The notes beneath the pieces were generated by a model. The model searched no databases and had not been told where the DNA came from. It saw only the letters and a program-made list of their open reading frames with translations. Below are positions 1-64,000 of a stretch of DNA of 64,000 nucleotides, one piece after another. Every line of letters starts with the position of its first letter. Position 1 is the stretch's first letter. Source of the stretch: Eledone cirrhosa (taxonomy: Eukaryota); assembly GCA_964016885.1 (NCBI GenBank), contig OZ024752.1, positions 14,198,001-14,262,000 of the forward strand. The letters are read 5' to 3'. The translations under genes were made by a program, and so were the position numbers.

Positions 1-186
1 TATGCACGCATCAGTTTAGCGGACGTTTATTACAACGCCGCTTTGTTCGTTTGTTTGTCAACAAACTGACACCCGGTATGCCTGACCGATTTAACTCCCT
101 CAATATGCAAATTAGGCTGCTCAGCCGTTAATTTTCATAAGGAAAGTATATACTTTCGAACGTTCAACTATCTGGCAGATGGGTAA

Positions 187-229
187 ACGGTGCTGATGAT
201 AGCTAACAAGCTTGAAACTAGTACATCCT
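187..229 (+). ncRNA. Minimal type I hammerhead ribozyme motif (family A)
   Basis: cggtg-CTGATGA-tagct aaca agctt-GAAACTAGTA-catcc: core CUGAUGA/GAAA, stem II, palindromic stem III ACTAGT, GUA cleavage triplet. Confidence 0.8.
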
Positions 230-691
230 TCCTGTGTCAGTGTTGAACAAAAAAGTGACGTGGTTGCCTTAACACCGTATGGCATAAATTCAGGCTGTTC
301 AGTTTGTTGACAAACAAACGAACAAAGCAGCGTTGTAATAAACGTGCGCTAAACTGATGCGTGCATATATGTATGTGTACCTGTATGTATGTGTACCTGT
401 ATGTATATATGTATATATATGTATATATATATATATATATGTATGTATATATGTGCATGCTACTGTACGTCTGTATACATATATGTATGTACGTATACAT
501 ACATACTTACATTTAAGTAAGTGCCATACTAAGAGTGAGAAATGAAATTTCGTTTTCATTTTTTTCAACTTATCGTTTTCGGTATGCCTGACCGATTTAA
601 CTCACTCAATATGCAAATTAGGCTGCTCAGCCCTTAATTTTCATAAGGAAAGTATATACTTTCGAACGTTCAACTATCTGGCAGATGGGTA

Positions 692-736
692 AACGGTGCT
701 GATGATAGCTAACAATCTTGAAACTAGTACATCGTT
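692..736 (+). ncRNA. Minimal type I hammerhead ribozyme motif (family A, second copy)
   Basis: aacggtg-CTGATGA-tagctaacaatctt-GAAACTAGTA-catcgtt; stem I aacggtg/catcgtt. Confidence 0.8.
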
Positions 737-847
737 CCTGTGTCAGTGTTGAACAAAAAGGTGACGTGGTTGCCTTAACACCGTATGGCATAAATTCAGG
801 CTGTTCAGTATACATATATGTGTATATATACACATATATGTATACTT

Positions 848-1115
848 AAATTTTTATAGCACAATGAGAATGTTCTCCGTGTGAAATAGGGGTTTGCAGA
901 GTTGATCACGTAAATTCACATCGATGTTTGTAGTTATCATATAAACATATGAATTTTTAAAACTAGACATAAGATCATTACTTTTCACACATTATGGATA
1001 CGTGTCTCATTCAGGAATACTGATATTTACATTATAGTGCCTGGTTTTTATACGAACTAATATTTCTACATTAAAACATAGGGTTTTTAAATTCTGCCTC
1101 GCCTATGTCTGGTTA
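848..1115. repeat. Dispersed repeat, diverged inverted copy at about 59250-59490
   Basis: Shared blocks such as attcaggaatactgatatttaca and tacattaaaacatagggtttt occur reverse-complemented at 59280-59345. Confidence 0.65.
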
Positions 1116-1118
1116 CAT

Positions 1119-1290
1119 ATGACTATATATAAACAACTATCTGGTTGTGGAACCAACCAACCAAACAGAAATTTATAAGTTTGTAAATTTGTAAATTTAT
1201 AAATTTATAAATATATAATAAATTGAAGTGAAAGCAACTGGTGCGTGTGTTTCTTATTGGCAACATGACCCTCCCAAAGTATAACAATAT
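1119..1290 (+). mobile_element. Solo pLTR fragment of the Neptune-type PLE at 60657-63355
   Basis: Near-identical to the reverse complement of 60710-60882 and to 63205-63355. Confidence 0.85.
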
Positions 1291-1323
1291 ATATACATAT
1301 ATATATATATACATATATCAACT

Positions 1324-3108
<1,785 letters not shown>

Positions 3109-4320
3109 GTAGGAGGTGAGTTTTATTGTAGTACAATAAAGCAATGCAGATATCGGATAAGAAGCACTCTACAGTTTGTAGGACTGGAGTATACATAATA
3201 TATAAGAACAAAAGATGGTTAAAGGAGTTCCATGTATTTTATTATGCGCATTTCAAAAACAAATATCATCATGCAATAATATTTGTGTTTTCATCAGATA
3301 AAACAGGAGGACATGATATGAAGGTTACAAAACACTTGTGAATAGTGCAGTTTTAAATCAACATATGAGAAGTAGTTTTAGATTGATGTGTGATATTGGG
3401 AAACATATTTTATTTAGAGGGAGCGGGGATGGAAAGGATGAAAAAAAGGAGATGAGAGTGAAGTGGAGAGGGAGGAGTATAATGAGGAAGGATGAGATAG
3501 GAGGAGAGATGGGTGATAGAGAGAGAGAGATAGTTTTTATAACTGCGAAAGATATATTGTTTTACATAGAGAGGTTGAAAACCGTTGGAAGATAATGTAT
3601 ATATTAAAAGAATTTGAAAATTAACGAAGAGAAAAATATGTGCGAAGAAAAAGAAGGAGTTAATATGTATTGAGAATAATGAGTTAGATGAAAGGGAGAA
3701 AAAGAATAATGAATTGAGGATGAATATTCTAACGTCAAAAAAAAAATATATGTTTACGAAGGATTTTTACAAGGTGATATGGAGTAAGAATGTGTTGTAA
3801 TATGTAATAATTGATTCTATGTTAGGCAAGAGTGAGAAAAGCTACATATTAGGGGTTAGATATTAGAAGAGAAGAAAAGGAAGTGATAAATATGGGTGAT
3901 GTAGAAAGAGTAAACAAGTATTATAGAATTTGAAAATTAACGAAGAGAAAAATAATTAAAATTTAAGGTCTGTATATTGAAGGATTTGAGAAAAATAATG
4001 TAAAGTTAAGGTTTGTATATGGAAGGATTTGATAATATGTGCGAAGAAAAAGAAAATGTTAATATGTATTGAGAATAATGAGTTAGATGATAGGGAGAAA
4101 AAGAATAATGAATTGAGGATGAATAATCTAGCGTCAAAAAAAATGTATATGTTTACGAAGGATTTTTACAATGTGATATAGAGTAAGAGTAATGAGTAAA
4201 CAAGTATTATAGAATGTATAATAACCTTTGAAATAAGGTAGAAAGATGGGTATATTTTTAAAAGAAGTGTATATATATGTGTCTTTGAGAAAAAGATTCT
4301 AAATTGATAAAGAATTGAAT
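3109..4320 (-). mobile_element. Probable 3' UTR/pLTR remnant of a PLE ending in an HHR
   Basis: Strand-biased purine-rich tract like 44090-44780, with an internal duplication (about 3608-3780 vs 3927-4175), an HHR at its minus-strand 3' end and TA tracts on both sides. Confidence 0.5.
3235..3305 (-). ncRNA. Type I hammerhead ribozyme motif
   Basis: Minus strand tgttttat-CTGATGA-aaacacaaatat...atatttgttttt-GAAATGCGCATA-ataaaata; palindromic stem III ATGCGCAT, AUA triplet. Confidence 0.8.
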
Positions 4321-4371
<51 letters not shown>

Positions 4372-4372
4372 C

Positions 4373-4405
<33 letters not shown>

Positions 4406-4406
4406 C

Positions 4407-5685
<1,279 letters not shown>

Positions 5686-5690
<5 letters not shown>

Positions 5691-6508
5691 ATGGATTCAC
5701 CGAACATTTATTATAATGCTCGGTGTGTTTGTAAAGAAACATCCCGTATTAAGCCGTAGTGTCTAGTAACCATCGCTGCTCGTTTGTTCAATACTGAGAA
5801 AGGAACGATGTACTAGTTTCAAACTTATTAGCTATCGTCAGCAACGTATACCCTTCTGCCAGATTGTTGAACGTATATAATTACCTTATGCATATTAACG
5901 GCTGAGTAACGCAATTTGCATATCGAGTCGGTTAATCGGCCGAGTGCACCGAAAACGACAAGTAGTATGTATATATACATACTACTGTACGTCTGTATAC
6001 ATATATGTATGTACGTGTACATACTTATATTTAAGTAACAGCCGTACTAAGAGTGGGAAATGAAATCTCGTTTCATTTTTACCGTTTGTCGTTTTCGGTG
6101 CACCCGGCCGATTAACCCACTCGATATGCAAATTGGGCTACTCAGCCGTTAATATGCATAAGGTAAGTATATACGTTCAACAATCTGGCAGAAGGGTATA
6201 CGTTGCTGACGATAGCTAATAAGCTTGAAACGAGTACAGGGTTCCTTTGTCAATGTTGAACAAATGAGCAACGATGGTTGCTAGACACTACGGCTTAATA
6301 CGGGATGTTTCTTTACAAACACACCGAGCATTATAATAAATGTTCGGTGAATCCATACGTACATATATATATGGGTGCATGTATGTATATATATATATAC
6401 ATACTACTGTACGTCTGTATACATATATGTATGTACGTGTACATACTTATATTTACGTAACAGCCGTACTAAGAGTGGGAAATGAAATTTCGTTTCATTT
6501 TTTCCGTT

Positions 6509-6510
<2 letters not shown>
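5686..6510. mobile_element. Fold-back element, diverged relative of family A, with two inverted HHR motifs
   Basis: About 5688-5960 and 6088-6360 are inverted repeats; about 5975-6087 is directly repeated at 6395-6509. HHRs at 5805-5847 (-) and 6200-6242 (+): acgttg-CTGACGA-tagctaataag(c/t)tt-GAAAC(T/G)AGTA. Confidence 0.75.
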
Positions 6511-6540
<30 letters not shown>

Positions 6541-6542
<2 letters not shown>

Positions 6543-6735
6543 ACGAAGGAAATGTGGTGAGGAGTCAGATGGACCATAACGCACCAAAGTACTCAATACT
6601 TAGGATAGTAGAGTGTGTAATAGGAACGAGTAGGACCCCGACGGCTGAGTTCAAGCCATTTTGACGGCTAATTCTGGACATAATTAGCCGTCGAACCGGC
6701 TTGAGCTCAGCCGTCGTGGTCCTACACGTCCCTAT
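6541..6735 (-). mobile_element. Short fold-back element (family B) in TA tract
   Basis: Hairpin at about 6620-6735 plus an 80-bp tail; homologous to 16932-17394. Confidence 0.75.
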
Positions 6736-6807
6736 ATATCTATATATCTATACACACACACATATATATATATATATATATCTATATATATATATCTATA
6801 TATCTAT

Positions 6808-6908
<101 letters not shown>

Positions 6909-7489
6909 TATATATATATATATATGTGTGTGTGTGTATATATATATGTATATATATGATGTTCATGTTGTGTATGTGTCTCTGAGAATATAGAGACGGA
7001 GATTTAATGACGATTGAAGTGGAGAAAGCTTTGTAGGATTCTGAAGTAATTCGGAAATATATCTTTCATTAAAGTTACCAATCACTTGAACTGAACATAT
7101 CGTTTCATCATTGGTAGACATTTAAACATCTTCCATGACTCAATATTATACTGATTAATTCGTAATTAAAATTAAAATGTTCAATTTTAATTAAATGGTT
7201 TACAAGTAGAAAGTGTGTTAACTTCATGATTACATTCTCTATAACATCATTATAAATTGAATAATTTGAACCTCGGAGTGGCACCATTATAAAGGTGACA
7301 TGTAATGTGTTGGAAAATATATAATAGAAATCTCATTTATCTTGTAACGTCGTTATAATACCAAAGACGCCTATTTTAATGATTTTTTTCTAATTAACAA
7401 CATGTAATTCCAAACGAATAGTTTTCTCGAAAGTACATTTAATGGCATGGTAGTTTTGTATGTGCTAGTAGCATACATTTTATACATAC

Positions 7490-7805
7490 GTGGTTGGAAA
7501 TCCGTCAGCTCCGACGACGAGTGTTACAGTTATTTGATCAGAGGAAACAATCTGCTAATTACATTAGCGTAGAAGTAGCAGAACATTCCAGTCTATCGAG
7601 TTCCCGGAACGTACTTCTCAGGGAAATTAAGCATCATATAACGTAAGATAATGTGGCCGTTTGAAATACAGGCACAACTCTTTTGTTTTCAAGTTGAATG
7701 GACTGGTGCAATGTGAAGTAAAGTGTCTTGCTCAAAGACACCACGCACCTGTGTGAATGGAACTTACAGTTTTGAGACGAATACCTCAACCACCAAGTCA
7801 TGCAC
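7490..7805 (-). mobile_element. Old SINE-like dispersed repeat (related copy at about 20960-21180)
   Basis: aagtgtcttgctcaaagacaccacgc...aaccaccaagtcatgc is typical of the reverse strand of tRNA-SINE heads; shares motifs with 20960-21180. Confidence 0.5.
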
Positions 7806-8084
7806 AACGAAATAGCTTGTATATCGAAGCTAGGAAAACAAGGAAAACAAGGAAAACTTTGTTTTAGATAATACCATTTATACCGTACCTATTTCATTCT
7901 TATTAAGGTCTCATCGACCCTCAAAATTATTACCAGCGTTTTAGCGACTGCCTCCTCCAATAGAAAAACAAAATATTATTCAAGTTTCATTGGCCCCTCA
8001 AATTATTAAGCTTTCATCGAAACCATACATAAAATAAATGATCTTGTTTCATCAGGCCAATGCTCCAGGTCAAGTCCTGGCTTT

Positions 8085-8412
8085 TATTGGTTACTGTGGG
8101 TGAGTGGGAATTTGAACTGGTTGATCACCCTCCCTATTTTACTGATTTGGCTCCATCTGATTATCATCTGTTCCCCAACATGAAAACAGCACTTGGTTCG
8201 GAATCAGTATCGCAGTGAGCATGATGTTATAACTGCTGTTGATGACTTGTTTGACCCTCAAGATGAAAGCTTCTTCACCAATGGTATCAAGACACTGCAA
8301 CAACGATTGAAGAAGTGTGGGGACATCAAAGGGGTTCTATGTTGAAAATTAAATCTCATTTGGTCACATTCCATGAGAGTATCTTGGTCAGCCTATGAAC
8401 CTTTGAGCCGAC
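8085..8412 (+). mobile_element. Mariner transposase C-terminal relic with right TIR
   Basis: Frameshifted translation resembles HPPYSPDLAPSDYHLFPNMK...FFTNGIKTLQQRLKKC, the mariner YSPDLAPxD motif. Confidence 0.8.
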
Positions 8413-9325
8413 ATATCGAAAACCAGAAAGAATACACCATCTCTAATTATATCTACAGATACATTGTTGTACTTCATGTATACGAGTTGAATTACTTTGC
8501 TAAAATATTATTTTATCGGAAAAAAATACGGATAATGATATAATAGATGCCTGTTATATTTGAAATATTTTGTTGCTGAAAGAAAGCTATTATTAAAAGC
8601 AAGTAAATACTTAACACATATTTTAGATTGTCAAATATGTATTTACGTCCATTACTGATTGAATACTATGTTACTAATTGACATTTGTATTGTAAACAGA
8701 TATTGCTTATGCGCAATATATATTCATATACATGCACCAACACCCACGAACACATATATATATACACATAATACACATACTAGTTGGAATATTTCCAGAA
8801 AATATTTTATGAGAATCTTGTATGAAAATAATCCATACATATCTCACGGAATATATAATATTCATAGTAATAGGTCGCTAGTGGAGTAATATTGATGATG
8901 ATAAAAGCGACGAGGGTGTCAGGGATACTATTATTGATAATGTTGATATTGATCTTCATAATAATCTTCGATATTATCATCCATCAAAATTATATTTAAA
9001 ATTAACAAAAGTTATCCTCTATTTTTCTTGTATTATTTTACGATATTTTCGTAATGATAAATTCATAACATGTCCAATATATTCTAAGAAATCTTACTTT
9101 CAAGGCGATTTTGAATAATAGATAGCATCAGTGAATATTTTAACATCATCAAAGCTTTAGGAAATGTAGATAAGATTAAGACGGAAATGGATACGCTCTA
9201 AGATTAGCTGTCGGAAATTAAATGTTTTAGATACTAAATAATGTTAAAAAATATGTTTATGGGTCTGGCGTAATTTTATAGAGGTAAACATATAACGAAA
9301 TAAGTTAGAATTAGTACAAGTAACA

Positions 9326-9938
9326 TAATTGTTTCTACTTTAGGCACAAGGCCAGCAATTACCAGTGCATTACTGGTACTTTATTTTATCGACCCCGTAA
9401 GGATGAAAGGCAAAGTCAACCTCGGCGGGATTTGAACTCAGATCGTAAAGGGACGTAACTATGCTGGAAAGCATGGCGTCCGACACTCTACCGATACTGC
9501 CAATCCACCTCCCTAGTACAAGCAACATAATGTCAAGATTTAGTGATGTTAACATTGTGTCTGATTTAGGCGCAAGGTCAGCAATTCGCAGGAGAAGGAG
9601 GAAGTCGATTAAATCCACCCCAGTGCTTTACTGGTGCTTTATTTATCGACTCTGTAAGGATGAAAGGCAAAGCTAACCTCGGTGGGATTTGAACTCAGAA
9701 TGTAAAGGGCCGTAACTTTATGCCGCACTACTATAACTAATAATAATAATAATGTTTCTACTTTTGTACAAGGCCAGCAATTACCCCGGTACATTACTGG
9801 TACTTTATTTTATCGACCCCCGTAAGGATGATAGGCAAAGCTAAACTTGGCGGGATTTGAACTTAGAAAGTAAAGGGCCACAACTATGTTGCAAAGCATG
9901 ATGTTCGATGCTCTACCGATACTGACAAACTAGCACCC
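9326..9938 (-). mobile_element. Three tandem copies of octopus-type tRNA-derived SINE
   Basis: Each carries ggatttgaactcag (B box on the minus strand) and cgacccc/gtaaggatgaaaggcaaag; units at about 9326-9514, 9553-9728, 9751-9938. Confidence 0.85.
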
Positions 9939-9994
9939 TATTTCGTGACATTATATGTAGTGTTTAAGGATTGTATATAGGGTTTAAGTATATA

Positions 9995-10250
9995 GAGGCC
10001 CAGGACCTAATGGTTAGTGTGCGTGTCGGTTCGATTCCTAGACAGACTGCTGCTTTGTGTTCTTGAAAAAAACATTATTTCATGTTGCTCTAGCACACTC
10101 AGATAAAAGTGTGTAAAATCAGTAGCTACGGAAATAAACCTGCGATAGATCACTGTTCTGTCCAGAGAGAGTCTTGTACTCATCTTATCCAAGGAGAGTC
10201 TCATACTCTCAGTCGCTTACCGCCAAGGTGTTACGCACCAACATGAGGAG
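9995..10250 (+). mobile_element. Old tRNA-derived SINE (different family)
   Basis: A-box-like taatggttag and B box ggttcgattcc, followed by gtgttcttgaaaaaaacattatttcatgttgctc. Confidence 0.5.
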
Positions 10251-10639
10251 CCTAGGTCTTAGAACAGACATTTACCCTACTCATCATGTGTATGAGAGCA
10301 ATGGTTAAACATTAAAACAAATCATATGTATTATGAAATATTAACATAGATTTACATTATTCAGCCATAGAAGAAAACATGGTGAGTGAGTTTAAGACAT
10401 TTATTGTTCGGTTCAATTGCATGGCCTCTGGGAAAATGAATACTACTATAACGTCTATTTTAACTATACAGTCTATATTATGAATATTTGGTTGACTGAA
10501 ACATCTAGTATTGTCTCACAAACAATAAAATCCTCAAAAATATATTTATGTGGTAATTATGTATGTTAACGAGATTCCTGCGAGACAGTTTCAACATATC
10601 TTGGCGACAGAGAGTCAGAAATGGAGAACTCTGTCTGGA

Positions 10640-10900
10640 TAGTCCTTCCACGTCGGATATCTTTGGTCTAAGATGGATGTGTTTGGTGGGACATTGTTAC
10701 AGGGTAAACAAATGAGAGCGTCTGCCATGTTCTTTTATAGAAGCCTGCGCATGGTCATAGAAGTAGAGGTCGTCCTGCAATAACGTATCTAGATATGGTA
10801 TATGCTGACATGGGAGGAAATTTAACAGTAATAATGCTAGATCGAGACAAATGGAAAGACTACTGTTCATTGGATCGAGGAAACTCGACACTTGAGTGAG
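10640..10900 (+). mobile_element. RTE-type LINE 3' relic
   Basis: Degenerate translation ...RSRGRPAITYLDM...MLDRDKWK resembles the RTE C-terminus; ends in a (gagt)n tail. Confidence 0.5.
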
Positions 10901-11489
10901 TGAGATGTGGTAAGTGAACAAAATTATTCTTAATCAATGATTCCCATTCGTTATCCACTCGTTTTATTAATTTTACGTCCATTTCACTAGATGAACTGCT
11001 TTTGTGTTTGCACTTGTTTTCTATTTTCTTATCAACTGTCCTTTCTATAATTTCCATATGAATGAATTTCCTTTATTAAGAATTATTCTGTGCCTCCGAG
11101 TTTATATTTTTCCCTGTATAGTTTACTCTTCATTTACATTTATTAGAATAATGTACTTGGTGCACTTTTCACAAATGTTTCCTTCCTATCTTTATTGATA
11201 TTTATGGTTTGTTTTTTAATTTCTGTTGCTATTTCCAGACATTTTCAAACAATATACCAAATATATTGTCGTATAATTTATTTTCGGTTACTCTCATTTC
11301 TCTTTCGTCCTATGCAATACTTTTAGGCTTATAAAATATCTTTCCCTCTCCCTATTTGCAAATCATTGACGTTTCGTCGATTATTTTTGAATATTTTCAG
11401 ACAGTTTTGTCAAATCAAATTCTCCCCTGTATTTTTTAAAGGGTGTTGGTTATGATTTGAAGGAAATATAGCTAGTATTCTTAGCAGCA

Positions 11490-11703
11490 AGGCGGTGGAT
11501 TTGTATCCGTAGAGACCATGATTTGAAACATAGAGATATGAACCTTTATGTTCTGAGTTCAAATCCCACCGAGGTTAGCTTTGCCTTTCATCTTTACGGG
11601 GTCGATAAAATAATACCAGTAAGGTGCTGGGTTCGATTTACTCAACCTTCCTCTTCACCCACACCCAATTTTTGGCCTTGTGCCCAAATCAGAAACCATT
11701 ATT
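11490..11703 (+). mobile_element. tRNA-derived SINE
   Basis: ggcggtggattt...ctgagttcaaatccc...ggccttgtgcccaaatcagaaaccattatt. Confidence 0.85.
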
Positions 11704-11736
11704 CTTAGCAGCTCGTTTGATCGCATATATAATATA

Positions 11737-11925
11737 TTGTTGTTTCTACTTTTCGCACAAGGTCACCAATTACCCAGTGCATTACTGGTACTTTATTTTA
11801 TCAACCCCGTAAGGATGAAAGGCAAAGTTTACCTTGGCGTGATTTGAACTCAGAATAGCAAGGACCGTAACTCTATGTGTCAAAGCATGGTGTCCGACCC
11901 TCTACCGATACTGCCAATCCACCGC
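11737..11925 (-). mobile_element. tRNA-derived SINE
   Basis: Full-length reverse copy of the same family. Confidence 0.88.
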
Positions 11926-12763
11926 ATATATAATATATTGTATCTTTAATGGAAAATTTCCTGAGATGTCTGTTATCAGCATCTGTCTTCTTCTGCTTTT
12001 TCATCCACTAATCTATTTAAATTCCCAATTATACTTTTGTCTTCAAACTTTTAAATAACTTTCCACGTCTTTAATTTGTCTTCCTTTTTCAATTATTCAA
12101 GATGTGTTTGTTAAATGTTTTAATCCCATTTGTCTGTTCACTATTCTTTCATCCTTTCTCATTTCTTTGATTTCTTTCAATATTTCTAGCGTCTTTCTTT
12201 TCCAATTATTACTTCATCAGTTTTTTATAATGTACCATTTTAAACACTTCACCAACTGCATTTTAGACTTCATTAAAGTTTAAATATATTGCTTTTATTT
12301 GTATTAAATTGCAGTAGCCAGTGTTTAGAGTTATTTCCATACACATCTCAGTCATATAATTATAACATCTACTGTGCTTTTATATGAATTACTCTATTAT
12401 CTATATACTACTAAAACTCTGTGATTGTGTCTTGTCTGTAATTTAATACAGTCAAAATGTTGTATAATGGGAAAATACGTGGCCGCTGAAAAGGGAATAC
12501 AAATGGAATAAACAAGTTTCGCGTAAATCAGAACACTGCTTCCCGAGATATGGGGTTTTAGCGGGTACCTTCATAAATAGAGAGATAGAAAGATGTAGAG
12601 GTTGTGAGAGAGTAGATTGAAACCGAGATATACAGAGAGGGAGAAGGAGACAGAGAAGGAAACTGGAAGAGAGAGAGAGCTGGTGTTGTTGTTGAATGAA
12701 ATTGTAACAAGTGACTTGTGAGTGCGTGTGTATATGTGTGTGTCTGTGACCAGCGTATATAGG

Positions 12764-12887
<124 letters not shown>

Positions 12888-14154
12888 GGGCCTTCTATAT
12901 ATATTTTTATTATTTTAAAATTATTTTTAAGTGAACGTGACCCAACTGGTCTAGTAAATTATAAAATGTAGAAACTATTATAATCTTAGAGCTATTTTGT
13001 ATAGTTTTATGCATTGTTTCTGTATTTTTATTCTGGAACATACTTTCTGTTATTTTTTGTACTTTTAAATGTGTCGAGTATTTGTCTCTTACCTAGTGCC
13101 ATTGTAAATATCTTACTTGTTTACATATTTATCTCAGCTATTCTATTTTTACTGTTATCTTCCTGCTACGTTCAATTGCTACACTTTCTCGACTTTTCAA
13201 ACTTACCATTGTGTTCAGGCGTGTTGATTATTTCAACTTATTTCAAATATTTAATTTTTTAACAGCATTTACAAACCTTATCATTCATTTATTCATCTTT
13301 ATAAAAAGAAAACTAATTTATATTACCAAGTTTCCTGTTCGTATAATGGTTTGTATGTTACCATGCTGCTTCATTGAACATTTTCTATTTAGTTGTCAGA
13401 TATAATATTTTAACATATATATCTAATAATAAAATACATATTTAATAGGAAGTGCTTAGAGTCATAGATAATATGATTTATTTATTGATGAATGAAGGAG
13501 ATTTAAGCGCACAAAGGCGTTCAGCGTGAATTCATGCGTTGAATTATAAAACTTCATTAATTTAAGATATGTTCAATTAATATTTGAAGCAAAAAATATT
13601 TTGATAAAAACGTGAAAACATGTTGGAATAAATCTAATACAAAAATAAAGGAAAATAACGCTAGTTCAATCACGGAAAATAAAATAAGACTGCCGATATA
13701 AATGAGCTGTATTCTTATTTGAAAATTATAATAGGAAAATTTATCATTTGACTTCTTTTAGGAATTGACAAAGGCAATTGTGATATTTGATTCATGAAAT
13801 TCTAGCTGATAAATCATTTACTAGGTTGTATTCAGATTTAGGAAAATTTTAATTTTTATTTATTTTAAAATAGGAAATACGAAGATGTAGAATGTTAGCA
13901 TGTCTTCGAATAAAGATGCGCCAATTATTTAAAATACATATTTCGGTTAATGGTTTATAAAAGGATATTGCTTTTATTTTCCTCTGGAGTGGGAGACGTA
14001 GTCTTCTGGGAATAGCATTGGAATATTGTTCTAGAATGATGTGTAGTAATTTCTCTTGATTTAATTATACATATAAGTAAGCATTCTGTAAAATTTAAAT
14101 ATTCCACTTGACCAATTTTGCTTTCAGTTTTATACATTTACTCACTGAAAGAAT

Positions 14155-14540
14155 ACGATTACGTCTGAAATGGGGTTCCGCCGAAGGGTCTTCGGGGTAA
14201 CGCTACTCGATAGAGTGCGTAGCTCAGAGATCGGAGAGTCAATCCAGGTATAGCCGCTGCTTCTCCGAATTAAGACATCACAGCTATGATATTATGGGCA
14301 TGAGGTTAGAATGTCTCAGGAAAGAATCGCTGGAGAGATTTTATGGGTAAAACCAACCGTCAGGAGACCCAGGGATAGATACTTCGAAAGATGGTTGGAT
14401 AACATCCATGAACTTGGCTTGTCTCATCTGGGGATCCAGCCAGATCAATTGGAGACGGTTGCATCTGACAGGACCTACTGGAATGAGTCTTTAAAGAGTC
14501 GGTCACCACGATCCTCACAGGAATAAGTTGGTGAAGAAGT
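14155..14540 (+). mobile_element. RTE-type LINE 3' fragment
   Basis: Translation GVTLLDRVRSSEI...YYGHEVRMSQERIAGEILWVKPTVRRPR..RWLDNI resembles the RTE ORF C-terminus (W/Y-x-GH-x-x-RM, RPRGR, RW-D). Confidence 0.75.
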
Positions 14541-14642
14541 TATTCTATTTTCATAGTACATGCAATGTGACAATGTGGTATGTGTATGTTCTCTGGGTGC
14601 AACATTATTGGGGACCCAGACTAATCTATGACACATATAAAG

Positions 14643-14785
14643 TATTATTTTACGGCCCTTGCAATACTGAGTTCAAATCCCGCCGAGGTTAACTTTGCCT
14701 TTCATCCTTACAGGGTCGATAAAATAAAGTACCAGTAATGCATTGGTTAATTGCTGGCCTTGTGCCAAAAGTAGAAACAATTATT
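14643..14785 (+). mobile_element. 5'-truncated tRNA-derived SINE
   Basis: ctgagttcaaatcccgccgaggttaac...ccttgtgccaaaagtagaaacaattatt. Confidence 0.85.
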
Positions 14786-15047
14786 TATAGAATGAGAATG
14801 TTTCTGCGTTTCGACCAAAGGTAGAATTACAACAAGACCTGTATGTCTTTTGCGTATACAGTATATTCATAAAGGCGAATGGTTGGTTGTAATTATTGCT
14901 ATTTATTGTTACTGGTAAGAAAGACTTGCGTAGGCGTTACCATGTTCCGTAGGTGTTAACGCAAATGTTTGATTTCTGGTTAGAGAATGCGACTTCAACG
15001 AATATAATAATTTATGATTGTAGGAAGTAGTCATGATGATCAGGCCG

Positions 15048-15075
<28 letters not shown>

Positions 15076-15081
<6 letters not shown>

Positions 15082-15420
15082 GTGACGTTTTTTTACAAAA
15101 TGAAAAATAACCGAGGTGTCCTACACGAGTGAAAGTATAAAGAAAAAAAGATGAAATCGAAAATGCAACTGGAGTCTTATTTAAAATATATATATATATA
15201 TTTATTTGGTTCCTTTACCGGTTTCGCAGTTCTGCTTTTCAAAAGTAGAGTTGAGATGGAGGGTCTGTGGTTTTTCTCAGATGTGAGAAAAACCACAGAC
15301 CCTCCATCTCAACTCTACTTTTGAAAAGCAGAACTGCGAAACCGGTAAAGGAACCAAATAAATATATATATATATATTTTAAATAAAACTCCAGTTGCAT
15401 TTTCGATTTCATCTTTTTTT

Positions 15421-15427
<7 letters not shown>
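15076..15427 (-). mobile_element. Fold-back element (family C): near-perfect hairpin of about 290 bp plus tail, carrying the 3' half of an HHR
   Basis: 15136-15278 and 15284-15427 are inverted repeats; each arm has GCGAAACCGGTA-aagg. Related copy at 47490-47815. Confidence 0.8.
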
Positions 15428-15451
<24 letters not shown>

Positions 15452-15457
<6 letters not shown>

Positions 15458-15654
15458 AAAAAGTATGACCCCGACGGCAGAGCTCAAGCCGTTTCGACGG
15501 CTATTTCTGGACTGAAATAGCCGTCGAGACGGCTTGAGCTCTGCCGTCGGGGTTTTACTTTTTCCTATTTCCCAATCTACTACCCTAAGTATTGAGTGCT
15601 CTTGTGCGTTATGGTCCATTTGTCTCCTTACCACAATTCCTTTGTTATATATAT

Positions 15655-15739
<85 letters not shown>

Positions 15740-15779
15740 ACAAAGGAATTGTGGTAAGGAGACAAATGGACCATAACGC

Positions 15780-15784
<5 letters not shown>
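15452..15784 (+). mobile_element. Family B fold-back element plus inverted tail fragment
   Basis: Hairpin at 15452-15568 and tail to 15647; inverted copy of the tail at 15738-15784 across a TA tract. Confidence 0.75.
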
Positions 15785-15835
<51 letters not shown>

Positions 15836-16065
15836 AACATATATATAAATATATATATATGTATATACATTAAATCACACAGCAATCAACCTTTATATAT
15901 AAATACCTACCTAAATATTTACCTATACACCTACTCATTTAAATCTTTCCCGAATTAACTGAACTGCATACCAAGATGCATACATGCACACATCTATAAA
16001 TACATAGCTGCTCACTCACTCTCTCTCCCTCACACGCACATACACACAAGCACACACACACACAC

Positions 16066-16171
<106 letters not shown>

Positions 16172-16187
16172 ACATATATATATATAT

Positions 16188-16381
16188 ACCCAAGAGTGTA
16201 CTGAAAAGTTCCTGGCTTTGGCTAAAAGAAAATACAGGAGGATCAGTTAATTAAGATTTTATTCAACATATTCGCCTCTCAGATTCACACACTTATTGAG
16301 TCGTTCCAACCCTGTAAAGGTAACAGCTCGACCCTTTCATAATATTCTTAACCCAGGAAATTTTCAGCAGTCCTTCATGTA
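16188..16381. mobile_element. Mariner-derived MITE
   Basis: Imperfect TIRs (ctgaaaagttcctgg / ccaggaaattttcag), TA-flanked. Confidence 0.6.
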
Positions 16382-16406
16382 TATATATATATATACATAT
16401 ATATAT

Positions 16407-16693
16407 GGGATAACAAGTTATCGTTATAGTTAGAGGTTGTGAGTACTCCGCGTCGTGGATATTTTTAACGTACTGCTTTGTTTGACTCAACAAGATGTTT
16501 CCATAGTTATGTAGTGAGTTCGCGCTAATTTCTATGCAGGTTATACTTGGAGTAATAATAGTGAAAGAAAGAAGAGTAACATGGTTGGCTGTACAATAAG
16601 GGGCTTTATTAAAAGTACTGACAATTGTTTCGTTGATCAAGTGGGTCTAGAGCTCGCTAATCGCTGAGGCTGCGCCATTCGATCTCCAATACA

Positions 16694-16696
<3 letters not shown>
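16407..16696 (-). mobile_element. Family D element (truncated), carrying HHR 3' half GAAACAATTGTC
   Basis: Homologous to 42496-42805; bounded by TA tracts. Confidence 0.7.
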
Positions 16697-16735
<39 letters not shown>

Positions 16736-16871
16736 GAGGTGTAACACACGAGTTGTGATATATTAGTAAAAGGAAAAGAAAATGCTGACATTTTTCCCAG
16801 TGAATAATAGTTTAATTAGGAATAAGTATAAATTAGTAATATGTATTGCTTAGCATTTTCTTTTCCTTTTA

Positions 16872-16931
<60 letters not shown>

Positions 16932-16935
<4 letters not shown>

Positions 16936-17391
16936 AACGAGTAGGACCCCGACGGCTGAGCTCGAGCCGTTTCGACGGCTAATTCTGGACTAAATGAAAA
17001 TGTTTATCCTGGTATACGAATAGCCGAGCTTCTCAGGGGGTAATTCCATATATAGTAAAAGTGATTGTCACAAGGATTGGTCAAAAGTTTGTTGTTGAGC
17101 CACATAATTGTATCATGGCAATTTGTGGAGGGATAGAAATATGTGTCTCAAAAACAAACTGTTGACCAATCCTTGTGACAATCACTTTTACCATATATGG
17201 AATTACCCCCTGAGAAGCTCGGCTATTCATATACCAGGATAAAAATGTTCATGTAGTTCAGAATTAGCCGTCGAAACGGCTTGAGCTCAGACGTCGGGGT
17301 CCTACTCGTTCCTATTACCCACTCTACTACCCTAAGTATTGAGTACTTTGGTGCGTTATGGTCCATCTGGTTCCTTACCACATTTCCTTCG

Positions 17392-17394
<3 letters not shown>
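16932..17394 (+). mobile_element. Longest family B fold-back element with two inverted HHR-like motifs
   Basis: Arms at about 16932-17098 and 17147-17314. The motif acccc-CTGAGAA-gctcggcta...tagccgtc-GAAAC-ggcttgagctcagac-GTC-ggggt is at 17205-17300 (+), mirrored at 16946-17041 (-). Confidence 0.75.
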
Positions 17395-17440
<46 letters not shown>

Positions 17441-17445
<5 letters not shown>

Positions 17446-20400
17446 TATGAAGAGAGAAGAAACATTTAGATATAATTAGTAATAAAATGTATCATACCTA
17501 AACTGTTCCTAAATTCCTCGACTACGTAGTTTCGTGGCATAAACAAAAACAATATATCAAAGATATAGAGTCCTTGCGAGGTCTGCCGACTTATCAAGAG
17601 GATACCTCATTTTACTAGTCTCAAGAACGCGTCTACACGACGTGAGAAAGAATCCCAAAAGGCGGAGGGGGAGATAGTCACGCGATATAACGGTCGAGAA
17701 ACAGAGCTAAGCCTCTTATAACCACGAAAAAAATACCACGGAGGCGGAGGGGGTATTCATATCGAGGCCGCAGAAGAGGTAGTGAAGAAGGCGAGAAGTA
17801 TGAGTAATGGAAGCTTTCCAGTTGTCCCCACACTTCAAAGATTGCTCGACCAGAGGGAGTTATTAATACATTTAGAAACACACAGATACATGCGGACACA
17901 CACATATATACATGAATGCATCCGCACCCAACTGTGAGTTAAGGGTGCCAACTTCACCGATGTTGCTCAATGAATGACTGGGACAGACCAATTCAGTTTG
18001 AACCAGACTGAACCAGTATCAGAGTTAAAAATACATTATGAAGAGAGAAGAAACATTTAGATATAATTAGTAATAAAATGTATCATACCTAAACTGTTCC
18101 TAAATTCCTCGACTACGTAGTTTCGTGGCATAAACAAAAACAATATATCAAAGATATAGAGTCCTTGCGAGGTCTGCCGACTTATCAAGAGGATACCTCA
18201 TTTTACTAGTCTCAAGAACGCGTCTACACGACGTGAGAAAGAATCCCAAAAGGCGGAGGGGGAGATAGTCACGCGATATAACGGTCGAGAAACAGAGCTA
18301 AGCCTCTTATAACCACGAAAAAAATACCACGGAGGCGGAGGGGGTATTCATATCGAGGCCGCAGAAGAGGTAGTGAAGAAGGCGAGAAGTATGAGTAATG
18401 GAAGCTTTCCAGTTGTCCCCACACTTCAAAGATTGCTCGACCAGAGGGAGTTATTAATACATTTAGAAACACACAGATACATGCGGACACACACATATAT
18501 ACATGAATGCATCCGCACCCAACTGTGAGTTAAGGGTGCCAACTTCACCGATGTTGCTCAATGAATGACTGGGACAGACCAATTCAGTTTGAACCAGACT
18601 GAACCAGTATCAGAGTTAAAAATACATTATGAAGAGAGAAGAAACATTTAGATATAATTAGTAATAAAATGTATCATACCTAAACTGTTCCTAAATTCCT
18701 CGACTACGTAGTTTCGTGGCATAAACAAAAACAATATATCAAAGATATAGAGTCCTTGCGAGGTCTGCCGACTTATCAAGAGGATACCTCATTTTACTAG
18801 TCTCAAGAACGCGTCTACACGACGTGAGAAAGAATCCCAAAAGGCGGAGGGGGAGATAGTCACGCGATATAACGGTCGAGAAACAGAGCTAAGCCTCTTA
18901 TAACCACGAAAAAAATACCACGGAGGCGGAGGGGGTATTCATATCGAGGCCGCAGAAGAGGTAGTGAAGAAGGCGAGAAGTATGAGTAATGGAAGCTTTC
19001 CAGTTGTCCCCACACTTCAAAGATTGCTCGACCAGAGGGAGTTATTAATACATTTAGAAACACACAGATACATGCGGACACACACATATATACATGAATG
19101 CATCCGCACCCAACTGTGAGTTAAGGGTGCCAACTTCACCGATGTTGCTCAATGAATGACTGGGACAGACCAATTCAGTTTGAACCAGACTGAACCAGTA
19201 TCAGAGTTAAAAATACATTATGAAGAGAGAAGAAACATTTAGATATAATTAGTAATAAAATGTATCATACCTAAACTGTTCCTGGGTGCGGATGCATTCA
19301 TGTATATATGTGTGTGTCCGCATGTATCTGTGTGTTTCTAAATGTATTAATAACTCCCTCTGGTCGAGCAATCTTTGAAGTGTGGGGACAACTGGAAAGC
19401 TTCCATTACTCATACTTCTCGCCTTCTTCACTACCTCTTCTGCGGCCTCGATATGAATACCCCCTCCGCCTCCGTGGTATTTTTTTCGTGGTTATAAGAG
19501 GCTTAGCTCTGTTTCTCGACCGTTATATCGCGTGACTATCTCCCCCTCCGCCTTTTGGGATTCTTTCTCACGTCGTGTAGACGCGTTCTTGAGACTAGTA
19601 AAATGAGGTATCCTCTTGATAAGTCGGCAGACCTCGCAAGGACTCTATATCTTTGATATATTGTTTTTGTTTATGCCACGAAACTACGTAGTCGAGGAAT
19701 TTAGGAACAATTTAGGTATGATACATTTTATTACTAATTATATCTAAATGTTTCTTCTCTCTTCATAATGTATTTTTAACTCTGATACTGGTTCAGTCTG
19801 GTTCAAACTGAATTGGTCTGTCCCAGTCATTCATTGAGCAACATCGGTGAAGTTGGCACCCTTAACTCACAGTTGGGTGCGGATGCATTCATGTATATAT
19901 GTGTGTGTCCGCATGTATCTGTGTGTTTCTAAATGTATTAATAACTCCCTCTGGTCGAGCAATCTTTGAAGTGTGGGGACAACTGGAAAGCTTCCATTAC
20001 TCATACTTCTCGCCTTCTTCACTACCTCTTCTGCGGCCTCGATATGAATACCCCCTCCGCCTCCGTGGTATTTTTTTCGTGGTTATAAGAGGCTTAGCTC
20101 TGTTTCTCGACCGTTATATCGCGTGACTATCTCCCCCTCCGCCTTTTGGGATTCTTTCTCACGTCGTGTAGACGCGTTCTTGAGACTAGTAAAATGAGGT
20201 ATCCTCTTGATAAGTCGGCAGACCTCGCAAGGACTCTATATCTTTGATATATTGTTTTTGTTTATGCCACGAAACTACGTAGTCGAGGAATTTAGGAACA
20301 GTTTAGGTATGATACATTTTATTACTAATTATATCTAAATGTTTCTTCTCTCTTCATAATGTATTTTTAACTCTGATACTGGTTCAGTCTGGTTCAAACT

Positions 20401-20523
20401 GAATTGGTCTGTCCCAGTCATTCATTGAGCAACATCGGTGAAGTTGGCACCCTTAACTCACAGTTGGGTGCGGATGCATTCATGTATATATGTGTGTGTC
20501 CGCATGTATCTGTGTGTTTCTAA

Positions 20524-20528
<5 letters not shown>
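17441..20528. mobile_element. 591-bp tandem array with central inversion; retrozyme-like
   Basis: Unit starts at 17441, 18032, 18623, 19214; orientation flips at about 19283, then about 2.1 inverted units to about 20528. Copies are essentially identical, with one HHR per full unit and TA tracts at both ends. Confidence 0.9.
19611..19698 (+). ncRNA. Type I hammerhead ribozyme, U3-A8 core variant (also 20202-20289 +; 17515-17602, 18106-18193, 18697-18784 -)
   Basis: tcctc-TTGATAA-gtcggca...tgccac-GAAACTACGTAGTC-gagga: stem I tcctc/gagga, stem II gt(c)ggca/tgccac, palindromic stem III ACTACGTAGT, GUC triplet. Confidence 0.8.
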
Positions 20529-20588
<60 letters not shown>

Positions 20589-20607
20589 GAGAGAAAGAGA
20601 AAGAGAA

Positions 20608-20852
20608 ATAGCTTCTAGAGAACAAGAACTGTTTCATTCGAAAGAAGTCATCAGGAAAGCCTCTGTCATTGTAATACATATAAATGCCACCGTATTACAA
20701 TGACAGTTGTCTTTCCTGATGATTTCTGTCGAATGAAACAGTTATAGACCTGTAGAGGCCATCTCTATATTAAATTTGATGTTTTCCCTCTACTAATGTA
20801 TTGAGTACCTTACTTACTGTGGTTACCCCCGATTGAACTCGGGACTCCCAAG
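20608..20852 (+). mobile_element. Fold-back element with two inverted degenerate HHR cores
   Basis: CTGATGA-tttctgtcgaat-GAAACAGTT at about 20716-20743 (+), mirrored at about 20627-20654 (-); stem I is poorly preserved; tail motif gtattgagtac. Confidence 0.6.
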
Positions 20853-20883
<31 letters not shown>

Positions 20884-22060
20884 ACAGATATCCATGCATA
20901 TGTACAGAAATAAAAACATACTCACACAGATTCATATATTCATACATATTTACATAGAATGGAACCCCTTCGGTTTCGACGCTGAGGGTGCCAGTTGTCT
21001 TGACTACGAAACAGCCTATTCAAAGATGTAAGCTAGAAGTGGAGGAGCTGTCACAAAACAGATATACACTGAACGTAGTTTACAGGGTGAATCAATGCAA
21101 TACAGTGTGTGACATAGCTGGTCCTTTGAGGCATACACACAGTCATTATGACAGGGTTAAGCCAGCGTCCATCTAGCGAATTGCACTCATGAGACATGAT
21201 TCGAATCAATGGTATGTTAATTGATACTTGACCAAGTTTCCAATTAATGGGTTCGAACAATAGATCAAAGCGAACATATTAAGCATTCAAATATGCTACA
21301 CATACACACACATGTATATGCATAAAAACATGCAACATACATGCATATATATGTATAAGCATACATACATTGCAAACATTTATTGAAGATATAATAGCAT
21401 TTTGACGAGATAATCGATGAGCGATTTTGGGTCAATGTATCGAATATCCTTCTCTAATTTGATGCCTGATCATTCAATGCTACCTATAGAGTTTATTCTA
21501 TGAAATATATAATTGATTTTCTACACAATGCTTTCTAATTTTAATACTTTAACTTAAATTCAATTTATTTCTCATTCTCTTTCATTAGAATTTGCTTACG
21601 TAGCCTGTAGAGGAAAACCAGACCTTACACTCGATAGAAGAACAAGTGGAATATATAATTTGGATCCCGAACTGCATTCCGTTAAATAATTGAACACTGA
21701 TTATCGAAATATTGAGGTAGGAAAAAGTTATTTCAAACTTGTCTACTAATCAGATATATTGCTAAAAATCGTTTAATCGTGCCTTATAAACCTAATGGGT
21801 CAATAATATGTTTTTTACCTATATTGGTGATGGTTGGGGAAGTATGCTTCTGTATGTTTCTGCTCAGGCAGATAGGTTTATAATTATAGTAGAAAATATT
21901 AAGATACACAGGATGACTTGGTGCTTTGATTCATTGCTATAATTGAAATGGTTGACTTTCGACTACAGGGCCCTTTACTAGATCCATCATGTCACACATT
22001 CATATAAACAGTCATTACTACAATACGTTTTTGAAACTGATAAATTATGATGTTATTATA

Positions 22061-22474
22061 CAGGGTGAACCAAAAGTCTTTTAACCTATTTTTATTAATA
22101 AAACATTACAATTTAACTGAAATCTAATTTTTCTCGCAGGGTGTATTTTTCCATAATTGTATCTTGTTTATATTCAACTTTAATCCGAAATAAAAAACAG
22201 ATATAATATTTTGATTATTGTTTCTAATTTTGGCATAAGGCCGGTAATTAACCCAGTGTATTACTGGTATTTTATTTTATCGACCCTGTAAGGATGAAAG
22301 GCAAAGTTAAGCTCGGCGGGATTTGAACTCAGTTCATATAGAGCCGTAACTCAATGCTGCAAAGCATGGTGTCCGATCCTCTACCGATACTTCCAACCCA
22401 ATACCATAATATTTTAAAAATAATAAAAAAATTATGGATATTTTTTAATAGGAACTTACTTTTGGCCCACCCTG
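22061..22474. mobile_element. Tc1/mariner MITE with nested SINE (22215-22400, minus)
   Basis: TA|cagggtgaaccaaaagt ... acttttggcccaccctg|TA: TIRs with a TA duplication. Confidence 0.8.
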
Positions 22475-24652
22475 TATATATGTGTAAATATGTGTTTTTA
22501 AAAATGGGACCAATTTCTGAAAGTAATTTTAAGAAGATCAAATATTTCACTTAAGGTATTCAAATAAATCATTTTCAGAGGTTTTAGACCAATATGTACG
22601 CAGGGATGCAGTGACTGTTAACATTTAATTAAAATATACGTTCCAAATAATATCTTGCCGGTGTATAACCAGTAATCTTTATGGTTTTGTTTATGAAGAG
22701 GTGGTTTGTTATGACGAGGTGGGATGTTATTTTATAAATGCCGGAAGATGATTATTGCAACTTTGTTATAATACTATTTACCAAAAGAGAGGAAGTCTTG
22801 TTGACGCAAATCATAATTTGATAACTTAGTATCACCAAAAACAAAAACAACGTGAAATGTGACAAACATTATTTGCACAGTATGAGTGTCATATAAGACA
22901 GATGAAATTTACTCAATGGCTGCATGTGGGAATTAAGATTTAGTCATAACATTCTTTTAGGCATTTTGTATAGCTGCAGGTACTCTTAATGAGAATGATG
23001 TGAATGGACGTTTAGAATATATAACAACATTATTGAATCGAGGATTAGATAGTGCTATGGATCAGATATATGCAAGAAAATATTCAATCAGAATATGACA
23101 AGATCAGATGGGAAAACGCTTATAACATTGACAACTTAATGTTCCAATGTCTGCAGTAACGCTTACGCAATATAACCTCACACCATACTAACAAAAATGA
23201 AATTCTCTTTACGTAATTATTTATAGTCATGCAGTCATAAATATGAAAATGAAGCGTTTATTGAAAGTCAATGTCTGTCCTACAATAATACATATGATAT
23301 TATAAAATATTTTCAAGATAAAAGACATATTTTCTATTGTTTGAAACATCGTATTTAAAACATTTTGATTGTCACAGCAAAGGAAATGCATAATTGAAAG
23401 CAAGCATGTCAAAAAGCTTATAAGGGTCACTTTTTAATTTGAAGGCTTCTGTGTTTGCTGTACAGCGCAACAAATTGGATGAATGAAAACTATGAAAGAC
23501 CTTCGTTTTGACCTTTTCTTGGTTGGCATTCTATATTGATCCAGCCTCCGGTTAAACAATATCTTCTGATGTTTAGTGATTTTCAGTGGAAAGATCTATG
23601 CTGTAAATCTTCAGAAGATGTCTCTATTCTGAAGGATTCACTACCTTCCTGCATTTCTCACAGCAATGTCAGAGGCTTTGCAAAAGTCTCTATACTCATT
23701 ATACTTCTGATACGGTGTTTCTTCCACAAGTAATGGGTGATAGTCTTTCTATTCCGCCTTAGCCATCACAAATATACCATCCAGTAATAATGGAAATTCT
23801 ACAAGGGAAAAGAATATACTTTATATGGAATTTGCAGCTCTGTATGAAGATATATATCTGGATTTAAATATATTTGTTAGTGAAATGAAAGACATTTGTT
23901 AATATGAAGTTTTGTTATTTATATTCATCTGAGATTTAAAATGTTGAAAGATGCATGCAGAGAAAGTTTCTGTTTCATATTATAAGAAATTGGAGCTTTT
24001 ATATTTAATGATAAAACAGTAGATATCTAATATGCATTGACAATCACTAAAGGAAAAATGGCATTGATTGATCGAAGGCAACCACTTAAGTGAATTTTTC
24101 AAGTTACATTCAAAACAGACGAATGACATTGTATTAAAATTCCCGAGTTAACTGCACATACTTGGCAAATAAGGACTTTATTATTTCGACGCTGAGGAGG
24201 ATGGAAACATTTCAAATGCCAAAAAGGTGACAAATTATACCATAGGTTTACTGAAAGTGAATCATTATACAATTAAGAAGGAAAGAAAAAATCACAAGTA
24301 CATTTTGTTTTGTTTCATGCATTCTATTTTCTTGCAGACTTGTATAGTTATTTTGCAATGTATTCACATATATTGAGCCGAATGTTCTTGAGTTTTAAAA
24401 CACATCAATACCAAGTAATTCACTTTTGTTTTCATTGATATTGGACACAAATATTTGCTCTATGTTTTGTTTTCTTTAATATACTAATTGCAATTATTAC
24501 TTTCTACAATTGCATATCACATTAACAAATAACATAAAGTATAAATCCATCCTGGTACTGATGATCGCAAGCATCGCTAAGTAATATTTAACAGAAAATA
24601 CAATAATCAATTGATGAATTAATTAAAAATATTATTAGATTGTATGATGCAA

Positions 24653-25080
24653 ATCATCATCATCATGATCATTTAACTTCCATTCTCCGTGCTAGCATGG
24701 GTAAGACGGGTTGTCCCTTTGTGAAAGATCAGATCGAAAGCCCGTGTTTCGCTCAGACAGGGCTGATTTTGTCTTGGTTTCTACGACTGGATGCCCTTCT
24801 AAAGACATTAACAGTGAGTTCTGGTTTTTTTTTACCGTGTTACCTACACGGCCACTTCACAGCGATGACTGGCTGCTTGTTGCTATGACACCTACATGAC
24901 CATTTTACAGTGTGGCTTGGCACTTTCTGTCATGTCACCGACACAACCACTTTACAGTGTGGACTGGATGCTTTTTGACGTGACTCCTACACAACCCCTT
25001 TACAGTGGGAACTGGGCACTTTTGTCTTGGCACGTCCTACATGACCACTATAGAGTGAGACCTGAGCACTTTTGTCGTGG
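24653..25080 (-). mobile_element. Old non-LTR retroposon 3' end with (ATG)n tail (similar end at about 34535-34685, +)
   Basis: catcatcatgatcatttaacttccattctccgtgctagcatggg...ctggatgcccttc; a similar sequence is reversed at 34640-34682. Confidence 0.5.
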
Positions 25081-26020
25081 CTGGGGATGGTAAATATTTT
25101 TATCAATATCAAGTTTTACATCGCTTTCTACTTTTTTTCTTACAATATAAAGAATATTTCATTTGTATTAATATGAACCTTTTAATTATTTCACAATGGT
25201 CTTTGTAAACCATGAAGTTTGTATGCTGTTTATCACTAACTGAAATATTTGATAGATGGTGATCATTGGCCGCTTTCACTTTATCTTGTGTTTCTTCATG
25301 ACCCATTCCTTCTGCCTTCAGTTTAACAACTGGAGGATCTAATTATTTTAAACAGTTTCCGTGTTTTACATTTTAGTTTATACGTCAGAGATGACTTTCA
25401 TTTCCTTCTCTCTCCATGTCGCAAGTAATGTGTCGTGTAATTTACCATTTCCAAATAAGCTGGGAGGGCAATAATCCCGATTAAAAACTACTGCACGGGG
25501 TAGAGTTTATCCCTGTAAGCCTTTTTGTGAAGGCAGCCCGTCTAGGACAACATACATCCACACAACATCTCTCTCTCTGTATATATACAATTTGTGTGTG
25601 TGGGGTTGAAATCCGAAGGTAAAAGATCAAGGAAAACAGTACTCAATCCATTGCAAGAGAGCTTGTTTAGTATAAATATAGTTTCAGAAACTTAAGACAG
25701 ATGTGCTACCATTGTTTTCGGAGTCCAGTTATGGCGGGCACTGTATATTGAAGATGGCCATTTTAAAACTGGACCTTCATTTGGGCACCTTAATTGTATG
25801 AAACATTTTAAATACTATATAATATTGAGTATGATCCAATGTTGTAGCCGCAATATAGCATCTACAAAGCACTCAGTAGTGCAACAGGTTAATACATTAT
25901 CGACCAGATTAAACAAATGTTAAGTGTGACACAAAGAAAAGCAGCAAAACACAAAGGTATAGCCACGGCTTTTGCTGCTTGTCTTGGTGTCACATTCTTA
26001 ACTATATATAATCATAATAA

Positions 26021-26407
26021 TAATGTTCCTACTTTTGGCACAAGGCCAGCAATTATCCCAGTGCATTACTGGTGCTTTATTTTATGGACTCCATAAGAAT
26101 GAAAGGCAAAGTTAACCTTAGTGAGATTTGAACTCAGAAGGTAAAGGGCCATAACACTATGCTGAGAAGCATGGTGTATGACTCTCTACCGATACTGCCA
26201 ATCCACCGCCCTCTAATAATTGTTTCTACTTTTGGCACAAGGCCAGCAATTACCCAGTGCATTACTGGTACTTTATTTTATCGACCCCGTAAGGATGAAA
26301 GGCCAAGTTAACCTCGGCGAGATTTGAACTGAGAATGGCAAGGGCCGTAACTCTATACGTCAAAGCATGGCGTCCGACCCTCTACCGATACGGTCAATCC
26401 ACCCCTC
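26021..26407 (-). mobile_element. Two tandem tRNA-derived SINEs
   Basis: Units at about 26021-26213 and 26216-26407. Confidence 0.88.
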
Positions 26408-26433
26408 TAATAATAATTATAATACAGGCTTAG

Positions 26434-27231
<798 letters not shown>

Positions 27232-27658
27232 TTTTCTGTATTTTTCATCTACAAAATTCCACCCAAAACAAGATATTAGTGTTGCCAGGATATTGAGAAG
27301 TTTAAATAATGGAATGCCTTCTTTATGTAAAAGTATATCTTGTTAATGTTATACTTACAAATATCTCACACGCAAACATAAAACTGTAAGTGTATCTTTC
27401 TGTAAGTTTATGTACCTCACCTTTCTCAATTCACCTATTAATCAAATATTGAGACTAATACAGGCACGTCATTATCTATATGGAGATGTACCTCTTGTCA
27501 CCATCTTGTGAGTTTGTCTATACATAGGTAACTGCATTTACATATATACCTGTCTCTTTGTCTGTCACTGCCCACACACACACACACACACACACTATCT
27601 CTCTCTCTCGTATATATCTAAGTTTGTACTTAAGTATATAGACACACACAAACACACA

Positions 27659-28410
<752 letters not shown>

Positions 28411-28559
28411 GTATGCCAAACATGTTCTATACTTTATTTAACGTGTAATTGTAGGATTCCTAACAGCTGCATATTTTCGGGTAATGTCTAAAAGAAAATG
28501 TAATTTATATAAATAATTTTACTTAACATGCCAGAAGGTGATTCCGACTTGCACATGTA

Positions 28560-29110
28560 AGGTTTTAATCCCGTGTGCTACATGGCTGGAATGAAAATGA
28601 GTGCTGCGAAAACTGAGATGATGCCTGCGCATTGCGAATGGAGTTCCACTGGAGCAGGTACAGAAGTTCAAGCATCTTGGGGCCGTGTTCACGAGTGATA
28701 AAAGTCAGGAGGCTAAAATAAGTGCAACAATTGCAGGAACTGGTGCAGCAATACGCCAGTTTCTGCATACACTAATCAGAAGTAAGTTAGGCGTAAAATC
28801 CAAATACTCACTTCAATTGGGTATTCTTGCCAACCCTTACCTATGGTTATGAATCTTGGGAAATGATGTAAAGAATATGATCACGAATACAAGTGGGGTA
28901 AAGTGCGTAGCTCGGAGAACAGGATGTTATTCCAGGTAGAGTTGCTACTTCACAGAATTGAGAGATCACAGCTGCGATAATATGGTCATGGAGATAGAAT
29001 ATCTCAAGAAAGAATCGCTGGACATATTTTGTAGGCACAATAAGCCAGCAGGAGACCCTGAGGTAGACTCCAAGCAAATGGTTAGATAATATGCATTGGC
29101 TTGGCTATTG
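28560..29110 (+). mobile_element. Decayed RTE-type LINE fragment
   Basis: Degenerate Q-V-Q-K-F-K-H-L-G and PTLTYGYESW-like motifs; the 3' part resembles 14270-14430. Confidence 0.6.
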
Positions 29111-30546
29111 AATCTGTTTTGAACTTAGAGCGCAAATAGTTATCATTTCATCTCCTCTTATCCGATTCCCTAACAGTTCCGCATATCTTCAGGCCTGCAA
29201 TATATCTATATTTTTATCTACCCAGAAACAATGAAAGACCTCAATACAATGGATTCTGATATATACATAAGACTAACAAATTTGTCGATTAAATCAACCC
29301 GAGTACGTTACTGCTACTTATATGAACGACCCCATAATGATGACTGTCTAAGTTAACTTCTGCAGAATTTGAACTTAGAAAGTAAAGGGATGTAACTACA
29401 TGCTGTAAATTATATTGTCTGAACCACCACCGATATTGCCAATCCGCTGGCCTCACAACTCAATTCATAAATGGTAATTATATTTGCTTTCAAATTTCAT
29501 TTTGACTCTATAGAATAATAAAATGAAAGCTAATTTTCAAAATAGAAATTTTTATTTAATTGAGATGATATTAAATAGAAATGATGTATCATCTGTTTAG
29601 TTGAAATAACATTAAAACAACGCCTCTTCTGCTTATTATCAATAACAATAACAATAATATTTAGCTAGCAAATAATTATCAATGCAACATTATTTTATAT
29701 TGGTGACTGCGTTAAAAATATTCCGAAAATTACTCGTTACGTAACGGGAAGTCTCTAGATGTGTACAAATATATTGAAAGTTGACGGAAATGGAATTTTT
29801 TAAATAATTATTTTCACTTATTTAATTTACCAAACATATCCACACCATCACCACACGTATGACAGGTAAATCTAGTACAGCAAATAATTGGAATAAGATT
29901 GGAGTTTTCATGTTTCACCTGGAAGACGGAACATCATTGATTTTTATACATATGAAATGTTTCGTCTTTCTCTCTATAGAGAATTACATTTAACGACTAC
30001 TGTTAAATGTGTCCGTTGCTGATTTAAGATGGTTGAAAGAAATTTGAGTGCTATTTTCAGCAAATCCATTCCCCATGTAGATGATAATTTGTTATTATAG
30101 AAGAAATACATATATTGGTGCACAATATGTAGGAGAAAATATTGTTTCATAGCAATATCATTGATAGAAACAATTCGCAATCTCTTCAAAAATGTCTGAA
30201 TGACAAATAATTCTGATCGATTCTGGTCCTCGTGGACTTTGATGCAAAAGTTATAAATGTTTGTGATATAAGGTCAGATACGTTTGGGGATTAAGCCAAT
30301 GTCATAAAGATAAGTTAATCTTACATATCGATATTTATGTATGTTTGGCCGTTTTTAAAAATCTCATTCCGTGTACATAATACTTATGTTATAATACACA
30401 CATGCTCTCTCTCTCTTTCTTGTATATATATATATATGATAAATTATATGTGTATAAATACGGAGTGTGCAACAACAAGTATACACGCGCTCGCGCACAC
30501 ACACACACACACAGTATATATATGTATATATATACATATATATATA

Positions 30547-30956
30547 ATTATTGTTTCTACTTTTTGGCACAAGGCCAGCAATTATCCAGTGCATTACTGG
30601 TACTTTATGTTATCGACTCCGTAAGGATGAAAGGCAAAGTTAATATCGGCGGGATTTGAACTCAGAATGGCAAGGGCCGTAACTCTATGCGTCAAAGCAT
30701 GCCGTCCGACCCTCTACCGATACTGCCAATCCACCGCCATTATATATAATATAATAATGATTTCCAGTAATTTAGGGTAGAGGGGAAATTCGATTAAATC
30801 GACCCCAGTGCGTTACTGGTACTTTATTTTATCGGCCCCGTAAGGATGAAAGGGAAAGTTAACCTCGGCGGGATTTGAACTCAGATTATAAAGAGTCGTA
30901 ACTCTATGCTGCAAAGCTTGGTGTCCGACACTACCGATACTGCCAATCACCCCCCT
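30547..30956 (-). mobile_element. Two tandem tRNA-derived SINEs
   Basis: Units at about 30547-30738 and 30775-30956. Confidence 0.88.
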
Positions 30957-31399
30957 AATAATAATAATAATAATATTAGTAAACGAAAGACAGTTGCTTT
31001 AGACCAACCCAATTTATTTTATTATACGTATTTATGTTAAGGTATCAATACATTATTAATATATAGGATGATCATGTTTCTCAATAAAAAGCCTCAATGG
31101 ACTATGGTTCACAGGATCAATAATTCAAATTCAAAAGATATATGTAGAGAGAGAGAAAGAGTCATATATTTTTTGAGAAACACATAGTGTTTTGTACAGA
31201 TAAATAACGCAAATAATATTCACGAAAAAATACATATTTAAGTTGGAAATAAAATCTTCTCTTCCTCGCCTCCGATTATATATTTTCTTCTGAATACTAT
31301 TTTCGTTATATATTTGTACAAAATACTGTGTTACTTAAACGATATTTGATTGTTTGTCTCTCTGTAAATATATCTTTTGATTTTAGAGAGGGTGAGGAA

Positions 31400-32784
31400 A
31401 AAACTTAGCAAATTCTTCATAGCGAGGGAATCTCATTCAAACGTCCATTAAATAGTAGAAGCAACATTGCCTGCGATAGCTTAGGCCTAAATAGTGACAC
31501 TCTAGTTAACAGCAGGCGTGATACGAGGGAGGATTTATATAGACTTCATGTTGTATTGCCGCTTAGTCCCAATGCTGTTGGTACCAATAGAAACAACTAC
31601 CCAGGTACAAACACGGGGTCTGAGCAACGTAACGCCAGCGGAAACTCTAATGGTAACCTTAATTGTGGAACCGATAAAACTACCGTTGAACGCAGTATGG
31701 AACGAGGGTTGAGTAAGGGGAATAGGGACAGGTGTAGCAGACGCATAGTGGATACAACCCCGGCTATCGAGGGTGGTCACAATGGCCGCACGGGGGGTAC
31801 ACCGCCCTGGAGACTTGGGACGATCCCGAACACAATCGTGACACCCCAAGACACCATCGACCCACAGGCAATTTCCAGTTACAATAGACCAGTAACTACT
31901 AGGGAGACAGGTAATTCTAATATAGTTAGTAAGAACAAGAGGCATCGGACCAGAAACACCTGTGGTATAATCCCCCTTACTCCACTGGCCTGACCACTGG
32001 TATAGCTAAGCTTTTCTTTAGGGCCTTAGACAAATGCTTCCCTAGATCGCACAGATATTATAAAATATTCAATAGAAATACCATCAAGCTGTCCTACTCC
32101 ACAACTAGTAACATAGCTCAGAATATAGCTAAGATGAATTATAGTAGACTTAGGACAGCAGGATATAGCTAACAGAATTATAGTAGACTTAGGCATGGCA
32201 GGAACAATGGCAGCTCTATTGAGGAACTGACTCATACACGTGAGGCGAGTCGGGTGTCCCCAACCCCAGGGAATTTACCCATAGAGCAGACAGGAACTGA
32301 GACCCGACCCCAAAGGTACCGTGGTCCATCTGGAACTACCCAGGTCGATAGCAAAAAATGTAACTGCAGAAGCACCGCCACCTGCCCCATGGCTGGGAAA
32401 TGCCTTACCAAACACATAGTGTACGACTGTAAGGTCTCCGCTCCTGATAGAACCTTTAGGTTTGTTGGGGCAACTGCCACGGAATTTAAGGATACATGGT
32501 ATAATCGCCGCCATACCTTTAATAGATTAGATAAAAAAGATAGCACGGCACTTTCTGAATTAGTCTGGAAGCTTAAACATCAGAATATAGAGCACTCCTT
32601 ATCCTGGTCCATAGTTTGCTCAGCCCAACCTTATAACGGCAGCACTGGCGTCTGCAATTTATGTATAGTTGAAACTTTATATATTATTAGAGGCGGCCCC
32701 CTATTAATTAATAGGAGAGCAGATTTGTTCAGCAACTGCCAACATAGAACCTCGAAAACCTTCCGCAGGATTTTTGGAAGGTAA
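31400..32784 (+). pseudogene. 5'-truncated Naiad-type PLE: linker plus GIY-YIG endonuclease
   Basis: Frameshifted WYNPPYS...KCFP...KIFNRNTIKLSYS at about 31960-32110. ORF 32254-32784 has CNC-x5-CP-x-x-GKC, IVY..FVG (GIY-YIG), STALSELVW, CNLC..E. A long 3' UTR probably runs to about 34360. Confidence 0.88.
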
Positions 32785-33681
32785 CCTACCACTAACCTAT
32801 CCCTCTCTACTTTAGCCATATAATTCCCTCAATAAGCAGACAGTCACACACTCAGGTAGTTAGACGGCTAAGATTGCTTTCACACTTACAAACGATACTC
32901 GGCCTGTTTCCACGGAGTTCTCACAGCTAGTTAGTAATTGATTGCACACCTAGTTAGTAATTGATTGCACACTCATACATGATCGATTACGCGCACCTAC
33001 CTTTACTTTAAGATACCCTAACCATGGAGTTCTGTCAGTTGGGATATAGCTAGTCGTATTACACACTTAGCTAGGACCGATTACGCAATCTATACATAAC
33101 TCTACACACAGTACCCCTTTCCTTTAGACATTGAGCTCCCACAATTACGACTGTCACGTTCCTACCGACTGAACACTACACTAGGTTTTGATCCGTGATC
33201 ATCTAGCCATGGAGGACTCACTGTTATTACGGATTGAACAATAATACTTACACACCATTAATGGGCCTACACACATCCTTTGGATTTTACTATCCTGTGT
33301 TTTTTTTACCTCACCTTCTGTGCTGGATAACACACCTCCACCACTCAAACAACTATCTTAAAAGCTCATTCGCCCATATGACGGGAAATCGCAATTACGG
33401 ACGCATTTACCCAATACCCAACCCTACACGGAGCCCTTTGCTGGCCTACATTGCGGTTGCTTGCACGCACGGATTTGGTGACTTGGATTCTCAATGGGAC
33501 AGCGGTACATATAGAGGTCGATATGAGCTGATGCTTGCTCTTCACATGGATGTGTATATACCCGGACATACCCTTTTTTGGATTATTCGGATGTGTATAT
33601 ACCATAACATACACTTGAAGATATGGATATTACAATTCAATGTATACACGTATAGCAGAACACTGAACTGAACTTACTTGC

Positions 33682-33724
<43 letters not shown>

Positions 33725-34490
33725 TGTGTGTGTATGGGGCGTTGGTTAACCCAATATTTCCAATTTACATTGTCAAATTGAGATTGACCAATATAGCTTC
33801 TGTTGTTTTGTGAACTAACTTTCGGTGAGTGCTGTGTTGGTAGATTCTTATATTTGTTTTCTTATATTTGTTTTTTCTCGGACATCGCTTCGTTGTGTGT
33901 GAGAGTGTGTGTGTACCCACCCACACTAACTCTACAGGTTTAATACTGTGTTGACGTGTGTATATATATGTATATCTTTTTCTTTGACCTCGAGCCGGTG
34001 TATGTGGGTGTGGAATGTATGTGTACCCACTCACATTAACTGTGACTGACTGTATTCCTACAGACTTGATTGAAGTCCAGCGTCTTTTGCAGCGATAGAA
34101 ATCTGACAACTTTTATTACCTCAACTGAAGTTAAAAGCAATCGCCGTGTCTCTGACTGGTATGTCTTCATATGAGGGAATGAATTCTGTGAGAGAACATC
34201 GTTCTTTTTTTCTCCCTCATATCAAAAATTTGAAGACAATTCATTTTCATCTGATGGGATCAGTGATAATCGATCATGGATTCACAATCGATCTATCTCC
34301 TAATGAAACATGTGTCGTGATTAAATGATTGGAATTTTACCTTGCCTTCGGATTTTCATTTTGATACTTTACATCATCTAGCTGTTCCCTTGAATGGAAT
34401 TGGAGATATACAAAAGCGTGGAGAACTTAATATTGCTAACATAAAGTTATTGGACCATTTTACACAACCAATAATGCGCCTTACTATATA

Positions 34491-34540
<50 letters not shown>

Positions 34541-34774
34541 TAGAAAGTGCATCCAGCTGCAGAAATCAACCCACAATCGGTTCTGTACGAGCTAGGTATG
34601 GTCAACTGACCTGGCATTGCTCACAACAGGATAACTGGTTCAACCCATGCCAGAGTGTGAAATGGACGTTAAACATGATGATATATACACTTTATTATGG
34701 TTATGTGATTAAAGTTGTAGCTCTTGTAGTTGTTTACTCACAAGATCAGAAAGATGTCTAAATGTTCAGTGTCT

Positions 34775-34950
34775 GATAGGTAGAGGGTCGGACGTCATGC
34801 TTTGTAGAATAGAGTTACGCCCCTATATGGTCTGAGCTCACCTCCGGCCAAGGTTAACTCTGCCTTTCATCCTTACGGGGTTTGATAAAATAAAGTACCA
34901 GTAATACACTGGGATAATTGCTGGCCTTGTGCCACGCGTAGAAACAATTA
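34775..34950 (+). mobile_element. tRNA-derived SINE
   Basis: ggtagagggtcggacg...ggccttgtgccacgcgtagaaacaatta. Confidence 0.85.
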
Positions 34951-35094
34951 TGTATATAGGGGAGTTTTTTTTAATGTAATGAGTACTTGAGGAGCCTGGC
35001 TTCTCGGGGCTATTATGCAGTAATAGAGATGATAAAGGGAGGAAAAAGAAGGAAGATAAAGTAAATATAAAGAAGACGAGAACAAGGGTTTGGA

Positions 35095-35150
<56 letters not shown>

Positions 35151-35375
35151 AGAGGGGCAAATAATAGTGCAATCTAATATATAGGTGTGAGTGCTACCAA
35201 ACAACACTACCAGATATAGACAGCTGAAAATGCTTCAAGTGATAATGGTAAACTGGATGGTGATATATAGTTGATTGGATTTTGAACATGCGACAAGTTT
35301 TGATGTTTCATTCAATATTATAAGAAGACAGCTCCGCTTAATGTATAGCTGAGTGTGTGTCTGTGAAGCATGTAC

Positions 35376-36140
35376 ATATACACCAGGTCTCAACACAAAG
35401 GAACCAAACTCCCAACGTCACTGGCTCCGATTCTCCCACTCTCCCCATCTCTCTTATACACCAGCCCTCAACACAAAGGAACCGAACTCCCACTGTCACT
35501 GCCTCCGATTGTCCCACTCTCCCCATCTCTCTTATACACCAGCCCTCAACACAAAGGAACCAAACTCCCACTGCCACTGCCTCGGATTCTCCCACTCTCC
35601 CCGTCTCTCTTATACACCAGGTCTCAACACAAAGGAACCAAACTCCCACTACCACTGCGCCTCTCTCTTCCACTCTCCCCATCTCTCTTATACACCAGGT
35701 CTCAACACAAAGGAACCAATCTCCCACTCCCACTGCGTCTCTCCCTCCCACTCTCCCCATCTCTCTTATACACCAGGTCTCAACACAAAGGAACCAAACT
35801 CCCACTACCACTGCGCCTCTCCCTCCCACTCTCCCCATCTCTCTTATACAACAGGTCTCAACACAAAGGAACAAACTCCCACTACCACTGCGTCTCTCCC
35901 TCCCACTCTCCCCATCTCTCTTATACAACAGGTCTCAACACAAAGGAACCAAACTCCCACTACCACTGCGTCTCTCCCTCCCACTCTCCCCATCTCTTTT
36001 ATACAATATGTCTCAACACAAAGGAACCAAACTCCCACTACCACTGGGTCTCTCCCTCCCACTATCCCCATCTCTCTTATACAACAGGTCTCAACACAAA
36101 GGAACCAATCCCCCACTGTCACTGCCTCCGATTCTCCCTC
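35376..36140. repeat. 78-bp minisatellite, about 10 copies
   Basis: Unit caggtctcaacacaaaggaaccaaactcccac...ctctccccatctctcttataca; 26-aa periodicity in the ORF track. Confidence 0.95.
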
Positions 36141-36279
36141 TCTCTCCGTCTCTCACAATTTTGAGCAAATGGAGGGTCCACTCACTGGCCAGACTGCGGC
36201 CCCGGTGGAGAGGATAGAGAAGATGTTCCCGGGAGACATGCTGGAAGAACCATTCCAACTGATGAGGCTAATGGTGATG

Positions 36280-37142
36280 ACGGTGATGATGATGATGGTA
36301 CTGAATAGGTACATAACATGGATGAGTAGATGTCAATTAATAGAAGATTGTTAAAGAAAACTATGGTGGATTGAAGATGATTATGATGAGTTTGCATACG
36401 GTGGTGATGATGATGATTATATGATGATAAATAGATGATAATGATGATGATGTTCAATAGATGATGATGATGATGATAGACGAAAATTGATGATAAATGA
36501 TTAGGTGACGGTGATGAATATATGATGATGGTGATGAATATATGATGATGATGATGATGATTAGGTGATGGTGATGATGATGATGGTGATGATGATAGAG
36601 ATGATGGTAATGGTGATGATGGTGATGATGATAAAGATGATGGTGATGATGATGATAAAGATGATGGTGATGGTGATGATGATTAGGTGATGATGTTGAT
36701 GATGGTGGTGATGGTGATGTTGATGATGATAATGGTGATGTTGATGATGATGGTGGTGATGGTGATGTTGATGGTGATGATGGTGATGATGATGATGTTG
36801 ATGATGATGGTGATGGTGATGATGATGATGATGATTAGGTGATGATGTTGATGATGGTGGTGATGGTGGGTGATGTTGATGATGTTGATGGTGATCTTGA
36901 TGATGATGATGATGGTGGTCATGGTGATGTTGATGGTGATGGTGATTTTGATGACGATGGTGGTGATGATGATGGTGATGTTGATGATGATGGTGATGGT
37001 GATGATGATGATGATTAGGTGACGACGTTGATGATGAATAACTGATGATGAAGACCATTAGGTGAGCATGATGATGATGATTACGTGATGATGATAATAG
37101 TTTATGATGATGATTAAATGATTAGGTGATAATGATGATGAT
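36280..37142. repeat. (GAT/GGT)n degenerate trinucleotide tract
   Basis: Directly visible; produces the poly-His ORF. Confidence 0.95.
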
Positions 37143-37761
37143 AAATAGTATATAAGTAGATGTTAATAATAAATAGAAGATAGTAAAGAAAATAAATAAA
37201 ATTAAATTGATGAAGTAAAATAAATTAAGTGGACAAGTATTAGAAATGTCAAGTAGTAGAAACGAATAAAAATAAAAATAAATATGAACAAATATAATAA
37301 ATAGAAAATGATGATATATTGACTGGTGATTAACTGAAATATATCTAATGACTTGCTGTCTTATAATTGTTGTACTTATAAAGTTGATAATGATGATGAT
37401 GGTAAGAAAACTGTGAAGGTGTTGTATAAGATGAAGATCATAAGATGTGTTGACATCAGTTAATATATTAACCCGTTAGCACACTTCTAGTAAATATGAT
37501 GATACGAAACAGTGAACAGTAAGAATATACCAATAGTATGGAATTTTTCTACTTTCATATACAGCCAGATCTTCCCTTCTTTACCCACCCCCTTGTTTTT
37601 CATTCACCTAATTTTGTTATCTTTTTTTAATATTTCCATCATTGTAGGTCTGTTTGTAAAATATAGATGACATAATAAAACCATAGCTAAAAAAGAAATA
37701 TTATTTATATTAAAAAGGGTCACATTAAAACCTAAAAACAAAAACAAAGAAAAGCAAAAAA

Positions 37762-38005
37762 TTGTTGTTTCTGCTTTTGGCACGAGGCCAGCAATTATAC
37801 CAGTGTATTACTGGTACTTTATTTTATCGACCCCGTAAGGATGAAAGGCAAAGTTAACCTCGGCGAGATTTGAACTCAGACCATAAAGGGCTGTAACTCG
37901 TTGCTGCAAAGCATCGCGTCCGACCCTCTACTGATACTGATAATAATAAAAATTGGTTCTACGTTAGGCACAAGGCCAGCAATTACCCAGTGTATTACTG
38001 CTATT
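37762..38005 (-). mobile_element. tRNA-derived SINE plus partial SINE 3' end
   Basis: Family sequence at 37762-37938; tail-only piece at 37950-38005. Confidence 0.8.
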
Positions 38006-38008
38006 TTA

Positions 38009-41000
38009 TAATAATAATAATAATAATTGTTTCTTTATTGGCCACAAGGGCTAATATGAAGAAAAACATTACAGCCGGCACAGAACGGTACAGGACGATA
38101 CAAAGTGGGTTGTAGTCGTGTAAAAAGGTTATAACAACAACATAGAAATGTGTAAAAACAAATAAAAAAATTCAAACAAGAAAATTTCCCCAAAGGGTGG
38201 AAATCTCCAAGGGTCCCTCGTAGTGAAAACCACACAAAAGACCACAGGCGCCCTGACCACCAGGGAAAGGGCCCTCTCTCAGTTATCTCACTCCTCAGTT
38301 TACAGGCGCATACTCAGAGCGGGCCCGTTCACTCGGACCAGACTCGCCACTTTTAACCACCCTTCAACAAACTTACTAGAAGACAGCACTTGCCTCTCAA
38401 CCCTCATTATCCTCTTCCAGTGAAATTTGAAAAAAGTTAATCAGGGATTCGCGGAAGAGGAAAGTGTCCGTCTTCAATCCTTTCAACCTTGTCCACTACA
38501 CAATCTCTTTCGCCATGGCCACCAGGTAGATGAAAACTGCCCCTGCCCTTCCTCCTCCTTAAAGGAAGATGGTGGGGCTATCTGCATCTGCACAATGGAC
38601 TCAGTCAATAATCGGATACGTCCTACACGTGACAGCAATTGTTCGACATAGCCCTACAAGTCAGGAATGCTCAGGAACTGAATGAGTGCTTGCACGATGG
38701 TTTCGACGCCCAGGGTCTATCCGAGAATATCGTCGCTCTTCCCCTCCACTAATCCTCTATAGAACGCCGAGGTGGATGTTCCACCGATACTAGTGCCCAG
38801 TGGGTAGAAGGCAGTGAGCGCTTGGAGACATTCCAGCTTCTAAACGCTATCCTTCGGTCTTTTCCTAATCCAGGACTGCAACTCCATCAATGAGACGAGC
38901 TGGGGAAAAACGCGTCTGGCAAACTGCAATTACATATGTTCACTATCAAGGAAGCGTCAGAGATGTCACAGCCTCAGCGCATGTTTGCACATCATCAACC
39001 ACAGCATGTCCTGCCTGTCCTCCTCCACGCAACGGGTACTAACAGAAGATGGATTGTTTGACCATGGGGGATCGTAACTTCCACTAAAAGCGGAGGAGAA
39101 GGCCCTCCATTTTGGTCACAGTTGGGTCGGGGAAAGGCGGGAGGGTCAGGCGGCTGCAGATGACGAATGCGATAAACGCATTTGCCATCTCCGCCCGACC
39201 TTTCAGGGGCAGCTTACTCTCGGCCTATTTCTGGATGAGAGAGACAACCCTGCTCGTCACCTCACTCCAGTTTTTCTCCATCTGGATGTCCGGATCGAAA
39301 CAGAGCCCGAGTAATTTAACCGGTCCTTCCGTCCAGCGCCCCACAACGCTGTCGGACCACATTGACTTGCCTCTCGAGGTGTTGAGCTGCTAGCCCACCG
39401 ACTTTTCGTGATTTATCTTTTCTTCTGTTACCGCTTCGTATTCCTTGAGAGCGGTGCTGAGCACCTCGACGTGCCTGGTGCTGAACACCACCACCGTGAC
39501 TTCGTCGGCGTAAGCCGATACGAATCTCCCCCATCCCAGTTCACGTGGGACGCCTTTTATCACCTCCAATTGGTGCAATAACTGCCCGAGCGCAAATACG
39601 TACACGAGAGACAAGAGGGGTTAACCCTGGTAGATCGAGCGCATTATACGGAACCGCCGTGACAGATAACCGTTCACCCTCACAACTTAGTAGATGTTGC
39701 TGTGCATCGCAGCCGGTCGCCTCAGGTACCGCCGCCATGTACCGATAATCGACCCTATCAAATGCTTTAGATTGATCAAGTTGATCAGGGCCCCACCCGT
39801 GCCAGGTTCCTTAACGTCCCTATGATGTATCGCATGACGTGAAGTTTGTAGTGTATGGATATATCTTGAATTGCGCATGTCTGTGCCTCACTCACCAGAT
39901 CACGACGACAAGCACCAATCTCGTTGCTAACACCTTGGCCAAGATCTTGAATTCTGCATTTAGCAGAAGTGGTCTATAAGGTCCATCTTGTTCGGGACTT
40001 TCCTCAGCAGCGCCACCGATCCACGGCTCACAAAACTGGGAATGTTCCCATTCTGCTGCCAGTTGCGGTAGATGCCTGCCAAGAGGTCACCGAATATGTC
40101 TGGCATGTAGGCATGAAGCTCGTAGTACAGGCCATCAAATCCTAGCGATTTACAACTCGAGCAGTCAGACATCGCTTCCCGTATTTCACTTGCTGTTATC
40201 GGCTTTTGTGAATACTGCTCCGCGGTTGTCGAGAGCCGCGGCAATGCGTCGAGGTAGCACTGACGTTCATAATCTGATCCCTCCCGCCTCTTCTCCCGAA
40301 CAGTTGAGCAAAGTGCTGCTGAAAAGCCTCACACATCTGCTAGGGTTCGAGTAACATGCGCCTTCTTTGGTCAGGCGAATACCGAATTGTGACTTTGTTG
40401 CCACGTCGCGCCTCCACCACCGGACCCATTGGACGGCTTTCGTCCCCTCTTGTCGCAGAGGACGCGCTCTATCTCTGACAACGCAGCCTTCGTGCTTTGC
40501 GTCGAGGGCCAATCTCGCCGGAAGCATGTCAGTTGCGATTCCTGTCCTTAACACCTTTTCTAGCCTTCTAAGTAGTTCTCCCTCTACTCTGTTACCCTCT
40601 ATCACTATTCCTTTACAAAATCTTATCCATTCTACTCTAATTATTCTTTTCAGGGTGAACAACCACCTGTTGTTGACGATCGCACCCGTCAACGCATGCT
40701 TAACAAATTCGCTTATCCGGTCTCTGTAAACTTTGCACGCCGGGAACGACGTGTTCAGCTTCTGGCAACCGGGTCTTTTCCTAATTAAGTCTAAGTCAAT
40801 TTCACAGATAACAAATTCGTGGTCCGTGTAATCGACTACTTTAAATTGCGGACAGCCTACACTAGCCTTATCTATTTCCCTACAAAATACCCTATCTAGA
40901 TACGATCTGGATGACCCGATGCTGTTTGCCCATATCCACATTGGCACATTAGGATAATCCAGTCGGTACTTGTCGGACAGTTGAAATCATCATTCTCCCC

Positions 41001-42290
41001 TGTCTACTAGCCCCACATAATCCCAGCGTGCATCTAAGATACCGTTCCAATCACCCACTAACACTATACAGCGAGACTTCCAAGAAAGGTCTCTAGACGT
41101 TTGAAGAAATCTGGCCGTCCTGCCCCTGTTGGGGCGTAGATGGCTACTAGCCTAAAAGCATTGCCTTCGCTGCGGGTCACGTCGAGCACCACCGACTTAC
41201 TTTGTGGGTCCAAGAATATGGCCCGTATGACCCAAGCCTCTCTGAAAAAGCACAGCAACTCCGCCCCCCGCTCCCGGGCGGCTGGGAGATGCGTATACAT
41301 CATAGCCGCCGAAAATAGGTGTGAAGTCTCGTGCTTCGGAGATTCTGGTCTCGCTGACGGCCACCACATCTACGTTTAGTGACCCAAGGCCACGTACATT
41401 TATAGTACCTATTCTAAGTAAGACCATGTTGGGTGAGGAACTCAAAGAACAATAATAATAAAGTATATATAAACCCGTTGAGCAAATATTTATTATTAGT
41501 AAAGATTAAAGTTTAAGCAAAGAATTTCTGCTGTCTCCCTTTTACGGGATCTTCAGAAGAGACCGAAATAGGAACTGTAATCCTTTGCATTTCCGGATTT
41601 TGACACTCAGATTTTTGGTGTTTTACACTCCACTTTTATCTCATTTGCTCTTAAAACGCACCACTCGATGATAGTATACGAATTGTAATTCTTTACACTT
41701 CTCGATTCTGACACAGGTTTTCTACTTCAGTTAATATTTTTCAAATCTTTCAAATTTCGATATTGGTTGTAATACACGCATTTTTTATTTTTTTAATTTG
41801 TTTGGCACCCCACACCACGTGAAATGGTGGCAGGATAGATGCCAACCTACACACAAATTCTGCTGAACATAGCAGCAGCACACTGAAGTTGACCTGCCAG
41901 CTGACCCCCTTAACACCACTACCACTACCAACACAATGGAGGAGGTCAGCTGTACTTGAACAAACACAACTTTAACAGATTGTCTTGCCTCAGAAAAAAT
42001 GTCTATAGACTTTTCACTGAGGAATGTTCTCACAACTGACCAATGGGATGCGAGCGTGTCCTATGATGCCGAAATTCGTTTGTTGTAACTCATATGATTC
42101 CAGTTCCTCAGGGAAATAACAAGACAACCAGGAGCTGGACATATCGATGTATTGACGGAGTAAAACACACTTCAACAACATGTGTACCTTGCCTTCCCAC
42201 ACCAATTCGGACTGCCTGAAGAGGTCACAGCCAATGATGGCTCTCACCGAAATATATATAGCAGTATATCTATAATTTATAATAAACGAA
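38009..42290 (-). mobile_element. Decayed Tx1-like (L1 group) LINE: ORF1 remnant, APE endonuclease, RT, 3' AATAAA plus (ATT)n tail
   Basis: ORF2 starts at about 41430 with RIGTINVRGL..VDVVAVSETR..GGGVAVL, FRLVAIYAP, SYLDRVF, DH. RT motifs KSLGFDGLYYE, P..YVFAL, SAYADEVTV, KINHEKS. Many stops and frameshifts. Confidence 0.88.
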
Positions 42291-42440
42291 GCCAAATTTT
42301 ACATATTTGACTTAATTATTTTACATTACTCCGGAGTAAACAAACCAGCCTGTACTTCGTCGAGTGCTCCAATCTGCATACTAGGTGTTGGTAAACAACC
42401 AACGTATACTCAAAATATATATACATATCTATATATGAAC

Positions 42441-42495
<55 letters not shown>

Positions 42496-42496
<1 letters not shown>

Positions 42497-43257
42497 GGGA
42501 TAACAAATTATCGTTATAGGCAATCCACTTAGAGGAGGTAGTCCAGTTAGAGTACTCCGTGTTGTGGATGGTATTAACGTATGGCTTAGTTTGACTCAAC
42601 AAGACGCTTCCATAGTGATGCAGCGAGTTCATGGTAATTTCTATGTAGGTTATACTTGGAGTAATAATAATTCAAGAAATAAGAGTAACATGGTTGTCTG
42701 TAAAATAAGGGCTTTATTCACAGTGCTGACAATTGTTTCTTTGATCTGGTATGTCTAGAGCTCGCTGATCGCTTGATGTTGCGTTAATCGATCTCCAATA
42801 CTTTGTTTATAACCAGTCAATTCACCAGAGCATGTCTTTTATAGAGGAGTGGTATTAGACCAGAACAATAATATCAATAACTAGATACTGAATAGTTAAA
42901 ATAATGACATCAATATAAGTAAGAAATAGAATATAATGATAAAACTAGCATGGTAAACGAACTGATATGATACAGATGTATGAAATTGACATGTGAGAAC
43001 TACTATAGGCTACATTAGATGTAGTATTTAAGGGTTAAAGAGATAACTAATAAAATGTACTTAGAGTCAGATTTTGGAATCTACACTTTAAGTGCAATTA
43101 TGAGGGATCTAGATACAAGTGTGCTGTGGGTCTAAAAGCACACTAGCAATAAACCGGAGATTCATTTATGGTTTGACAGATAAGTATTTTCGTTGTAACA
43201 ACTTAGTGAGTTGATACAACAAAATACTTATCTGATACAACGAAAATACTTATCTTA
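42496..43257 (-). mobile_element. Family D element with long-stem-II HHR motif (42724-42832, minus)
   Basis: Minus strand tgct-CTGGTGA-attgactgg...ccagatcaaa-GAAACAATTGTC-agca (one core mismatch); small hairpin at 43178-43235. Confidence 0.65.
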
Positions 43258-43277
43258 TATATATATATACATATATA

Positions 43278-43750
43278 GTTGTTGGAAATACGACAAATAT
43301 AAATATAAATGTTTATAAGTGATTTAGAGCACTCAACAGTTTCCTGGACTAAATATTTAATGATATTAAATAAATGGAAACTATAGAAATCCTAAAGAAT
43401 TCCATTATTTATCAATTAGTTATAATTTACGGTGCTCAACATTAAAGGAGCTATTTATAAGTAAAAGGGGTATTTAATTTGTTAGAAATCCGACAAATAT
43501 AAATATAAATGATTATAACTGATTTAGACCCTCAACAGATTCCTGGAGTAAATATTCAATGATATTAAATAAATGGAAACTATAGAAATCCTAAAGGTTT
43601 CCATTATATATCAATCAGTTATAATTTAACGTGCTCAACATTAAAGAAGCTATTTATAAGTAGAAGGGGTATTTAATTTCCATTTATAACTGATTGATAA
43701 ATAATGGACCTCTTTAGGATTTCTATAGTTTCCATTTATTTAATATCATA
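43278..43750. repeat. Tandem duplication (about 200 bp) plus inverted tail, related to family E
   Basis: About 43280-43478 repeats at 43480-43679; 43684-43748 is inverted; shares gatattaaataaatggaaacta with 48628-48650. Confidence 0.7.
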
Positions 43751-43756
43751 TCATTG

Positions 43757-43857
<101 letters not shown>

Positions 43858-43859
43858 CT

Positions 43860-46800
43860 GTATATGTATATAATGTATATATATATAAATTAATAAAAAC
43901 AATGAATAAAAACAAAGAAACAGTTCCTTATATTAAAATATTCATCATTTTACGATCGTTTCTAGGATATATATGTGTGTGTTGGTATGTATATCATATA
44001 GATCTATGTAAATGTTTTACAAACTATCGGAGGGAATATACATACCTACACATATATATGCTGTCTTCAGAAATAATGATATTTGTTTATTGAAAAAACC
44101 CAACAAAGATTTAATATAATAGGTCTGTTTGGGAACAGGTTTTGAATTAACCAATAGAAAAGTAGTAAGTGGTCAAGTTGATAGAATAGTAGTAGTAGAA
44201 ATTTAATTTAGGGGTAGAAGAATGTAGACTTCAGTTTTGAATGGAAAGAATATTTTGAATGAAAATATTACTTTGGGTATGAAAATAGGTCAAGCCGGTG
44301 AAAGGTACACGAACATTTGATGTTATTAAAGAATAATGCTAATGTTAAAATCTAAGGAGAATAACATTTTACTATAAATGTGTTAGTGAAAAATATCAAT
44401 CTTATTTAAAACATAAGGAACATAGATCTATAAAAAGAAATTTAATTAATTTAATCGATATTAATTCATAAAGATATGATAAATAAGAGTTAGATATTAT
44501 TAAAGAATGTTGTTAAAAAGGAAGGAAAAAAATTGGGGGGTGGGGGAGATAAATGTATTAGTGAGAAGTAACAAACTTATATAGATTGAAAGGAATTTAG
44601 ATTCATAACAGGAAATTAAAATAGTTTATATGTATAGTTATTGGTATAAATATTAGGAAAAGATAGCTGTAAAAGGGAAATAAAATTATGCAGTTCTTAG
44701 TAGTAGAATATTTATTATAGGTTAACTAATTTAAAAAAAAATTATTATAATAATTTGTAAAATATAAGTGTATATTAATTAGGTTTATAATATTTGAAAG
44801 TTTTTCTAATTCTATGATTACATGATATAATTAAGTCTTGTCACTTATTTAATAGGATATCCTTAGATTTCATTATTTCAAAAAGTTCCTGGGAACATAA
44901 TCTACATTCATATCTATTATTTTGATAAGGGGTGGCCCTTTTGAGCAGACTCCAGGTCAAGTTATAATCGATATTCTTTTTTCTATAATTATAAATTATT
45001 TCAGCTAAGGATGTTGTATTAGCTAATGCGGCATTTTTAAAACTGTGTTTGTGGGTATTAAATCTTACTTTAAATTGATTAGAAGTAGCTCCTATATATG
45101 AATAAATTGAGTCTTTAGTGCTAATTTTACATTTATATACTATGTTATTAATAAGGCAATTTCCTTTTAATGGGCAATTTGCTTTGTTTCTACAGTTACA
45201 ACATTTCGTGAATGTTATATCAGGGGAGTTAGTCAAATTAGGTGTGGAATTTTCTCGACTTGTTTTATGTGAATGAGATGGTGGTTTGCTGTGGTTTATT
45301 TTATTATTATGGTTAGTTTGATGTGTTGGTGGTATATTCATGGTTTTCTTACATTTATATGCATTGTAGGCACTTATATTTTGTTGTGTATTTTTGGTTG
45401 TTGAGTAGGAGAATTTGACCGTTTATCTATTTAAAATTTGATTGTATTTATGGTTTGGCGGGAAGTTTTTCTCTACGATAGTAAAAGTTTTTTAGGTATA
45501 TTATCTTTAATTTGTAGATTAAATGGAGCATTATACCAAGTAACTCGTCTATTACGGTTTCGATGTTGTTTTTTTATTATTATTTGATGTATCCTGATGT
45601 TTACTAAGAGAATTAGTATTAGTGATATTATTACACATATTTTTAGTTAGATTCACTGATTTAGGTGTTTTAGCCTGGTTATTAGGAATTTTGTTAGTAA
45701 TGTTATTAACATATATTGGAATATTAGGATGAATGGTTTTTTGAAAGTTATTATATTGTATATTAGAAGAGGTAGAGAAATTAAGTTTTAAGTTGGTATT
45801 TTTGGGTATAGTGTGAGTGGTATTTAGGTGCGTATATTTCATTTGGTGTTTGCTGGTAATATTGGGTTGTATGTTTGTAGTATTTTTGGTACAAGGTATA
45901 TGTGCTAATTTGTTTTTGTAGCCGTTTCTAGCTAAAGCTTCGTTATAAAAGGTCGCATTTTTATCGAATACATCTTGATTAGATGAAAGGTTAGAAATTC
46001 TGAGTGAGATATTATATGCTAGGTTTTTAAGGATAGATTTAGGGTGATTAGATTTTGAGTGTATGTAATGTAAGTTTTGGTTAGGTTTATGGTAAGGTTA
46101 GTAGATACCCGTAGATAAGTCTAAAGTTATATCAAGGAAATTAACTATTTTACTTGTGTTTTCGAATGTAATAGTGAGACTATAATAGTCTTTGAGGAAA
46201 GTACTAATAAGTTTCTTATTTTTTTCAATTTCTGATAGGCTAAGGTTAGTGGAGAGAAGAAGACAGTCATCACGATATAAACCACCTTTAAGGTGGGGGA
46301 AAAGAAGCATTTATGTTAAATAGAAGAAAGAGGCCCATAAGATCGGTAATTTGGGCAGAATCGCTAGAGCCCATAGTAATGTCGAATAGATTAGTATATG
46401 TATTTATGGTCCAGTATTCCTTCTGAAATTCCAGTAGTGTTTGTCTAGCGTGCGTGATAATATTAATGTCATCCATAGTTAAGTTTGATCTATCTTTGGC
46501 AAATATCAAGGCTTTGTTCAGGAGTATGGGTGATATAGATGGATAATAAGCATCTATATAGAATTGTAGAAATGAAGCAGATGATTTATTTCTAATATTA
46601 GTAAACCAGTTAATTAACTGGGATGTGTTTTCCCAGAGTGGTAAATTAACATGTTTTCTTAATTGTGGGATGAATCTATCTAACATTTTTTTACTAATGA
46701 TGCCAAAGTCAGATTTGGAAGAGCATATAAGTCTTATAGAAGTATTAGAGTTAAAATTAGATTTGTGTTCTTTCAGGTTAAAATGTGTTTTTTTCAGTGC

Positions 46801-47340
46801 CAAAGGTTCAGTTCTGTCTTCAACATTGAGTTTATTTACTATGTTGTGTTTATTGTTGTTGATATTGGTAAGTGCCGCATTATTTGTTTTTTTATAATTT
46901 TCCTGAGTTCTTTATAAATAAACTCATTGTAATTATCAATATCCATGTTGTACAGATTTCCAGTTTTGTCAGAGTGGACATGGATTTTGTTAGATTTTTT
47001 AGATCCAATAGGGTAGAATCAAGATCCTTTTGAAAATTAGATTCATATTTCTTAAATTTGAGGTGTTTGATTAAGTTAAAATGGTCTTTCTCGAAGTTTT
47101 CAAGCAAGGAGTTGTGTGGTGGGTTCTTTTATGTAGTGAAATCATATAAATATTTCTTATCAGTATATTTTGTTTTTTATCAAAGTGGTAGGCCCTCCAT
47201 ATGACCCTTTTGATGAATTGGTTGTTGTTTTTTTTGTATCATCAGAAGTAAAAATTCGTCCTTAGAAGGTATTGGTATATTCTTTAAAGAAGTTCCCAAG
47301 TATTGTTTTTCCATTGTGATAAGGATAATGGACAAGAAAA
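43860..47340 (-). mobile_element. Near full-length decayed Naiad-type Penelope-like element
   Basis: ORF start at about 47314 (MEKQYLGTSLKNIPIPSK). RT motifs RLI.SSKSD.G.ISK, YIDAYYPSI, FDITMGSSDSAQITDL.G, GGLYRDD, VNFLDITLDL. EN CNCRNKANCPLKGNC-IVY-YIG..CRLC..E. Followed by a 3' UTR and a pLTR with HHR; TA tracts on both sides. Confidence 0.92.
43942..44079 (-). ncRNA. Type I hammerhead ribozyme in PLE pLTR
   Basis: tcattattt-CTGAAGA-(long stem II)-GAAACGATCGTA-aaatgatga; GUA triplet. Confidence 0.85.
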
Positions 47341-47407
47341 AGAGCTCAACTATATATATAGGGAGTTATAAAATTATATATATAAAATATGAATACCTTT
47401 ATAAAAT

Positions 47408-47466
<59 letters not shown>

Positions 47467-47489
47467 TATATATATATATATATTATATA

Positions 47490-47812
47490 TTAGAAAGTGA
47501 GGCTTTTTACAAATTGAAAAATAACCGGTGTACTACACGAGTGAAAGTATAAAGAAAAAAAGATGAAATCGAAAATGCAACTGGAGTCTTATTTTTAAAA
47601 ATATATGTGTATATTTGGTTCCTTTACAGGTTTCGCAGTTCTTCTGTTGTTCAAAAATAGAGTTGAGGTGGAGGGTCTCTGATTTTTCTCCTATCAGATG
47701 TGACAAAAACCACAGACGGTCCATCTCAACTCAACTTTTTCAAAGCAGAAGAACTGCGAAACCGGTCAAGGAAGCAAATAAATATATACTTTTTTTAAAA
47801 ATAAGACGCCAT
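47490..47812 (-). mobile_element. Family C fold-back element
   Basis: Homologous to 15076-15427; imperfect hairpin with GCGAAACCGGTC-aagg. Confidence 0.75.
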
Positions 47813-47879
47813 ATATACATTAATATATATATATGAATGTATATATTTTTATAAATGTATATATATATATAAATATGAA

Positions 47880-47963
<84 letters not shown>

Positions 47964-48189
47964 TATATATATATATATATATAGATATATATAGATATAT
48001 ATATGAATGTATATATATATATATATGAATGTATATATGAATGTATATATATATATATGAATGTATATATATATATATATTTGTATATATATATATATAT
48101 GAATATATATATTTATATATATATATGAATGTATATATATGAAAGTATATATATATAAATGAATGTATATATATATATATATATGATTG

Positions 48190-48221
<32 letters not shown>

Positions 48222-48237
48222 CATATATACATATGTG

Positions 48238-48289
<52 letters not shown>

Positions 48290-48318
48290 TGTATATATAT
48301 ATATATATATATATATGA

Positions 48319-48364
<46 letters not shown>

Positions 48365-48442
48365 GTATATATATATATATATATATGAATGTATATATAT
48401 ATATATATATGAATGTATATGAATATATATATATATATATGA

Positions 48443-48534
<92 letters not shown>

Positions 48535-48539
<5 letters not shown>

Positions 48540-48888
48540 AAAGTTCTATTTAAAATTGTTGGGATACAACAAGTAAATGTTTTATAACTGATATAAAGCA
48601 CTCGACAAGTTTTTGGAGTAGATATACGATATTAAATAAATGAAAACTATATTTATAAAACCATATTTATTTCATTATACATATTTCAGGGATACCAAAT
48701 TAAAATATGGTATGCCAAAATAATGGTTGCATCTAATAGGGTACGTCAAAATTATTTATAAAACTGTTTATATATTGTATTTTGTCTGATGATGGCATAC
48801 CATATATTAATTTGGTATCCCTGAAATATGTATGATGAAATAAATAAATATGGTTATATAAATATAGTTTCCATTTATTTAATATCGT
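48535..48888. mobile_element. Family E fold-back element with HHR motif (copies at 54987-55336, 55893-56241, 57848-58182)
   Basis: Arms at about 48625-48717 and 48793-48888; tattttgt-CTGATGA-(a/t)ggcatacca...tggtatccct-GAAATATGTAT(A/G)-atgaaata at about 48778-48842. Confidence 0.75.
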
Positions 48889-48982
48889 ATATATATATAT
48901 ATATTTATGTAATATATATATATATATATCTATATGTATATGAATATATATATATATATATATATGAATGTATATATATATA

Positions 48983-49092
<110 letters not shown>

Positions 49093-49530
49093 AGAATGTA
49101 TATATATATATATGAATGTATATATATGTATATATATGAATGTATATATATATATATATGAATGTATATATATATAAATGTATATATATATATATATGAA
49201 TGTATATATATATATATGTATATAAAAATGTATATATATATATATGAATGTATATATATATATATATATATGAATGTATATATATATAAATGTATATATA
49301 TATATATATGAATATGTATATATATATATATGTATATATATATATGAATATATATATATGAATATATATATATATATATAATATATATATATGAATATAT
49401 ATATATATATATATACATATATATTCATATATATATATATATATATATATGTGTATATATATATATGTATATGAATATATATATATATAAATATATATAT
49501 ATATGAATGTATATATATATGGATGTATAT

Positions 49531-52500
49531 ATATTCTATGTCTATATTCACATATATATCGCTATTTCAGAGCATTTATTCCAATTTCTAATTTCTGCCG
49601 GACCGGCAACCGCTCTTTCAAACCAGTTCCTGTACACAGCTAAGTATTCTATAAGTCTCTAGCTGTGTCATTCTCGATAAAAGCACTGGATATGTAGTCC
49701 TGATGATTTCTAACGAGAATGAAACGCGTAGATTACTTCCCTTGCTTTTATCGAGAATCTAATTGTAATACGTGACGTATTCTATTCTATAGCGATTAGG
49801 TCTTCAAAATGTTTATTATAAACATACAGAATATTTTCGAATATTCTATGTCTATATTCACATATATATCGCTATTTCAGAGCATTTATTCCAATTTCTA
49901 ATTTCTGCCGGACCGGCAACCGCTCTTTCAAACCAGTTCCTGTACACAGCTAAGTATTCTATAAGTCTCTAGCTGTGTCATTCTCGATAAAAGCACTGGA
50001 TATGTAGTCCTGATGATTTCTAACGAGAATGAAACGCGTAGATTACTTCCCTTGCTTTTATCGAGAATCTAATTGTAATACGTGACGTATTCTATTCTAT
50101 AGCGATTATGTCTTCAAAATGTTTATTATAAACATACAGAATATTTTCGAATATTCTATGTCTATATTCACATATATATCGCTATTTCAGAGCATTTATT
50201 CCAATTTCTAATTTCTGCCGGACCGGCAACCGCTCTTTCAAACCAGTTCCTGTACACAGCTAAGTATTCTATAAGTCTCTAGCTGTGTCATTCTCGATAA
50301 AAGCACTGGATATGTAGTCCTGATGATTTCTAACGAGAATGAAACGCGTAGATTACTTCCCTTGCTTTTATCGAGAATCTAATTGTAATACGTGACGTAT
50401 TCTATTCTATAGCGATTAGGTCTTCAAAATGTTTATTATAAACATACAGAATATTTTCGAATATTCTATGTCTATATTCACATATATATCGCTATTTCAG
50501 AGCATTTATTCCAATTTCTAATTTCTGCCGGACCGGCAACCGCTCTTTCAAACCAGTTCCTGTACACAGCTAAGTATTCTATAAGTCTCTAGCTGTGTCA
50601 TTCTCGATAAAAGCACTGGATATGTAGTCCTGATGATTTCTAACGAGAATGAAACGCGTAGATTACTTCCCTTGCTTTTATCGAGAATCTAATTGTAATA
50701 CGTGACGTATTCTATTCTATAGCGATTAGGTCTTCAAAATGTTTATTATAAACATACAGAATATTTTCGAATATTCTATGTCTATATTCACATATATATC
50801 GCTATTTCAGAGCATTTATTCCAATTTCTAATTTCTGCCGGACCGGCAACCGCTCTTTCAAACCAGTTCCTGTACACAGCTAAGTATTCTATAAGTCTCT
50901 AGCTGTGTCATTCTCGATAAAAGCACTGGATATGTAGTCCTGATGATTTCTAACGAGAATGAAACGCGTAGATTACTTCCCTTGCTTTTATCGAGAATCT
51001 AATTGTAATACGTGACGTATTCTATTCTATAGCGATTAGGTCTTCAAAATGTTTATTATAAACATACAGAATATTTTCGAATATTCTATGTCTATATTCA
51101 CATATATATCGCTATTTCAGAGCATTTATTCCAATTTCTAATTTCTGCCGGACCGGCAACCGCTCTTTCAAACCAGTTCCTGTACACAGCTAAGTATTCT
51201 ATAAGTCTCTAGCTGTGTCATTCTCGATAAAAGCACTGGATATGTAGTCCTGATGATTTCTAACGAGAATGAAACGCGTAGATTACTTCCCTTGCTTTTA
51301 TCGAGAATCTAATTGTAATACGTGACGTATTCTATTCTATAGCGATTAGGTCTTCAAAATGTTTATTATAAACATACAGAATATTTTCGAATATTCTATG
51401 TCTATATTCACATATATATCGCTATTTCAGAGCATTTATTCCAATTTCTAATTTCTGCCGGACCGGCAACCGCTCTTTCAAACCAGTTCCTGTACACAGC
51501 TAAGTATTCTATAAGTCTCTAGCTGTGTCATTCTCGATAAAAGCACTGGATATGTAGTCCTGATGATTTCTAACGAGAATGAAACGCGTAGATTACTTCC
51601 CTTGCTTTTATCGAGAATCTAATTGTAATACGTGACGTATTCTATTCTATAGCGATTAGGTCTTCAAAATGTTTATTATAAACATACAGAATATTTTCGA
51701 ATATTCTATGTCTATATTCACATATATATCGCTATTTCAGAGCATTTATTCCAATTTCTAATTTCTGCCGGACCGGCAACCGCTCTTTCAAACCAGTTCC
51801 TGTACACAGCTAAGTATTCTATAAGTCTCTAGCTGTGTCATTCTCGATAAAAGCACTGGATATGTAGTCCTGATGATTTCTAACGAGAATGAAACGCGTA
51901 GATTACTTCCCTTGCTTTTATCGAGAATCTAATTGTAATACGTGACGTATTCTATTCTATAGCGATTAGGTCTTCAAAATGTTTATTATAAACATACAGA
52001 ATATTTTCGAATATTCTATGTCTATATTCACATATATATCGCTATTTCAGAGCATTTATTCCAATTTCTAATTTCTGCCGGACCGGCAACCGCTCTTTCA
52101 AACCAGTTCCTGTACACAGCTAAGTATTCTATAAGTCTCTAGCTGTGTCATTCTCGATAAAAGCACTGGATATGTAGTCCTGATGATTTCTAACGAGAAT
52201 GAAACGCGTAGATTACTTCCCTTGCTTTTATCGAGAATCTAATTGTAATACGTGACGTATTCTATTCTATAGCGATTAGGTCTTCAAAATGTTTATTATA
52301 AACATACAGAATATTTTCGAATATTCTATGTCTATATTCACATATATATCGCTATTTCAGAGCATTTATTCCAATTTCTAATTTCTGCCGGACCGGCAAC
52401 CGCTCTTTCAAACCAGTTCCTGTACACAGCTAAGTATTCTATAAGTCTCTAGCTGTGTCATTCTCGATAAAAGCACTGGATATGTAGTCCTGATGATTTC

Positions 52501-54825
52501 TAACGAGAATGAAACGCGTAGATTACTTCCCTTGCTTTTATCGAGAATCTAATTGTAATACGTGACGTATTCTATTCTATAGCGATTAGGTCTTCAAAAT
52601 GTTTATTATAAACATACAGAATATTTTCGAATATTCTATGTCTATATTCACATATATATCGCTATTTCAGAGCATTTATTCCAATTTCTAATTTCTGCCG
52701 GACCGGCAACCGCTCTTTCAAACCAGTTCCTGTACACAGCTAAGTATTCTATAAGTCTCTAGCTGTGTCATTCTCGATAAAAGCACTGGATATGTAGTCC
52801 TGATGATTTCTAACGAGAATGAAACGCGTAGATTACTTCCCTTGCTTTTATCGAGAATCTAATTGTAATACGTGACGTATTCTATTCTATAGCGATTAGG
52901 TCTTCAAAATGTTTATTATAAACATACAGAATATTTTCGAATATTCTATGTCTATATTCACATATATATCGCTATTTCAGAGCATTTATTCCAATTTCTA
53001 ATTTCTGCCGGACCGGCAACCGCTCTTTCAAACCAGTTCCTGTACACAGCTAAGTATTCTATAAGTCTCTAGCTGTGTCATTCTCGATAAAAGCACTGGA
53101 TATGTAGTCCTGATGATTTCTAACGAGAATGAAACGCGTAGATTACTTCCCTTGCTTTTATCGAGAATCTAATTGTAATACGTGACGTATTCTATTCTAT
53201 AGCGATTAGGTCTTCAAAATGTTTATTATAAACATACAGAATATTTTCGAATATTCTATGTCTATATTCACATATATATCGCTATTTCAGAGCATTTATT
53301 CCAATTTCTAATTTCTGCCGGACCGGCAACCGCTCTTTCAAACCAGTTCCTGTACACAGCTAAGTATTCTATAAGTCTCTAGCTGTGTCATTCTCGATAA
53401 AAGCACTGGATATGTAGTCCTGATGATTTCTAACGAGAATGAAACGCGTAGATTACTTCCCTTGCTTTTATCGAGAATCTAATTGTAATACGTGACGTAT
53501 TCTATTCTATAGCGATTAGGTCTTCAAAATGTTTATTATAAACATACAGAATATTTTCGAATATTCTATGTCTATATTCACATATATATCGCTATTTCAG
53601 AGCATTTATTCCAATTTCTAATTTCTGCCGGACCGGCAACCGCTCTTTCAAACCAGTTCCTGTACACAGCTAAGTATTCTATAAGTCTCTAGCTGTGTCA
53701 TTCTCGATAAAAGCACTGGATATGTAGTCCTGATGATTTCTAACGAGAATGAAACGCGTAGATTACTTCCCTTGCTTTTATCGAGAATCTAATTGTAATA
53801 CGTGACGTATTCTATTCTATAGCGATTAGGTCTTCAAAATGTTTATTATAAACATACAGAATATTTTCGAATATTCTATGTCTATATTCACATATATATC
53901 GCTATTTCAGAGCATTTATTCCAATTTCTAATTTCTGCCGGACCGGCAACCGCTCTTTCAAACCAGTTCCTGTACACAGCTAAGTATTCTATAAGTCTCT
54001 AGCTGTGTCATTCTCGATAAAAGCACTGGATATGTAGTCCTGATGATTTCTAACGAGAATGAAACGCGTAGATTACTTCCCTTGCTTTTATCGAGAATCT
54101 AATTGTAATACGTGACGTATTCTATTCTATAGCGATTAGGTCTTCAAAATGTTTATTATAAACATACAGAATATTTTCGAATATTCTATGTCTATATTCA
54201 CATATATATCGCTATTTCAGAGCATTTATTCCAATTTCTAATTTCTGCCGGACCGGCAACCGCTCTTTCAAACCAGTTCCTGTACACAGCTAAGTATTCT
54301 ATAAGTCTCTAGCTGTGTCATTCTCGATAAAAGCACTGGATATGTAGTCCTGATGATTTCTAACGAGAATGAAACGCGTAGATTACTTCCCTTGCTTTTA
54401 TCGAGAATCTAATTGTAATACGTGACGTATTCTATTCTATAGCGATTAGGTCTTCAAAATGTTTATTATAAACATACAGAATATTTTCGAATATTCTATG
54501 TCTATATTCACATATATATCGCTATTTCAGAGCATTTATTCCAATTTCTAATTTCTGCCGGACCGGCAACCGCTCTTTCAAACCAGTTCCTGTACACAGC
54601 TAAGTATTCTATAAGTCTCTAGCTGTGTCATTCTCGATAAAAGCACTGGATATGTAGTCCTGATGATTTCTAACGAGAATGAAACGCGTAGATTACTTCC
54701 CTTGCTTTTATCGAGAATCTAATTGTAATACGTGACGTATTCTATTCTATAGCGATTAGGTCTTCAAAATGTTTATTATAAACATACAGAATATTTTCGA
54801 ATATTCTATGTCTATATTCACATAT
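49531..54825 (+). mobile_element. 310-bp x 17 tandem array, each unit with a type I HHR (non-LTR retrozyme-like)
   Basis: Unit starts at 49531, 49841 ... 54491, plus about 25 bp from 54801. Only one substitution noticed (50109). No ORF; TA-rich microsatellite on both sides. Confidence 0.93.
49670..49758 (+). ncRNA. Type I hammerhead ribozyme with extended stem I (first of 17; repeats every 310 bp)
   Basis: attctcgataaaagca-ctggatat-gtagtc-CTGATGA-tttctaacgagaat-GAAACGCGTA-gattac-ttccct-tgcttttatcgagaat; 16-bp perfect outer helix, palindromic ACGCGT stem III, predicted cleavage after 49730. Confidence 0.92.
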
Positions 54826-54890
54826 CTATATATATATATATGAATATATATATTGATGTAATATATATATATAAATATGAATATATATAT

Positions 54891-54928
<38 letters not shown>

Positions 54929-55630
54929 TTATGTAATATGTATATATATATATATTTATTTAATATATATATGAATATATATATATATGCAAAAGTTCTA
55001 TTTTAAATTGTTGGGATACAACAAGTAAATATCTTATAACTGATATAAAGCACTCGACACGTTTTTGGAGTAGATATACGATATTAAATAAATGGAAACT
55101 ATATTTATAAAACCATATTTATTTCATTATACATATTTTAGGGATACCAAATTAAAATATGGTATGCCAAAATAATGGTTGCATCTAATAGGTTACGTCA
55201 AAATTATTTATGAAACTGTTTATATATTGTATTTTGACTGATGAAGGCATACCATATTTTAATTTGGTATCCCTGAACTATGTATAATGACATAAATATG
55301 GTTTTATAAATATAGTTTCCATTTATTTAATATCGTATATATATATATTTATGTAATATATCTATATATCTATATGTATATGAATATATATATATATATG
55401 AATGTATATATATATATATGAATGTATATATATATATAATTATATATATATATATATGTATATAAGAATGTATATATATATATATGAATGTATATATATG
55501 AATGTATATATATATAAATGTATATATATATATAAATGTATATGTATATATATATGTATATAAGAATGTATATATATATATATATGAATGTATATATAAA
55601 TATAAATGTATATATATATATATATGAATG

Positions 55631-55661
<31 letters not shown>

Positions 55662-55691
55662 ATGAATATATATATATATATATATATATGA

Positions 55692-55730
<39 letters not shown>

Positions 55731-55797
55731 TGTATATATATACATATTTATGTAATATATATATATAAATCCATTTATATATATGAATATATATCTA

Positions 55798-55875
<78 letters not shown>

Positions 55876-56327
55876 TATATATATATATATATATGCAAAA
55901 GATCTAATTAAAATTGTTGGGATACAACAAGTAAATATTTTATAACTGATATAAAGCACTCGACAAGTTTTTGGAGTAGATATACGATATTAAATAAATG
56001 GAAACTATATTTATAAAACCATATTTATTTCATTATACATATTTCAGGGATACCAAATTAAAATATGGTATGCCAAAATATTGGTTGCATCTAATAGAGT
56101 ACGTCAAAATTATTTATAAAACTGTTTATATATTGTATTTTGCTGATGAAGGCATACCATATATTAATTTGGTATCCCTGAAATATGTATAATGAAATAA
56201 ATATGGTTTTATAAATATAGTTTCCATTTATTTAATATCGTATATATATATGTATGCAATATATATATATATCTATATGTATATGAATATATATATATAT
56301 ATATATATGAATGTATATATATATGAA

Positions 56328-56385
<58 letters not shown>

Positions 56386-56522
56386 TGTATATATATGTAT
56401 ATATATGAATGTATATATATATATATATGAATTTATATATATATAAATGTATATATATATATATATGAATGTATATATATATATATGTATATAAGAATGT
56501 ATATATATATATATATATATGA

Positions 56523-56558
<36 letters not shown>

Positions 56559-56565
56559 GAATGTA

Positions 56566-56596
<31 letters not shown>

Positions 56597-56669
56597 GAAT
56601 GTATATATATATAAATGTATATATATATATATATATATGAATATGTATATATATATATGAATATATATA

Positions 56670-56745
<76 letters not shown>

Positions 56746-56805
56746 TATATAGATAGATATATATGAATATATATATATATATTTTTTTTTATATATATAT
56801 ATATA

Positions 56806-56855
<50 letters not shown>

Positions 56856-56947
56856 TATATTTTTATATATATATATATATGTACATATATATATATATAT
56901 ATTCATATATGTATATATATGTGTATATATATATATGTATATCTATA

Positions 56948-57010
<63 letters not shown>

Positions 57011-57528
57011 ATATATATATATGTATATGAATATATATATATATAAATATATATATATATATGAATGTATATATATATGGATGTATATATATATATATAT
57101 ATATGAATGTATATATATATATATATGATTGTATATATATATATATGAATGTATATATATATATATATATGATAGTATATATATATGTATATATATATAC
57201 ATATATATATATGTGTATATATATATACATATATATATATGTATATATGTATATATATACATATATATATATATATGAATGTATATATATATATATATGA
57301 ATGTATATATATATATATATATGAACGTATAAGAATATATATATATATATATGAATGTATATATATATATATATATATATGAATGTATATGAATATATAT
57401 ATATATATATATATGAATGTATATATATATATATATATATATATGAATGTATATGAATATATATATATATGAATGTATATATATATATATATATATGAAT
57501 GTATATGAATATATATATATATATATGA

Positions 57529-57612
<84 letters not shown>

Positions 57613-57724
57613 GAATGTATATATATATATATATTTATGTAATATGTATATATATCTATATATATATGAATATATATTTATGTAATATATATATATATTT
57701 ATGTAATATGTATATATATCTATA

Positions 57725-57783
<59 letters not shown>

Positions 57784-58199
57784 GTAATATATATATATAT
57801 ATATATATATTTATGTAATATATATATGAATATATATATATATATATATGCAAAAGTTCTATTTAAAATTGTTGGGATACAACAAGTAAATATCTTATAA
57901 CTGATATAAAGCACTCGACAAGTTTTTGGAGTAGATATACGATATTAAATAAATGGAAACTATATTTATAAAACCATATTTATTTCATTATACATATTTC
58001 AGGGATACCAAATTAAAATAATGGTTGCATCTAATAGGGTACGTCAAAATTATTTATAAAACTGTTTATATATTGTATTTTGACTGATGAAGGCATACCA
58101 TATATTAATTTGGTATCCCTGAACTATGTATAATAAAATAAATATGGTTTTATAAATATAGTTTCCATGTATTTCATATCGTATATATATATATTTATG

Positions 58200-58285
<86 letters not shown>

Positions 58286-58590
58286 TTGAATATATATATA
58301 TATATATATATGAATGTATATATATATATATGAATGTATATATATATATATATATATATGTATATAAGAATGTATATATATATATATGAATGTATATATA
58401 TATATATATGAATGTATATATATGAATGTATATATATATAAATGTATATATATATATAAATGTATATATATATATGTATATAAGAATGTATATATATATA
58501 TATATATGAATGTATATATAAATATAAATGTATATATATATGAATGTATATATATATATATGGATATAAATATATATATATATATATATG
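54825..58590. repeat. (TA)n/(TGAA-TA) degenerate microsatellite interspersed with family E copies
   Basis: Directly visible. Confidence 0.9.
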
Positions 58591-59151
58591 TAAAGTTATA
58601 ATTAAAATTGTTGGGTTACAACTAGTAAATATTTATAACTGATATAAAAGTACTCGACAAATACTTGGAGTATATTTACAATATTAAATAAATGGAAAAC
58701 TATATTTATAAAACCATATTTATTTCATTATATATATTTCGGGGATATCATATTAACAATATGCTATGCCTTCATCAGACAAAATACAATATAAACAGTT
58801 TTATAGATAAATATATTCGACATACCGTAATAAACATCAACTTCATTTGAAGAGGTTCACTCTAGCAGTGAAAATACAGAGAGAAAGAAAGAGAGAGAGA
58901 AAAGAGGGAAATAAGAAAGAAAGAAAGACAAAACGAAGAAAAGGAAGAAAAAGAAGAAAAAGAAGAAATGCATGGGACAAAATAGAGAGATGGAAAAATA
59001 GATAAAGCGAAGAGCTTCATGTAAAGAGACCGAAAGAGATATATATATATATAGAGAGAGCGAGGAAATAGAGATAGATACATATATAAATATAGATATA
59101 GAAAAATTAGGTAGTGGGAGGTCATTTTGAGTAAGTGTATCAATGATGCAT

Positions 59152-59182
<31 letters not shown>

Positions 59183-60423
59183 GCTCAAGTATTAATGTAA
59201 GGGAGATATAGAGAGATATAGAGAGATATAGAGAGAGAAAAATTTAAAAATAGCCAGACATATTCGAGGCGTAGAAAACCCTATGTTTTAATGTATTAGT
59301 ATTTATAAAACTTACACTATATTGTAAATATCAGTATTCCTGAATGAAACAAGTATTCACAATGCGTGAAAATTCATTATCTTATGTTTAGTTTTTTAAA
59401 AAAATTCATATGTCTATGTGAATCCAACTGATTCACTCCGCAAATTCAAAGTTACCGGAAAACATTCTCAATGTGGTATAAAAATTTGAGCGTATTATTA
59501 TTCTTGCGATTACTCTACAAGATTATCTATCAAGCAGAAATAGAGAGCAGATTTCAATATACTAATCGAAAATATATATTATATTATAAGCAGAGATAAC
59601 AATAATAATGATAATAAGTAAAAATATATAAAAATATAAAAATATAGAATAGAAAACTAAAAAAGAATATTACGAAAGAATATTACATAATAAAAATATT
59701 GCATATTAAAAATACTACGTATTAAAAATATTACGTATTAAAACTTTACATATAAAAATATTAAAAATATTAAAAATATTAAAAATAAAAATTTACATAT
59801 AAAAAAAAAAATAAAAAAAATAAAATAAAAAAAATTTACATATAAAAATATAAAAATAAAAATAAAATAAAATAAAAAATAAAAATATAAAAATATTATA
59901 GAATACTACAATACTAAAAGAATAAAAATAAAAATACAAATAAAAATAAAAATAAATAAAAATAAAAATAAAAATAAAAATAAAAATAAAAATAAAAATG
60001 AAAATAAAAAATAAACCACAAAGAACAACCCTTCAAGGTTAATTGACAATATATTGCCAAGTTCACTACAAGACAAAGCCAAAAATTATCTATCAAATCA
60101 CATCTAGCAAGGAATATCGCAAAAAAAGATTATGATGTCCAATAATGTCTACATATGTTCCTATTTTCTTCGTTTTGTCTTTCTTTCTTTCTTATTTCCC
60201 TCTTTTCTCTCTCTCTTTCTTTCTCTCTGTATTTTCACTGCTAGAGTGAACCTCTTCAAATGAAGTTGATGTTTATTACGGTATGTCGAATATATTTATC
60301 TATAAAACTGTTTATATTGTATTTTGTCTGATGAAGGCATAGCATATTGTTAATATGATATCCCCGAAATATATATAATGAAATAAATATGGTTTTATAA
60401 ATATAGTTTTCCATTTATTTAAT

Positions 60424-60428
<5 letters not shown>
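58590..60428. mobile_element. Large inverted repeat (about 270-bp arms, about 1.2-kb spacer) of a family E relative with HHRs at 58721-58786 (-) and 60320-60385 (+)
   Basis: 58678-58942 is the reverse complement of 60164-60428; tattttgt-CTGATGA-aggcatagcatatt...aatatgatatcccc-GAAATATATATA-atgaaata. Confidence 0.8.
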
Positions 60429-60489
<61 letters not shown>

Positions 60490-60876
60490 TATGTATATAT
60501 ATATATGTATATATATATGAATATATGTATATGAATATGTATATATATATATATATATGAATATATATATATATGTACATATATGTATATATATATATAT
60601 ATATATACATTTATATATATATATATATATATGTACATATATATATATATATATTTCGTTTCTGAATTTGTTTAGCAAGATTCTTTATCTGAAATCATGT
60701 GTTGAAACCGATATTGTTATACTTTGGGAGGGTCATGTTGCCAATAAGAAACACACGCACCAGTTGCTTTCACTTCAATTTATTATATATTTATAAATTT
60801 ATAAATTTACAAATCTACAAACCTATAAATTTCTGGTTGGTTGGTTGGTTCCACAACCAGATAGTTGTTTATATAT

Positions 60877-60921
60877 AGTCATAGTCCTTTCGTCACACAC
60901 TATGTAACCTCTTCAGTGACT
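60877..60921 (-). ncRNA. Minimal type I hammerhead ribozyme in pLTR
   Basis: agtca-CTGAAGA-ggttacatagtgtgtgac-GAAAGGACTA-tgact; stem I agtca/tgact, CUA triplet. Confidence 0.8.
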
Positions 60922-61267
60922 GGGGATTCCTTTCTTTGTTTCTGTGCCTTTCCTTTCTTCTATCCTACGCCATTTTGTTTCTGTGTGTGTGTTGTGTGCT
61001 CAGTTTGCGCATGCGCCACATCCGGGTATCTGTGTGTGTTTGTGTTCATTTATCTATTTGTTTATTTATTTATTTATTTATTGTTGCTTGGTTGTTTGTT
61101 CTATGTTTGCGTGTGTTTTCATTTTCATTTTGTCCTGTGTGTGTTTTCATGTTGTCCTTAATTGTAAGTTGTTTGTTCTATGTGTGTGTGTGTTTTCATT
61201 TTGTCCTGTGTGTGTTTTCATTTTGTCCTTAATTGTAAGTTGTGACGTTGCTGTTCCACTCATATTC

Positions 61268-63198
61268 TTATTTTCTGTTTAATTTTGGTTGTAATTCTTT
61301 TATGCTTACTGCCTCTGTAATTTGCCTAAACATTGCATCTTTTCTGTGTGTGGATTCTATTTTTATTTCTATGTTCTCTAATCTACCCCTGTGTTCTATC
61401 TTAGCATGTTGGTAGAGCACAGATGATTCTTTATTATCTTGAAGGTCTCGCCAGTGTTCATTTATTCGTTCCCCTATACTACGAGCTGTCTCACCTATGT
61501 ACACTATATTTTTGTTTCTACATTGTCCTTCAGTACATCTTATGCTATACACTACATTTCTAGTTTTACAGTTAATATGGGGGCTTATTTTACAGGTTAT
61601 ACATTTCTTATCTATACATGAGGGTCTTTGGAACGGGTATGTCTTGCTAATAAGTGTTTTTACGGAGGTACCTGGTCTTTCTACTATCTTAATATTGAGT
61701 TTATGTTTATTTAGGGCCCTTCTAAATTTGTAGGCTAGTTCGCCTCTAGGGGTTGTATTGATGAACATTACACTCTGGTATTTATTGCTATCATACCATG
61801 AGTTTATTCTATTGGCCTTGTTCCTAGTTCTTTCTATTCTATTCCAAAATTTGCTCCTATACAAGGGGCAGGTCCCATTTATGTCATTATTTACCATTTT
61901 TTCCCATTTGGTTCTGGCTCCTTTATACACTCCAATTCTATCTCTCTGATTGTAGCCAGAGAACTGCATACGATGGATGAAGTGTTGTATGTGTCTCTCT
62001 AGTTCTTTGGGGTTGCACATGCGGGACACATTTTTCATCACCCGTACCAAATCTGCAATCAGTATGTTGATTTTGGTATGGTCCGAAATGGCCGAGTTTC
62101 GGTGGATCAGATGTTTGGAAGTCATGGGTTTGGCATAATGGGAATGGAGGATTATTTTTGGTTGTTAATGGTATCTAACCAGAGCTCTGTGTCTAGTACA
62201 GGTAATCGATGGTTGGGGTGTCTACTTGGGTAGTCTATAGTAACTCTAATGCTCTGGTGGATGGTGTTTGCTATTTGCTGGATGCTTTCCATTGTGTTTT
62301 TCTCTAGTTCCTGACTGTTCTTTAGTGGGGGTGTCTTAACTACGATGTTTATATCATCTACGTAGCGGGAGTACATTATCAGGGTTAAGCTGTCTTCTAA
62401 TTGTTCTTTAAGTTTTTGTTTAAGTCTACAGTCCCACCATACCATGAATAAGTTAGCTATGTCGCCTGCAATGCTAACACCAATGGCTGCTCCTTCCTCT
62501 TGGGCATATGTTTTACCATTAAATTTGAACATATGTTCCTTAAGGGTTAATTTTATGCTGGCCTCTACCGCATGTGCAATCATTTTCTTCAGTTCATCGT
62601 GGTTTTCGGGTGTCCGTATGGCTCTGGTCCATCCGTTCCATCTATCTGTGTGGGTTTTCTTGGCCATTGAGGTAATGGTATGTGGTCTGCCTCTTGCTGG
62701 TCTTGTAGGGCACAGGTTGCTAAGGTCATAAGTGTCTAGGTAACTATTACTATGGGTAAGCTTAAGTAGAAGTCCCAGCTCACTGGTATCAATCCCACGG
62801 AACTCAACCTTGCTCTCGCTGATCATTTCTACGCATTTCTCCACAGCAAAATCCACGTCAATAGATGGATACAGGGACACAACATCCATACTGCCTATTA
62901 TGCAGTTTGTTAGGTCCCCAGATCGGTTACCCGCGCCGATTCTGCTGAGGAGCTCCTCCGTGCTGTCACATACGTCTGGGGACATCTCAATAATGGGGCG
63001 TATGATCAGGGAGAGGAAGTAGGACAGTCTGTAGTTACTAGCAATGTTAGCCCCACAGACTGGCCGTGTTGGTGGTCCCGCGACAGGGTCCCAGCCCGTT
63101 TTATGGTCTTTTCGAAGCCCATACAACGCCGGCACGTCATTGTTCCAGGCCTGTAAGTTGTTGGCAGTCCTTTTGTTGGGCTGCATTATGTTCGTCCA
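61268..63198 (-). pseudogene. PLE reverse transcriptase plus GIY-YIG endonuclease (one frameshift near 62155, 5'-truncated)
   Basis: LYGLRKDHK, PTRPV, SMDVVSLYPSI, QEEGAAIG, RYVDD, LPVLD, HYAKP; Cys linker C-x4-C-x2-C-x6-C; NVVYSIRC..YIGETARS..ER..EH. Confidence 0.93.
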
Positions 63199-63349
63199 TA
63201 TATATATCTGGTTGTGGAACCAACCAACCAACCAGAAATTTATAGGTTTGGAGATTTGTAAATTTATAAATTTATAAATATATAATAAATTGAAGTGAAA
63301 GCAAATGGTGCGTGTGTTTCTTATTGGCAACATGACCCTCCCAAAGTAT

Positions 63350-64000
<651 letters not shown>

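What the first reader, a model, noticed from the sequence alone, without database searches (positions are those of the whole stretch)
17441..20528. 591-bp HHR array folded into a 3-kb palindrome
Seen: about 3.1 identical units in one direction, an abrupt switch at about 19283, then about 2.1 units inverted. The two outer ends fall at different phases of the unit, yet both join the (TA)n tract at an ATACATT motif. Inference: multimer arms with unrelated phases fit reverse transcription of a circular or multimeric RNA primed by microhomology to TA repeats, with a PLE-style inversion (twin priming or template switch). The ribozyme-sense strands point outward from the centre, so read-through in either direction gives self-cleaving RNA and long dsRNA. 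The unit is longer than typical metazoan non-LTR retrozymes as I recall them.
Basis: partly seen in the sequence, partly recalled or inferred. Interest (0 to 1): 0.85.

Follow-up and report, generated by a model that had tools for sequence, protein, structure and literature searches.

The report
Two-armed Penelope-type hammerhead retrozyme insertion
This 3-kb mirror-image array is one young copy of a non-coding repeat with thousands of copies and a predicted self-cutting RNA motif; its two-armed copies pair one fixed start point with the other, which suggests that both ends of a DNA cut copy the same small, probably circular, RNA.

Summary
Observation confirmed: 3.12 units of 591 bp, a switch at 19283, 2.11 inverted units, one substitution, (TA)n on both sides. 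The hammerhead is a U3-A8 minimal type I motif. Rfam misses it, but covariation in an older relative supports it.
Outer ends fall at two fixed sites 166 nt apart, A and B (1,941 and 1,918 genomic ends). All 60 two-armed loci with A/B ends pair A with B, as do 39 of 39 coordinate pairs. Inner junctions vary. The two arms share one haplotype (12 shared variants against 0.4 in permutations), and inherited variants fill every unit (52 of 55).
This fits a Penelope-like (PLE) enzyme priming both cut strands on one monomer RNA, probably circular. A and B would be the two start sites that bound the PLE 'tail'. A coding PLE in the window has the same layout.
No RNA data, no reads across this junction, and no partner PLE were found. 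Retrozymes and one-sided tails are published. The scan noted this pairing before in other families.

The parts
17393..17442 (.). Left (TA)n target tract. It abuts the end of another fold-back repeat (16931-17392). The target-site duplication cannot be defined inside pure TA.
17440..19283 (-). Left arm, 3.12 units of 591 bp. It starts at site A and reads as cDNA inward on +; the ribozyme sense is on -.
17441..18031 (-). Reference 591-bp unit, non-coding. The RNA-sense monomer folds with z -6.2 (linear, 100 shuffles) and -6.0 (circular, 60 shuffles).
17440..17447 (+). Outer end at site A (phase 591/1, ATACATT), the tail-less start.
17516..17601 (-). Hammerhead copy 1: stem I CCUC/GAGG, core UUGAUAA (U3-A8), long stem II, GAAAC, 2-bp stem III with palindromic loop UACGUA, GUC. 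Predicted cut between 17520 and 17519.
18107..18192 (-). Hammerhead copy 2.
18698..18783 (-). Hammerhead copy 3.
19283..19283 (.). Inversion junction: phase 70 joined to phase 490 through a 1-nt overlap. Each examined locus has its own junction.
19283..20529 (+). Right arm, 2.11 units, starting at site B; ribozyme sense on +. One substitution at 19710.
19612..19697 (+). Hammerhead copy 4; predicted cut after 19693.
20203..20288 (+). Hammerhead copy 5; predicted cut after 20284.
20364..20529 (+). 166-nt 'tail' between site A and site B, present at this outer end only. It holds hairpins conserved in the older relative family.
20522..20529 (-). Outer end at site B (phase 426, ATACATT on the - strand).
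20527..20588 (.). Right (TA)n target tract.

Best explanation
This is a very young insertion of a non-coding 591-nt repeat with a predicted hammerhead ribozyme (an animal retrozyme), likely copied into a TA microsatellite by a borrowed Penelope-like (PLE) reverse transcriptase-endonuclease that would prime both cut DNA ends on one monomer RNA, probably a circle. Steps: (1, inferred) a multi-unit arm is transcribed, two hammerheads cleave as a dimer, and the monomer is ligated. (2, inferred from published PLE biochemistry) the PLE protein, possibly a dimer, binds that RNA and nicks both strands of (TA)n. (3, shown as a footprint) one DNA end starts at site A and the other at site B, 166 nt away. 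(4, inferred) each enzyme copies round the template for a variable distance, 26 nt to 7.2 units. (5, shown as a footprint) the two cDNAs are joined head to head with 0-5 nt of overlap or a short filler. If only one end primes, a single arm results.
For: Fixed ends: 1,941 A and 1,918 B exact TA-joined ends in the genome. Pairing: 39 of 39 inward-facing pairs within 10 kb on the first 129 Mb of C1 are A+B (100 A and 95 B ends). 60 of 60 sequenced two-armed loci with both outer ends at A or B are A+B, out of 98 loci; the two samples overlap. One template: among 27 young two-armed loci the arms share 12 non-consensus variants and differ at 9, against 0.41 and 32.6 in 5,000 re-pairings (maximum shared 5). 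The 14 mixed-age loci give 43 against 8.3. Monomer bottleneck: variants seen at 3 or more loci fill all passes of a locus in 52 of 55 cases. 23 private variants are fixed, among them 6 of 6 passes over both arms in L116 and 4 of 4 in L068 and L071, while 104 private variants sit in one unit only. Continuous template: 88 of 101 arms cross the predicted cut, and 273 crossings show no indel within 6 nt. Junctions: 29 of 36 filler-free joins have at least 1 nt of overlap against 43.5% by chance; 12 of 48 have fillers. Ribozyme: in an about 70% identical older family the core is kept, loop 3 changes among three palindromes (21 of 26 matches perfect), and the first stem I pair goes C-G to U-G or U-A. 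U3-A8 cores and palindromic helix III are described for PLE hammerheads (PMC4209133). PLE footprint: a coding PLE in the window has inverted ends in (TA)n about 57-60 nt apart, and L159, L160 and L167 pair the two ends the same way. A purified PLE protein cuts and extends both strands and starts at two internal sites that bound the tail (PMC11167929).
Against: No RNA was seen, and cleavage is untested. The isolated motif has z -0.18, and the active fold is 1.4 kcal/mol above the minimum. In vitro, PLE insertion did not need hammerhead cleavage and used unprocessed RNA (PMC11167929). 8 of 9 Xenopus retrozyme dimers did not cleave. Arms can exchange sequence after insertion: L053, L060 and L065 share single-unit variants across arms, so some sharing may be conversion or assembly polishing. 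In the set the discordance test was not significant (6 against 8.6, p 0.11). Two loci have a second inverted arm starting at neither site (L063 at phase 44, L066 at phase 511). Two short A arms end at the predicted cut (L121, L125), which hints at linear cleaved templates. No partner PLE with a matching pLTR was found. The old-family covariation reflects a few events, not 26.
Confidence: 0.68

Rival explanations
1. Same PLE-type double priming at A and B, but on an uncleaved linear multimeric transcript; no circle is involved and the hammerhead is incidental.
For: Unprocessed RNA was the main substrate in vitro (PMC11167929). Seamless crossing of the cut site is expected here too. L053 carries a single-unit variant in register from the outer ends. 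Minimal hammerheads cleave poorly (PMC4209133).
Against: Inherited variants fill all units (52 of 55), and private variants are fixed over up to 6 passes, which needs a one-unit bottleneck. There are 19 haplotypes among 48 multi-unit loci. Arms reach 7.2 units and 49 of 101 exceed one unit, whereas linear copying should shorten them over generations. The shared variants of L060 and L065 are out of register.
Confidence: 0.17
2. Each arm is copied from a different RNA molecule (dual priming), with the site choice imposed by the enzyme.
For: It would allow arm lengths to be independent; their correlation is weak (rho 0.23, p 0.16, n 41).
Against: The arms share haplotypes far above re-paired controls. 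The window carries the minority allele at phase 331 (2 of 31 in the unbiased young set) in all 5 passes of both arms.
Confidence: 0.04
3. A DNA-level fold-back: the second arm is copied from the first, or a palindromic DNA element loses its centre by deletion.
For: It explains shared haplotypes, and cross-arm sharing of single-unit variants occurs at 3 loci.
Against: In 18 of 41 unbiased two-armed loci neither arm could contain the other. Single A-only and B-only arms both occur (17 and 21). The two ends are different sequences, not terminal inverted repeats. RNA-level covariation is present.
Confidence: 0.06
4. A fold-back read or assembly artefact.
For: No listed contig spans 19283, and palindromes are a known long-read hazard (own knowledge).
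Against: The arms are unequal, the centre is asymmetric, the flanks are unrelated, and the outer ends sit at family-wide sites. 60 other-or-same loci have their own junctions, including aged copies and a junction duplicated in L075. Contigs of run X2 show 4 other joints of this kind.
Confidence: 0.02
5. The unit is only the pLTR of a coding PLE, left as truncated tandem copies.
For: The hammerhead type, target, tail and inversion are those of PLEs.
Against: In all 98 loci the arms end at a junction or in flank. PLE coding fragments found nearby by tblastn lie apart from the arms. The unit gives only microsatellite-like hits against 42 loci of the window's PLE family and against the other PLE ends examined. 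Origin from a pLTR remains likely.
Confidence: 0.03

Closest known systems
Animal non-LTR retrozymes (Cervera and de la Pena 2020, PMC7229834: passages and Discussion read; Li, Clavereau and Pollet 2026, 10.64898/2026.07.22.740005: parts 1-3 of 5 read, supplements closed)
   Same: Non-coding tandem units, each with a type I hammerhead; dispersed; coexisting with PLEs; circle-templated tandem cDNA proposed; length within the reported 51-972 bp.
   Different: In the passages read, these papers describe head-to-tail arrays without inverted arms, fixed paired start sites or (TA)n targeting ('inverted' and 'microsatellite' occur 0 times in PMC7229834). Circles were shown there by northern blot and are only inferred here.
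Complex insertions of EN+ Penelope-like elements: partial tandem, inverted 5'-truncated copy, 30-40-bp tail often at one end only (Craig et al. 2021, PMC8557442, passages; Arkhipova et al. 2013, PMC3846280, passages)
   Same: Head-to-head inverted arms, tail at one end, microsatellite target, hammerhead in the repeat.
   Different: No ORF; the tail is 166 nt; both arms can be multi-unit; either arm can carry the tail. Arkhipova 2013 explains inversions by self-priming on an antisense template, which does not predict fixed paired outer ends with variable asymmetric centres.
Anolis Poseidon PLE in vitro (Frangieh et al. 2024, PMC11167929, parts 1-2 of 4 read)
   Same: Two internal start sites bounding the tail, both strands cut and extended, AT-rich target, predicted dimer.
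   Different: That work saw no strand difference in start site and did not test whether one RNA serves both strands, one site each. The genomic rule here implies it does.
L1 twin priming and dual priming (Meyer et al. 2010, PMC2837659, passages)
   Same: Two primers on the same RNA give an inversion with a microhomology join.
   Different: In L1 the second site is internal and variable, and the fragments do not overlap. Here both sites are fixed, and the arms overlap: 22 of 41 run past each other's start, and only 5 of 60 abut, against 6 by chance.
Minimal PLE hammerheads with U3-A8 core (PMC4209133, passages; PMC3088659, passages)
   Same: U3-A8 pair, short helix III with palindromic loop, predicted dimer cleavage.
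   Different: Stem II is much longer here (about 57 nt between the core strands).

Membership tests
Animal non-LTR retrozyme | Tandem units, each with a type I hammerhead motif | tested here: met
   5 motifs in the window; 247 of 253 motif matches in young loci have identical stem I and loop 3
Animal non-LTR retrozyme | Non-coding and non-autonomous | tested here: met
   No stop-to-stop frame of 120 aa or more in 17441-20529
Animal non-LTR retrozyme | Dispersed mobile copies | tested here: met
   About 1,900 ends of each type; matches on many contigs
Animal non-LTR retrozyme | Self-cleavage of the RNA | not testable with these tools
   Only the core sequence and covariation are available; no Rfam hit
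Animal non-LTR retrozyme | Expression as monomeric circular RNA | tested here: inconclusive
   No RNA holder listed. The 621-nt cyclic contig of X1 can also come from tandem DNA. Support is indirect
PLE-mobilised element | Inverted 5'-truncated copy at the 5' side | tested here: met
   60 A+B two-armed loci of 98, plus two with 15-16-nt A stubs
PLE-mobilised element | Tail at one end only | tested here: met
   166-nt A-to-B extension at exactly one end in 60 of 60; longer than the 30-40 bp reported
PLE-mobilised element | Microsatellite or AT-rich target | tested here: met
   TA-rich tracts flank the two-armed loci
PLE-mobilised element | Homology to the pLTR of an autonomous partner | tested here: inconclusive
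   No match to the PLE families examined; the search was not genome-wide
PLE-mobilised element | Target-site duplication | tested here: inconclusive
   Masked by pure TA; 3 of 60 loci have candidate duplications inside periodic tracts
Autonomous PLE | RT and GIY-YIG ORF between pLTRs | tested here: not met
L1-type twin priming | Variable internal second site with adjacent, non-overlapping fragments | tested here: not met
   Fixed sites and overlapping arms; it works like twin priming but is not the L1 form

The most novel reading that the evidence does not exclude
A PLE enzyme dimer loads one 591-nt hammerhead RNA circle at two fixed sites, one per cut DNA strand, and two reverse transcriptases chase each other round it, writing both arms from a single molecule. 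The PLE tail and inverted pLTR would then be the general footprint of two-site priming on one RNA, and these loci would be genomic records of rolling-circle reverse transcription in an animal germ line.
Probability: 0.5. Interest if true: 0.78.

Novelty: new variant of a known kind. Interest (0 to 1): 0.58.

Why it matters
How PLEs make their tandem and inverted insertions is stated to be unsolved (PMC8557442), and that retrozyme circles serve as templates is a proposal (PMC7229834). This family turns both into counts: about 1,900 ends of each type, a strict one-A-one-B rule, one haplotype per locus. It gives sharp predictions for the existing in vitro PLE system and names a small RNA with two mapped start sites to test. 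If the circle step holds, one RNA circle can be written into a genome from both ends of a break. My searches found no paper stating the pairing rule or the shared haplotype, but the library lacks most subscription papers. The parts themselves are known.

Tried and rejected
Rfam gave no match at the gathering score in the window and no hammerhead family at E up to 10 in 19400-19900. The first two B-end patterns were too narrow (33 and 144 hits) and briefly suggested B was rare; the widened pattern gave 1,918. Sequencing runs: no RNA holder listed. No listed contig bridges 19283 (only some pieces are shown, and the individual may differ). X22 laid no reads. The cyclic contigs in X1 and X5 were rejected as evidence of circular RNA, since tandem DNA gives the same. 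Partner search: the window's PLE family (15,990 candidates, 150 scored) and ends of other PLE families in 8 loci show no homology to the unit. The 434-aa frame beside an old copy (L188) has no Pfam hit. Target-site duplications could not be read. Inner ends do not pile up at the predicted cut (3 of 158 at phases 76-82). Microhomology alone as the cause of site choice was rejected, and site B keeps its position in the old family although its sequence differs. L1-type abutting arms were rejected. Arm lengths deviate mildly from an exponential (KS p 0.04) and were not used. The look-up of earlier findings by sequence was empty.

Full report
Observation. The region has an exact period of 591. The left arm 17440-19283 holds 3.12 identical units. 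The right arm 19283-20529 holds 2.11 inverted units with one substitution (19710). The arms overlap by one base. With 17441 as phase 1, the outer ends are phase 591/1 (site A) and phase 426 (site B), and the inner ends are phases 70 and 490. Both outer ends read ATACATT against (TA)n tracts. There is no frame of 120 aa or more. The genome is 3.0 Gb. The nearest named homologue of a coding element from it is an Octopus vulgaris protein at 70%.

Ribozyme. Rfam finds nothing. By eye the outward-pointing strand has stem I CCUC/GAGG, core UUGAUAA, a long stem II, GAAAC, a 2-bp stem III closed by a palindromic hexamer, and GUC. There are five copies. The U3-A8 core and palindromic helix III are described for PLE hammerheads thought to act as dimers (PMC4209133, passages). 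U3-A8 variants are reported active (PMC3088659, passages). The isolated motif is not unusually stable (z -0.18), and the constrained fold is -21.5 against -22.9 kcal/mol. The whole monomer is structured (z about -6). An older family about 70% identical (1,866 candidates, 40 scored, 30 loci) keeps the core. Of 26 motif matches in 27 of those loci, loop 3 is a perfect palindrome in 21, in three different sequences, and the first stem I pair changes from C-G to U-G or U-A. These are a few events, not 26, but they are the changes a dimeric hammerhead allows. Cleavage is untested.

Family and ends. The unit search gave 1,199 candidates, of which 40 were scored. I fetched 37 such loci, the first 20 usable A-end loci and 40 B-end loci, which makes 98 with the window. 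Exact TA-joined ends number 1,941 for A and 1,918 for B; narrower B patterns gave 33 and 144. On the first 129 Mb of C1, 100 A and 95 B ends form 39 inward-facing pairs within 10 kb, all A+B. With equal site use, chance is 0.5 to the power 39. By sequence, 60 loci have two arms starting at A or B, and all are A+B. The other 38 were classed as single (17 A, 21 B). That class includes two B loci with 15-16-nt A stubs (L110, L122) and two loci whose second inverted arm starts elsewhere (L063, L066). L075 is a duplicated pair counted once. The samples overlap, and the B sample was drawn from the youngest subfamily. Many loci of the older family show the same geometry (not tallied). Better TA matches in the unit are unused, so microhomology does not choose the site. 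It may still stabilise priming: the outer copy has T for C in 6 of 70 A ends and 2 of 54 B ends whose inner copies have C, as a G-T wobble with the TA primer would give (inference).

Junctions and lengths. Inner ends differ from locus to locus. Of 60 junctions, 48 could be measured: 12 have fillers, and 29 of the other 36 overlap by 1-5 nt against 43.5% by chance. Arms run from 26 nt to 7.2 units, with medians of 653 (A) and 542 (B) in the 60 pattern-chosen loci. 88 of 101 arms cross the predicted cut, and 273 crossings have no indel within 6 nt, against 236 indel columns in 136,835 positions elsewhere. The template is therefore continuous at that bond. Two short A arms stop at phases 78 and 80, a weak hint of linear cleaved templates. 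In 22 of 41 loci each arm runs past the other's start, only 5 of 60 abut (6 expected), and in 18 of 41 neither arm could contain the other. This excludes L1-type twin priming (PMC2837659, passages) and simple DNA copying of one arm from the other.

One template, one unit. After leaving out the priming sites and three alignment-ambiguous zones, arms of 27 young loci share 12 non-consensus variants and differ at 9; 5,000 re-pairings give 0.41 (maximum 5) and 32.6 (minimum 17). The 14 mixed-age loci give 43 and 24 against 8.3 and 92.7. The query-biased set is weaker: 2 shared (p 0.008) and 6 discordant (p 0.11). Without those exclusions, 25 of 909 comparisons at informative sites were discordant, mostly in the excluded zones. 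Variants found at three or more loci fill every pass of a locus in 52 of 55 cases, 23 private variants are fixed, and 104 private variants are confined to one unit. Variants seen at two loci are mixed (11 fixed, 23 unit-specific). The window itself has the minority allele at phase 331 (2 of 31 unbiased loci) in all five passes. This is what copying round one monomer predicts. Against it: three loci share single-unit variants across arms, one in outer-end register, so conversion or polishing occurs.

PLE footprint. The window holds a coding PLE at about 60655-63355 (weak RT and GIY-YIG hits). It has inverted ends in (TA)n, a hammerhead core and two ends about 57-60 nt apart. Its family is young and huge (15,990 candidates, 97-98% among the 150 scored, frames to 1,294 aa). 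Of 42 loci, three showed both outer motifs, all one of each kind; 20 showed none and 19 showed one. Published PLE insertions have an inverted truncated copy and a 30-40-bp tail often at one end only (PMC8557442; PMC3846280). A purified PLE protein cuts and extends both strands and starts at two internal sites that bound the tail (PMC11167929). A and B are best read as such sites, with a 166-nt tail whose hairpins are conserved in the older family. No partner with a homologous pLTR was found.

Artefact check. No listed contig spans 19283. Unequal arms, unrelated flanks, family-wide end sites, aged copies and four other joints in run X2 make an artefact very unlikely. Runs under 17 organism labels hold part of the unit. 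I laid seven runs, and six showed it. No RNA holder was listed.

Mechanism and odds. A retrozyme moved by a PLE enzyme: about 0.9. Both ends primed on the same RNA molecule at fixed sites: about 0.85. That RNA being a monomer circle rather than a linear multimer: overall 0.68 against 0.17. Shown as genomic footprints are the fixed paired ends, the shared haplotype, the unit-wide fixation and the junction overlaps. Transcription, cleavage, ligation, the enzyme and simultaneity are inferred.

Novelty. Retrozymes, circle-templated tandems as a hypothesis (PMC4209133; PMC7229834), a PLE origin (10.64898/2026.07.22.740005; its supplements were closed and may list such families) and one-sided tails are in print. 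Searches showed no paper with the strict pairing rule or single-haplotype evidence. I reached this reading before looking at earlier scan notes (stated). Those notes report the same pattern in 310-, 467/468- and 487-nt families of this genome and in other genomes; they are unchecked and not independent support. Verdict: a real new variant of a known kind, valuable as a test bed for an open mechanism.

Noticed in passing
window 60655-63355: Two-armed coding PLE (RT + GIY-YIG, frame broken in this copy) in (TA)n, with a CUGAAGA hammerhead core and ends about 57-60 nt apart. It belongs to a young family with 15,990 candidates and frames to about 1,290 aa that include an asparagine-rich stretch.
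   Followed up: partly
window 49531-54829: 17.1 copies of a 310-bp unit at 99% identity between (TA)n tracts, with a CUGAUGA...GAAAC core; a second retrozyme-like family, already noted elsewhere by the scan.
   Followed up: no
window 16931-17392, 20604-20766, 15136-15427, 5598-6455: Short fold-back repeats beside TA tracts, some with hammerhead-like cores (15242 and 15321 have a U3-A8 core; 98.6% palindrome). They are likely truncated two-armed insertions of other families. The studied element sits in the TA tract that ends one of them.
   Followed up: no
unit phases 251-300 (window 17691-17740): Inner ends are enriched here: 19 of 101 against 8.5 expected (p 0.0008, bin chosen afterwards). 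This may be a reverse transcriptase pause at a U-run and stem.
   Followed up: partly
unit phases about 213-223 and 302-312 (window about 17653-17663 and 17742-17752): Two GC-box-like motifs upstream of the hammerhead are conserved between the young and old families; they are candidate internal promoter elements, which is speculative.
   Followed up: no
L098:1192-1208, L099:641-659: Junction fillers of 17-19 nt that resemble other parts of the unit, as in templated end joining.
   Followed up: no
L041:7557-10000, L092:471-4235, L111:1781-5540: A second PLE family, about 65% identical in protein to the window's, with two-armed copies. In L041 the two ends differ by a tail of about 46 nt.
   Followed up: partly
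runs X1-X20: The unit is held under 17 organism labels, 10 of them at half of its words or more. This suggests close relatives or recent spread between species; not resolved.
   Followed up: partly
window 35377-36154 and 24842-25081: Tandem arrays of 78 bp (10 copies) and 48 bp (4 copies).
   Followed up: no

What the first reader, a model, noticed from the sequence alone, without database searches (positions are those of the whole stretch)
49531..54825. 17 x 310-bp satellite is a hammerhead-ribozyme array: candidate cephalopod retrozyme/circular RNA
Seen: every unit contains a complete type I HHR (CUGAUGA / GAAAC-GC-GUA; stem I gtagtc/gattac extended by a perfect 16-bp helix) plus further hairpins (acacagcta/tagctgtgt, tgccgg-a-ccggca). 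Units are almost identical, non-coding and inserted in a TA-rich microsatellite. Known: metazoan non-LTR retrozymes are tandem repeats of a few hundred nt with type I HHRs; they are processed to monomeric linear and circular RNAs and are thought to be copied by PLE RTs. Minimal HHRs with a palindromic stem III cleave as dimers. Inference: this array is a recent rolling-circle reverse-transcription product of a 310-nt circRNA, and a + strand transcript would be cut into 310-nt monomers after 49730+310n. I am not aware of this family being described but cannot search.
Basis: partly seen in the sequence, partly recalled or inferred. Interest (0 to 1): 0.92.

Follow-up and report, generated by a model that had tools for sequence, protein, structure and literature searches.

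The report
Penelope-copied hammerhead RNA repeat array
This is one young copy of a 310-base non-coding repeat with a predicted self-cutting RNA motif, found at over a thousand places in this animal genome; the ends of its copies suggest that a Penelope-type jumping-gene enzyme wrote them into DNA, likely by copying round and round a small RNA circle.

Summary
Confirmed: 17.1 units of 310 nt (49531-54825), one mismatch in 5.3 kb, each with a type I hammerhead motif whose stems and C3-G8/U3-A8 pair covary across older subfamilies. It is a metazoan non-LTR retrozyme: 11,674 exact ribozyme copies and over 1,100 insertions in this genome. Family-wide, insertions sit in (TA)n as two back-to-back concatemer arms. 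One arm ends 139 nt and the other about 165 nt after the ribozyme site (55 of 55 pairs), never at the site itself. This is the Penelope-like (PLE) 'inverted + tail' footprint of two internal reverse-transcription starts. This locus is the minority one-armed (139) form and is unusually long. Arms share array-wide variants (151 shared, one doubtful exception) and cross the cut site without scars, which favours one circular monomer as template; a linear multimer is not excluded. Cleavage, expression, circle and partner PLE are untested. No RNA run was listed, and no homologous PLE terminus was found in 33 PLE loci. The scan had already reported this family and layout at other loci of this genome.

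The parts
49531..54825 (+). Single-armed retrozyme concatemer, 17.1 units of 310 nt, from phase 111 to phase 135-139 (phase 1 = first base after the predicted cut); no inverted second arm
49694..49736 (+). First of 17 type I hammerhead motifs (repeats every 310 nt); predicted cut after 49730+310n
   Evidence: covariation across 17 related units
49724..49729 (+). Palindromic stem III ACGCGT; predicted to pair between two ribozymes (double hammerhead)
   Evidence: sequence; 6-bp duplex -7.5 kcal/mol, but not populated in the ViennaRNA ensemble of a dimer
49670..49758 (+). Perfect 16-bp helix (49670-49685 with 49743-49758) enclosing the ribozyme; covaries in older subfamilies
49731..50040 (+). 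First complete predicted monomer (cut to cut); 16 such monomers in the array
49860..49895 (+). The two family-wide end points: phase 130-139 (AT tract, 49860-49869) and phase 165 (49895), with the 26-nt tail between them. Inferred reverse-transcription start sites. Overlaps the 17-mer conserved in old subfamilies (49868-49884)
54816..54835 (+). 3' junction of the array with (TA)n, of the 139 type
49520..49540 (+). 5' junction at phase 111, ATAT microhomology with the host TA tract
47811..58770 (.). Host tandem repeat (about 0.9-1.2 kb units separated by TA tracts); the array lies in one TA tract
61271..63396 (-). 5'-truncated, interrupted PLE (RT + GIY-YIG, Neptune-type zinc finger) with inverted terminus and TA flanks. 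Member of a young family with long open frames elsewhere; candidate helper, not shown to be the partner

Best explanation
The array is one very young insertion of a non-coding hammerhead retrozyme family whose copies end at two fixed internal sites and sit in (TA)n; it was most likely written into DNA by a Penelope-like element (PLE) reverse transcriptase, probably running many times round a 310-nt RNA circle. Steps: (1) inferred: an array is transcribed as a multimer; (2) predicted: neighbouring ribozymes pair through the ACGCGU palindrome and cut after GUA, giving 310-nt monomers, and a lone monomer would cut poorly; (3) inferred from other retrozymes: a host ligase closes the monomer; (4) inferred from the footprint: a PLE protein, probably a dimer, cuts both strands of a (TA)n tract and primes cDNA from each 3' end at phases 139 and about 165 of the RNA; (5) inferred: each RT passes the ligation site repeatedly and gives a concatemer arm; (6) the inner ends show short overlaps and were probably joined by microhomology, giving back-to-back arms. 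Here only the 139-primed arm is present; its inner end meets the TA tract at an ATAT overlap.
For: Ribozyme: 11 of 14 named pairs have double changes across 17 units; C3-G8/U3-A8 is 8:9 with none broken; 0 of 500 shuffles reach the score (related sequences can beat shuffles, and the slid controls are far lower). Spread: 11,674 exact 35-nt ribozyme cores and 24,495 copies of a 17-mer including old subfamilies; reversed controls 0. Ends: 1,102 phase-165/(TA)n junctions, 965 phase-139 junctions, 0 junctions of the cut site with 8 A/T bases. Of the first 100 of each end type on contig C1, 55 form tail-out pairs, all with one 139 and one 165 end; none is 139/139 or 165/165; median span 2.4 kb. This matches the PLE 'inverted copy + tail' layout (Craig et al., passages) and the in vitro result that a PLE protein cuts and extends both strands and starts at two internal sites that define the tail (PMC11167929). 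Template: in 81 two-armed arrays, 151 variants are fixed in both arms and 1 doubtful one in one arm only. Variation within arrays is about 0.1% per base; arrays differ by about 4 fixed changes. 13 of 49 arrays carry a private array-wide haplotype, close to the 20-28% expected if each is founded by one random unit. 87 single-unit changes in zones covered by both arms are not mirrored, against 1 mirrored. 444 crossings of the cut site show no unit-specific indel, and 2 of 98 inner ends lie within 5 nt of it against 3.2 expected. Young PLEs with long open frames and the same layout exist.
Against: No direct evidence of cleavage, RNA or circle. In the PLE studied in vitro, ribozyme cleavage was not needed and unprocessed RNA was the main substrate (PMC11167929). 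In Xenopus, 8 of 9 retrozyme dimers did not cut in vitro (preprint). ViennaRNA does not populate stem II or the inter-unit stem III. Two haplotypes make up 28 of 49 arrays, so a few homogeneous master arrays could supply linear templates. One variant is mirrored in both arms at a 26-nt offset in L170, as a linear template predicts. L124 is a mosaic (9 of 13 units), so two templates or gene conversion can contribute. Long arms show duplicated blocks (C3, L112b, L164, C1:125), so local expansion occurs, and this array is longer than 97 of 98 sampled arms. No PLE terminus homologous to the unit in 33 PLE loci. The 26-nt tail is shorter than the 30-40 nt in the literature and the 60 nt of the neighbouring PLE. 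This locus itself lacks the second arm.
Confidence: 0.65

Rival explanations
1. Same PLE machinery and start sites, but the template is an uncut linear multimer transcript from a few homogeneous master arrays. Circles or monomers play only an occasional part.
For: PLE protein in vitro prefers unprocessed RNA and needs no ribozyme cut (PMC11167929). 28 of 49 arrays share two haplotypes. One mirrored variant in L170. The ribozyme is weak in folding models. A linear template also gives scar-free crossings and shared variants.
Against: Linear copying cannot turn a one-unit change into an array-wide one, yet 13 of 49 arrays have private array-wide haplotypes. 87 of 88 informative single-unit changes are not mirrored (some singletons may be assembly errors). 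The ribozyme is conserved by covariation over about 30% divergence.
Confidence: 0.22
2. A PLE inserted a short (1-2 unit) copy, and the array then grew in place by unequal exchange or slippage, as an ordinary satellite does (the route discussed in the 2026 preprint).
For: Duplicated variant blocks in the longest arms (C3, L112b, L164, C1:125). This array is in the top 1-2% of arm lengths and has too few variants to exclude expansion. Preprint discussion.
Against: 44 of 49 paired insertions already have both arms longer than one unit, and 31 of 49 longer than two, at about 0.1% divergence. Single-unit changes (212) far outnumber shared ones (22 rows, several of them alignment artefacts), as expected for units born together.
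Confidence: 0.08
3. The array, or its copy number, is an assembly artefact.
For: Near-perfect identity; no long reads were examined; the public contigs collapse the repeat.
Against: 88 arrays have unique flanks, locus-specific haplotypes and stereotyped ends. Six public runs of four studies hold 90-100% of the sampled words.
Confidence: 0.03
4. The unit is a viroid-like circle that replicates RNA-to-RNA and is only secondarily captured in DNA.
For: Size and strong folding.
Against: No minus-strand hammerhead in the array. The old subfamilies in the genome carry the same ends. Divergence between arrays is low and fits DNA-level mutation rates.
Confidence: 0.02

Closest known systems
Metazoan non-LTR retrozymes (Cervera and de la Pena 2020, PMC7229834: passages and Discussion read, supplements not seen; Li, Clavereau and Pollet 2026, 10.64898/2026.07.22.740005: parts 1-3 of 5 read, supplements not seen)
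   Same: Tandem non-coding units of about 300 nt, GC under 45%, one type I hammerhead per unit, thousands of copies, PLEs in the same genome. The stem III of one pair plus a palindromic tetraloop is like axolotl HHR_Amex1, and the U-U at the base of stem II is like HHR_Amex2.
   Different: In what I read, those papers propose PLE copying of a circle but describe no fixed ends, tail, inverted arms or (TA)n target. The 2026 preprint argues from terminal-repeat homology and also considers local amplification. Here no homologous PLE terminus was found, and no RNA data exist.
Insertions of endonuclease-bearing Penelope-like elements (Craig et al. 2021, 10.1101/2021.04.23.441226: passages read; Frangieh et al. 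2024, PMC11167929: parts 1-2 of 4 read)
   Same: Inverted 5'-truncated copy, a tail on one end, AT-rich or (TA)n target, two internal start sites, both strands extended, a hammerhead upstream of the ends.
   Different: No protein; arms are long concatemers of one 310-nt unit; tail is 26 nt rather than 30-40. In the anole element the ribozyme was dispensable in vitro.
Non-autonomous Chlamys elements such as MRC1 (Craig et al. 2021, passage)
   Same: [quoted passage not shown]
   Different: That clade lacks hammerheads, and its passengers resemble their helpers at the 3' end; no such helper was found here.

Membership tests
Metazoan non-LTR retrozyme | Type I hammerhead motif in every tandem unit | tested here: met
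   17 of 17 units; covariation. Rfam models do not reach threshold.
Metazoan non-LTR retrozyme | Unit about 170-400 nt, GC under 45%, non-coding | tested here: met
   310 nt, 34.5% GC, longest ATG ORF 30 aa
Metazoan non-LTR retrozyme | Dispersed tandem arrays at many loci | tested here: met
Metazoan non-LTR retrozyme | No LTR, primer-binding site or polypurine tract | tested here: inconclusive
   Arrays end directly in (TA)n with no terminal repeat; no search against tRNA 3' ends was run
Metazoan non-LTR retrozyme | Self-cleavage as monomer or dimer | not testable with these tools
   Predicted only; stem II weak in ViennaRNA
Metazoan non-LTR retrozyme | Expressed as linear and circular monomer RNA | not testable with these tools
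   No RNA data were available (see Tried and rejected)
Metazoan non-LTR retrozyme | Autonomous PLEs in the same genome | tested here: met
   132 of 132 scored matches at 96-100% identity, several in open frames of 1,226-1,240 codons; further PLE families
EN+ Penelope-like element insertion signature | Inverted 5'-truncated arm | tested here: met
   Family-wide: 55 of 55 pairs, plus 14 of 19 resolved 'unpaired' ends. Absent at this locus.
EN+ Penelope-like element insertion signature | Tail extension on one end (30-40 nt in the literature) | tested here: met
   Fixed tail present, but 26 nt (26-31 with the 165-170 variants)
EN+ Penelope-like element insertion signature | AT-rich or (TA)n target | tested here: met
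Autonomous EN+ PLE | Encodes RT and GIY-YIG endonuclease | tested here: not met
   No ORF in the unit; it is a passenger, not a PLE
pLTR-derived non-autonomous PLE | Homology to the terminal repeat of a helper PLE | tested here: inconclusive
   No homologous terminus in 25 loci or 33 loci. The strong hits there were separate retrozyme insertions beside the PLE. Only 30 of 150 scored (10,597 candidate) GIY-YIG sites were examined.

The most novel reading that the evidence does not exclude
Rolling-circle target-primed reverse transcription in an animal: one PLE dimer grips one 310-nt RNA circle, primes both ends of a double-strand break at two sites 26 nt apart, and both RTs circle the same template. 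The dimer-only hammerhead acts as a switch that cuts multimers but spares the circle. The long single arm here would be one RT completing 17 laps.
Probability: 0.45. Interest if true: 0.82.

Novelty: new member of a known kind. Interest (0 to 1): 0.63.

Why it matters
How animal retrozymes get back into DNA has been proposed (a PLE RT copying a circle) but, in the papers read here, not shown; the 2026 preprint still lists the mechanism as open. This family gives the target (TA)n, the two start sites to the base, the expected product (back-to-back concatemers), over a thousand young insertions, and young PLEs with long open frames in the same genome. One in vitro assay with circular versus linear RNA could settle it. 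If the circle model holds, PLE RTs are strand-displacing, multi-lap enzymes, and a class of satellite DNA is born full-length by retrotransposition.

Tried and rejected
Rfam: nothing at gathering score, only a weak HH9 match. Expression: no RNA holder listed. Two runs of unrecorded kind give one clean 340-nt contig (310 + overlap), which a tandem repeat or a circle would both give; whether those runs are RNA stays open. A G>T at phase 69 recurring in single units looked like a process scar but is ascertainment: the query carried it, and it appears in none of the 8 position-picked arrays. Avoidance of the ribozyme core by array-wide variants: 0 of 19, too few to count. One-armed copies favouring the 139 end: 4 of 10 versus 1 of 9, p 0.30. 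Partner PLE: none found; a loose likeness between the end sequences of the unit and of some PLE families was seen by eye only and is not used. Literature: searches listed no paper on this family or on two-armed retrozyme arrays; most subscription papers, Repbase and Dfam are not covered, and supplements of the cited papers were not seen. A sequence look-up of earlier notes returned nothing, although the place look-up did.
Full report
Observation. The repeat is as described: 49531-54825, 17 units of 310 nt plus 25 nt, with one internal mismatch. Every unit holds stem I GTAGTC/GATTAC, CTGATGA, a 4-bp stem II with a U-U at its base, GAAAC-GC-GTA, and a predicted cut after 49730+310n. I number positions as phases from the cut (phase 1 = 49731). 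The array starts at phase 111 and ends at phase 135-139, both in TA tracts of a larger host repeat. It is non-coding and 34.5% GC. Rfam does not recognise the motif at threshold.

Is the ribozyme real? In 17 units of 68-100% identity, chosen from 33 non-redundant hits as the longer and more diverse ones, 11 of the 14 pairs I named change on both sides. The core pair is C-G in 8 units and U-A in 9, with none broken, and the two stem III pairs never vary. The long helix below stem I and two hairpins upstream of the ends also covary. This indicates selection on an RNA structure, not activity. In the young subfamily, stem III is the palindrome ACGCGU with a 2-nt loop. That is the form described for axolotl HHR_Amex1, which cuts weakly alone and well as a dimer (PMC7229834, passages). 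ViennaRNA forms stem I firmly but not stem II or the inter-unit stem, so activity remains a prediction.

The family. The window lies in a 3.0-Gb genome. An exact 35-nt ribozyme pattern occurs 11,674 times, and a 17-mer shared with older subfamilies 24,495 times. Most young insertions examined consist of a minus-strand concatemer followed by a plus-strand one, each ending in (TA)n. Exact junction counts are 1,102 for phase 165, 965 for phase 139 and 0 for the cut site. Among the first 100 ends of each type on contig C1, 55 pair tail-out within 20 kb, and every pair is one 139 plus one 165. Of 10 unpaired 139 ends, 6 had a second arm ending at 165-170 (one only 9 nt long) and 4 were one-armed. 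Of 10 unpaired 165 ends, 8 had a second arm, 1 was one-armed and 1 ran into a gap. The window array is thus the minority one-armed 139 form. It has the commonest haplotype (17 of 49 arrays) and is longer than 97 of 98 sampled arms.

What the ends mean. PLE insertions are described with an inverted 5'-truncated copy, a 30-40 nt tail on one end and a microsatellite bias (Craig et al., passages). A purified PLE protein cuts and extends both strands of AT-rich DNA, starts at two internal RNA sites that bound the tail, and is modelled as a dimer (PMC11167929). Two cDNAs primed from the two sides of a break give the orientation seen here. The inner junctions of 48 simple arrays overlap by a median of 2 nt (38 of 48 by at least 1), and inner ends are enriched in the AT-rich hairpin at phases 63-93 (23 of 98). 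A PLE with the same layout lies at 61271-63396. Its family is young, with long open frames and a 60-nt tail. No PLE terminus homologous to the unit was found, so the helper is unidentified.

Circle or linear multimer? I analysed 88 arrays: 39 (26 picked by position, 13 by similarity) and 49 (paired ends on C1 beyond 21 Mb, less one already used). In 81 two-armed arrays, 151 variants are fixed in both arms and one doubtful AT-tract insertion is confined to one. Private array-wide haplotypes occur in 13 of 49 arrays, which needs a one-unit bottleneck followed by re-multimerisation; the share matches founding by one random existing unit (20-28%, rough because some singletons may be assembly errors). 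Single-unit changes in zones copied by both arms are unmirrored in 87 cases and mirrored in 1. The cut site is crossed 444 times without unit-specific indels, and inner ends do not pile up there, which argues against jumping between, or running off, cut linear monomers. Against the circle: two haplotypes account for 28 of 49 arrays, L170 has the mirrored change, L124 is a mosaic, the longest arms contain duplicated blocks, the anole PLE used uncut RNA in vitro, and 8 of 9 Xenopus dimers did not cut. I put the circle at about 0.65, the linear multimer at 0.22 and local expansion at 0.08; PLE-type mobilisation as such at about 0.9.

Comparison with what is known. All testable features of metazoan non-LTR retrozymes are met; cleavage and circular RNA could not be tested. 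PMC7229834 proposes target-primed copying of the circle into tandem cDNA by PLEs (Discussion), and the 2026 preprint links retrozymes to PLE termini while leaving the mechanism open. Neither, in the parts read, describes fixed ends or two-armed arrays, and six searches listed no paper on this family; supplements were not seen. I stated my reading before consulting earlier scan notes. They report the same 310-nt family and layout at other loci of this genome, which is not independent support.

Verdict. Real, a new member of a known kind, valuable because it turns a proposed mechanism into a precise assay. Interest 0.63.

Noticed in passing
window 17443-20529: A second young two-armed family between TA tracts: 591-nt unit, hammerhead with a U3-A8 core, a long insert in stem II and a palindromic stem III, predicted cut after 19693, ends at phases about 78 and 243 (tail about 165 nt); arms nearly identical.
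   Followed up: partly
window 74-303, 580-809, 5542-5939 (-), 6108-6503; also L022: A third hammerhead repeat family (period about 500-540 nt) with palindromic stem III ACTAGT.
   Followed up: no
window 20634-20740: Two back-to-back hammerhead stubs on opposite strands next to a TA tract.
   Followed up: no
window 47811-58770: The host tandem repeat contains a fold-back of about 300 nt between TA tracts, with a degenerate CTGATGA...GAAA stretch; possibly an old PLE-type passenger amplified in place. Another 310-nt array (L027) is followed by the same host sequence.
   Followed up: no
window 61271-63396 (-); L128, L129: Very abundant young PLE family (38,915 candidates at first look) with a Neptune-type zinc finger, open frames of 1,226-1,240 codons, and a 60-nt tail that overlaps the start of the reading frame.
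   Followed up: partly
L124:376-4394: Mosaic array: phase 276 is A in the four outer units of the 165 arm and G in its inner two and in all seven units of the 139 arm; a template switch or gene conversion.
   Followed up: partly
L090, L161, L174, L175, L180: Array-wide 1-nt insertions 2-4 nt after the predicted cut site, in stem I; possibly ligation-related.
   Followed up: no
L031-L032, L033, L090: Inner junctions with short back-and-forth repeats of 30-130 nt, as if the two cDNA ends annealed and slipped several times.
   Followed up: no
window 35377-36154: Unrelated 78-bp tandem repeat of 10 copies with a 311-bp higher-order period.
   Followed up: no
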